This document shows positions 1 to 64,000 of a stretch of DNA of 64,000 nt, one piece after another. A program made the position numbers and the translations under genes. This DNA comes from Heterodontus francisci (lineage: Eukaryota), in NCBI RefSeq assembly GCF_036365525.1, contig NW_027141363.1, positions 62,001-126,000 of the forward strand, written 5' to 3'. Each line of letters starts with the position of its first letter. The first letter of the stretch is position 1. The notes under the pieces are model-generated. The model made no database searches. It worked only from the letters and a program-made list of their open reading frames with translations, and was not told the DNA's origin.

Positions 1-344
1 TGCCAGGCCAGGATCGATGGGCTGAATGGCCTGGATTTGACCTGCATGACACGATGACCCAATAAGACCCGTCAGCCTGCTGCCTTGTTTCGGGGCCAAG
101 ACAGTTTTATTTCACCCCCTTCTGCTAAACGGGAGTTATAGGGTTAAGTTCTTCACCGCACTGAACTCCAGTCATTGTGAAAATTCTTCACTGTCACTGG
201 GTCAAAATCCTGAAACTCCCTTCCTAACAGCACTGTGGGTTTACCTACCCTACATGACTGCAGTGGTTCAAGAAGGCAGCTCAGCACCACCTTCTCAATT
301 AGACGATTAGGGATGGACAATAAATGCTGACCACAACCAAAATC

Positions 345-710
345 TCATGAATGAAATAAAAAAGAGAAAATAACCTCAGCAGGGGGGAAAAAACTCCAAA
401 AAATACAACAACATGAAAAACCAAATTGAACAACAACTGAAGCAGGGAAGGAAACAAGTACAACAAAAACCTCAGCAGGGAAAACACCAACAAACACAAC
501 AACGACCTCAAAAGGAAAACAACGCCAACAAATTCAACAACAGATCAGCAGGAGATTCAAACACCAACAAATTCAACAACAGATCAGCAGAAGATTCAAG
601 CACTAACAAATTCAACAACCTCAGTCGGAGAAAAGCACCAGCAAATACAACAACAAATACAACAACAACTTCAGCAGCAGATCTATACCAACAAATGCAA
701 CAGCAACTAC
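345..710 (+). repeat. CAA-rich degenerate satellite (~33-39 bp unit)
   Basis: Repeated aacaccaacaaattcaacaac...cagcagg. Confidence 0.8.
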
Positions 711-865
711 TGGCAGCCAATGGTAGAGAGCGGGGCGTGGTAGGAAGGTAGGAAGGTGTTGGACAAACCTGAATCACTTGCTTGAGTCTTCATGTGGCTT
801 CTCACAAGACTCAACTCTCTTCTTTCCACTGATTTCCCAATTGCAGGATAAGCTTCCAGTGGAAG

Positions 866-1358
866 ATGTATCTGTTACTGAGTCTCATGGTCTTATTTCA
901 AAGTAAGGGATCTTTCTCACCTCCACCCCACACCCCCATTGTTTGTGTTAACAGCTCTCTTTCTTATTTTCTTTCTCTCTATCTTTCTCTCCTTCCTTCA
1001 TTCTTCACATCCCAGATTGTCCCTGTTCACTGACCTTCTTCTCTCCCGGTCTCTTCCTTCAGGCGCGATCTCAGCGAGGGTCCGCCAGACTCCCACCGCC
1101 GTCTCCAGATTTCCTGGGGAGGGAGTGGGACTGGAGTGCCGTGTGGAGGGCCAGAGTAGCGGTTACATGTTCTGGTACAGACAGGACCTGGGGAAGGAGC
1201 TGCGGCTGATGTTTTACTCCGCAGTTACACCAAGTGTGAACTCAGAGGGGACGGTGGAGGGTTTCACTGCCAAACGACCGACTGGTTCCCAGTTCAACCT
1301 GGAGTCCTCCAGCCTGCAGGAGAATCGCTCGGCGCTGTATTTCTGTGCCTGGAGTCTG
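866..1358 (+). CDS. TRBV: TCR V segment V1 (TRBV30/Trbv31-like); leader exon 866-902, intron 903-1062, V exon 1063-1358; apparently functional
   Basis: Leader ATG...MYLLLSLMVLFQ A|gtaagg; polypyrimidine tract+AG at 1061-1062; phase-1 join gives S-AISARVRQTP; Ig V-set Cys (LEC), WYRQ, YFCAWSL; followed directly by a 23-RSS. Confidence 0.92.
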
Positions 1359-1397
1359 CACAGTGACTCAGAGAGATGGAGCAGTTCAACAAAAACA
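1359..1397 (+). other. 23-bp-spacer recombination signal sequence (RSS) of V1
   Basis: CACAGTG (1359-1365) + 23 nt + ACAAAAACA (1389-1397). Confidence 0.95.
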
Positions 1398-1489
1398 CCA
1401 ACAGAAACACCTGTTTCAGATAAAAGCCTGCAGCTCTGTATCCTGTTGGGTTTATCTACTGCAGTGTGAACATGTCTTCGACATGAAGA

Positions 1490-1985
1490 AGACACAGAAA
1501 GATGTTCAAGGATGATATCAGAACTGAGAGGTTATAATGATCAGGAAAAGACTGAATAGACTGGGGCTCTTTTCTCCAGAAAAGAGAAGGCTGAGGAGTG
1601 ACCTGATAGAGCTCTTTAAGATTATGAAACGGGTTTTGATCACATTATTGTGGAGAAGATTTTTTCCATTTGCAGGTGAGACCAGAAAAAGGGGGAGGGG
1701 TCATCAATATAAGACAGTCACCAATAAATCCAATTTGGAATTCGGGAGAAACATCTTCACCCAGAGAGTGGGGAGAATGTGGAACTCATTACCACAGGCT
1801 GAGAGGAATAGGCAAGATGTATTTAAGCTTGGGGGGATGGGGAAGCTGCATCGGACATGAGGGAGAGAGGAACAGAAGGAGATGCGGCTGGGGGCGAGAT
1901 GAAGAGGGCGTGGAACGATGTTCGTGTGGACCAAAAAGGCCTACATGGACGTGTCTGGCCGAATGGTCTGTTTCTGTGCTGTAAA
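1490..1985 (+). mobile_element. CR1 LINE 3' fragment (degenerate); boundaries approximate
   Basis: RLNRLGLFSPEKRRLRSDLIE...FTQRVGRMWNSLP; ggccgaatggtctgtttctgtgctgta tail. Confidence 0.8.
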
Positions 1986-2059
1986 TTCCCTGCAGCTGGA
2001 GCGAGGAGCAGGAACACCAACACTGTGGGACTAGTCAGTGGAGCTGGGGAACTGACTCC

Positions 2060-2400
2060 TGGGTGAGGAGCAGCTTTTCTTTGTGATCCTCATCTAAACC
2101 TGTCACAATCTTGCACACCTCTATCAGGTCTCCACTCAATCTCATTTTCTCCAGGTTTTCCAACCTAACCTTGTAACTAAAATCCCCCATCCCTGGAACC
2201 ATTCTGGTAAATCTCCTCTGCACCCTCTCAAGGAAACTCACCTCCTTCCTAAAGTGTGGTGACCAGAACTGGATGCAATTGTCCAGTTGTGGCCTAACTA
2301 GAGCTTTATAAAGATTCAGCATAACTTCCCATATTTTGTAGGCTCTGCCGCTATTTATGAAGCCCAAGATCTCACAGTTTTGCTAATCTCATATGTTTTG
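2060..2400 (-). mobile_element. CR1 LINE fragment
   Basis: LYKALVRPQLDNCIQFWSPH...LERVQRRFTRM. Confidence 0.8.
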
Positions 2401-2514
2401 CTATTCCCATATTCTTTGCGACTGTTTCGAAGTACAGCCACTGCTGTAATGCAGGAAGTGTGGCAGCCAGTTTCTACAAGGCAAGATCCCACGAACAGAC
2501 AACGTGCAGAGCCT

Positions 2515-3200
2515 GCTGAGGTTGTTGTTGAATTTGTTGTTTTTTTCTCCAGCTGAAGTTGTTGTTGACTTTGTTGGTGTTTTTCCTGTTGAAGTTGTTG
2601 TTGCATTTGTTGCTTTTTTTCCTGTTGAGGTTGTTGTTGAATTTTTTGGTGTTTTTCCTGTTGAGGTTGTTATTGAAATTGTTGGTGTTTTTCTCCTGCT
2701 GAAGTTGTTGTTGAATTTGTTGATGTTTTTCCTGTTGAAGTTGTTGTTGAATTTGATGGTGTTTTCCCTGTTGAGGTTGTTGTTTTGAATTTGTTGTTGT
2801 TTTCTCCTGCTGAAGTTATTGTTGAATTTGTTGGTGTTTTTCTTGTTGTTGAATTTGTTGGTGCTTTTCCTCTTGAGGTTGTTGTTGAATTTGTTGGTGT
2901 TTTTCTCCTGCTAAAGTTGTTGTTGACTTTGTTGGTGTTTTTCTCCTGTTGAAGTTGTTGTTGATTTTATTCGTACTTTATTTTTCTCCTGTTAAAGTTA
3001 TTGCTGAGCTTGTTCGTGGGTTATTTTTCTGGTGCAGTTGTTTTTGTATTTTTTCCTGTTTGTCTCCTTCTAAATTTGATGTTGAATCTATTGGTGTTTT
3101 TTCTCGATGTTGTTGTTTTTCTCCTGAAGTTATTGTTGAATTTGTTGGTGTTTTTCCTGTTGAGGTTGTTGCTGAATGTTTTGGTGTTTTTCCGTGTTTA
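2515..3200 (-). repeat. TTG-rich satellite, reverse complement of the 345-710 satellite
   Basis: Repeated cctgctgaagttgttgttgaatttgttggtgtttt. Confidence 0.85.
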
Positions 3201-3569
3201 ACGTGTTTTTAACGTGTTTGACTCCCTGACCACCCGGTGTGATTGTAAATCTGATTGTAAACTGTGTCTTTAAAGTTTTATTGCAGTCTCTGTCTGCTCA
3301 ACACATCTATGAACGCTGAACATGACCGTCTCAAGAAGGTTTTGATTTTGCTGGAATGACTTTCCCATCTGATCATGGAAATCCAGTGTTTTTGTTCTGG
3401 GAGGGAACACTCACTCTTAAATGATTGCTGAGGGATGGGATCAGAAGGGATGTGACTGTGCATGGTGGGTCTGCCCAGCATTCCCCAAACCTCGTGCTGC
3501 TCCATTCTTTTCTGGTCAGTGCTTCCACCCTGGATAATCCAGCTCACTCAAATCCTGACAGAGGAAAAT

Positions 3570-4170
3570 GAGAAATCCTGGCAGCAGGAATGGGCCATTC
3601 GGCCCATTCAAGCTTGTTCCGCCATTCAGGGAGATCATGGATCATCTACAACTTATTTCCATTTGCCCATCTGGGTTCCATATCATGTAATACCCTCACC
3701 TAACATCAATCTAGCAAGCTCTGCTTTGTAATGTCTGATTAACCCCCCTCACACCCCCATCTGTAGAGCTTTTGAGGGAGAGAATTCCAGATTTCCACTA
3801 CCAGCTGTGTGAACCAGCGTTTCCTGACATCACTCCTGAACAGCCCCACCCCACCTTGCCCTGGACTCCCCCAGCAGAGGAAATTGTTTCTGTCCATTAA
3901 CACCATCGAATCCTTTAACCATCCTAAATATTTCAATGAGATCACCCTTTAATCTCCTACACTTAAGAGAATATAACATTAGGCCATGCAAACTGTGAAG
4001 CTAATTTAACCCTTTTAGACCTGGTGTCATTACCTCCAAGGCTGAGACATCCTTCCTGAGTTTTGATGCACAGAACTGAACATGGTTTCTCCAGAAGGGG
4101 TCTAATCTGAGCTGCATACAACAGTAACACAACATCCAGCGCTTTCTATTCCAGCCCCCTTGAGGGAAAA
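3570..4170 (-). mobile_element. Degenerate CR1 3' fragment
   Basis: FTQLVVEIWNSLP-like translation on - strand and CR1-type tail. Confidence 0.6.
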
Positions 4171-4404
4171 GGGACAATACTCTTTGTTGTAATAGTTACT
4201 TAATGTTTTAATTATTTGACCTGGAAACGAACCTGCAGAAAGGTTATTTCAATGAGCAGGAGGTCGCTCTGTGGAACAGGGTCCCAGGGAGACGCTGGAG
4301 GCAGATATTACCTGCACATTAGAGAGATTTCACTCAGGGATACAGTTACAGTGTAAGCTGAGTCATGAGGGGTGGTGAGTGTAACATGTTCAGGAGGAAC
4401 AGGG

Positions 4405-4820
4405 GAATTCAACAACTACTTCAGGATGGGGGAAAAGAACAACAAATACAACAACGTCAGGAGCAGAAAGACACCAACAAATTCAACAACTTCTTCAGGA
4501 GAATTAAAAACAAACATCACAACAACTTCAACAGGAAGATTACACCAACAAATCCAACAACAACTTCAGGAAGCAATCACCAACAAATCCAGCAACATTA
4601 GGGGAAGCGGGGAGGAAAAAAACAACTACTATTCTCACAACGTCAGCAGGGGAAACACCTGCAACTTCACCAACAACTTTAGGGAAGTACATCAAGCAAT
4701 GCAGCAGCAACTTCAGCTGGGCAAAGACACCAACAGGTTCAACAACAACTTCAGTGAAAAAAACAACAAATACAGCAACAACTTCAGCAGGGGAAAAACA
4801 CTAACAAATTGAACAACATC
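4405..4820 (+). repeat. CAA-rich satellite (third block)
   Basis: Same unit as 345-710. Confidence 0.75.
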
Positions 4821-4999
4821 AGAAGGGGGTAAAACACTGACAAATGGGGAAATTGCACAACTTGTTGAGGTTGATGGGAATTCGTTCACAAAAGCTCCGA
4901 GTATCTGATCAGACCTGGATGATGTAATTGTTGCAAACAAAGCCCATTTCAGCCTCAATGTGGAAAGGGGAGAGGGAGATTCATAAAAGGGGCTCAAAG

Positions 5000-6540
5000 A
5001 TCTTCTACCAGCACGTAAATAGTAAGTGAGTAGTAAGAGGTAAAGAGGGGTCAAGTAAGGACGGAGAGAGTAATATGTGCTTTGAGGCACAGGGCAAAGC
5101 TAATATACTTAATGAGAACTTTGTATCAGTGTTCCCGAAGGAACTGGAGGCTGAAAATTATCTGTAGAAGCAGAGAGAGTAGAGGCAATGGATAGGATAA
5201 CAATTGAGAGCTGGTACTAAAAGGGCTGGCTATGCTTTGGGTGGATAAGTCACCTGGTTCAGATAACTTGCATCACAGGTTGTGAAAGGAAGTGGGGGGT
5301 AGAGATAGAAGAAGGGCTTGCCGTCATCTTCAAATCTTCCCTGGTTATGGGGGAGGTGCCAGAGACGACAGAGTGGCAAACCCTTATTCAAGAAAGGGTG
5401 TAAGGACAGTCCGAGCAACTACAGGCCACTTAGTTTAACATCAGTGATGGGTTTGGTTCTAGAAACAATAATCAGAGAAAAATCAATAGACGGTTGGAGA
5501 GGTTCGAGTTTAATTAAGGGTAGCCAGCATGGATTTTCAAAAGGCTGAACATTATTGACTAATCTAATTGAATTCTTTGATGAAGCAACAGAGAAGGTCG
5601 ATGGAGTGAATGTGGTGGATGTTGTTTATGTGGATTTTAAGAAAGCGTTTGACAAGGTACCCCATAAAATGCTGGTTAACACAACTGAGGCTCATGGATG
5701 AGAGGGTCAGTGTTCAATTGGGTGAAAAAGTGCCGTCAGGACAGGAAACAGCGAATCGTAGTAAATGGTTGCTTTTTTGACTGAGGGATGGTAGTCACTG
5801 GTGTTCCCCCATGGGTCAGTGCTGGGACCACTGCTTTTTCTGCAACATATAAATGACTTGGATCTTGAAATACAGAGCAGAATCTCAAAATTTGCTCTCC
5901 ACACCAAACCTGGAGGTGCAGCAAACAGTGAAGATGATATGAACTGCCTGGATCAGGTCATAGATAGACGAGCAGAATGGGCAGAAAGGTGACCAATGGA
6001 ATTTCATTCTGACAAGTGTGAGGTGATGCATTTTAGCAGAAGGAATAGGGAGAGACAATATATACTTAATGGCACAGTTGTAAAGAGTGTGCAGGGACAG
6101 AGGGACCTGGGGGTGTATGTGCACACATCTTTGAAAATGGCAGGACATAGTGAGAGCTTGGTTAGGAAAGCATGTGGGATCTTGGGCTTCATAAATAAAG
6201 GCATTGGGTACAGATAACTCAGACAAGGAAAACTGGTTCCCATTAACTAATGGTACAATAAGGAGGTTGAAGGTTTGGGTTAGAGATGCAGGGAATATAA
6301 GGAAGAATTTTATTTGCACTAAGGGTGTTAATGACCTGGAACTCACTGCCCACAGGATGGTGGAAGCGGAGATGATCAATGACTTCAAGAGATAGTCGGA
6401 TAGCCACCTGAGAGAAATAGACTTACAGGGCTACAGGGATCGAGCCAGGGGAGTGCACTGATTGCACAGCACCGTGGAGAGCCAGCATGGACCCGATGTT
6501 CCGAATGGCCTTCTTCAGTGCCGTAAATGACTCGATGACT
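5000..6540 (+). mobile_element. Degenerate CR1 LINE (RT region to 3' tail)
   Basis: NYRPLSLTSV, PHGSVLGPLLF, KCEVMHF motifs with stops and frameshifts. Confidence 0.85.
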
Positions 6541-7409
6541 CCTTCAAAAGAAGCAACCCTTGACTCCTCTGTCCTTACAAAATACTGACCCATCTCCAAC
6601 CTCCCTTTCCTCTCCGAAATCCTGGAACAAGCTGTGCCCAGCTTTCCCAGAATTCCATGTTTGAATCCATCAGCCCCTAGCTATGGTTCTGATATTAATC
6701 CCAGCCATATCAGTAATGGGTCAGTATTTGACAATAGCCTATCAATAACTCCCTCAGATATACAGATTAATGCTTCGAGAAATACACCCTTGGCAATGTT
6801 TGACTTGAAATTTAAATACAGAGCCCATCGCAGTCCCATCACTGTCCCAATGTTAGGGTGTGACCAGCAGTCAGTCTCTGGTCCATTGATAGCTGGGCAG
6901 AGGCTTCACAATGTCACATTTCCTGATTACACAGCGACTCTCACAGCTCTCTCCCTCTCTCTCTCTCTCCCTCTCTGGCTGTCTTCACTCTTGTTTGCCT
7001 ATGTACCTGAATATGTACCGGTGCCTTTTCGGGAGATCCTATCTGTGCCTCTGATCTAAACAGTCCATTGTCCTCAGTCTGTGAGACTCATCTGACTGGC
7101 ACGACATCAGTACTGGGTCATATTGTGGCAATGTGCTCTGTATCCTCTCAGATTAATGGACACTGAGTATCCGACAGAAAATATTCACAGGATAAATACC
7201 TCCCATATCAGTAATGTGTCAGTATTGAGCAATAGGCTGTGTATATTAGAACATAAATGGACACTGAGTGTCCCAGACAGATCATTCTCACGATAAATTG
7301 CTTCAATATGTCAGCAACCGTCCAGGACCCCAAACTCTCCTTCCAGGTGAAACAGCGATTCACTTGGACTTTCAATTTCAAATAGAAAGAGGGAATTATT
7401 GACAGAAGA

Positions 7410-7913
7410 TTTTATAACACCCTCATGACGACCCGCCAAAGTGCTTTGCAGCCAATGAAATGCTTGTTTTGCTGCAGTGCAGTCACTGTTGTAATGTAAG
7501 AATCATGGCAGCTGATTTGTGCACAGCAAGCTCCCACAAACAGCAATGTGAGAATGACCAGGTAATCTGTTTTAATGACGTTGATGGAGGGATAATTATT
7601 GGCCAGGACACCAAGGAGAACTCCCCTGCTGTTCTTCAAAATAGTCCAATGGGATCGTTTATATCCACGGGAGTAAGAGGATGGAGTCTCTGTTTAATGT
7701 GACATCTGAAAGAGGGCATCCTGACAGTGCAGCACTCACTCAGTACTGACCCTCTGACAGTGCAGCACTCACTCAGTACAGACCCTCTGACAGTGCAGCA
7801 CTCCCTCAGTACTGCCCCTCTGAAAGTGCAGCGCTCCCTCAGTACTGACGCTCCGACAATGTAACATTCCCTCAGTACTGACCTTCCAACAGTGCAGCAC
7901 TCCCTCAGTACTG
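7410..7913 (-). mobile_element. Deu-domain SINE (SacSINE/AmnSINE-like) with ~33-bp tandem array at 7720-7913
   Basis: gcacagcaagctcccacaaacagcaatgtgagaatgaccag Deu core; repeated tgacagtgcagcactccctcagtactgaccctc. Confidence 0.7.
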
Positions 7914-8413
7914 AAAATAACTTTCCTTTCAGTGCAGCAGCTTTTTCGGGAGCAGAGTGTGAGCGAGTGAGCAGCTGGGAAAGTCAGTTTGAAAGTAAAT
8001 TTAAAATCCCTTTGTTTTTCGGCGGAGGCCGGGGGCTGCTGGGTAAGTAAAACACTATATATTTGGGCGGTTTAAAATAACTTTCCTTTCAGTGCAGCAG
8101 CTTTTTCGGGAGCAGAGTGTGAGCGAGTGAGCAGCTGGGAAAGTCAGTTTGAAAGTAAATTTAATTTCCTTTTGTTTTTCGGCGGAGGCCAGGGGGCTGC
8201 TGGGTAAGTAAAACACTATATATTTGGGCGGTTTCTGAACCCGAGATACCACACTTGTAGTGTCTCCCACCCGCCCTCCTCCTCTAACCAAAAAAAAAGG
8301 ACTCGGTGGGGTGTTTATAAGGTAAGGCTTTTTCGATTTCTCTGGTTTTATTGTGATTGGTAAAAACTTTTCGTTCCTTTTTCATTTAACTAAGTTTAAA
8401 CTTTAGATTAAAA

Positions 8414-9361
8414 ATGGCAGGAGATCTCAGACCCGTATCATGCTCCTCTTGCTCAATGTGGGAGCTCAGGGACATGGCTGATGACCCTGACTCCTTCACG
8501 TGCAGGAAGTGTGTCCAGCTGCAGCTCTTGTTAGACCGCATGACGGCTCTCGAGCTGCGGATGGACTCACTTTGGAGCATGCGCGATGCTGAGGAGGTCG
8601 TGGATAGCACGTTTAGTGAATTGGTCACACCGCATTTTAGGATTGCTGAGGGAGAAAGGGAATGGGTGACCAAAAGGCAGAGAAAGAGCAGGAAGGCAGC
8701 TCAGGAGTCCCCTGCGGTCATCTCCCTCCAAAACAAGTATACCGTTTTGGATACTGTTGAGGGAGATGGCTCACCAGGGGAAGGCAGCAGTAGCCAGGTC
8801 CATGGCACCGTGGCTGGCTCTGCTATTCAGAAGGGCGGGAAAAAGAGTGGAAGGGCTATAGTCGTAGGGGATTCGATTGTAAGGGGAGTAGATAGGCGGT
8901 TCTGTGGTCGAAAACGAGGCTCCCGAATGGTATGTTGCCTCCCAGGTGCACGGGTCAGGGACGTCTCAGATCGGCTGCAGAACATTCTAAAGGGGGAGGG
9001 TGAACAGCCAGTTGTCATTGTGCACATAGGCACTAATGATATAGGTAAAAAACGGGATGAGGTCCTATAAGCAGAGTTTAGGGAGTTAGGAGCCAAGTTA
9101 AAAAGTAGGACCTCAGAGGTAGTAATCTCAGGATTACTACCAGTGCCACGTGATCGTCAGAGTAAAAATGAAAGAATAGTCAGGATGAATGCGTGGCTTG
9201 AGAGATGGTGCAGGAAGGAGGGGTTCAGATTTTTGGGACATTGGGACCAGTTCTGGGGGAGGTGGGACTATTACAAATTGGACGGTCTACACCTGGGCCG
9301 GACTGGAACCAATGTCCTTGGAGGTGCTTTTGCTAACGCTGTTGGGGAGGGTTTAAACTAA
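8414..9361 (+). pseudogene. CR1 ORF1: zinc finger + SGNH/GDSL esterase; one in-frame TAA at 9068-9070
   Basis: CxxC...CxxC; VVGDS, HIGTND, DGLHL catalytic motifs. Confidence 0.88.
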
Positions 9362-11268
9362 TGTGGCAGGGGGATGGGAACCAATTGAGGTCAGTTGACA
9401 GTAAGGAGGTAGTAACAAAAGCCTGTAAGGAACTAGATAATGAAGTCAGTGTGACTAAGGGGAAGAGCAGGCAGGGAGCAGATGATGAATATAAAGGGAC
9501 TGGTGGTCTGAGGTGCATTTGTTTTAATGCAAGAAGTGTAGTAGGTAAGGCAGATGAACTTAGGGCTTGGATTAGTACCTGGGAGTATGATGTTATTGCT
9601 ATTACTGAGACTTGGTTGAGGGAAGGGCATGATTGGCAACTAAATATCCCAGGATATCGATGCTTCAGGCGGGATAGAGAGGGAGGTAAAAGGGGTGGAG
9701 GAGTTGCATTACTGGTCAAAGAGGATATCACAGCTGTGCTGAAGGAGGGCACTATGGAGGACTCGAGCAGTGAGGCAATATGGACAGAACTCAGAAATAG
9801 GAAGGGTGCGGTAACAATGTTGGGGCTGTACTACAGGCCTCCCAACAGCGAGCGTGAGATAGAGGTACAAATATGTAAACAGATTATGGAAAGATGTAGG
9901 AGCAACAGGGTGGTGGTGATAGGAGATTTTAATTTTCCCAACATTGACTGGGATTCGCTTAGTGTTAGAGGTCCAGATGGAGCAGAATTTGTAAGGAGCA
10001 TCCAGGAGGGTTTTCTAGAGCAGTATGTAAATAGTCCAACTCGGGAAGGGGCCATACTGGACCTGGTGTTGGGGAATGAGCCCGGCCAGGTTGTTGAAGT
10101 TTCAGTAGGGGACTACTTTGGGAATAGTGATCACAATTCCGTAAGCTTTAAAATACTCATGGACAAAGACGAGAGTGGTCCTAAAGGAAGAGTGCTAAAT
10201 TGGGGGAAGGCCAACTATACCAAAATTCGGCAGGAGCTGGGAAATGTAGATTGGGAGCAGCTGTTTGAAGGTAAATCCACATGTGATATGTGGGAGGCTT
10301 TTAAAGAGAGGTTGATTAGCGTGCAGGAGAGACATGTTCCTGTGAAAATGAGGGATAGAAATGGCAAGATTAGGGAACCATGGATGACAGGTGAAATTGT
10401 GAGACTAGCTAAGAGGAAAAGGAAGCATACATAAGGTCTCGGCGGCTGATGAAAGACGAAGCTTTGAAAGAATATCGGGAATGTAGGACCAATCTGAAAC
10501 GAGGAATTAAGAGGGCTAAAAGGGGTCATGAAATATCTTTAGCAAACAGGGTTAAGGAAAATCCCAAAGCCTTTTATTCATATATAAGGAGAATGAGGGT
10601 AACTAGAGAAAGGATTGGCCCACTAAAGGACAAAGGAGGAATGTTATGCTTGGACTCAGAGAAAATGGGTGAGATTCTAAACGAGTACTTTGCATCGGTA
10701 TTCACCGAGGAGAGGGACATGACGGATGTTGAGGTTAGGAACAGATGTTTGATTACTCTAGGTCAAGTCGGCATAAGGAGGGAGGAAGTGTTGGGTATTC
10801 TAAAGGGCATTAAGGTGGACAAGTCCCCAGGTCCGGATGGGATCTATCCCAGGTTACTGAGGGAAGCGAGCGAGGAAATAGCTGGGGCCTTAACAGATAT
10901 CTTTGCAGCATCCTTAAACACGGGTGAGGTCCCGGAGGACTGGAGAATTGCTAATGTTGTCCCCTTGTTTAAGAAGGGTAGCAGGGATAATCCAGGTAAT
11001 TATAGACCGGTGAGCCTGACGTCAGTGGTAGGGAAGATGCTGGAGAAGATACTGAGGGATAGGATCTATTCCCATTTGGAAGAAAATGGGCTCATCAGTG
11101 ATAGGCAACATGGTTTTGTGCAGGGAAGGTCATGTCTTACCAACTTAATAGAATTCTTTGAGGAAGTGACAAAGTTGATTGATGAGGGAAGGGCTGTCGA
11201 TGTCATATACATGGACTTCAGTAAGGCGTTTGATAAGGTTCCCCATGGCAGGCTGATGGAGAAAGTGA
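9361..11268 (+). pseudogene. CR1 ORF2: APE endonuclease + N-terminal RT; frameshift at ~10420, truncated
   Basis: FNARS, ITETWL, YYRPP, GDFN, SDH; KSPGPDG, NYRPVSLTS, QHGF, DFSKAFD; one A missing relative to the 25-kb copy. Confidence 0.9.
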
Positions 11269-12344
11269 TAGCTGATGGAGAAAGTGATGGAGAAAGTGAA
11301 AGAGAAAGGAATAGCTTGATGGATGTTTAAAATAGAGGCTATTGCCTCTGGATCTCTCCTGATGTTTCCATCTCCATACCTATCTCCTATATGTTTGTGC
11401 ACACAGCAGTGAAGGATTACATCAAATTCATATATCTTACATTCTCCCTTTCAATCCACCCCAACAATCTCTCTCTCTCTCTCCAACCCTGTCCCTCTCT
11501 ACTGCCCGCTCTCTGTCTGCATATCTAACCCTCTCTCCCTCTGTCTCACTCCTAGTGTCAGAGAGAGCAGGAGGAAGAGACGGAGAGAGGAAGACAGAGA
11601 GAGAATTTAGAAGGAACTGTACTCTCTTCCTAAGCTGAACCTGCACTCGGAGTGTTTGAGGGGCTACATTAATCGGCCGTGTACAGTCCTTTATCTGGCT
11701 GTGAAGAAGCAGAGCATGTTCAGGACTCAACGGGTCAAAGGGAACGATTCACTCCTGTCTGCTACGGGAAAGAGAGACTGACCTTAACATCAATGCCGCG
11801 TTTGACCGAGTGTGACAGCGAGGAGACCGAGTAAAACTGAAGTCAGTGGGAATCTGCTGGTTGGAATTATACTGAGCACAAAGGAAGATGGTTGTGGTTG
11901 TTGGAGGTCAATCATCTCAGTTCCAGGACATCACTGCAGAATAATAGAGACAAGGTAGATGAAAACTTTCTGTCTGCCATAAAAAGTGAAATGGTCAAAC
12001 AATGTTGTTATTGGAGAGGTCTGGCCTCTATCTGATTCCATTCAGACAGACAGACAGATATCAATATAAATGAAGACATATATTTGCCTGGGTTAGAGAT
12101 GGAAGACTGAACATTCCCTTCGGTCTTGTTACTACCTATCAGCAGCTGTGTACAATTTCTAATTGCACTGGTTTGATGTGGGTAATATTTATGTTTGTAA
12201 GGATGGGGTGAATCTTATAACAATCTCCCCGAGATGAAGTGGGATTGAGGGATTGGAGTAAAGGTCAGTAACAGTGCAATGCACTTTACACGACTGAGTA
12301 ACAAACATTGTTGTGTTAAAGTTTAATAAATCACACTTGTGTTG

Positions 12345-13280
12345 CAAAGAACAAATAAAGAACAAAGAACAAAGAACAGTACAGCACAGGAACAGGCCAT
12401 TCGGCCCTCCAAGCCTGCGCCGAACTAGATGCCTGCCGAAACTAACATCTTCTGCACTTCCGGGGCCCATATCCCTCTATTCCCTTCCTATTCATATATT
12501 TGTCAAGATTTCTCTTAAACGTCGCTATCGTATCTGCTTCCACCACCTCCCCTGGCAGCAAGTTCCAGGCACTCACCACCCTCTGTGCAAAAAATTTGCC
12601 TCGCACATCCCCTCTAAACTTTGCCCCTCGCACCTTAAACCTATGTCCCCTAGTAACTGACTCTTCCACCCTGGGAAAAAGCTTCTGACTACCACTCTGT
12701 CCATGACACTCATAACTTTGTAAACCTCTATCATGTCGCCCCTCCACCTCCATCGTTCCAGTGAAAATAATCCGAGTTTTTCCAACCTGTCCTCTAGCTA
12801 ATGCCCTCCAGACCAGGCAGCATCCTGGTAAACCTTCTCTGTACCTTCTCCAAAGCCTCCACGTCGTTCTGGTAGTGTGGCGACCGGAATTTCATTCAGT
12901 ATTCTCAGTGTGGCCTAACTAAGGTTCTATACAGCTGCAACATGACTTGCCAATTTTTATGCTCTATGCCCCGACTGATGAAGGCAAGCATGCCGTCTGC
13001 CTTCTTGACTACCTTATCCACCTGCGTTGCCACTTTCAGTGACCTGTGGACCTGTACGCCCAGATCTCTCTGCCTGTCAATACTCCAAAGGGTTCTGCCA
13101 TTTACTGTATACCTCCCACCTGCATTAGACCTTCCAAAATACATTACCTCACATTTGTCCGGATTAAACTCCATCTGCTATTTCTCCACCCATGTCTGCA
13201 ACCGATCTATGTCCTGCTGTATCCTTTGACAATCCTCATTATTATCCGCAACTCCACCAACCTTTGTGTCGTCCGCAATT
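12345..13280 (-). mobile_element. CR1 3' fragment with (TGTTCTT)n tail
   Basis: ADDTKVGG, KCEVMYFG, FFAQRVVSAWN on - strand. Confidence 0.9.
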
Positions 13281-13349
13281 GCTGATATATATTTTTTAAT
13301 GATATGGATTGTTTTTCTCACAGGATTTTCGATTGTAATTTCCTTTATT

Positions 13350-13650
13350 TTGGCTGATGTATAGAATATAAGGGCAGGGAGGTTATGCTGGAACTGCATA
13401 AAACACTAGTTAGACCACAGCTAGAGAACTGTGTACAGTTCGGGTCAGCACATTACAGGAAGGATGTGATCACACTAGCGAGGGTACAGAGTAGATTTAC
13501 AAGGGATGTTGTCAGGAATGGAGAATTTTAGCTATGAGGAAAGATTGGACAGGCTGGTGTTGTTTTCTTTGAAACAGAGGAGGCTGAGGGGAGATTTAAT
13601 GGAGGTGTGTAAAATGATGATGGGCCCAGATTGAGTGGATCGGAAGGACC
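13350..13650 (+). mobile_element. CR1 fragment
   Basis: ttagaccacagctagagaactgtgtacagttc...gaggaaagattggacagg. Confidence 0.7.
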
Positions 13651-13699
13651 GATGGAGAATAACCCAAGCTCTCCAATACATCCATATACCTGAAGGAAC

Positions 13700-16600
13700 T
13701 GAAATAAAGACAGAGAGAACGAGGGACAGAGAGAGATAGAGGGGGAGAGATATAGAGAGTCTCAGCGACAGAGAGATAGGGCAAGGAGTGATAGGGGGGT
13801 AAAGAGAGAGAGAGAAGGAGAGAGAGAAGGAGAGAGAGGGACAGACAAAGAGAAGGAGAGAGGGAGTGACAGAGAGGGAATGATAGCTGGAGGGACAGAG
13901 AGAGACACAGAGAGAGAGAGGCAGAGACAGAGATAGCAGGAGAGAGACGGAAAGACAGAAAGGGAATGACAGATGGAGGGCCATACAGAGAGACAGAGAG
14001 AGTGGCAGAGACAAAGATAGAAGGAGAGCGAGCGAGTATCAGGAAGGGAAAGACAAATTGAGGGACAGAGAGAGAGACAGAGAGAGAAGGAGAGAGATGG
14101 AGTGACAGGGAGGGAAGGATAGATGGAGGGATAGAGAGACGGAGAGACAGAGAGGGAAAGACAGATGGAGGGACAGAGAGAGAGACAGAGAGAGTGGCAG
14201 AGACAGAAATAGAAGGAAAGAGAGGGATTGCCAGGAAGGAAAGGACAGATGGAGAGACAGAGTGAGAGACAGAGAGAGAAGGAGAGAGATGGAGTGACAG
14301 GGAGGGAAGGACAGATGGAGGGATAGAGAGAGAGACAGAGAGCGAGACAGAGACAGAGTTAGAAGGAGACAGAGGGAGTGACGGGGTGGTGGAGGGAGAC
14401 AGATGAAGAGACAGAGAGAGAGAGAAGGAGAGAGATGGAGAGACAGGGAGGCAAAGACAGATGGAGAGACAGAGAATGAGAGGCAGAGATGGAAGGAGAG
14501 AGATGGCGTGACAGGCAGGGAAAGACAGATGGAGAGACAGAGAGGAAGACAGAGAGAGAAGGAGAGAGAGGGAGTGTCAGGGAGAGAAAGACAGATGGAG
14601 GGACAGAATGTGAGGGAGAGAGATAGAAGGAGAGGGTGGGAGTGACACAGAGGGTAATACAGATGGAGGGACAGAGAGAGAGACAGATATAGAGATAAAA
14701 GGAGTGAGAGTGAGTGACAGGGGGTGGGGAAGACAGATGGAGAGACAGAGAGAGAGAGACGGAGAGAAGGAGAGAGATGGAGTGACTGGCAGGGAAAGAT
14801 AGATGGAGCGACAGATAGAAAGACAGAGAGAGAAGGAGAGAGAGGGAGTGTCAGGGAGGGAAGGACATATGGAGGGATAGAGTGAGAGACAGAGAGACAA
14901 GGAGAGAGAGGGAGTGTCAAAGAGGGAAGGGCAGATGGAGAGACAGAGAGATAGAGACAGTGATGGAAGGAGAGAGAGGGAGGGACAGAGAGGGAAAGAC
15001 AGATGGAGGGTAAGAGAGAGAGTGAGAGAAATAGAAGGAGAGAGATGGAGTGACAATGAGGGAAGGACAGATGGAGGGACAGAGGGAGAGAGACAGAGAT
15101 AGAAGGAGAGAGATGGAGTGACGGAGGGGGGGGGGAGAAGACAGATGGAGGGACAGAGAGAGAGAGAGACAGAGACAGAAGGAGAGATATGGAGAGACAG
15201 AGAGGGAAAGAGAGATGGAGAGACAGAGAGTGAGAGGCCGTGATGGAAGGTGAGAGATGGAGTGACAGGCAGGGAAAGACAGATGGAGAGACAGAGAGAA
15301 AGACAGAGAGAGAAGGACAGAGAGGGTGTGACAGGGAGGGAAGGACAGATGGAGGGATAGAGAGAGAGAGACAGAGACAGAGTTAGAAGGAGAAAGAGGG
15401 AGTGACGAGGTGGGGGGGGGGAGACAGATGGTGAGACAGTGAGAGAGAGAGAAGGAGAGAGATGGAGAGACAGAGAGGGAAATACAGATGGAGAGACAGA
15501 GAGAAAGACAGAGAGAGAAGTACAGAGAGGGAGTGTCAGGGAGAGAAAGACAGATGGAGGGCCAGTGTGTGAGGGAGAGAGATAGAAGGAGAGGGTGGGA
15601 GTGACAGAGAGGGTAATACAGATGGAGGGACAGAGAGAGAGACAGAGATAGAGATAAAAGGAGAGAGAGTGAGTGACAGGGGGTGGGAAAGACAGATGGA
15701 GAGACAGAGAGAGAGAGACGGAGAGAAGGAGAGAGATGGAGTGAGGGGGAGGGAAGGACAGATGGAGGGACAGAGAGTGAGAGGCAGAGATGGAAGGAGA
15801 GAGAGGGAGTGTCAGGGAGAGAAAGACAGATGTAGGGACAGAGTGAGAGAGACGGAGAGAAGGAGAGAGATGGAGTGAGAGGGAGGGAAGGACAGATGGA
15901 GGGGCAGAGAGAGAGATACAGAGATAGAAGGAGAGAGAGGGTGGGACTGAGAGGGAAGACAGATGGAGGGACAGAGAGAGAGAGAGATAGATAGATAGAA
16001 GGAGAGAGATGGAGTGACAGGGAAGGAAGGACAGATGGAGGGACAGAGAGAGAGAGAGAGAGACAGCGATAGAAGGAGAGAGATGGAGTGACAGTGTGGG
16101 AAGGACGATGGAGGGATAGAGTGAGAGACAGAGAGGCAAGGAAAGAGAGGGAGTTTCAGGGAGGGAATGGCAGATGGAGGGATAGAGAGAGAGACAGAGA
16201 TAGAAGGAGAGAGAGGGAGGGACAGAGAGGGAAAGACAGATGGAGGGAAAGAGAGAGAGATAGAAGGAGAGAGATGGAGTGACAATGAGGGAAGGACAGA
16301 TGGAGGGACAGAGTGAGAGAGACAGAGATAGAAGGAAAGATATGCAGAGATAGAGAGGGAAAGAGAGTTGGAGAGACAGAGAGTGAGAGGCCGTGATGGA
16401 AGGTGAGAGAGGGAGTGACAGGCAGGGAAAGACAGATGGAGAGCCAGAGAGAGAGACAGAGCGAGAAGGAGAGAGAGGGTGTGACAGGGAGGGAAGGATA
16501 GATGGAGGGATTGAGAGAGAGAGACAGAGATAGAAGCAGAGAGTGGGTGTGACAGGGAGGGAAAGAGAAGTGGAGGGACAGAGAGATAGACAGGGATAGA

Positions 16601-19600
16601 GATAGAAGGAGAGAGAGGGTGTGACGCGGAGGGGAAGACAGATGGAGGGATAGAGTGAGAGGCAGAGAGAGAAGGAGAGAGATGGAGTGACAGGGAGGGA
16701 AGGACAGATGGAGGGATAGAGAGAGAGACAGAGAGCGAGGCAGAGACAGAGTTAGAAAGAGAAAGAGGGAGTGACGGGGTGGGGGGGAGACAGATGAAGA
16801 GACAGAGAGAGAGAGAAGGAGAGAGATGGAGAGACAGAGAGGGAAAGACAGATGGAGAGACAGAGAGTGAGAGGCAGAGATGGAAGGAGAGAGAGGGAGT
16901 GTCAGGGAGAGAAAGACAGATGGAGGGACAGAGTGTGAGGGAGAGAGATAGAAGAAGAGGGTGGGAGTGACAGAGAGGGTAATATAGATGGAGGGACAGA
17001 GAGAGAGACAGAGATAGAGATAAAAGGAGTGAGAGTGAGTGACGGGGGTGGGGAAGACAGATGGAGAGACAGAGAGAGAGAGGCGGAGAGAAGGAGAGAG
17101 ATGGAGTGACTGGGAGGGAAGGACAGATGGAGCGACAGATAGAAAGACAGAGAGAGAAGGAGAGAGAGGGAGTGTCAAAGAGGGAAGGGCAGATGGAGAG
17201 ACAGAGAGATAGAGACAGTGATAGAAGGAGAGAGAGGGAGGGACAGAGAGGGAAAGACAGATGGAGGGTAAGAGAGGGAGTGAGAGAGATAGAAGGAGAG
17301 AGATGTAGTGACAATGAGGGAAGGACAGATGGAGGGACAGAGGGAGAGAGACAGAGATAGAAGCAGAGAGATGGCGTGACGGAGGGGGGGGAGAAGACAG
17401 ATGGAGGGACAGAGAGAGAGAGACAGAGATAGAAGGAGAGATATGGAGAGACAGAGAGTGAGAGGCAGTGATGGAAGGTGAGAGATGGAGTTACAGGCAG
17501 GGAAAGACAGATGGAGAGACAGAGAGAAAGACAGAGAGAGAAGGACAGAGAGGGTGTGACAGGGAGGGAAGGGCAGATGGAGGGATTGAGAGAGAGAGAC
17601 AGAGATAGAAGCAGACAGTGGGAGTGACAGGGCGGGAAAGAGAAGTGGAGGGACAGAGAGAGAGACAGAGATAGAGATAGAAGGAGAGAGAGGGTGTGAC
17701 GGGGAGGGGAAGACAGATGGAGAGACAGAGAGAGAGAGACAGAGAGAGAAGGAGAGAGGGGGAGTGACAGGGAGGGAAGGACAGATGGTGGGATAGAGAG
17801 ACGGAGAGACAGAGAGGGAAAGACAGATGGAGGGACAGAGAGAGAGAGACAGAGAGAGTGGCAGAGACAGAGATAGAAGGAAAGAGAGGGATTGCCAGGA
17901 AGGAAAGGACAGATGGAGGGACAGAGTGAGAGACAGAGAGAGAAGGAGAGAGATGGAGTGACTGGGAGGGAAGGACAGATGGAGGGACAGAGAGTGAGAG
18001 GCAGAGATGAAATGAGAGAGAGGGAGTGACAGGCAGGGAAAGATAGATGGAGCGACAGATAGAAAGACAGAGAGAGAAGGAGAGAGAGGGAGTCACAGAG
18101 AGGGAAAGACTGTTGGAGGGACAGAGAGTGAGAGGCAGAGATGGAAGGAGAGAGAGGGAGTGTCAGGGAGAGAAAGACAGATGTAGGGACAGAGTGAGAG
18201 AGACGGAGAGAAGGAGAGAGATGGAGTGACAGGGAGGGAAGGACAGATGGAGGGGCAGAGAGAGAGAGATACAGAGATAGAAGGAGAGAGAGGGAGGGAC
18301 TGAAAGGGAAAGACAGATGGAGGGACAGAGAGAGAGAGAGAGATAGATAGAAGGAGAGAGATGGAGTGACAGGGAGGGAAGGACAGATGGAGGGACAGAG
18401 AGAGAGAGAGACAGCGATAGAAGGAGAGAGATGGAGTAACAGGGAGGGAAGGACAGATGGAGGGATGGAGTGAGAGACAGAGATAGATGAGAGAGAGGGT
18501 GTGTCTGGGTGGGAAAGACAGATGGAGGGACAGAGTGAGAGACAGAGAGAGAAGGAGAGAGGTGGTGTGTCAGGAAGGGAAAGGCAGATGGAGCGACAGA
18601 GTGGGAGACAGAGCGAGAAGGAGAGAGATGGAGTGACAGGGAGGGAAGGACTGATGGAGGGATAGAGAGAGAGAGAGAGAGATAGAAGGAGAGAGAGGTA
18701 GTGTCAGGGAGGGAAAGGCAGGTGGAGAGACAGAGAGAGAGAAAGACACATGGAAGGAGAGAGAGGGAGTCACAGAGAGGGGAAGACTGTTGGAGGGATA
18801 GAGAGAGACAGAGATAGAAGGAGAGAGAGGGAGTGTCAGGGAGGGAAAGACAGATGGAGGGACAGAGAGAGAGGCAGAGAGAGAAGGAGAGAGATGGAGT
18901 GACAGGGAGGGAAGGACAGATGGAGGGACAGAGAGAGAGGCAGAGAGAGAAGGAGAGAGATCGGGTGATGGTGGGGGCGGGAGCGGCGAGACTGATGGAG
19001 TGACAGAGAGAGAAGGAGAGAGTGGGAGAGACAGAGTGAAAGACAGATGGAGAGAAAGAGAGAGAGAGGCAGAGATGCAAGCAGTGAGGGAGTCACAGGT
19101 AGGGAAAGACAGATGGACAGACAGAGAGAGACAAAGATAGAAGGAGAGAGAGGGAGTGTCAGGGAGGGAAAGACAGATGCAGGGACAGAGAGAGAGAGAC
19201 AGAGAAAAAAGGGAGAGAGAGGGAGTGTCAGGGAGGGAAAGACAGATGGCGGGACAGAGAGAGAGGGAGAGATAGAAGGAGAGAGAGGGAGAGACAGAGA
19301 GGGAAAGACAGATGGAGGGATAGAGAGAGACAGAGATAGAAGGAGAGAGAGGGAGTGTCAGGGAGGGAAAGACAGATGGAGGGACAGAGAGAGAGACAGA
19401 GAGAGAAGAAGAGAGAGGGAGTGTCAGGGAGGGAAAGACAGATGCAGGGACAGAGAGAGAGAGACAGAGAAAAAAGGGAGAGAGAGGGAGTGTCAGGGAG
19501 GGAAAGACAGATGGCGGGACAGAGAGAGAGGGAGAGATAGAAGGAGAGAGAGGGAGAGACAGAGAGGGAAAGACAGATGGAGGGATAGAGAGAGACAGAG

Positions 19601-22600
19601 ATAGAAGGAGAGAGAGAGGGAGTGTCAGGGAGGGAAAGACAGATGGAGGGACAGAGAGAGAGACAGAGAGAGAAGGAGAGAGATGGAGTGACAGGGAGGG
19701 AAGGACAGATGGAGGGATAGAGAGAGAGACAGAGAGCGAGGCAGAGACAGAGTTAGAAGGAGAAAGAGGGAGTGACGATGTGGGGGGGGGGGGAGACAGA
19801 TGAAGAGACAGAGAGAGAGAGAAGGAGAGAGATGGAGAGACAGAGATGGAAAGACAGATGGAGAGACCGAGAGTGAGAGGCAGAGATGGAATGAGAGAGG
19901 GGGTGAGACAGAGAGGGAAATACAGATGGAGGGACAGAGAGAGAGCGATAGATAGAAGGAGAGAGGGGGTGAGACAGAGAGGGAAATACAGATGGAGGGA
20001 CAGAGAGAGAGCGATAGATAGAAGGAGAGAGTGGGAGAGACAGAGAGGGAAAGACAGATGGAGGGACAGAGAGAGACAGAGATAGAAGGAGAGAGACGGA
20101 GTGACAGGGAGGGAAGGACAGATGGAGGGACAGAGAGAGAGAGACAGAGAGAGAAGGAGTGAGGGAGATTGACAGGAATGGAAGGGCAGATGGAGGGATA
20201 GAAAGAGAGAGAGACAGAGATAGAAGGAGAGAGAGGGAGTGACAGAGAGGTAAAGATAGATGGAGGGACTGAGGGATACAGAGAGAGAGGAAGAGACAGA
20301 GATAGAAGGAGAGAGAGGGACATAGAGGGAGGGATCAAGAAAGAAGGAAATATGGTTGAAACCATTGCTGTATTGGGAGCGAGGGAGGAAGGGAGAGATG
20401 AAAAGAAAGAGAGACGGGGAAACAGAAAGGGAGAAATGGTGTCATAGAGACACAGACAGAGTTATGGACAGAGGCAGTGAAAGAGAGGGAGAGACAGAGA
20501 GAGAGAAAGAGGGAGAGACAGAGATAGAAGGAGAGAGAGGGAGTGACGGGGAGGGAAAGACAGATGGAGGGGCAGAGAGAGAAGGAGAGAGATGGAGTGA
20601 CAGGGAGCGAAAGACAGATGGAGGGACAGAGAGAAACAGAGAGGAAGAGGTAGAAATAGAAAGGGAGACAGAGATATGGAGAGGAAGATAAAGAGACAGT
20701 GAGAGAGTGAGATAGAGAGAGAGAAAGGCAGAGATGGTGTGAGAGAGACACAAATAGAGTCATGGACAGAAGCACAGAGAGAGAGAGAGTAACAGAGAGA
20801 GAGAGAGAGAGAGTCAGAGAGAGAGAGAGACAGACAGAAAGAGAGAGATAGAGACACAGAAAGAAACAGACAGAAAGGGAGCGTCAGTGAGAGAGATGAG
20901 ATAGAATGAGAGAGAGGGAGTGACAGGCAGGGAAAGACAAATGGAGCGACATAAAGAAAGACAGAGAGGGAAGGAGAGAGAGGGAGTATCAGGGAGAGAA
21001 AGACAGATGGAGGGAAAGAGAGAGAGAGAGACAGAGATATAGATAGAAGGAGAGAGAGTGAGTGACGGGGATGGGAAGACAGATGGTGAGACAGAGAGAG
21101 AGACAGAGAGAGAAGGAGAGAGAGGGAGAGATGGAGAGGGAAAGATAGATGGAGGGACAGAGAGAGAGAGACACAGAGATAGAAGGAGAGAGATGGAGTG
21201 ACAGGGAGAGAAGGACAGATGGAGGGATAGAGTGCGAGATAGAGAGACAAGGAGAGAGATGGAGTGACAGGGAGGGAAAGGCAGATGGAGGGATAGAGTG
21301 AGAGACAGAGATAGAAGGAGAGAAATGGAGTGTCAGGGAGGGAAGGACAGATGGCGGGACAGAGAGAGAGGGAGAGATAGAAGGAGAGAGGGGGTGAGAC
21401 AGAGAGGGAAAGACAGATGGAGGGACAGAGAGAGAGCGATAGATAGAAGGAGAGAGTGGGAGAGACAGAGAGGGAAAGACAGATGGAGGGACAGAGAGAG
21501 GCAGAGATAGAAAGAGAGAGAGGGAGTGTCAGGGAGGGAAAGACAGATGGAGGGACAGAGAGAGACAGAGATAGAAGGAGAGAGAGGGAGTGTCAGGGAG
21601 GGAAAGACAGATGGAGGGACAGAGAGAGAGACAGAGATAGAAGGAGAGAGACGGAGTGACAGGGAGGGAAGGACAGATGGAGGGACAGAGAGAGAGAGTC
21701 AGAGAGAGAAGGAGTGAGGGGGATTGACAGGAATGGAAGGGCAGATGGAGGGATAGAAAGAGAGTGAGGCAGAGATAGAAGGAGAGATGGGAGTGACAGA
21801 GAGGTAAAGACAGATGGAGGGACTGAGGGATACAGAGAGAGAGGCAGAGGCAGAGATAGAAGGAGAGAGAGGGACAGAGAGGGAGGGGTAAAGAAAGAAG
21901 GAAATATGGTTGAAACCATTGCTCTATTGGGAGCGAGGGAGGAAGGGAGAGATGAAAAGAAAGAGAGACGGGGAAACAGAAAGGGAGAAATGGTGTCATA
22001 GAGACACAGACAGAGTTATGGACAGAGGCAGTGAAAGAGAGGGAGAGAGGGAGAGACAGAGAGAGAGGGAGAGACAGAAACAGAAGGAAAGGGAGTGACA
22101 GGGAGGGAAAGACAGATGGAGGGACAGAGAGAGAAGGAGAGAGATGGAGTGACAGGGAGGGAAAGACAGATGGAGGGACAGAGAGAGAGAGACTGAGAGG
22201 AAGCGGTAGAAATAGAGAGGGAGACAGAGATACTGAGAGGAAGATACAGAGACAGTGAGAGAGAGAGATACAGAGAGAGAATGGCAGAGATGGTGCGAGA
22301 GAGACACAAATAGAGTCATGGACAGAAGCAAAGAGCGAAAGAGTAACAGAGAATGAAAGAGAGAGAGAGAGAGAGAGTCAGAGAGAGAGAGAAAGACAGA
22401 AAGAGAGAGATAGAGACACAGAAAGAAACAGAGAGAAAGGGAACGTCAGTGAGAGAGAGAGACAGAGACAGTGATAGCGAAAGACAACGAGAGAGAGAGA
22501 TGGGGAGAAAGAGTTGCAGGGGAAGAGAGAGAGATAGAGGGGGAAGAGAGATATAGAGGGGGCAGAGAGAGATAGAGGGGGAAGAGAGTGATGGGGAGAG

Positions 22601-23410
22601 AGAGAGGGGGGAGAGAGAGAGGGGGAGAGAGAGAGGGGAGAGAGAGAGGGGGAGGGGATGAAAGAGAGGGGAGAGGGAGAGAGAGGGGGTGAGAGGGAGT
22701 GAGAGGGGGTGAGAGAGGGGTGAGAAGGGGTGAGAGGGGGAGAGGGCGAGAGAGGGGGAGAGGGCGAGAGAGGGGGAGAGGGCGGGAGAGGGGGCGAGGG
22801 AGAGAAAGGGGAGAGAGAGAGAAAGGGGGAGAGAGAGAGAAAGGGGAGAGAGAGGGGGGAGTGGGAGAGAGAGGGGGAGGGAGAGAGGGGGAGGGAGAAA
22901 GAGGGGAGAGGGAGAGAGAGTGGGGAGAAAGAGCTAGAGGGGGAGAGGGAGATAGTGGGGTAGATAGAGGGGGGAGAGGGAGAGAAAGGGGGAGAGGGAG
23001 AAATGGGGAGAGAGAGAGAAAGGGGAGAGAGAGGGGGGAGTTGGAGAGAGAGGGGGAGGGAGAGAGAGGGGGAGGGAGAAAGAGGGGGAGAGGGAGAGAG
23101 AGTGGGGAGAAAGAGTTAGAGGGGGAGAGGGAGATAGAGGGGTAGATAGAGGGGGAGAGGCAGAGAGAGCGGGAGAGGGAGATAGAGGGGGAGAGTGAGA
23201 TGGATGGGCCGAGGGAGATCGAGGGGGAAGAGGGAGATCGAGGGGGGAGAGGGAAATCGAGGGGGGAGAGGGAGATTGAGGGGAGAGAGGGAGATCAAGG
23301 GGGAGAGGGAGATCAAGAGGGAGAGGGAGATAGAGGGGAGAGGGAGATAGAGGGGGGCGAGGGAGATAGAGGGGGAGAGGGAGATAGAGGGGGAGAGAGA
23401 GATGGGGAAG
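13700..23410 (+). repeat. ~9.7 kb polypurine GA-rich complex satellite (~60-70 bp unit, higher-order blocks)
   Basis: Recurrent gacagatggagggacagagagagagacagagatagaaggagagagatggagtgacagggagggaa; block 20100-20880 repeated at 21640-22450. Confidence 0.95.
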
Positions 23411-23414
23411 GGGG

Positions 23415-23645
23415 TGGTGAACCTGTGGAATTCTCTGCCGCAGAAGGCAGTGGAGGCCAAGTCATTAAAGATATTCAAGGAGGGAAGAGATATATTTCTT
23501 AGTGTCAAAGGGATCAAGGGCTATGGGGAGAAAGTAGGAACAGGGTACTGAATTAGCCCATTGGTCATGATCTTTATTGAATGGAAGAGCAGACCCGAGG
23601 GGCCGAATGGCCTGCTCCTGCTCCTATTTTCTATGTTTCTATGAG
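23415..23645 (+). mobile_element. CR1 3' end
   Basis: gtggtgaacctgtggaattctctgcc...ggccgaatggcctgctcctgctcct...tatgtttctatg. Confidence 0.75.
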
Positions 23646-24149
23646 AAGGGCAGACTGAGAGAGGGAGAGATCGAGAGAGAAGGAGAAACGGAGAGAGAAG
23701 GAGAGATAGAGATGCAGAGAGGTGACCCTGAGATTCTCTCTCTCACACACACAAACATGTAGACACACACAGAGACTGACAGACACACACACACACACAC
23801 ACACAAATTTTACAATCCACACTGATGACAGTAACAATGGCCAACAGAACCTCTGTAACAATCCCCTGTGTCTGCCCAGTCCTGTGAGAGACACAGAGAG
23901 AGATAGGGAGTGACGGTAAGTGACAGTGGAAGAAGGAGGACAAAACAGCTTGTAGGAGAAACCTTACATTTATTTGTGTTCAACAGATTTTATTAAAAGT
24001 TGAAGGGACTGGACACTGAAAAAGGTTTCAGCACACAAAAAAACCCTGAGGGTCCCATTTGCACTTGTTCCATCCAGCCCTGTCTGTGAGGTTTGCTGAT
24101 GTTTTGGGCAATGCTTCGTGAACTTAGAGAAAAAAGATGCACGATGCCC

Positions 24150-27100
24150 ATTTTAATTCATTTTACTGTAGTTCTGAAGTTAGCTTTCTCTCTGTCTCCA
24201 CATTCTTTCCCTGTGTCTCTATCTCCCGCCATGCTTTCTCTTCTCTGACTCTGTTTCACACTCGCCTTCTCCATTTAAAGCTTTAACAAATAAAAAAACA
24301 TGCCACACACAGCAATGCGATTTGTCGTGATTTGAAATAGTGAGACGGAATCAGCAGCTTGTTCCCAGTTTCAGGAGGGATTCGCTCTTTCTGGGGACTG
24401 AAATCTGGCTATTATCACATTGCTGCTTGTGGGATCGTGCTGTGCATCTAGTGGCCTGCAGCATTTCTTCCATGACAACAGTTTCAAATTCAGCTTCCTG
24501 AGGGTCTGAGTGTGGATTTATCTGTGTTTTTAGAAGAATTTTACAATAATTGCAAGAGCTGAACGTGAAGCTGTATAAAGACTTGGCATTAGTTTAACGA
24601 TGGAGTTTAGCATTTTCTGAGGACTGTGATGGGATATTTGGCTATGATCACATTGTGGGATCCTGCTGTGCATACATTCCCTGAATCAATTCCTGCATCC
24701 AACACTGAGGCAGAAACAGATGGAGAGAAAAAGAGAGAGAGTGAGAAACAGCTGGAGGTGGCAGGTTAAACAGAGAGAGAGAGAGAGACAGGCAGAGTGT
24801 GGGTGAGGGAGGGAAGGCAGAGAAAGATGGAGAAAGACAGAGAGAGGGCGAGAGAGAGAGAAATCCACACTCAAAAGCTTGGTACACTGAATATTGAAGT
24901 GTCAACATTGCTGGGATCTTGCTGTGCACTAAAAACAGATTATCTGCATATTTGCATTATCTGAAGGCCTGGAATTAAAGTCCTGAGCTTGAAGCCAGTA
25001 CAATTCCGGAGTAATGATGGTGTTTTGGGCAGTGCCCTGAATTTGAGGGTGAAATGAAATTGTGGGATCTTGGTGAAATTGTGAGACTAGCTAAGAGGAA
25101 AAAGGAAGCACACATAAGGTCTAGGCGGCTGAAGAAAGACGAAGCTTTGAAAGAATATCGGGATTGTAGGCACAATCTGAAACGAGGAATTAAGAGGGCT
25201 GAAAGGGGTCATGAAATAGCTTTAGCAAACAGGGTTAAGGAAAATCCCAAAGCCTTTTATTCATATATAAGGAGCAAGAGGGTAACTAGAGAAAGGATTG
25301 GCCCACTCAAGGACAAAGGAGGAAAGTTATGCGTGGAGTCAGAGAAAATGGGTGAGATTCTAAACGAGTACTTTGCATTGGTATTCACCGAGGAGAGGGA
25401 CATGAGGGATGTTGAGGTTAGGGACAAATGTTTGATTACTCTAGGTCAAGTCGGCATAAGGAGGTAGGAAGTGTTGGGTATTCTGAAAGGCATTAAGGTG
25501 GACAAGTCCCCAGGTCCGGATGGGATCTATCCCAGGTTACTGTGGGAAGCCAGAGAGGAAATAGTTGGGGCCTTAACAGATATCTTTGCAGCATCCTTAA
25601 ACACGGGTGAGGTCCCGGAGGACTGGAGAATTGCTAATGTTGTCCCCTTGCTTAAGAAGGGTAGCAGGGATAATCCAGGTAATTATAGACCGGTGAGCCT
25701 GACGTCAGTGGTAGGGAAGCTGCTGGAGAAGATACTGAGGGATAGGATCTATTCCCATTTGGAAGAAAATGGGCTTATCAGTGATAGGCAACATGGTTTT
25801 GTGCAGGGAAGGTCATGTCTTACCAACTTAATAGAATTCTTTGAGGAAGTGGCAAAGTTGATTGATGAGGGAAGGGCTGTAGATGTCATATACATGGACT
25901 TCAGTAAGGCGTTTGATAAGGTTCCCCATGGTAGGCTGATGGAGAAAGTGAAGGCGCATGGGGTCCAAGGTGTGCTAGCTAGATGGATAAAGAACTGGCT
26001 GGGCAACAGGAGACAGAGAGTCGCAGTGGAAGGGAGTTTCTCAAAATGGAGACGTGTGACCAGTGGTGTTCCACAGGGATCCGTGCTGGGACCACTGTTG
26101 TTTGTGATATACATAAATGATTTGGAGGAAAGTATAGGTGGTCTGAGTAGCAAGTTTGCAGACGACACTAAGATTGGTGGAGTAGCAGATACTGAAGGGG
26201 ACTGTCAGAGAATACAGCAGAATATAGATAGACTGGAGAGTTGGGCAGAGAAATGGCAGATGGAGTTCAATCAGGGCAAATGCGAGGTGATGCATTTTGG
26301 AAGATCCAATTCAAGAGTGAACTATACAGTAAATGGAAATGTCCTGGGGAAAATTGATGTCCAGAGAGATTTGGGTGTTCAGGTCCATTGTTCCCTGAAG
26401 GTGGCAACGCAGGTCAATAGAGTGGTCAAGAAGGCATACGGCATGCTTTCCTTCATCGGACGGGGTATTGAGTACAAGAGTTGGCAGGTCATGTTACAGT
26501 TGTATAGGACTTTGGTTCGGCCACATTTGGAATACTGCGTGCAGTTCTGGTCGCCACATTACCAAAAGGATGTGGATGCTTTGGAGAGGGTGCAGAGGAG
26601 GTTCACCAGGATGTTGCCTGGTATGGAGGGCGCTAGCTATGAAGAGAGGTTGAGTAGATTAGGATTATTTTCATTAGAAAGACGGAGGTTGAGGGGGGAC
26701 CTGATTGAGGTGTACAAAATCATGAGAGGTATAGACAGAGTGGATAGCAAGAAGCTTTTTCCCAGAGTGGGGGATTCAATTACAAGGGGACATGAGTTCA
26801 AAGTGAAAGGGGAAAAGTTTAGGGGGGATATGCGTGGAAAGTTATTTACGCAGAGGGTGGTGGGTGCATGGAACGCATTACCAGCGGAGGTGGTAGACGC
26901 AGGCACGATAGCGTCTTTTAAGATTTATCTAGACAGATACATGAATGGGCAGGAAGTAAAGAGATACAGACCCTTAGAAAATAGGCGACAGGTTTAGATA
27001 GAGGATTTGTATCGGCGTAGGCTTGGAGGGCCGAAGGGCCTGTTCCTGTGCTGTAATTTTCTTTGTTCTTTGTTCTTTGTTCTTGCTGTGACCAAATGGC

Positions 27101-28440
27101 ATGCAGTGTTTCCAACATTGCAACAGTGACGACCACTTTAACAATCAATTCACTGAGTGTCAAATGTTCCCGATTCATTTCAGTTCATTTTACTGAAGTT
27201 CTGAGTTTCGATTTGTCTCTCTGTCTCACTCCAGCTTTCTTTCCCTCTGTCTCTCTAATTAAACCTTTAATAGTTAAAAACACACACAGCAGGGTGATTT
27301 GTTGTTGGTTTAAATGGTGAGACAGAAGTATTTCATAACTATTTTCAGTCAACACTACATATGAGATAGAGGGACAAAAACAGATATGGACAGAGAAAGA
27401 GAAGGAGAGACAGGGGACGAATGGGATAGGAACAGAGAGAGATACAGAGACAGTGGAGATAGAGATACTGAGACAGACACACACACACACACACACACAC
27501 ACAGAGGTGGAGGTTGCTGTCACAATCCTTTTATCCTTTGGTTTATTAACTGTGATTTGTTTGTATTTGGGTGTTGCTGAGAGAGTGTCTGTGTAACCGA
27601 GGGCAATTCCTGGGCTCTTGCTGTGCTATTTTGTTTAACAATGTATTTTAATCAATTTTCTCTCTCTCCGTCTTGCCTTAGGAATTTTCATTCTGAAAAC
27701 TGCATGGTGAAGATGAAAAGAGGGAAAGTTTGGGACGAGGAATCCTTGGACAGGAGCTTCCTCCTGAGGGGACGGACTGAGGCCTTGTCCACAGGCTGCA
27801 CCCAAAGGGCCCACGTGAGTTGTGTCTGTTTATTAGGCCGTGGTTTAATTTCATGTCTGGGGTCCTGGGCTAACCAGTTCCTGTCGGATTGGGGCCCTGC
27901 TGTTTTAAATAGGTTGAAAGCCTGGGGTTAAAGGAGCAGCCTTGGTGCAAAACCTTGGTTGAAGTGGCACCATTGCTGGGATCTTGCTGTGCACAGCTTG
28001 CCGGCTGTTATCACACTGCTGCTTGTGGGATCTTGCTGTGTACCAATGGCCTGCAGCATTTCCAACAGTGCAACAGTGACGAGCACTTTAAAAATTAATT
28101 CATTGAGTGTCAAATACTTCTGTGAATCAGCAATGAAATGGCTGAAATGTGAAGGTTTGGAAAGGCTTGTTCTCATTCCCGAATAATACTGGTGTCTTAG
28201 GCTGTGGGCTGAATTTGACAGTGAAATGAATCACCTGGCAGAGTTTCAGGGATGGGAATGTGGATTTCTCTCTCTATCCTTCTATGGGAGAGAGGATGGG
28301 GGTCACCAGTGTTTGTGTGTTTTTACAATGAGGCAGAAACAGATGTAGAGAGACACACAGAGAAATAGAGAGAGAGAGAGAGAGAGAGAGGGAGGGAGAG
28401 ACAGCAGGAAATGACAGTGTAAACACATCCACACTTCCCA
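24150..28440. repeat. Degenerate locally repeated units with Deu-SINE-derived cores, interrupted by the CR1 at 25072
   Basis: Recurrent ttgctgggatcttgctgtgcac / gtgggatc(g/t)tgctgtg and ttcattttactg(t/a)agttctga blocks at ~24160, 24420, 24650, 24910, 27080, 27185, 27970. Confidence 0.55.
25072..27085 (+). mobile_element. Young 5'-truncated CR1 LINE; RT ORF 25471-26997, TAG at 25465; (TTCTTTG)n tail
   Basis: 508-aa RT with GVPQGSVLGP, FADD; near-identical to 10391-11268 over the overlap; tcttg at both junctions. Confidence 0.95.
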
Positions 28441-30369
28441 GTCTCTGGCTCTGTGTCGGGGATGTGTTGGTAAGATGGGGAGTCACTGGGAGATTGTTTT
28501 CTGTCAGTGAGTGAGAGAAAGAGCCCTGGGCTCTCGCTGTGTTTTATTTCTGTTCAAAAATGCTTTGCTTTATTTGAATCTAATTTATTTCTTATTCCCA
28601 AGGAGAATCTTTTCGGAAGCTGCAGCTGTGATGATGCAAAGGTAGAATCTTTAGGCCACGTGGAATTCTCAGACAAGAGCTTTAACCAGGGAGGGAAAAT
28701 AATAATAAATATATATTTGTCATTGTCAAGTTCATTTCTAAATACAAAAAAGAAGACTGTGTGTGATTTCGGGGCTGATAGAAAAACAAAGTGCTGGAAA
28801 TGCTCAGTATTTCCAGCACGGTTTTTATTTCAAATTGCCAGCATCTGCAGTATTTTGATTTTGTGTTTTCGGGGGTCTGTGGCTTTTCTCCCAATAGGGA
28901 GGGGGCTGGAGGGCGCTCCCGAAGGGAATAGTTTGGGAAGCGCTGCTCCAGAACAGTCAATGTAATCCCGTAGATTTCCCTCTCTCCATCTCTTGCTGCA
29001 ACTTGTTCCCTGCACCTTCCTCCTTGTTCCTAGTTCTTTTTCTTCACATCTTTAAATCTCTATCTCTATCTCTCAACATCCTTTCTTTCTCTGCCCCTCG
29101 CTAGAGTCTCACAGGTTTCCATTGTCACTCTCTTTCTGCGATTCTCTGCATCTTTATCTGTCTCTCTCTCTCTTCTCCCACTCACTTCCAAATCCCTGAA
29201 TCTTTCCATCTCTGCTCCTCCTTTCCTGCAAGATTATCTCTGCATTTCCCCCATCCCGGGACACCCCTCTCTTATCTGGAAACGCGTCTTACTTTGTATC
29301 TCTGCCCCTCCACTTCTTTCTGTCTCTGCATCTCTCTTTGTCTGCGATCTTTCTCAATATCTACATCTCTGTGTATGTCTCCATTTCTCTCTCTCTCTGC
29401 CCTTCTCGGTATTTCTGTCCCTCTGTTCTCAGTTTCTCTCACTGGTTTCGGACTCCAGCTCCATTTCCATTTATTTCTCTCTCTTTCTGTTCTGTCCTAA
29501 TCCTGGGATCTGTTTTCTGTGTCACTCTCCCTCTGTCTGGGGGTGGATTTGAACTAGCTGCCTTGGTGTTGTACAGGGTGATTGTGAAGTGGGATCCTGC
29601 TTTCCATCTCTGCCCAGTTTTGCTCCCATTGATGTAAAAACAGGGGGGAGGAGCTGAACGGACAGCCGATTCACAACCACCCTCCTCCCCTCCATCCTGG
29701 TTTGCACCATTGGCACCAAGTCCGAGTCCAGCCCAGTGTTTCTTTGACTCTCTGTGTATCTGCTCCCTGACTGTCTCTGCCTGTCTCCTTGTGGCTCAAT
29801 GGGGGAAGGGACAGATCAGCCATGATCTAACATGGGTGGGTCAGGCTCAAAAGGCTGAATGGCCTCCTCCCGTCCCTGTGCCAGTCAGTGTGTGAGTGTT
29901 TGTGTGTGTCTCCCTCTGTTTGATTCCCTGAAGCCGATGGGGAGAACAGGTGAAACACCTTTCTGCAGAGAGGGATGTGTCTGGAGCTGGGATCTTCCTG
30001 TGCATTAAAGGCTCAGAATGCCAGTTAGCCTCTGAAGGTCCTTGCTCTATGCCCGGCCCAGTGTTTGGCCTGACATGAGTTAAAGGTGCCGGTGCTCTGG
30101 GAGCCTGTTGATGGAATTCCACTGGCTTATCCAGATCAGGAATTAAAGTGAACGAAGGGTTGTCGGGAGACGGAGCCAAACCGAGGTAAGTGATGGAGGT
30201 GGGAATAACACGGGGGGGGGGGGGGTGCGGGGAGTGGGCTGTTCACGGGGGAGATGATACAGTGTGGGATTAAATAAAGGGGTTGCTTTTACACGACAGG
30301 GAGGGTATTCAGAAAGGGGAAGTGTTCACAGTGGAGGGTAGGGGGCAGAATTAGATTACGGTCAGTTAA

Positions 30370-30960
30370 TGGGGGGTATTTGGATGGGAGTCTGCTCCTG
30401 GGGGTATTTAGATGGGGGTCTGTTCACAGAAGGGGGCAGTATTTAGATGGGGGTCTGTTGCGGACGGGTATAGAGATGGGAGTTTGTTCCCGGGAGGTAT
30501 TTAGATGGGTGTTTGTTCCGGGGGCTATTCAGATGGGAAATTTTTCCCGGGGTGTATTCAGATAGGGGTTTGTTCCTGGTGGGGGTATTTAGATGGGAGT
30601 TTGTTCCTGGGGGGGTATTTAGATGGGGGTCTGGTCCTGAGGGGGGGTTTATTCAGATGGAAGCAAGTTACTGGGGGGTATTTAGATGGGAGTATGTTCA
30701 CGGGTGGGAGGTATTTAAATGGGAGCTTGTTCTCGGGGTGTATTTAGATGGGAGTCTGTTCCTGGGGGGTACTTAGATGGGAGTCTGTTCCCGGGGGGTA
30801 TTTCGATGGGAGTCTGTCTGGGGGGGGGGGTGGTATTTTGATGGGAGTCTGTTGCCGGGGGTATTTCGATGGGTTGTCTTGTAACAGAGGGAAGGGGATA
30901 ATTAGATGGGTTCTGTTGATAATGAGGGTATTAGATGGGGGTCAGTTAACAGGAGATATC
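30370..30960 (+). repeat. G-rich ~29-30 bp minisatellite
   Basis: Repeated gggggtatttagatgggagtctgttcc. Confidence 0.85.
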
Positions 30961-31129
30961 AGATCGGGGTCTGCAGACGAGGATTATTTAGATTGGGGGG
31001 GGGGGGGGTCTGTGCAAGGGGGAGATGTTTTCTGGGGGGGGAAGTATTGCAGGGAAAAAGATTTGCTTGGTGCACAAAAATTGCAGGGGGTGGATAAATT
31101 GAGGGGTGGATAAATTGATGGGGTGGATA

Positions 31130-32460
31130 GGGTCAGAAAAAGACAGAAAAAGTCAGAAAGAGAGAGAGAAATGATAGAAAGAGAAATAGAGAAGACAGAA
31201 AGATACAAAGAAAGAGAGAGAAAAAGAAGGAGAGAAAAGATAGAAAGAGACAGAGAAAAGATGGAAGTAGACAAGAAAGAGAGAGACAAGGTGAGAGTAA
31301 AAGAAAGAGAGAAAAGATAGAAAGAGAAAGAGAGAAGATAGAAATAGAAAGAGAGAAGATAGAAAAGAAAGAAAGACACAGAAACAGAAAAGAGAGAGAA
31401 ACTCAGAGAAATAGAGAAAAGACAGAGAGACAGAAATAGAGAAAAGACAGAAAAAGTCAGAAATAGAGAATTGAAGGAAAGTCAGAATAAGAAAAAGGAC
31501 AGAAAGAGAGAGAAAAAGAGGAGGGGAAAAAGTGGAGGGAAAGAACAAAGACTCAAAGAAATTGCAGGCACCAAAGAGACAGACAGAAAGCCAATGAGAA
31601 AGACACAGAGAATCACAGAGAGATTGAAAGAGATGACAGAGAAAGCCATTGAGACAGAAAGACGCACAATCACTCAGAGAGAGAGAGAAACACAAAGTGA
31701 GGGAGAGAGAGAGAGATGGAGGAACACAGAGAGGGAGAAATACAGAGAGCAGAGATTGAGGAACAGAGAGAGAGAGAGTAACAGAGTCAGAAATACAAAG
31801 TGAGGGAGAGATTGAGAAATAGAGAGAATGAGAGAGAGATTTAGTGCGAGAGAGAGAGTGATTGAGTGCGAGAGAGAGAGAGACATTGAGTGCGAGAGAG
31901 AGAGAGGGAGAGATTGAGTGCGAGAGAGAGAGAGACTTCAGTGCGAGAGAGAGAGAGATTCCAGTGCGAGAGAGAGAGAGATTTCAGTGCGAGAGAGAGA
32001 TTTCAGTGCGAGAGACAGAGATTTCAGTGTGAGAGAGAGAGATTTCAGTGAGAGAGAGAGAGATTTCAGTGAGAGAGAGAATTCAGTGAGAGACAGAATT
32101 CAGTGAGAGAGAGATTCAGTGAGATTCAGAGAGAGAGATTCAGTGAGAGAGATATTGAGTGAGAGAGAGATTGAGTGAGAGAGAGATTGAGTGAGAGAGA
32201 GATTGAGAGAGCGAGAGATTGAGTGAGAGAGAGATTGAGTGAGAGAGAGATTGAGTGAGAGGGAGATTCAGTGAGAGAGAGATTCAGTGAGAGAGAGATT
32301 GAGTGACAGAGAGAATTCAGTGAGAGAGAGAATTCAGTGAGAGAGAGAAATCAGTGAGAGGGAGATTGACTGAGGGAGACTGAGTGAGAGAGAGAATTCA
32401 GTGAGAGGGAGATTCAGTGATAGGGAGATTCAGTGAGAGAGACTGAGTGAAAGAAACTGA
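31130..32460 (+). repeat. GA/A-rich low-complexity tract, then ~14-18 bp gagagagatt(t)cagt array
   Basis: Direct inspection. Confidence 0.85.
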
Positions 32461-32897
32461 GTCAGAAGGAGGGAGAAAGGGAGAGAGAGACAATAAAGAT
32501 GTGATACACACCATCCCACACCGTCTGCGTTCCATCGTTGGACTCTAACACCATCTCTCCATCAACTCATCCATGGGGAAAAGATCCTGGAGAGGGGCAT
32601 TGGGGTGGGATTTGGAGATAAGCGTCAGGACTGGGACAGAGAGAGCAGGGGAATCAGACTGGACATTCACACACACACATACACTGTAATCAGCTTGCAA
32701 TTCACCTGGGCACAGAGACACAGAGACTGAAACACAGAAACTCACCTTCAGAAACCAGCCGCATGGAAAGAAAGAATGGAGGCTGATGTTGTCCTAATAT
32801 ATCCCAGAACCTGTCACTCAAAACAGCCAGTCCACCCAAAATACAGCTTATCCAACCAGCTCTCAGCTTCCTCCATCTGGACACTCCCTCCCAGGTA

Positions 32898-33251
32898 TTT
32901 TTTTAGATTAGAGATACAGCACTGAAACAGGCCCTTCGGCCCACCGAGTCTGTGCCGAACATCAACCACCCAATTATACTAATCCTACACTAATCCCCTA
33001 TTCCTACCAAACATCCCCACCTGTCCCTATATTTCCCTACCACCTACCTATACTAGTGACAATTTATAATGGCCAATTTACCTATCAACCTGCAAGTCTT
33101 TTGGCTTGTGGGAGGAAACCGGAGCACCCGGAGAAAACCCACGCAGACACAGGGAGAACTTGCAAACTCCACACAGGCAGTACCCGGAATCGAACCCGGG
33201 TCCCTGGAGCTGTGAGGCTGCGGTGCTAACCACTGCGCCACTGTGCCGCCC
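32898..33251 (-). mobile_element. tRNA-derived HE1/V-SINE-type SINE, full length
   Basis: - strand gggcggcacagtggcgcagtggttagc...gggttcgattcc (A/B boxes), V-domain gtgggttttctccgggtgctccggtttcctcccac, CR1-like tail gggccgaagggcctgtttc. Confidence 0.9.
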
Positions 33252-34849
33252 ATGGTATGGGACAGTCCAAGGTGAGTTTCCGTGCAAACAGGGAATGGTA
33301 GAGAGAGGGATATTCCAGCCATATCCCAAATGGACCATTCCAGACAGAAACCTGTCTGTCTGTCTGTCTCTCTCTCCCTCCCCCAAAAACCTCATGAACA
33401 GAGCAGAAAAGCTGCTGTCATTTAAAACCTGGAGGGGCCGGTTTGGATAATGGCCATTTAACACTGATTGTATTAAATGTCTTTCACTATTCACCTCCAG
33501 TTAACAGAAAGTTCAGAAAATGACTCACTGCAGTTACCTTGAAATTGTGACAAAGTGTTATTGCTGGAGAGGCCGGTTTGACTGCAGTATAAACAGGCAG
33601 TTTTTATTCGGTTTTTCAATTTCACTGTATGACAAAGAGTGAAACTGGAGCCAGGTTAATGCGGCAGCCAAGAGAACTTTTATAACCAGTGACATTTCAC
33701 ACAACAATTCGTACCCAAATTTACTGTTATATTTGTCAATGATTCTTTGTAGTTTATTTGCTGCTGCTGTATTTATGCATTAGCCTGTAATCAATCGAAA
33801 AAACCTCCTGAACATTCGCCAGTTTAATGTTACAAGGGTTTACAAAGCTGGGAAATGGACATTTATCTTAAATGATATTTAAGATCTTCCACTTTTCACC
33901 TCCAGTTTATATAAAGTTCAGCGATAAAGACCTCTACATTCTGACAAAGAGTTTTTACTGCTGCAATAAAGTGTCACTTGTTTCCATTTGCTTCCTGACT
34001 GTTTCTTTCCTCTGTTCTCCTGGGGGATTCAGAGGGATTTTTGTTCATTGTTTGTCCACATTCCTCTGCAGCTGCTGTCTTGGAGAAATTAATTATATTG
34101 TATTCAAAATCTTTCCCTCAGTTTGGAGATATGAGGAGAGACTGTTTTCACTAGCAGAGGGGAGAAACAAATAGGCAGGGAGTTGCTCTGGTCTGGAATT
34201 CACTGTCTGACAGGTTTCTGAAAGCAGATTCAATATTAACTTTCAAAATACAATCGGATCAAAACTTCAATTTCTCTGAATTATAGTAGAGAAGATACCA
34301 GCAGAGAGAAGTGAGAGCGAGACAGAGATGCCATAACCATAGTGATGAAGAATTGAACACCACTTATATAGAGAGTTTTTATTTGAAAATGATTGAGTTT
34401 AATTTGATGCTGTTAATTTATTTATCCATTACCTTTAATCATTTAAAATAATTTTCCAAACAGTAACGAGTTTAATGTTACAAGTGTTTACATCGTAGTA
34501 AAATAGCCACTTTACACAAACTGTATTGAAATTATTTTATTGAGCATCTCAAGTTTACAGAAAGAAAATTCCGCAAACTTGTAAAAACTTTCAAACATTC
34601 AGCAACACAGAATCTCGATCAGCAACGGCTCAGCATCTCCATCTCCTGGTGCCCCTCTCTCACTGCAGTTACAGTCTCCCTCTCACCATCTCCATCTGCT
34701 GGTGTCCCTCTCTCACTGCAGTTGCTGCCCCCTCTCACCATCCCCATCTGCTGGTGTCCCTGCCTCACTGCAGTTACTGCCCCTCTCGCCACCTCACAAT
34801 CACTGCCATTTGCAGCTTTGTCCACTGGCGGCGGTTGTTGACAAGGCAA

Positions 34850-34863
34850 CCACTAGGTGGCGC
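34850..34863 (+). promoter_or_regulatory. Consensus CTCF core motif, with NRF1-like (34871-34880) and YY1-like (34942-34950) motifs nearby
   Basis: CCACTAGGTGGCGC matches CCASYAGRKGGCRS. Confidence 0.6.
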
Positions 34864-35061
34864 TGTACTAGCACATGCGCAAATGTACACTGTTCCAATT
34901 AAACGTCATGGTCTGCCACGTGCAGGCAGCTGCCAGGACTAAAGATGGCGCCGGTCAAATAATCACAAAGGTGGGTGGAGGGTGGGAGGTGGAGCTGGGG
35001 GTCTGGGGGGGGGAGGGGGGAATGGGATTTAGTTACAGTGTTTGAAACCCTTCAGCTCTTT

Positions 35062-38000
35062 CTATGATTTCACTAATTTAACAATGAGATTGAGAGGGTA
35101 TTTCACCCCCTTCTTCAGCTCCTGTCTGAATTTAGTCTGGGTCACAATGTAAATACATGTGTTGGTGCAGGAACTGAGAATCTGCAGCATCTTTGATGTT
35201 TGTTCTGTGATAAAGAGAGGGTCAGTGAGGGAGGAATAATATAGAATATCTGCAATTCGACAATAAATGATAAACACAACACGGGTCACCCATAACAGGA
35301 TAAAACTGCCGGATATACTGAAGAGTAAAATAACTGATTTCCTGCGATTCTCCATCTCTGCGTCCTTGTGATTCTCTGCATTGCTGTGGCGCCGGAATCC
35401 CCTGCGGACTTTACTGGAGAATAAAATCCGTCTGACAGTCAGAACATTGAGCAGCAACATCAGAAAGACCGGGACACAAGGGGTTAAAATGTAATTAAAC
35501 AATTCAAATGCCCCCCATATGGGGGAAGTAAAGAAACTCAGTTTATAAACACAACCCATGGGAACATTATTAATAATGGAATATTGTTCCTGTGTAAAGT
35601 ACCAGGGGAGAGACTCTAAACAGCCCAGCACACTCACTGTTCCAACAACCACAGCCGCCGTTTTCTCGCTGCAATATTTTGTTTTCAGCTTCTCACAACA
35701 AATGGCCACAAATCGATCAAAGGTGAAAGTGACTGTGAGCCAGACAGAAACAACTGTGGATGCAGAAATCAAAACGGCAAGGAGAGAACAGACAGGAGTA
35801 ATGTTCAGGAATGAATATGGAAAATAAATTGATCCAATCCATCTCAATATGGGATTAGTGATAACGACCAGGAGATCAGACACTGCCATTCCCACCAGGT
35901 AGACAGTGATACATTTGGAGAGACCGCACTTTCCTCGGGACAGGATCACAATCGCCACCAAGTTAACTGGAAGAGAGAGAGAAAAGGAAGCAGAGAAATT
36001 ACTGATCAGACCTGGAGACAAAGCAGCAGTTTGACAGGATCTGGGCTGAAATTTCCAGCTTTGTTGCTGCATCGAGCAGTGAAAACTGATTCATTGAACT
36101 GGGCAGTGCTTTGTCAAAGTGAAATGTTTGAAAACACAATTATTAATAATGAATTGGGAAATTGATATAGAAAGTGAATAAAGTCAGCACTGGATATACT
36201 GGAAGTACTGCGTGAGGATGCAGTGTCAGTGGGGAAATGAGAAGGGGTTTTGCAGAGATGGAATCCAATGTGTTAATTGAGAATATGTCTCCAGACTGTT
36301 GGTTAGGAAGGTTTGTGGAGAGCGGGATGGTTTGTTGCTCTGGGTTTAGGGACTGTTATCAAATGGGAAAAGGCTGAAAACTGCAGCGCTGAGTTTGAGT
36401 ATCAGCCATGATCTAGAATGGTGGAGCAGGCCCGAAGGGCTGAATGGCCTCCTCCTACTCATATGTTACTGTATTCCTATCAGGTTGGACGAGGCAGCAG
36501 GAGGTGGAGCCAGTGAGGGTAATTGGGAGGGAGAGAAGGAAAAGGACATGTTGGAGCTGGAGGGGAGACTGGAGCAAATGGTTTGGGAATGTGGATAAAC
36601 TGAAGCAATGGATGATGAGGAGACTGAAGATTCAATACAGTGAGAGGAGAGGCTGAGATTCACAGAGAGAGACTGCAGCAGAGTGTTAGAGGAAATCTAA
36701 TATATAGATCCCAGCAATACAACTCAATTCATACATTCAAACAATAATCCCTGTGGTAATTGGTGTTGGAGCACAGTTTGTACAATATCGTCAATATATT
36801 TAGTTTGTAGAGGCAATTAAATATAAATTTAAATATATTTCTGATATCAGCCTCGCTCTTTATTGAATTCAGTAGTCACAGAGATTTTAAAGTGCAGTAT
36901 TTAAATAAAAAATTTCCATCAGTGTAAAACTGATTCTATTCAGATCATGCAGTCACTAAGTAAGGAACAGGAACTTTCCACAAAACAAAATGAGGCCCTG
37001 ACAGAAATCAACACAGAGGAACAAGTCCAACAGGAAAATGAACACAATCTGGAAATGACCTGGAAGAGTGTGTAGAAGGGTGGGTTAGTAAATTTGCGGA
37101 TGACACTAAGGTCGGTGGAGTTGTGGATAGTGCCGAAGGATGTTGTAGGGGACAGAGGGACATAGATAGGCTGCAGAGCTGGGCTGAGAGATGGCAAATG
37201 GAGTTTAATGCGGAAAAGTGCGAGGTGATTTACTTTGAAAGGAGTAACAGGAATGCAGAGTACTGGGCTAATGGGAAGATTCTTGGTAGTGTAGATGAAC
37301 AGAGAGATCTTGGTGTCCAGGTGCATAAATCCCTGAAGGTTGCTACCCAGGTTAATAGGGCTGTTAAGAAGGCATATGCTGTGTTAGCTTTTATTAGTAG
37401 GGGGATCGAGTTTCGGAGGCACGAGGTCATGCTGCAGCTGTACAAAACTCTGATGAGACCGCACCAGGAGTATTGCGTGCAGTTCTGGTCACCGCATTAT
37501 AGGAAGGATGTGGAAGCTATGGAAAGGGTGCAGAGGAGATTTACTAGGATGTTGCCTGGTATGGAGGGAAGGTCTTACGAGGAAAGGCTGAGGGACTTGA
37601 GGTTGTTTTCGTTTGAGAGAAGGAGGAGGAGAGGTGACTTAATAGAGACATTTAAGATAATCAGAGGGTTGGATAGGGTGGATAGTGAGAGTCTTTTTCC
37701 TCGGATGGTGATGGCAAACACGAGGGGACATAGCTTCAAGTTGAGGGGTGATAGATATAGGACAGATGTCAGAGGTAGTTTCTTTACTCAGAGAGTAGTA
37801 GGGGCGTGGAGCGCCCTGCCTGCAACAGTAGTAGACTCGCCCACTTTAAGGGCATTTAAGTGGTCATTGGATAGACATATGGATGAAAATGGAATAGTGT
37901 AGGTCAGATGGTTTCACAGGTCTGCGCAACATCGAGGGCCGAAGGGCCTGTACTGCGCTGTAATGTTCTATGTTCTATGTTCTATCAGTGTAGAACTGAT

Positions 38001-39375
38001 TCTATTCTGTTTATTCAGTCACTAAGTAAGGAATAGGAACTTTCTACAAAACAAAATGAGGACCTGACAGAAATCATCACAGATGATCAAGTCCAACAGG
38101 AAAATGAACACAATCTGACAGCAGACAACTTCAACTCACAGTTTCTCTCACTAATTGTTCTGGACATTCCAGCACCTTATGATAGCGAATTATTTACACT
38201 GCTGCTTCTTTCTCTTACTTCTGCTTATCTCTTTCCATCGGTTTCGTTCCCCCTGCTCCTTTTCTCCTTCCCTATCTCTCACACCCTGTAAATTGTTACT
38301 TAATGATGCTTTTCACATAGGATTTATTTCTAACATTCTGCGTCTGTGTTCTGTTCACCAGCCCCAGGTTCAATTATTCTATTCTCAGAGTAAGTTTGTT
38401 CAACGGTGAAACCTCTGTGAATAATTTAATGCATCTACAGAACATTCAAGTCTCCACCTGTTCACCTGCACTCTTCACTTCATCGACAACATATGGAATA
38501 AACAGGATCGAAAGCTACTTCCAGACAAACCTCACAGTCATTGAAATTACTTCTCCTGGAATTATAAAGTAATCTGTTAGAATGTGGGATTGTTTAATTA
38601 ATAAAACACCAACATCAGCGCTGCAGCTGATAATCTACAGAAAGACTCTTGATTCCAACTGATCGAGTGAAAACCAATAAAACATCATATCAATACTTTC
38701 TATTTTACAATGTAGTCCAGTGACAGTGAAGGGTCCACAGTGAAGCAGAGAAGGGGAAGTGAAAGTGTCAGCAGCAAACTCAGTTCAGTAGCCAGACTTC
38801 TGAAGCAGTGTCAGACACACACAGAGTGAAATAATGTTTGATAACAGTGATAATCAATAAATACATTGAAATCCCAGTTAAACTGAGCCATGTTATTGGG
38901 GAGGGAGGATATTGTTCTGTTCCCTTGTAACACTGAGACTGTGAGATGTCTCATTATCAATCACTAAAAAGATATCATAAAAATATTCCAGGACCGGTTA
39001 GATCCACATCATGAAAATGTTAAAAACTCCGAATGGTCTGATTATTAATCGTAACGGAGAACATGATTTGAATGCAGTCAATACACAGAATAATCCAGTA
39101 AGAATGCCACGGTTACTGAAACCAATACAATAAAAGACATGACACATCTCCTGCAGCACTGAAAGAATAGACAATGAGGATATTCCATCAGTAAATTGCT
39201 GGAAAAGAATAGGTGGCTGTGTAACACACACAGTGAGAAATAATACCGAGTACAGCAGCACAGTTAACATCGATTTACACCATTAACAGCTGAGATTCTG
39301 CTTACCAGGAACTCCAATTGCTGCAAGTACTGGATAGTAAATGAATATGAACTGATACATTACTGGATATCCCAT
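35062..39375 (-). CDS. Class A GPCR, GPR139/GPR142-like (type expanded in chondrichthyans); coding exons 39375-39306 and 35966-35062; 324 aa
   Basis: Exon 1 MGYPVMYQFIFIYYPVLAAIGVP G|gtaag; exon 2 ttccag|TT-NLVAIVILSRGKCGLS; MAVSDLLV, FTFDRFVAIC, TNTCIY; 7 hydrophobic segments; no stops. Confidence 0.9.
37052..37985 (+). mobile_element. CR1 3' fragment in the GPCR intron with (GTTCTAT)n tail
   Basis: 259-aa ORF 37123-37902 with CR1 RT C-terminal motifs. Confidence 0.92.
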
Positions 39376-40019
39376 TCCTGTGAGAAGCAGAGGCTTCTAT
39401 TAGCCTGGAATCCACAGCTCCACCAGGCACTCTGAGCTGATCCAATCCATTGGGTCCTAATTTATACAGGGGATAAGTCTCCACTGACACGGTGATACTC
39501 CTAATCATTGCTATTAGTTATACTCACCTCAACAAACACATTACATCAGCAGCTTTGATGCTGATGTAAATAATGTGGTGGATAAAACACAATCATTTCA
39601 ATGTCAATGACATTTTCTTTGTAAGGCCTCTCTCGGGAATGAACCTGAAAACCGTCCTCATACTGCACGGATGCTACAATTATGAGAGGCGTCATTTATA
39701 TTTGCCATATTATTGTATTGACCTTATTCACTCCTGGCATTTCTGTTGTAAATGTAACTGATCTGTCTGCAGTGGACACTGAATCCAGGGACAAAAGCAA
39801 TTACGTTTCACTCTGTTCCTGTCTTTTCCCCAGTTAAAATGTGAACTTTGTGGATCTGATTCAGGACAGTGTTCAGGGTTACAGCCCAGAAACTACTGTG
39901 GGTGATATTGGGGGTCAGACACTGTACACAGCCATTAGGGAGGCAGTCGCATATTGATAATATCACTGCTCAAGTAATCCAGAGGCCCAACCTGATGTGC
40001 TGGGGACAGGGTTCAAAAC

Positions 40020-40512
40020 TCACCTTGGCAGCTGTATAAAATAGAGGGAGCTCCCTCTCTCTGCATAAAGTGGAGAGAGCTCCCTCTGTATGTATACAGT
40101 GGAGGAAGCTCCCTCTCTTTGTTTCAAGTGCAGGGAGCTCCCTCTCTATGTATAAAGTGGAGGGAGCTCATTCTCTATGTCTTAAATGGAGGGAGCTTCC
40201 TCTCTATGTATAAAGAGGAGGGAACTCCCTCTCTATGTATATAGTTTAGGGAGCACCCTCTCTATGTATAAATTGGAGCGAGCTCCCCCTCTATGAATAA
40301 AATAGTGGGAGCTCCCCCTCTACGTATAAAGTGGAGGCAGCTCCCTCTCTATGTATAAAGTGGAGGCAGCTCCCTCTCTACGTATAAACTGGAGTGAGCA
40401 CCCTCTGTACGTATGCAGTAGAGCGAGCTCCCTCTCTATGTATACAGTGCAGTGAGCTCCCTCTCTACGTATAAAGTGAAGGGAGCTCTCGCTCTACGTA
40501 TAAAGTGGAGGG
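40020..40512 (+). repeat. 29-bp minisatellite
   Basis: Repeated gggagctccctctctatgtataaagtgga. Confidence 0.9.
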
Positions 40513-40604
40513 CGAGTCAGGACAAAGGAGAGAGGGAAATGTAAACAAATGGAGTATTGGAGAGAAAAACGAAGTGAAAGACTGAGGGACAGTAGAGTTA
40601 GTAA

Positions 40605-42000
40605 AATTAGACCTTGACAGAACCCCAGAAACAATGTCAATTGTCTGACCCGTCTGGTATTGGGGATTTAGTGTGAGTGCTTTAGGGCTGAGTTTTTGCT
40701 CAAACTGAAGTGACATTCCCAACAAGCGCAAGAGTTACAGATTCAAAATTAACAACGGAATGGCTCGAAGCATTGCTGTCCATGGAGAGAGGGAAACAGA
40801 GATGGAGGGAGAGAGACACAGACAGAATGGGACAGAGACAGAGGGAGAGAGAGACAGAGAGAGTGTGACAGGGCGGGATTAAATGAGAAACTTTAGATCT
40901 AATAATGTTTGAAAAAAGAGAAAATTAAAAACTAAAACTGGCTGTGTGCAAAAACTAAATTTGAAAGGAAACATTTGGGGTTTAGTGTGAGTGTTTTGGA
41001 GGGAACTGTTGGATCAGTGTTTCATATTTTCAAACTGCAGGGACAGTTATTATTGTGGACAATATATTATCAAAAATTGACAAACTTTAGAAGTAGGGGA
41101 AAAGGGAGACAGGGTGTGAGGGGACCTTGACAGAACCTCAGTAAAAATCCCCATTATCTGCCCAGTCCTGTATTGGGGGTTTAGTGTGAGAGTTTAGGGA
41201 GCGTGTGTTGATCAGTGTTTGATATTTTCAAACTGCAGTGACGTTCCCAGCAAGGCCAAGAATTGCAGGTTCAAAATTAACCAATAAATGTTTAGTTTAG
41301 AGATACAGCTCTGAAACAGGCCCTTCGGCCCACCGAGTCTGTGCCGACCATCAACCACCATTTATATACTAATCCTACACTAATTCCATATTCCTACCAC
41401 ATCCCCACCTGTCCCTATATTTCCCGACCACCTACGTATACTAGGGACAATTTATAATGGCCAATTTACCTATCAACCTGCAAGTCTTTGGCATGTCGGG
41501 GGAAACCGGAGCACCCAGAGGAAACCCACGCAGACACAGGGAAAACTTGCAAACTCCACACAGGCAGAATTGAACCCGGGTCGCTGGAGATGTGAGGCTG
41601 CGGTGCTAACCACTGCGCCACTGTGCCACCCACATATTTTCAAACTGCAGGGACGTCCCCAGCAAGGGCAAGAATTGCAGGTTCAAAATTAACCAATAAA
41701 TGGACGAAACCATTTCTGTCCAAGGAGAGAGAGAGGGAGAGATGGTGTGAGAGAGGCACAGGCACAGTCATGGACTGCGGCGGGGAAAGAGGGAGAAGGA
41801 GATCGAGGGAGAGAGAGAAAGAGATGGAGAGAGACAGACATGAGAGGCAGAGACAAATAGAGGATGAGACAAGATGTAACAGTCAGTAACAATCCTCATT
41901 ATCTGCCCAGTCCTGTGTTGGGAGTCTAGTGTGAATGTTTTACGCGTGAGTGTTGGATCAGTGTTTGATATTTTCACACTGCAGTGACCTTCCCAACAAG
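40605..42000 (+). repeat. Degenerate tandem units interrupted by a SINE and a CR1
   Basis: Recurrent tgggg(a/g)tttagtgtgag...ttttcaaactgcag...caaaattaac at ~40660, 40975, 41175, 41635, 41920. Confidence 0.7.
41291..41631 (-). mobile_element. HE1/V-SINE-type SINE, second copy
   Basis: Highly similar to 32898-33251. Confidence 0.9.
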
Positions 42001-42004
42001 GCAG

Positions 42005-42605
42005 GTATAGAATAGAAGAGCTTGGAGGTTATGCTGAAACTGCATAACCCATTGGTTAGACCACAACTCGAGTACTGTGTGCAGTTCTGGTCACATCGTT
42101 ACAGAAAGGATGCAATTGCACTGGAGAGGGTACAGAGGAGATTTACGAGGATGTTGCCAGAACTGGAAAATGCAGCTATGAGGGAAGATTGGATCGGCTG
42201 TGGCTGTTCTCCTTGGCACAGAGAAGGCTGACGGGAGATCTGACTGAAATGTGAAGGGCTTGGATAGAGTGGAAGTGAAGGGTCGATTCACCTTAGTAGA
42301 GAGCTCAGCGATGAAGGGGCATAGACTTAAAGTGATTGGTAGAAAGATTAGAAGGGAGATGAGGAAAATATTTTTCACTCAGAGGGTGGTGAGGGTCTGG
42401 AACAGATGGCCTGAAAGGGGAGTTGAGGCGGAAAACCTCAAGTCATTCAAAAGGAGTCTGGATATGCACCTCAAGTGCCTGAATCTACAGGGCTACGGAA
42501 CAAAGGGTGGCAGGTGGGATTAGAGTAGGAAGATCGTTATTTGTCTGGCACAGATACGATGAGACAAGTGGCCTCTTTCTGTGCCTTAAAATTTCTGTGA
42601 TTCTA
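42005..42605 (+). mobile_element. CR1 3' fragment
   Basis: LVRPQLEYCVQFWS, FFTQRVVRVWN. Confidence 0.85.
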
Positions 42606-42664
42606 AAGGAAAGAGTTACTGGTTCTAAATTAACAAAGACATGTCTGAAAGCATTGCTGTCCTG

Positions 42665-43495
42665 GGACAGAGAGAGGAAGGGAGAGATGAAAAGAGAGAG
42701 AGAGCGAGAGAGAGGCAGAGAAATAGGGGGAAGGGAGAGACAGAGAGAGAGGGAGAGACAGAGAGAGAGGGAAGAAACAGACCGAGAGACAGGGGGGAGA
42801 CAGAGACAGAGCGAGAAAGAGAAACAGAGACAGAGAAGGAGGGAGAGACAGAAGCAGCGGAAATCGAGACAGGGAAGACAGAGACAGCGAGGGAGATAAA
42901 GAAAGACCGAAAGGGAGCGGCACAGAGAGAGAGGGAGGGAGAGGGGGAGGGGCAGAGGGAGAGGGAAAGACAGACGGAGGGACAGACAGAGAGGGGAGAC
43001 AGAGAAGGTGGGAGAGACAGAAACAGGGGAGATAGAGACAAGGGAGACAGAGGGGAGGGAAATTCAGACAGAGAGGGAGTGGCAGAGAGAGGGATAGAGC
43101 GGTAGAGGGAGAGAGGGAGGGACAGAGGGAGAGGGAAAGACAGACAGAGGGACAGATGCAGACGGAGAGACAGAGACAGAGAGAACGATTGGGAGAGACA
43201 GAGATTGGGGGAGACAGGGTAGAGGGAGAGACCGAGACAAAGAGAAAGATGGGAGAGATAGGGATTGGCAGAGAGAGGGAGAGTGAAAGCAGGAGAGACC
43301 AAGAGAGAGCGAGGCAGAGCGGGAGAGACAGAGGGAGGTACAGAGGGAGGGACAGAGGGAGAGACAGACAGAGAGACAGAGAGAGAGACAGAGAGAGACG
43401 GGGAGACCGAGAGAGAGAGAGACAGGGCAAAGAGAGAGAGAGAGGGAGTAAGAGAGTGAAGATAGAAAAATAGAGAGAGACAGAGATAGAGAGTG
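42665..43495 (+). repeat. GA-rich low-complexity tract
   Basis: Direct inspection. Confidence 0.85.
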
Positions 43496-43499
43496 GGCA

Positions 43500-44900
43500 G
43501 ACTACCAGAGCAACTTTAGGTCAGTTATTTTAACTTTGGTGGTAGAAAATATCCAGAAAAAATAATTCGGATCACCATCAATAGTCACATGGATAAATGT
43601 GAGTTAATTCAGGAAAGGCAGTATGGATTTCATAAGGGAAAATCATGTTTAACAAACTGGCTGGAGTTTTTTGAGGAGGTAACTGAGAGGGTTGATGAGG
43701 GCAATGTTGTTGATGTGGTGTACATGGATTTTCAAAAGGCGTTTGATACAGTGCCACACAACAGACGTGTGAGCAAACTTGTAGCTCATAGAATAAATAC
43801 TACGGTAGCAACATGGATACGGAATTGGCTGAGTGGCAGGAAACAAAGAGTTGTGATTAATGGATGTTTTTCAGGCTGAATGAAGTTTTGTAGTGGAGTT
43901 CCCCAGGGGTCAGGGTTGGGACCCTTGAGTTTCTTCATATGTATATTAATGACCGAGACCTCGGTGTACAGGGCACAATTTCAAAGTTTGCAGATGATAC
44001 GAAACTTGGAAGCATTGTGAACTGTGAGGACGATAGTGACGAATTTCAAAAAGACATAGACAAGTTGGTGGAATGGGCAGGCAGGTGGCAGATAACGTTC
44101 AATGCATAGAAATGTGAAGTGATTCATTTTGGTAGGAAGAACATGGAGTGACAATATAGAATAAAGGGAACAATTCCAAAGTGGGAGCAGGAGCAGAGGG
44201 ACCTGGGTGTAAATGTACAGAAGTCATTGAAAGTGGCAGTCAGGTTGAGAGAGTGGTTAATAAAGCATACAGTATCCTGGGATTTATTAATAGGGGCACA
44301 GAGTACAAGAGCAAGGAGGTTATGTAGAACTTGTATTAGACACTAGTTCATCCTCAGCACGAGTATTGCGTCCATTTCTGAGAGCCACACTTTAGGAAAG
44401 ATGTGAGGGCATTGGACAGAGTACAGAAGAGATTCACGAGAATGGTTCCAGGGATGAGGAATTTCAGTTATGAAGATAGATTGGAGAAGTTAGGACTGTT
44501 TTCCTTGGAGAAGAGAAGGCTGAGAGGTGATTTGATAGAAGTATTCAACATCATGAGGGATCTGGACAGAGCAGATAGGGAGAAACTGTTCCCACTTGTG
44601 AAAGGATCGAGAACGAGATGACACAGACAGAAAATATTTGGTCAGAGAAGCAAAAGTGACATGGGGAAAATCTTTTTCATGCAGTGTGTGGTTAATGTCT
44701 GGAATGCACTGCCTGAGAACGTGGTGGAGGCAGGTTCAATTGAAGCATTCAAAAGGGAATTAGACAGTGATATGAAAAGGAAGAATGTGCAGGGTTATGA
44801 AGAGAAGGCAGGGTAATGGAACTGAGAGAATTGCACTCTCGGAAATCCAGTGCAGACAAGATGGCCCGAATGGCCTCCTTAAGCACTGCAACAACTCTGA
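43500..44900 (+). mobile_element. Degenerate CR1 (RT to 3' tail)
   Basis: QYGF, DFQKAFD, ADD, VQKRFTRM motifs. Confidence 0.88.
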
Positions 44901-45020
44901 TACAGAGGCAGAGAAAGAGAGAAGGGGAGAGACAGAGAGAGAGGCAGAGGGAGAGAGAGCATGTGAGAGAGACAGAGACAGAGAAGGTGAAACAGAGAGA
45001 GGGGCAGGCAGTGGCAAAGT

Positions 45021-45168
45021 NNNNNNNNNNNNNNNNNNNNNNNNNNNNNNNNNNNNNNNNNNNNNNNNNNNNNNNNNNNNNNNNNNNNNNNNNNNNNNNN
45101 NNNNNNNNNNNNNNNNNNNNNNNNNNNNNNNNNNNNNNNNNNNNNNNNNNNNNNNNNNNNNNNNNNNN
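45021..45168. other. N run (gap or masked sequence)
   Basis: 148 Ns. Confidence 0.99.
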
Positions 45169-45344
45169 AGGAGACAGCTTGGGAGGGAGAGATGATGTGA
45201 GAGAAAAACAGAGTAAAGTATTCAGACAGAATAAGAGTGACAGAGAGAGGGAGAGACAGTGACAAGGAGAGGGTCAAAGAGAGACAGAGACAGAAAGAGA
45301 GAAGGAGAGGCACAGAAAGGGAGAGCGAGAAAGAGAGAGAGATA

Positions 45345-47110
45345 TCACACGGTGGAGATACAATAATAAGAGAACCACACAGAGACACTCCCTGCGGAGA
45401 TACTATAATAACAGACCCACTCAGTCACTCTCCTTTGTGGAGATGCTATGATAACAGACCCACTCAGTAGCTCTCCCAGTGGAGATACTATAATAACAGA
45501 CACACTCACAGACTCTCTCTCTAACGATACTATAATAACAGACTCACTCGGTGACTCTCCCTGTCGAGATACTATGATTACAGACGCACTCAGTGAATCT
45601 CCCTGTGGAGATACTGCAATTTCAGATCTACTCACTGACTCTCCTTGTGGTGATAGTTTAAGAACAGACCCACTCAATGATTGTCCCAGTTGAGATACGA
45701 TATTTACAGACCCACTCAGTAACTCTCCCTGTGGAGATACGATAATAACAGACCAACTCAGTGACACTCCTTGTGGAGATACTATAATAACAGTGCAACT
45801 CAGTGACTCTCCTTGTGGATATACTATAATAACAGACCCACTCAGTGACTCTCCCTGTGGAGATAGTGTAATAACAGACCCACTCAGTGACTCTCCCTGT
45901 GGACATGCGACAGCAACAGACCCACTCAATGATTGTCCCAGTTGAGATACTATAATTGCAGACCGACACAGTGACTCCCCTCGTGGAGATGCAATAATAA
46001 CAGACCCACTCAGTGACTCTCCCTGTGGAGATACTATAATAACAGACCCACTCAGTGACTCTCTGTGGAGATACTATAATAACAGACCGACTCAGTGACT
46101 CTCCCTGTGGAGATACTATAATAACAGACCCAATCAGTGACTCTCCCTGTGGAGATACTATAATAACTGACCGACTCAGTGACTCTCCCTGTGCAGAGAC
46201 TGCAATAACAGACATAATCATTAACTCTCCCTGTGGAGATACTGTAATACCAGAGACACTCAGTGACACTCCCACTGGAGATACCATAATAACAGACACA
46301 CTCAGTTTCTCTCCCTGTGGAGATACTATAATAACAGACCCACTCAATGACTCTCCGCGAGGAGGTACTATAATAAGAGACACAATCATACACTCTCCCT
46401 GTGTAGATAATACAAAAACAGACCCACTCAGTGGCTCCCCCTGTGCAGATGCTAAAGAAACAGATTCACACAGTGACTCTCCCTGTGGAGATACTACAAC
46501 AACAGAGACACTTACTGACTCTCCCACTTGAGATACTACAATAACAGACATAATCATTCACCATCCCTGCGGAGATACTATAATAACAGCCGCACTCAGA
46601 GACTCTCCCTCAGGAGATACTATAATAACAGACCAACTCAGTGACCCTCCTTGTGGAGATATTATAATAACAGACCCACTCAGTGACTCTCACTGTGGAG
46701 ACACTGTAATTTCAGATCCACTCACTGACACTGCCTGTGGTGATAGTATAAGAACAGACCCACTCAATGAATGTCCCAGTTGAGATACTATAATTACAGA
46801 GAGACACAGTGACTCTCCCTGTGGAGATGCAATAATAACAGACACAATCATTCACTCTCCCTGTGGAGATGCAATAATAACAGACCCACAAAGTGACTCT
46901 CACTGTGGAAATACTATAATAACATACCCACTCAGTGACTCTCCATGTGGAGATACTATAACAACAGACGCACTCAGTGACTCTCCCTTTGGAGATACAC
47001 TAATAACAGACCGACTCCACTGGGAGATTCACTGAGTGGGTCTGTTATTATAATATCTCCACAGGGAGAGTCACTGAGTGGGTCTGTTATTATAGTATCT
47101 GCACGGGGTG
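45345..47110 (+). repeat. 42-bp minisatellite (~40 units); last ~2 units inverted (~47025-47110)
   Basis: Unit ctccctgtggagatactataataacagacccactcagtgact; 14-aa periodic ORFs. Confidence 0.95.
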
Positions 47111-47789
47111 CAGATACTCTGTAAACTCCCACCCTGACCTCTCTGTCCTCGACCTCCTTCTCTGCTCCAATGAAGCTCAACAGAAACTCGAAGAACAGCA
47201 CCTCATCTTTCAATTGGGCACTTTACAGCTTTCTGAACTCAACAGCTAGTTTAACAATTTCTGATCATAACCACTGCTCCGGTTTATTTGGACAGAGGCT
47301 TGTTGGTAATGATTGTGTTTCTGCCAGTTCTGCCTCTTCTAGACCCATCTTTTGTTCTTTACTTGACCCATTAACTTCCCCTTTGTCTTGCACCAGCCTC
47401 AGTTTTGTTATTCAATCTATTTTGCATTTCTCCCATTCCCCGTCTCTCTGACTTTGTGCTGCTTAAAAGTTAATAGATCTGTAAATCCTTCCAGTTCTGC
47501 TGAAAGATCTACGACCTGATATGCTAATATTTTTTCTCCCTCCACAGAGGCTGTCTGATCTGATTAACATTTCCATCCTTATTTATTTATAACCCAGAAA
47601 TGCAACGAGCACCAATATAGTGACAGAGCACCCAGAACCGAAACCATCCAGCATCTGCGGTACCTTGTGTTCAGTTCACCAGTCTGTAACAGGGATGTAG
47701 TTATTTAATTATCAGGAGCGGTTCATAGACAAGTTTCAAAGTCCCTATTGAAACATCATCAATAATCTGATCCTTATCACGGTCCAACA

Positions 47790-47803
47790 CCGCCCTCTGC
47801 TGT
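47790..47803 (-). promoter_or_regulatory. CTCF-like motif downstream of the V2 RSS
   Basis: - strand ACAGCAGAGGGCGG. Confidence 0.45.
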
Positions 47804-47875
47804 CACTGTGGAGAAAGACAACACTGTCAGTGAATAAACCACAACAGTGTCTGTATATCTATTTACCTATCTATC

Positions 47876-48747
47876 NNNNNNNNNNNNNNNNNNNNNNNNN
47901 NNNNNNNNNNNNNNNNNNNNNNNNNNNNNNNNNNNNNNNNNNNNNNNNNNNNNNNNNNNNNNNNNNNNNNNNNNNNNNNNNNNNNNNNNNNNNNNNNNNN
48001 NNNNNNNNNNNNNNNNNNNNNNNNNNNNNNNNNNNNNNNNNNNNNNNNNNNNNNNNNNNNNNNNNNNNNNNNNNNNNNNNNNNNNNNNNNNNNNNNNNNN
48101 NNNNNNNNNNNNNNNNNNNNNNNNNNNNNNNNNNNNNNNNNNNNNNNNNNNNNNNNNNNNNNNNNNNNNNNNNNNNNNNNNNNNNNNNNNNNNNNNNNNN
48201 NNNNNNNNNNNNNNNNNNNNNNNNNNNNNNNNNNNNNNNNNNNNNNNNNNNNNNNNNNNNNNNNNNNNNNNNNNNNNNNNNNNNNNNNNNNNNNNNNNNN
48301 NNNNNNNNNNNNNNNNNNNNNNNNNNNNNNNNNNNNNNNNNNNNNNNNNNNNNNNNNNNNNNNNNNNNNNNNNNNNNNNNNNNNNNNNNNNNNNNNNNNN
48401 NNNNNNNNNNNNNNNNNNNNNNNNNNNNNNNNNNNTATCTNNNNNNNNNNNNNNNNNNNNNNNNNNNNNNNNNNNNNNNNNNNNNNNNNNNNNNNNNNNN
48501 NNNNNNNNNNNNNNNNNNNNNNNNNNNNNNNNNNNNNNNNNNNNNNNNNNNNNNNNNNNNNNNNNNNNNNNNNNNNNNNNNNNNNNNNNNNNNNNNNNNN
48601 NNNNNNNNNNNNNNNNNNNNNNNNNNNNNNNNNNNNNNNNNNNNNNNNNNNNNNNNNNNNNNNNNNNNNNNNNNNNNNNNNNNNNNNNNNNNNNNNNNNN
48701 NNNNNNNNNNNNNNNNNNNNNNNNNNNNNNNNNNNNNNNNNNNNNNN
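47876..48747. other. N runs, probably within a (TATC)n microsatellite
   Basis: Flanked by ctatctatc; internal tatct at 48436-48440. Confidence 0.9.
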
Positions 48748-49024
48748 CATTAAACCCTTTCAGAATCTCTCGAAGAACACAAAAGGTTTATCCTTCAGTC
48801 TTCTCTTTTCTGGTTCAGACTACTTTGATCGCTATAACTTCTCAGTATCGGTATCATTCCTCGAAATTCTATCTCGCAATTTTCCACTGTCTCGAAATCT
48901 AATCTCTTTCTATCTAAATCCGCCCTGTCTTCTTGTGAAAAACATGTTCCCAATGACAAAAACACCCAGCAGGATGCAGCACCGTCTGGGTTTATCTGAA
49001 ACAGGTGTTTCCTGTTGCCTTTGG

Positions 49025-49063
49025 GGTTTTTGTTGAACTGCTCCATCTCTCTGAGTCACTGTG
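49025..49063 (-). other. Consensus 23-RSS of V2
   Basis: CACAGTG (49063-49057) + 23 nt + ACAAAAACC (49033-49025). Confidence 0.96.
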
Positions 49064-49516
49064 AAGACTCCAGGCACAGAAATACACGGCCGAGTGATTC
49101 TCCCGCAGGCTGGAGGACTCAAGGTTGAACTGGGAGTCAGTTGGTCTCTCGGCGGTGAAACCGCCCACCGTCCCCTCTGGATCTACATAGTTAGCAGTAC
49201 TGGAGTAAAACATCAACAGCGGCTCCTTCCCCAGGTATTGTCTGTACCAGTACATTCTAGCAGTACTGGTGCCCTCCAATGTGCACCTCAGTTCCACTGC
49301 CTCTCCACGCAATCTGGAGACTGCGGCGGGAGTCTGGTGGATAGTCTGTGAGTTCACATCTGGGAGAGAGATGGAGAGAAGAGCAGATCAGTAAACAGGA
49401 AACTTCTGGGAATGAAAGGGAGACAGGGAGAAGAGAGGAAAGTTATTAACGATAGTTTTTGTATTTCACACTCACTTACAATGAAACAGGATTATCAGAC
49501 CCAGTAACAGATTAAT
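49064..49516 (-). CDS. TRBV: TCR V segment V2 (TRBV30/Trbv31-like); leader 49516-49480 begins ATT instead of ATG; V exon 49359-49064 intact (ORF or possible pseudogene)
   Basis: SQTIHQTP...CTLEGTS..MYWYRQ..FYS..RPTDSQFNLESSSL..YFCAWSL; T|gtaagt donor and cccag acceptor; leader homologous to that of V1. Confidence 0.88.
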
Positions 49517-49659
49517 CTTTCACTACAACTTGTTCTCTTAATAGACACAGGAGTGAGATCAGGAGCTTAGAGTCTTGTAACGGTCCAAATCCACTCTTTT
49601 CAAATCATTGGGAGGAACATGAAGAGCATTAGGATGTGATACAATGTTGGAGACGCCCA

Positions 49660-50215
49660 TTCACCCAGTTCAACAAATCAGAATTGAATTGGCTGCCATT
49701 CTGCTTCTCTCTCTCTCTATCTATCTCTATCTCAGTTTACCTTCCGCTCTCTTGCACTCTCTCTCTGTCTCTCTCTCTCTCTCTCCCCTCATGTGTCTAG
49801 GTTTATGTCTCTCACTCTCTTCCTTTCTCAGACTCTCTCTCCCTCTCTAACTCAGTTTATCTTCACTCACTTTCTCTCTCTGACTCTCTGTCTCCTCATG
49901 TATCTAAGGTTATGTCACCCATTCCCTCCTTCTCTCTCTCTCCCTCTCTCTTACTCTTCTTATCTCTTCAGTTTTTTTCCCTCTCTCTGTCTCTCTCTAG
50001 ATCTATCTCCCTATCTGTCGCAGGTTCTTTATCTCAGTCACTCTTTCTCTCTCAGTGTCTTTCTCTCTCTCATTATGTGTCTCTTGCTGTCTCACTGTCT
50101 TTGCCTCTATCTCCGTCTCCCTCTCTGTCTCAGTCTCTTTAACTCTACCTGTCGTTTTTCCTCTCTCTCACTAGATCTCTCTCTCACACACACATACACT
50201 CTCTTTCTCTCTCTA
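49660..50215. repeat. CT-rich low-complexity tract
   Basis: Direct inspection. Confidence 0.8.
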
Positions 50216-50609
50216 ACGAAGTGGGTGTCCTTGTCCTGTTGATGTGTATCAAGCTGGATCTACATAATCTCCTGCTCTTTCAGTTTTCTCACTAAATCCT
50301 TCTCAAAGCCATTGTCCGGTCCATGGTGCTGGATCCCCCTCTGCTGTCCCTGTGGATAAGGTAAACACAGGGCCAGTGCATAAAAACCCAGATTATTGTC
50401 ATTGATTCCTGATAGTTACATTCTGAAATCTCGTGACATCCTTATGAATCGTTCATTGCACCCTCGGCAGTACCTGTAAATCTAGTGTGTCACTGCAATC
50501 ATAACTCAACTCTTTTTATTGCAATAAACACTGTCACTCTGAATAAGGGAACAGTAGGTCAAGGTACCGAGCAATTTTATCTGAAACAGGTGTTTCCTGC
50601 TGCCTTTGT

Positions 50610-50717
50610 TTTTTTTGTTGAACTGCTCCATCTCTCTGAGTCACTGTGATCTCTCCAGGCACAGAAATACACGGCCGAGTGATTCTCCCGCAGGCTGGAG
50701 GTCTCCAGTTTGAAGTT
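50610..50717 (-). pseudogene. Truncated TRBV30-like V relic with intact 23-RSS (50648-50610)
   Basis: NFKLETSSLRENHSAVYFCAWRD then CACAGTG + same 23-nt spacer + ACAAAAAAA; 5' part replaced by CR1 sequence. Confidence 0.9.
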
Positions 50718-50729
50718 GTATTTATTTAG

Positions 50730-51065
50730 TCTTTGGGAGTAGATAGAGAGAAACTATAACCGCTGGTTTGGGAATCTAGGACTAAGAGGCAAAGACTAAA
50801 AATTAGAGCCAGACCTTTCAGGAGTGAAATTAGGAAACACTTTTACACACAATGGGTGGAGAGGTTTGAACTCTCTTCTGCTCACGGAAATTGATGCTGA
50901 ATCAATTGTTAATTTGAAATCGGAGATGAATAGGTTTTTGTGATCCAAAATATATTCAGGGATATGGGGCAAAGGCGGGAATATGGAGTTAGATCACAGA
51001 TCAGCCATGATCTCATTGAATGGTGGTACAGATTTGAGGGGCTGAATGGCCTCTTCCTTTCCCTG
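50730..51065 (+). mobile_element. CR1 3' fragment abutting the V relic
   Basis: ttcaggagtgaaattaggaaacacttttacacacaa...gggctgaatggcct. Confidence 0.75.
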
Positions 51066-53947
51066 TCTTTGTCTCAGCAGTTTCTGCTGACAGTGAATTC
51101 TGTATTTTGGGTAAAGAATTCTCGTGAATTCCCCACCAGATTTCAGTTTATCGCAGCTTTTATTCTCTGTTTTATTCCTATCCACTTCGTCCCCTAGTCT
51201 TTGTACAATCAGCTAATGGGAACAGTTTTTCTTTGTCTACTTTATCTAAACCTCTCTTCATTTTGTACACTTCTATCAAATCTCCCCTCAATCTCCTTTG
51301 CTCCAAGGAGAACAACCCCAGCTTCACCAACCTAACCATGCAGCTAAACTCTCTCATCCCTGGAACCATTCCAGTAAATCTCCTCTGCACCCTCTCAAGG
51401 ACCCGACATCCTTCCTCAAGTGTGGTGACCAGAACCGGGCTCAGTACACAAGTTGGGGCCCAACCAGAACCTCATATATGTTGAGCATACCCTCCCTGCT
51501 TTTGTACTTTATACCTCTATTCATGAATCCCAAGATCCCATAAGCTTTGCGAACCTCTCTCTCAATATGTCCTGCCAACTTCAAAGATCTATGCACATTA
51601 AGCCCCAGGTCCCTCTGTCCTTGAACACTCTTCAGGCCTGTGTCATTAAGTCAGTATTTCCTCTCTGTCTCCCTTCTGCCAAAATGCATCACCTGATAGC
51701 AATGTAGTTCACTGTTAACTGCCTCTGAAATGGACTAGCAAGTCATTCAGTTAAGGGAAATTCAGCATAGGTAATGAATTCTTGCCTTGTCAGTGATGTG
51801 CGCATCCCTGAATATGTGTTTTTATATAAAATGTCTCCTTCTTCATTTTTCTTTCACTGTTTTCTCACTTTGCTTCCCCTCTTTACTTCCTTCAGATCAT
51901 CTGTTTTTGTATATCACAAGTGTTGGTCAAACCAGTGACTATGAACGAGCAGACTTGGGGAAATCCAGTTGTCTATTTTGTGTGGAATGGTTATGATTTT
52001 AATCTGTTTCAGAGTTAGTGGAATTGACTATTAGGTAGATGGGTCAAGTCACTGCTGCATTGCTCAGTCAGTCTTGACAGAAGCAAGTTGGACTCAGGCT
52101 GCGGTGGAGCTCCATCCCCACCTCGTGGCTGTCATGTGTAACTACAGGCACCTGAGATTTGCAAAGTGCAATTGATAAAATAGGCATTATGAAGACATGC
52201 TTTGAAATTGCTCCGTCTTCCCATTTTTTATCCATTGCTTCGGCTGGTGACGCTGGTGACATCGAATTAGATAGAAGATGCAGCATGGATTCAGGCTATT
52301 CGGCCCGATGGGACCATGTTCCAGACTAGCCTGGGGCAGATGGCGGTGTACTTGTCATGTCACTGAGCTGGTAATCCAGAGAATGGGGCTAATCTCCAGG
52401 GGACATGCGTTCGAATCCCACCAGGTCAGATGGTGGAATTTAAATTCAATTAATGAATAAATATAATTATTTCATCAGAAAATCTGCAATTGAAAGCTAG
52501 TCTCAGTTAAGGGGCCCTGTCACCCAGCTGGCTCACTCATGTCTTTTAGGGAAGGGAATCCGCCTTCCTTACCTGGTCTGGTCTACATGTGACTCCAGAC
52601 CCACAGAACACAAGAAATAGGAGCAGGTGTAGACCATATATCCCATCGAGCTTGCTCCGTCATTCAATACAATCATGGCTGATCTTGGGCTTCAATTCCA
52701 CTTTCCTGACTACTCCCCATATCCCTTGATTTCCTGAGGGATCAGAAATCCCAGCCTTAAATGTATTCAATGAAGGAGCATCCACAACACTCTGGGGTAG
52801 AGAATTCCAAAGATTCACAACGCTTTGAGTGAAGCAATTTCTCCTCATCTCAGTTCGGAATGATTGATCCCCTGTCCTGAGATTTCTCATTACCTCCTTT
52901 TTTGAAAAGCCGTGTAACATTTGTCAGCGTTCAATCCGATGGCACCATTCCTGAATCTAAGGAATTCTGGAAAATCATAGCCAGTGCCTCCACTATCTCT
53001 GCAGCTATCTCTTTTAGAACCCTGGGATGTAATCCATCTGCTCCAGGGGACTTGTCAGATTTTCATCCCTCAAATTTCTCGAACACTTTTTCTCAATTGA
53101 TATGAAAATCCTTAATTTCCTCACTCTTTTTAGCCCCCAGATAACTTCCTATTTCTGGGATGGAACTTGTGTGTTCAACTGTGAAGACAGACACAAAATA
53201 TTAGTTCAATTCCCCCATTCCCCATGATAATTTCTCCTGTCTTTACCTCTAAGGGGCCAACATCAACTTTAGCTACTCTCTTACTTTTTATGTAAAAGCT
53301 CCTACCATCTGTTTTTATATTGCTGGTTAGCTTATTCTCACATTTTATTCCCACATCCGATGAAAGAACATAAACAATGTCTTCATCCAGCCCTATCAGT
53401 ATGAGGTGCTATTTCCTGCTCCCTAATGTTTTTATCCAGCATCCATTTACATATATCTGGTTATACACATCATTTATTTCTGTGTGCTAGTGAATTCCAC
53501 ATTCTCACCACTCTGTGTAAATTCATTTCTTGGAGTTATTAGTGAGTATGATGTATTAATGACCTTCCCTACAAGTGCAGACATCTTCTATTCCTCTACC
53601 CTATCATATTCCTTCATAATCTTGAGCACCTCTATCAGGTCACCCCTCAGCATTGTCCTCCGCACTTCAGGTGTCGTCTAAACAAAGTATATAGAGCTGA
53701 GAATTGTGCACAGTGCTCCAGGTGTGGTCAAACCGTGGTACGGGTTGAAGAGCTGTTCGATGAACCATTATACAGGTGTGGGCAGAGACAGTGTGTGTTG
53801 TCTGTCTGGAGGTTGTGGGGAGTTAGAACATGGGCGTTCTGCCACTCGAACGGGCACTGAACAGATGCAGATCCGCATCCGATCAGCCAGGGCTGCTCTT
53901 CACCGAATGCTGGGTTAAATGCACCCGTTTGAAGGGAGACGTGTGAG

Positions 53948-53986
53948 GGTTTTTGTCAAGGCGGCCAATGACTCTGAACCGCTGTG
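53948..53986 (-). other. 23-RSS of V3
   Basis: CACAGCG + 23 nt + ACAAAAACC. Confidence 0.93.
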
Positions 53987-54720
53987 TCCCATCACCAGCT
54001 GCACAGAAATACACCGCCTCGTCCGTGGCGTTCACACTCTCCATCGTCAGAGTGGATTTCTTATTGTCCAGAGTCCTGCTAATAACAAACCCGCTCTTAA
54101 AACCCTCTTCATACTGAGGTTCATTGCTTAGAAAGTTAAACCCGATTAACAGGAATCCTCTGCCGGGGGACTGACGATACCAGTACATGTAGTCGCGAAT
54201 CTTTCCTTTCTGCAGACAGTTCATTTCCACTGATCCTGGTTGTTTAACAGCCAGTGACTGAGGCCATTGATGTATCACATCACCCCGGCAAACACCTAGA
54301 AAGAGAAATTAGAGGGAATGAACTAGTATCGATGGAGTTACAATTGCGACGATGGACGTTGGTGTTGCACCAAATTAACGACGGAAATTCGGTCTGTGTC
54401 CTAATTTCCGACAAGCACCTGGATCTTTACAAATGTAAAATAGAATTGTGGAATCCACAAGTTTGCAAGTGGGTGCAAACATTAAAGAGTTAACATCATA
54501 TTAATAACACTTGTCTTCCCAAACTAGGGGACAGATTAATGAGTTCACTGTCTTGTATGAAATAATCGATTACTGATTTCACAAGTCACCACCGCTGAGT
54601 TTTATTAAGATCATTAATCATCCCTTTCAGTTGATCAAATGTAGAAGAGTGATTGGGACAGAATTTTAACCTACTCAGCCCCAGAAGGGAAATAACAAAG
54701 ACGATGAAACTGAAAGGCAT
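53987..54720 (-). CDS. TRBV: TCR V segment V3; leader 54720-54675, V exon 54295-53987; apparently functional
   Basis: MPFSFIVFVISLLGL A|gtaggt; tttctag|GT-VCRGDVIHQWP...MNC...MYWYRQ...AVYFCAAGDG. Confidence 0.9.
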
Positions 54721-55752
54721 GTTTGCGGTGGATCTGAGAGACTTTCTGCTGGTTACTCTGGGTTTTAAGGGAGGGAGAGAGATGAGGTGTCGGCAGAGCG
54801 GATCGTCATAAGAGGAAGTTATCTCAAGGCAATGAGCCCTGCCCCTAACTTTAAGTTGTCCCCCATTCTTTCGTTTGCTTCCTTCCGCCCCTTTCCACTT
54901 TTTTCTTCTCTCCATTTTCCTCCTTCCACCCCACTTTCCACTCCTCTGCAAATATCTTCACTCTCTTCCCTTTGTGAGATTGCTTTCATGCCGAGGCGAG
55001 GGGAACTGTGTTGGAGAAGGTGGGTGAAAATACAAGGGGCGGTGCAACGAGAGCTGCTTTGGGTGTCTCCAGAGGTAGCGGTGCAGAACAGGGGATTATT
55101 AACATCCTTTTGCAAATTAAAATCAGTAGTGGAGGAAGAGAAGGTGGATAGTTCGATGGCAGCGGAGGCGGTTCATGTAACATCACTGTAAAGTGGAAAT
55201 CTAACTGCATTTAGCATTGAAAGTGGAAAGATTGCAGAAGCAGAGGAATTGGCTCATTGATCAGCGGCGCCAAAGGCTGTGGTGGCGCGAAATACCGTGG
55301 AGCCATAGCGCCGACCAGTGGCAGCATTGTGCAACTGCAACAAGCTGTGTTTGTTACTTTCCCAGTGAAACCCATTGCTCTTTCGGAGAGCCAGTGCAGA
55401 CACGATGGGCCGAATGTCCTCCTCCTGCGCTGTAACAATTCAGCGATTATGAATGTCGATGACAACTGGCAATATTTTGATTTCAATTGTTAACCAGATG
55501 ATCAATATTGTGTAATATTTCTGATGGATTCAAATGTTACAGGATGATATTCTAAGATACTAAGATGTATCTATCCATTGGTCTGTTTATATCTCTGTCT
55601 TTCAGGCTACCGAGCCATCTATTTATCTCTATAAGAGCTGGTTGGCAGCTGAAAGATACAGATGTAGACTCGCAAAGGCAACCAGACAAAGTCAGACCCC
55701 GAGACGGCGAGGAGATGAACAGAAGAGGATAGCTGTAGCAATGAACCTGAGT

Positions 55753-55791
55753 GGTTATTGTCATAGTGTGGAAGGGGTTTGAAGCATTGTG
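55753..55791 (-). other. 23-RSS of V4
   Basis: CACAATG + 23 nt + ACAATAACC. Confidence 0.9.
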
Positions 55792-56597
55792 CTCCTTCAG
55801 TGGCGGCGCAGTAATACATCGCCCTATCTCCGGGGCCTGCAGTCTGAATTTTCAGAGTGCTCCTTTGAATGTCAGCTCTCACCACCTCGAATCGCCTCTC
55901 GAACTCTTCCTGGAAAGTAGGCTTGCTCCCAGACACGTCCGTCACCAGAAGCTGGGGGCCTTGCCCGTGGTGCTGGCGGTACCAGAGCATGGTGATGTGC
56001 TCCGTGTCCTTCTGCTGACAGGTCAGTGTTGCGCTCTCCCCATGTCCCACAGTCAGTTCACTGGGTGTCTGGGACACTGAGGCACATCGACAACAATCTA
56101 GGGTAGTGGGAAGGGAGGAAGAAAGGAAAGGGTCCAAGATTCAGTTAACGCAGCCACATCAGGAAAAGTCTGCAGTGCATCCCAGTGCATTTTCTGATCG
56201 AATATGAGCTCAGACAATCATCCAACATGTGAAGGAGGCCGTTCATCCTAGCAGGCCTGTGCTAGCTCTTTGAAAAAGCTATGCAATGAGTTCATTCCCC
56301 AACTTTTCTCATCTCAATTTAGTTTTAAATGTAATTTATTCCAGTTTTCTAAGAATAAGAGTGAGGTCCTGTCTGGCAGATCATGCACCGGTTATAGAAG
56401 CAAATATCAGTGCAAAGTAACTCAATGTCTGTTTCTATATGAAGGGGACAATGACAACATCAATGAACGATATTACATACGGATCAGTAAGTGTATTTCT
56501 TAAAGAAACTCACGTTAAATGAAACAATAGTAGCATTCTGAAGTTACTTACGCGGCATCAGCAATGAAAAGGCCCAGAGCAGGAGTTTGAATTCCAT
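55792..56597 (-). CDS. TRBV: TCR V segment V4 (distinct family); leader 56597-56552, V exon 56097-55792; apparently functional
   Basis: MEFKLLLWAFSLLMP C|gtaagt; ccctag|AT-CCRCASVSQTP...LTCQQ...MLWYRQ...DRAMYYCAATEG. Confidence 0.9.
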
Positions 56598-56702
56598 CTT
56601 GGTGAGGTAACCAAGATGTGGTCTGGCAGCAGGAGAGGTGGGAAGAATGTGGCGCCTCTTGTTGAAGACATGGGGGAAAAAGTGCAACATAGACGACTGG
56701 AA

Positions 56703-56750
56703 ATGGCGTCACGGATATTGCAAGCCTGAAAGTAAGGGAGAGGAAGTGAG
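56703..56750 (-). promoter_or_regulatory. Candidate V4 promoter: CRE-like decamer plus ETS site
   Basis: - strand CGTGACGCCA ~110 bp upstream of the ATG (cf. V-beta decamer AGTGAYRTCA); AGGAAGT at 56741-56747; similar TGACG + AGGAAGT pair upstream of V3 (54804-54819) and V5. Confidence 0.4.
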
Positions 56751-57109
56751 TTATCATGGCAGGGGATTGCTTCAACTGTTGAGCTTCCAGTCCACGGTCA
56801 TCTGAGATTGAAGTGTTGTTAACTCACTCAGATCCTCGTTCCACAAAACAATTGTGGGGCATGAGTGGAATTACTTCTATTTCATTCAATGGGTTGAGTA
56901 GGGTCCACGGTCTGATCAGGTATTAGTTGGTATAGGGGAGCCCAGAGCAGGAGTTGCTGAATAAAATAACGCCTGCAAACGTGTGATCAGAGCCATCGAT
57001 TTACAATAAACCACAGTTATTCTGGGAGTCGATTGCAGATCTGTCAGCGAATTCTAAAATATTCTATTAGCAATAGCATATGTGAACAGGAATGCGAGGA
57101 GGGCAGAGT

Positions 57110-57865
57110 CAGAACAGCAGAGGAGGAGCACGTTCGGCCCTTCGAGTCCGTGTGAGCTCTCTATACAGCAATCCAATTAGTCCCATTCCCCAAGCAAGTT
57201 TATTTCTCTCCAAGTTCACATCCAATTACATTTTGAAATCATTCATTCTCTCTGCTTCCAGCATCCAGGTAGGCAGTGAGTTCCACATCATTACACCACG
57301 TTGCGTAAACAAGATATTCCTCACATCGCCCCTGTATCTCTTCCCAAAACCTTACATCTGTGTCCCCTAGTCCTTGTATCCAACAGCTCATGGGAACAGA
57401 TTTTCTTTGTCTATTTTCTGCAACCTCTCTTCATTTTGTACACTTCTGTCAAATCTCCCCTCAATTTCCTATGCTCCAAGGAGAACAACCACAGCTTCAC
57501 CAAACTAACCATGCAGCTAAAATCTCTCATCCCTGGAACCATCCCGGTAGATCGACTCTGCACCCTCTCAAGGACCTTACATCCTTCCCAAAGTGTGGTG
57601 ACCAGAACCGGGCTCGATGCTCAAGTTGGGGCCTAACCAAAACCTCATATATGTTGAGCATAACTGCCCTGCTTTTGTACTTTATACCTCTATTCATGAA
57701 TCCCAAGATCCCATAAGCTTCGTGAACCTCTATCTCAATATGTCCTGCCACCTTCAAAGATCTATGCACATTAACCCCCAGGTCCCTCTGCCCTTGAACA
57801 CTCTTTAGGCCTGTGTCATTAAGTCTGTATTTCCTCTCTGTCTCCCTTCTGCGAAAATGTATCAC
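57110..57865 (-). mobile_element. CR1 3' fragment (partial paralogue at 51185-51695)
   Basis: QRDLGVNVHRSLKVA, LVRPQLEH..FWSPH. Confidence 0.8.
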
Positions 57866-60372
57866 CTGATAGCAATGTACTTCACTGTTAACTGCCTCTG
57901 AAATGGGCTAGCAAGTCATTCAGTTCAGGGCAATTCGGCATAGGTAATGAATACTGACCTTGTCAGTGATGTGCACATCCCTTAATATGTGTTTTTATAT
58001 AAAATTCCTCCTTCTCCATTTTTCTTTCACTGTTTTCTGAATTTGCTTCTCTTTACTTCCTTCCGATCATCTGTTTTAGTATATCACAAGTGTTTGCTCA
58101 AACCATTTACTATGAACGAGCAGACTTGGGGAAATCCAATTGTCTATTTTGTGTGGAATGGTTATGATTTTAATCTGTTTCAGTGTTAGTGGAATTGACT
58201 ATTGGGTAGATTGGTCAAGTCACTGCTGCATTGCTCACTCAGTCTTTACAGAAGCAAGTGGGACTCAGGCTGCGGTGGAGCTCCATCTCCACCTCGTGGC
58301 TGTCATGTGTAACTACAGGCACCTGTGGTTTGCACAGTGCAATTGATAAAATAGGCATTCTGAAGACATGCTTTGAAATTGCTCCGTCTTCCCATTTTTT
58401 ATCCATTGCTTCGGCTGGTGACGCTAGTGACATCGAATTAGATAGAAGATGCAGCACAGATTCAGGCTATTCGGCCCGATGGGACCATGTTCCAGACTAG
58501 CCTGGGGCAGATGGCGGTGTACTTGTCATGTCACTGAGCTGGTAATCCAGAGGATGGGGCTAATCTCCAGGCGACATGCGTTCGAATCCCACCAGGTCAG
58601 ATGGTGGAATTTAAATTCAATTAATGAATAAATTTAATTATTTCATCAGAAAATCTGCAATTGAAAGCTAGTCTCAGTTAAGGGGCCCTGTCACCCAGCT
58701 GGCTCACTCATGTCTTTTAGTGAAGGAAATCCACCGTCCTTACCTGGTCTGACCTACATGTGACTTGAGACCCACAGAACACAAGAAATAGGAGCAGGTG
58801 TAGACCATATATCCCATCGAGCCTGCTCCATCATTCAATACAATCATGGCTGATCTTGGGCTTCAATTCCACTTTCCTGCCTGCTCCCCATATCCCTTGA
58901 TTTCCTGAGGGATCAAAACTCCCATTCTTAAATGTATTCAGTGAAGGAGCATCCACAACACTCTGGGATAGAGAATTCCAATGTTTCACAACCCTTTGAG
59001 TGAAGTCATTTCTCCTCATCTCAGTCCGGAATGATTGATCCCTTATCCTGAGATTTCTCGCTGCCTTATTTCATGAAAAGCCGTGTAACATTTGTCAGCT
59101 TTCAATCCGATGGGACCATTCCTGAATCTAAGGAATTCTGGAAAATCATAGCCAGCGCCTCCACTCTCTCTGCAGCTATCTCTTTTAGAACTCTAGGATG
59201 TAATCCATCTGGTCCAGGGGACTTGTCAGATTTTAATCCCTCGAGTTTCTCCAAGAAATTTTCTCAATTGATATGAATATCCTTAATTTCCTCACTCTTT
59301 TTAGGCCCCAGATTACTGCCTATTTCTGGTCTGGAACTTGTGTCTTCTACTGTGAAGACAGGTACAAAATATTAGTTCAATTCCAATGCCATTTCCCCAT
59401 TCCCCATGGTGATTTCTCCTGTCTTTACCTCTAAGGGACCAACGTCAACTTTAGCTACTCTCTTGCTTTCTATGTAAAAGCTCCTACCATCTGTGTTTAT
59501 ATTGCTGGTTAGCTTATTCTCACATTTTATTCCCACATCTGATGAAAGAACATAAACAATGTCTTCATCCATCCCTATCAGTATGACGTGCTATTTCCTG
59601 CTCCCTAATGTTTTTATCCAGCATCCATTTACATATATCTGGTTATACACATCATTTTTTTCTGTGTGCCACCGAATTCCACATTCTCACCACTCTGTAT
59701 AAATTCATTTCTGGGAGTTATTAGTGAGTATGATGTATTCCTGGCCTTCCCTACAAGTGCAGACATCTTCTCACCTCTACCCTATCATATTCCTTCATAA
59801 TCTTGAACACCTCTATCAGGTCACCCCTCAGCCTTCTCTTGACTGGGGAAAAGAATCCCAGACTTTTCTATCTTTCCTGATAGTTATAACCTTTGTGCTC
59901 TGGTATCATTCTTGTAAATCATTTTGCACTTCTGCTCGTACCTCTCAGTGTAATATGGAGACCAGCACTCCGCACAGCACTGCAGATTTGGACCAACCAA
60001 GGTCGATGAAGACCAGAACTGTACACAGGGTTCCAGAAGCGCTCTAAGTAAGGTATTTGTAAGTCTGAACTGTCCTCAGCACTTCAGGCGTCATCTACAC
60101 AAGGCATATCGGGCTGAGAATTGTGCCCAGTGTGCATAATTGTCCAGGTGTGGTCTATCTGAGGTTCGGGTTGAATTGTATTTCAAAGGGCCATTATTCA
60201 GGTGTGGGCACAGACAGTGTGTGTTGCCTGTCTGGAGGTTGTGGGGAGTTAGAACATGGGCGTTCTGCGACTCGAACGGGCACTGAACAGATGCAGATCC
60301 GCATCCCTCACCCAGAGCTCCTCTACACCGAATGCTGGGTTAAATGCACCCGTTTGAAGGGAGACATGTGAG

Positions 60373-60411
60373 GGTTTTTGTCAAGGCGGCCAATGACTCT
60401 GAACCGCTGTG
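60373..60411 (-). other. 23-RSS of V5
   Basis: CACAGCG + 23 nt + ACAAAAACC, identical to the V3 RSS. Confidence 0.93.
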
Positions 60412-61117
60412 TCCCATCACCAGCTGCACAGAAATACACCGTCTCGTCCGTGGCGTTCACACTCTCGATCGTCAGAGTGGATTTCTTATTGTCCAGAGTC
60501 CTGGTAATAACAAACCCGCTCTTAAAACCATCTTCATACTGAGGTTCATTGCTTAGAAAGTTAAACCCGATTAACAGGAATCCTCTGCCGGGGGACTGAC
60601 GATACCAGTCCATGGAGTTGCGAATCTTTGCTATCTGCAGACAGTTCATTTCCACGGGTCCTGGTTGTTTAACAGCCAGTGACTGAGGCCATTGATGTAT
60701 CACATCACCCCGGCAAACACCTAGAAAGAGAAATTAGAGGGAATGAACTAGTATCGATGGAGTTACAATTGCGACGATGGACGTCGGTGTTGCACCGAAT
60801 TAATGACGGAAATTCGGTCTGTGTCCTAATTTCCTACAAGAACCTGGATCTTTACAACTGTAAAATAGAATTGTGGAATCCACAAGCTTGCAAGTGGGTG
60901 CAAACATTAAAGAGTTAACATCATCTTCCCAAACTAGGGGACTAGGGGATAGAGTTCACTATCTTATATTAAATGATTGATTGCTGAATTTCACAGTTTT
61001 ATTGAGATCATTAATCATCCCTTTCAGTTAAACAAATGTAGAAGAGTGATTGGAACAGAATTTTAACCTACTCAGCGCCAGAAGGGAAATAGCAAAGACG
61101 ATGAAACTGAAAGGCAT
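60412..61117 (-). CDS. TRBV: TCR V segment V5 (recent paralogue of V3); leader 61117-61072, V exon 60720-60412
   Basis: MPFSFIVFAISLLAL A|gtaggt; VIHQWP...CLQIAKIRNSMDWYRQ...VYFCAAGDG. Confidence 0.9.
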
Positions 61118-61859
61118 GTTTGCGGTGGATCTGAGAGACTTTCTGCTGGTTACTCTGGGTTTTAAGGGAGGGAGAGAGATGAGGTGTAGGCAGAGCGGAC
61201 CGTCATAGGAGGAAGTTATCTCAAGGCAATGATCCCCGCCCCTACCTTTAAGTTGTCCCCCATTCTTTTGTTTGCTTCCTTCCGCCCCTTTCCACTTGTT
61301 TCTTCTCTCCATTTCCCTCCTTCCACCCCACTTTCTACTCTGCTGCCAATATCTTCATTCCCGTCCCTTTGTGAGCTTGCTTTCATGCTGCGGCGAGGGA
61401 AATTCTGAAGGTAGCGAGGTGTTGGAGAGGGTAGGTGAAAAAAACAAGGGGCGGTGCAACGATAACTGCTTTGAGTGACTCCAGAGCTTATGGTGCACAA
61501 CAGGGGATTATTAACATCCTTTTGCAAATGAAAATCAGTAGTGGAGGAAGAGAAGGTGGATAGTTCGATGGCAGCGGCTCATATAACATCACTGTAAAGT
61601 GGCAATCTAACTGCGTTTAGCCTTTAAAGTGAAAAGATTGCAGAAGCAGAGGAATTGACTCATTGATCAGCGGCGCCAAAGCCTGTGGTGGCGCGAAATA
61701 TAGTGGAGCCACTGCGCCGACCAGTGGCAGCATGGTGCAACTGCAACAAGCTGTGTTTGTTACTTTCCCAGTGAAACCCATGCTGTGGGCTTCTTCAAGT
61801 CACTTCCCGAAATTCATCCTCCTTCTCAGTGTTTCATCCTCTCCTGCAGAGGATTATTA

Positions 61860-62260
61860 CCCGCAGAATTAACGATACAAATTCAGTCTTTGTCCTAATT
61901 TCCTGCCAGTATCTGTACAGATGTAAAGCAGAATAGTGAAATCTACATGAGTAAAAGTGGGTGTAGATGTTATATGGTTAACAGTATATTCTTAACAATT
62001 TTGTTGCCAAAAAAGGGGGAACAGATTAATGAGTTCATTGTCTTATATTCAATAATTGATTGCTGATTTCACAAGTCACCGCCGCACAGTCTTGTTGAGA
62101 TCATTAATCAGTTGATCAAATGTAAAACAGTGATTGTGACAGAATTTAAACATACTCAGCGACAGAAGGAAAATAGCAAACGTCGATGAAATTGAATGGC
62201 ATGTTTGCGGCGGATCTAAGACACTTTCTGCTGGTTGCTCTGGGTTTAAGGGAGCGAAGC
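61860..62260 (-). pseudogene. Orphan V3/V5-family leader (62202-62156, +1 frameshift) with partial intron; V exon missing
   Basis: ATGCCATTCAATTTCATCGACGTTTGCTATTTTCCTTCTGTCGCTGA|gtatgt is 47 nt versus 46 nt in V3/V5; intron homologous to 54370-54674. Confidence 0.8.
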
Positions 62261-62264
62261 TGAG

Positions 62265-63870
62265 GGAGGAAACATTAATGGGATTAGCATCCTTGAAAGT
62301 TGATAAATCACCAGGGCAGGATGAAATGAATCCTAGGCTGCAAATAGAAGCAAGAGAAGAAATAGCAGAGGGTCTGACCATCTTTTTGCAGTCCTCACAG
62401 GTGTGGCGCCGGAGGATTGGAGAATTGTTAACGTTGTGCCTCCGTTTAAAAAGGGAGAGAAGGATAGACTGACTAATTACAGGCCAGTCAGTCTGACCTC
62501 CGTAATGAGCAAAGTATTGCAATCTATTCTGGGAGACAGGATAAACTGTCACTTAGAAAGGCACAGATTAATCCAGGATAGTCAGCATAGATTTGTTAAG
62601 GGATGTTCTTGTTTGATCAATTTGATCGAATTTTTTGAAGAAGTAACAAGGAAGATAGATGAGGGTAGTGCAGTTGACGTGGTCTACCTGGATTTTAGCA
62701 AGGCTTTTGAAAAGGCTGCACATGGCAGACTGGTTCAAAAAAAAACAAAATCCCATGGGATCCAGGGAAATGCAGCAAGGTGGATACAAAATTGGCTCAG
62801 TGCCAGGAAACAAAGGGTAATTGTTGATGGGTGTTTTAGCGACTGGAGGGCTGTTTGCAGTGGCGTTGCACAGGGCTCAGTACTGGGTTCCCTGCTTTTT
62901 GTGGTATTTATTAACGATTTGGATGTAAATGTAGGGGGGCATAATCCAAATGTATGTAGACAACACAAGGATTAGCCATGTGGTAGATCGCGAGGTGGAT
63001 AGCTGTCGGCTGCAGGAAGATATTGATGGTCTTGTCAGATGGGCAGAACAGTGGCAAATGGAATCCAACTTGGAGAGGCGTGAGGTGATGCATTTGGGGA
63101 GGTCAAACAAGGCAAAGGAATACACGATTAATGGGAAAATACTGAGAAGTGCAGAGGAAGTGAGGGACCTTGCAGTGAATGTCTACAGATCCCTGAAGGT
63201 AACAGGACAGGTCGATAAGGTGGTGAAGAAGTCATATGGAATCCTTTCCTTCATTAGCTGAGGTATAGAATACAAGAGCGGGGAGGTTATGCTGGAACTG
63301 CATAACTCATTGGTTAGGCCACAACTTGAGTATGTGTGAAGTTCTGGTCACCTCATTACAGAAAGAATGTAATTGCACTAGAGAGGTTACAAAGGAGATT
63401 AACAAGCATGTTTCCCGAACTGAAAATGCAGCTATGAGGAAAGATTGGATAGGCCGAGGTTGTTCTCCTTGGAACAGAGAAAGCTGCGGGGAGATCTGAT
63501 TGAAATGTACAAAATATTGAAGGGGCCTGGATAGAGTGCATGTGAAGGGTCTATTCACCTTGGCAGAGAGGTCAGTGATGAGGGACCATAGATTTAAAGT
63601 GATTGGTAGAAGAATTAGAGGGGAGATAAGGAAAATCATTTTTCACCCAGAGGGTGGTGATGGTCTGGAACTCACTGCCTGAAAGGGTAGTTGAGGCAGA
63701 GACCCTCAACTCATTCAAAAGGAGTCTGGATTTGCACCTCAAGTGCTGTAATCTGCAGGGCTACGGACCAAATGCTGGAAGGTGTGATTAGAATAGGTGG
63801 ATCGTTTTTCGGCCGGCACTGATGTGATGGGCCAAGTGGCCTCTTTCTGTGCCTTAAACTTTCTATGAGA
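62265..63870 (+). mobile_element. Degenerate CR1 (RT to 3' tail)
   Basis: KSPGQD, NYRPVSLTS, DFSKAF, QGSVLG motifs with frameshifts. Confidence 0.9.
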
Positions 63871-64000
63871 CTATTGGAGTGATAGAGTGTATGTGAAAGT
63901 GCCAAGGAATGAGAGAGAGACAGAGTCACAGAGGATGATATGGAGAAAAACAGTTAGAGAAAAAGAGAGGCAGTGATAGAGATAGATGGAGAGAGGGAGA

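Follow-up and report, generated by a model that had tools for sequence, protein, structure and literature searches.

How old is the backward V gene of the mammalian TCR-beta locus, and where did it come from? The window analysed here, a stretch of 64,000 nucleotides (positions 62001-126000 of contig C1317 in a 6.0-Gb assembly), carries V segments whose nearest named proteins are from sharks. The original prediction assigned two of them, V1 and V2, to the lineage of mammalian TRBV30/Trbv31, with several copies in both orientations and an origin before the split of the jawed vertebrates. We hold with good, if not complete, confidence that V2 is a germline shark TCR-beta V segment of the TRBV30 lineage and is likely untranslated, that it belongs to an amplified family associated with an inverted V-J-C remnant, and that the inverted position of this family is probably ancestral.

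V2 itself is composed of four elements, given here in window positions.

49480-49516, minus strand: V2 leader exon, 37 nt, first codon ATT, not ATG
49360-49479, minus strand: V2 leader intron, 120 nt, GT-AG, from the sequence and the splice joint in reads
49064-49359, minus strand: V2 V exon, open frame, TRBV30 (CAWS) clade, from Pfam, PDB and trees
49025-49063, minus strand: V2 23-RSS, consensus heptamer and nonamer, 0 mismatches

The motifs by which V2 was originally recognised (SQTIHQ..CTLEGTS..CAWS) are in the sequence as read. V2 has the V-set domain (Pfam E value 1.1e-13), leader exon, GT-AG intron and 23-RSS of a TRBV gene segment, and it lacks the initiation codon of a functional TRBV gene: in-frame stops lie just upstream of the ATT, and there is no open upstream ATG. 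Among 60 family copies checked, V1 included, 59 start with ATG and only V2 with ATT, and contigs of Logan runs X5 and X6, whose reads are family-level, have ATG at this position. Given its ATT start codon, the V2 copy is probably able to rearrange but probably not translated, unless that base is an assembly error. V2 is an ordinary, probably silent copy, one among hundreds.

The window contains the following other V sequences.

866-1358, plus strand: V1, with leader (866-902) containing ATG, intron (903-1062) and V exon (1063-1358)
1359-1397, plus strand: V1 23-RSS, one nonamer mismatch
50610-50715, minus strand: 5'-truncated relic that keeps ~67 nt at the 3' end of a family V, with 23-RSS
53987-54295, minus strand: V3, a control TRBV with 23-RSS, from a different family that falls outside the TRBV30 clade
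55792-56097, minus strand: V4, likewise a control TRBV with 23-RSS from a family not in the TRBV30 clade
60412-60720, minus strand: V5, a control that duplicates V3 at 90% identity, also not in the TRBV30 clade

V1 and V2 are 64-65% identical and belong to one clade, and the orientation of V1 opposes the local array. V3-V5 are three V from two other families, at 54-61 kb of the window. The relic has equivalents adjoining other V2-type copies (L003, L018, L022 and L023). No V genes were found in the window stretch between V1 and V2. In the V1 subgroup (window 866-1397, L031-L056), seven copies are identical in protein. Elsewhere, the window has a long G/A-rich tandem array (13700-23410) and an array of ~42-bp tandem repeats with heptamer-like words inside (45340-47020).

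The chain to which these segments belong is indicated by the genes to which they are linked. On C1317, the minus strand left of the window carries V genes, two D segments (D1 at 28348 and D2 at 19051), at least 18 J segments and a C exon (3181-2843). D1 and D2 both carry 12/23 RSS. For the C exon of the next unit, the best single-stretch PDB matches are TCR beta chains, and a transmembrane (TM) exon with the conserved lysine follows. The family is accordingly linked to Dbeta with 12/23 RSS, to Jbeta and to a Cbeta with TM lysine, as is characteristic of TRBV genes. V2 has the same sense as D1 and lies 83 kb upstream of it; V1 points the opposite way. A search for D segments with the mammalian-type D pattern found none; shark D segments differ. 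Between C1317 28348 and 7647 (L067-L069), a D1-J and a D2-J block feed one Cbeta, and the two D cores differ. The output of a C1-set family scan was dominated by Ig and MHC loci, and long regular arrays of near-identical C1-set exons occur on C46 (16.27-16.87 Mb, with a ~16-kb period) and on C8 (115-125 Mb).

Transcript evidence comes from four Logan runs (X5-X8) of one sample, taken to be RNA by guess, with reads assigned at family level (88% threshold). The leader-V splice (joint 49359/49480) is present in two of the four (X5 and X6), and two loose ends at the V end of Logan contigs match, again at family level, Jbeta segments of working units. A J-to-C splice was not observed in X5-X8. Family members are probably spliced and joined to Jbeta of this locus in RNA. 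The joins go to Jbeta segments that lie upstream of a Cbeta gene, in keeping with the predicted chain, and splicing to a non-beta constant region was not encountered. Assignment of V2 to the alpha, delta or gamma V is ruled out by the linked Dbeta, Jbeta and Cbeta, the V-J joins and the tree.

RAG joins the 23-RSS of a V to the 12-RSS of a D. By the rules of V(D)J recombination, V2-type copies upstream of D-J-C in the same sense would join by deletion, and copies inverted behind Cbeta would, like TRBV30, rearrange by inversion; alternatively, the inverted copies could join by deletion into the next unit facing them.

Placement within the TRBV was assessed with searches and trees. A profile search over 1.84 billion representatives, with top relatives ranked per domain, gave as top-ranked named relatives V domains of Chiloscyllium, Scyliorhinus, Mobula, Hypanus, a mormyrid, reedfish ('TRBV30'), tarpon, sturgeon, newt, an Equus TRBV30 cluster and a caecilian; an unrelated turtle TRBV, at 79.7 bits, outscored the caecilian domain. 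A homologue search at query length returned no matches. For the first tree, the best 150 proteins and the named relatives yielded 224 V domains past filters and 160 after dereplication, and the best 110 of these were joined by the five window V (115 rows). The second tree has 75 hand-picked rows, with seven more own-genome V added. Tree rows were picked by similarity to the query family, mammalian TRBV30 is represented by horse only (no human TRBV30 or mouse Trbv31), and outgroup labels were partly assigned from reading the sequences. In the first tree, V1, V2 and the horse TRBV30 cluster belong to a 24-row clade with support of 100/99, with V3-V5 outside; in the second, the TRBV30 clade has support of 99/84 and appears in 100% of 200 bootstrap trees. 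The clade-mates of V1 and V2 are the horse cluster and V of reedfish, sturgeon, teleost, newt and caecilian, with the other window V families excluded, and rows labelled as other TRBV, TRAV/TRDV, TRGV and Ig V likewise stay outside; within the clade, the trees give no resolution.

Best matches point the same way. Against the PDB, the four best single-V chains score 68-71 bits, and the single-V beta chain listed after them reaches 46.6; three of the four are MEL5-type or show the SQTIHQ...CAWS alignment, and the fourth is 5xov_J. The human TRBV30 motif given in the original prediction is present in the alignment of chain 4jfd_E, and the MEL5 TCR is TRAV12/TRBV30 (PMC5887915). In reverse, V of the horse TRBV30 cluster, reedfish and newt each have V1 or V2 as top match out of 11 own-genome V sampled, in agreement with the forward search. 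The predicted grouping with TRBV30 is therefore borne out, via the horse cluster, by phylogeny and by reciprocal best matches, and the cross-species clade in both trees supports a lineage older than the jawed-vertebrate split. These comparisons support a family-level, many-to-one orthology, as judged from sequence, between the shark family and TRBV30.

Other V of C1317 bear on the breadth of the clade. Two further shark families (C1317 60062, 130228, 134842 and 138078-144923; L073, L092 and L093) are nested in the TRBV30 clade or branch from its base, one with WYRW...CAWS and a 43-nt leader, the other with CACS and a 49-nt leader, so that the clade appears already diversified in sharks. The TRBV30 clade stands apart from nearly all other TRBV in both trees, and a branch of the first (99/91) splits it, together with non-beta V rows, from other TRBV; the division between the TRBV30 clade and the rest may be the deepest TRBV split. 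A divergent V at C1317 166007-166288 (L096) groups with non-beta rows near the root, and its 64-nt leader equals in length that of bamboo shark TRBV18.

The original prediction counted at least three members, and three are indeed present in the window, V1 on the plus strand and V2 and the relic on the minus strand. As a family size, three is ruled out: the family occupies at least 277 distinct places on seven contigs, about 100-fold more, some of them with stops, unlike the single TRBV30-type gene of mammals. The predicted occurrence in both orientations extends to the whole family (154 places on the minus strand, 123 on the plus). The seven contigs total 8.5 Mb and contain 41 D segments and 21 open Cbeta exon-1 copies, which are 98-100% identical in amino acids. 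DNA around the Cbeta copies is 97-100% identical (median 97.9%), and one pair shows no difference at all. For 14 of the 21 Cbeta loci there is a partner at 99.7% or above, so retained haplotypes may inflate the copy number, perhaps doubling it, and some places may be allelic duplicates. Six Cbeta copies on the single contig C407, and two inverted units on C1317 that are ~2.5% apart over 14-25 kb, indicate genuine multiplication. About 13 Cbeta types are distinguished at 99.5% (from the nearest-neighbour list), and J variants differ among units. The block repeats suggest that the array would have grown as whole V-D-J-C units were duplicated segmentally, often in inverted orientation.

Two alternatives bear on this part of the account. 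The likeness to TRBV30 could be retained ancestral sequence or convergence, with the shark TRBV forming a radiation of their own; such a reading draws on an AU test in which forcing all elasmobranch TRBV together gave p=0.0505, a borderline value short of formal rejection, on identity to TRBV30 of just ~45% and on an alignment of 96 columns. The constrained tree is nevertheless worse by 38.8 log-likelihood units, both trees have a starred cross-species clade that excludes shark V3, V4 and other families, and best matches agree in both directions, and we regard a separate shark radiation as very unlikely. The many units might also be largely an assembly artefact, made of haplotigs or false duplications. 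The contigs are separate pieces of 0.3-2 Mb, and the identical pair and the 14 loci with near-identical partners are what such an artefact would leave, but it fits poorly with six Cbeta on one contig, the median pairwise identity, the ~13 types, and the divergence and differing J variants of the units, and is in our view improbable.

The TRBV30-type position (inverted, 3' of TRBC) is found in the family and not in V2, which lies 5' and in the same sense; V2 is thereby ruled out as the positional equivalent of TRBV30. Inverted family V lie 26-38 kb 3' of 17 of the 21 working Cbeta, the other four being at contig ends, and those V belong to a single subgroup of the family, with 24 copies. Of the V2-like places up to 100 kb from a Cbeta, all 85 on the 3' side are inverted and all 36 on the 5' side are same-sense; the V1 subgroup has the reverse orientation pattern within that distance (10/10 places). 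The inverted 3' arrays also contain other V families, both here and in bamboo shark, and the family also occurs 5' in the same sense, so the position is not family-specific.

Between the inverted V and the working C lies a second, broken J-C. In all ten units read, the family V is followed by a single J, which carries a 12-RSS-like signal, and then by a second Cbeta that is broken and divergent; no D segment was found between family V and J in any of the ten. One such unit lies on C1317 (L077 and L078).

C1317 325412, inverted behind a working Cbeta: relic J with a 12-RSS-like signal and splice donor
C1317 320955-317053, inverted behind a working Cbeta: frameshifted second-type Cbeta

An equivalent relic J and second Cbeta are present in L133-L152, and a TM exon is present in four of the ten units. 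With the C of catshark P0032 as query, ~17 broken copies of the second C type were found in the genome; among the matches listed, a copy lies 16-20 kb behind 13 of the 21 working C, facing them, and one further unit has a more decayed copy. The second C is open in catshark P0032, a gene model of family V, J and this C, and in whale shark P0159. Longer second-C queries against the PDB gave output dominated by multi-domain Ig chains; with a shorter query, nearly all best single-stretch matches are TCR beta chains. The inverted V-J-broken C block probably represents what is left of a second, convergent V-J-C unit, and its J-C part may be the site from which the mammalian backwards V gene arose.

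Bamboo shark (Chiloscyllium punctatum) provides a second elasmobranch locus, with two head-to-head D-J-C units, 37 V and an inverted V array 34-47 kb behind each unit (PMC10322711, Supplementary Table 3). The leader of the core family is 37 nt long, versus 43, 46, 49 and 64 nt in other families, and one family has no clear leader. By the published coordinates (PMC10322711), all 16 bamboo shark V with 37-nt leaders lie in the inverted 3' arrays, where they make up 16 of the 24 intron-defined V, against none of five in the middle array; family assignment in this species is by leader and exon lengths, not sequence, and the copies are not independent. Bamboo shark TRBV01_1 and TRBV02 have leaders of 58 and 40 nt, lengths that agree with the Chiloscyllium family proteins P0002 and P0021. 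Bamboo shark is thus like this shark in having inverted V arrays 3' of D-J-C, with family-length leaders only there, and unlike it in scale (2 units and 37 V versus ~21 units here); its table gives neither a family assignment nor a second C type in the gap (PMC10322711). Lengths of leader and exon indicate indirectly that the inverted 3' placement of the family is shared. Because it occurs both here and in bamboo shark, the backward TRBV30 position probably predates the shark-bony fish split and was probably present in the last common jawed-vertebrate ancestor.

The lineage could be shared and the inverted 3' position nonetheless have arisen separately, in elasmobranchs by inverted duplication with its own J-C and independently in bony vertebrates. 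TRB loci invert often, as in the head-to-head loci of salmonids and pike (PMC10464911) and the inverted clusters of newt (PMC12698447); axolotl members are called non-inverted in one source (PMC11754216), yet inverted axolotl clusters appear in another (PMC12698447). The mixed V families of the 3' arrays point the same way, as does the finding of the second C type in sharks only (one match, in a search of limited reach). Against repeated inversion, one clade is found on the same side and in the same sense in two sharks, amniotes and, reportedly, salmonids, and the two shark C types differ from each other (31-38% identity) as much as shark from teleost Cbeta (27-37%), leaving separate origins a possibility to be taken seriously, though not the one we favour. 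The second C could also be a gamma-like, D-less partner from the beta/gamma cis-duplication with inverted V after C that has been proposed (PMC12227049), instead of a second Cbeta. The absence of D in all ten units would suit it, as would the gamma-like row that joined the second C, on a flagged long branch, in a nine-row C-domain tree without a starred branch. D loss would be easy in a dead unit, however, the PDB matches are nearly all TCR beta chains, and the open shark versions are nearer teleost Cbeta (27-33% identical) than the sequence-labelled Cgamma row (19-21%), making a gamma-like partner highly improbable.

Parts of this picture have precedents. A multicluster TCR-beta arrangement was reportedly described for the horned shark by Rast and Litman in 1994. 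A likeness of V-beta families to human Vbeta20 and mouse Vbeta14 was reportedly noted in trout and axolotl papers of the 1990s; a literature search for backing of that likeness found none. An ancient clade of 3'-inverted TRBV common to amniotes, salmonids and some amphibians is already known, with squamate TREV as its sister (PMC11754216); nurse shark is included in that tree, and the accessible text does not state its placement. The amniote clade of human TRBV30, mouse Trbv31 and opossum TRBV28 (PMC2275272, PMC11754216) is shared by the shark family in our two trees, via the horse TRBV30 cluster. Searches that extended neither to subscription papers nor to seven supplements of PMC10322711 found no paper reporting TRBV30 orthology in a shark, or an inverted second J-Cbeta there; the accessible parts of PMC12529555, PMC5278385, PMC2685407 and PMC2192082 likewise have no statement on shark orthology or a relic J-C.

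The shark family resembles mammalian TRBV30 in its SQTIHQ...CAWS signature, its 23-RSS and its members inverted 3' of Cbeta; it differs in that V2 is 5' and same-sense and that a relic J and C stand between the inverted V and the working C. Squamate TRE (TCR epsilon) resembles the shark block in combining a TRBV30-related V with its own J and C, and differs from it in having D segments and in being a separate, expressed locus held to be squamate-specific (PMC11754216). Repeated V-D-J-C is shared with bichir, which has five tandem TRB units (PMC10322711 table), and with the head-to-head TRB pairs of salmonids and pike (PMC10464911), although ~21 near-identical units of alternating orientation over 8.5 Mb far exceed those loci.

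A more far-reaching model, which we offer tentatively and consider rather doubtful as a whole, would derive these arrangements from an ancestral jawed-vertebrate TCR-beta locus of two convergent units. The second unit, made of a TRBV30-family V, J and a divergent Cbeta, would retain an open C in catshark and whale shark, be decaying here and be reduced in mammals to the lone TRBV30/Trbv31, with squamate TCR-epsilon a possible relocated survivor.

TCR loci are usually described as translocons (PMC2275272), and a shark TCR locus of many repeated units, like shark Ig clusters, runs counter to that statement. With ~10-20 working D-J-C units, questions arise about allelic exclusion across units. 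The interest lies not in V2 itself but in the conserved backward position of its family and in the relic second unit. If this account is correct, the TRBV30 lineage, and probably its backward position too, would date to the root of the jawed vertebrates, which would give a concrete, testable origin to a feature of the mammalian TRB locus long regarded as odd.
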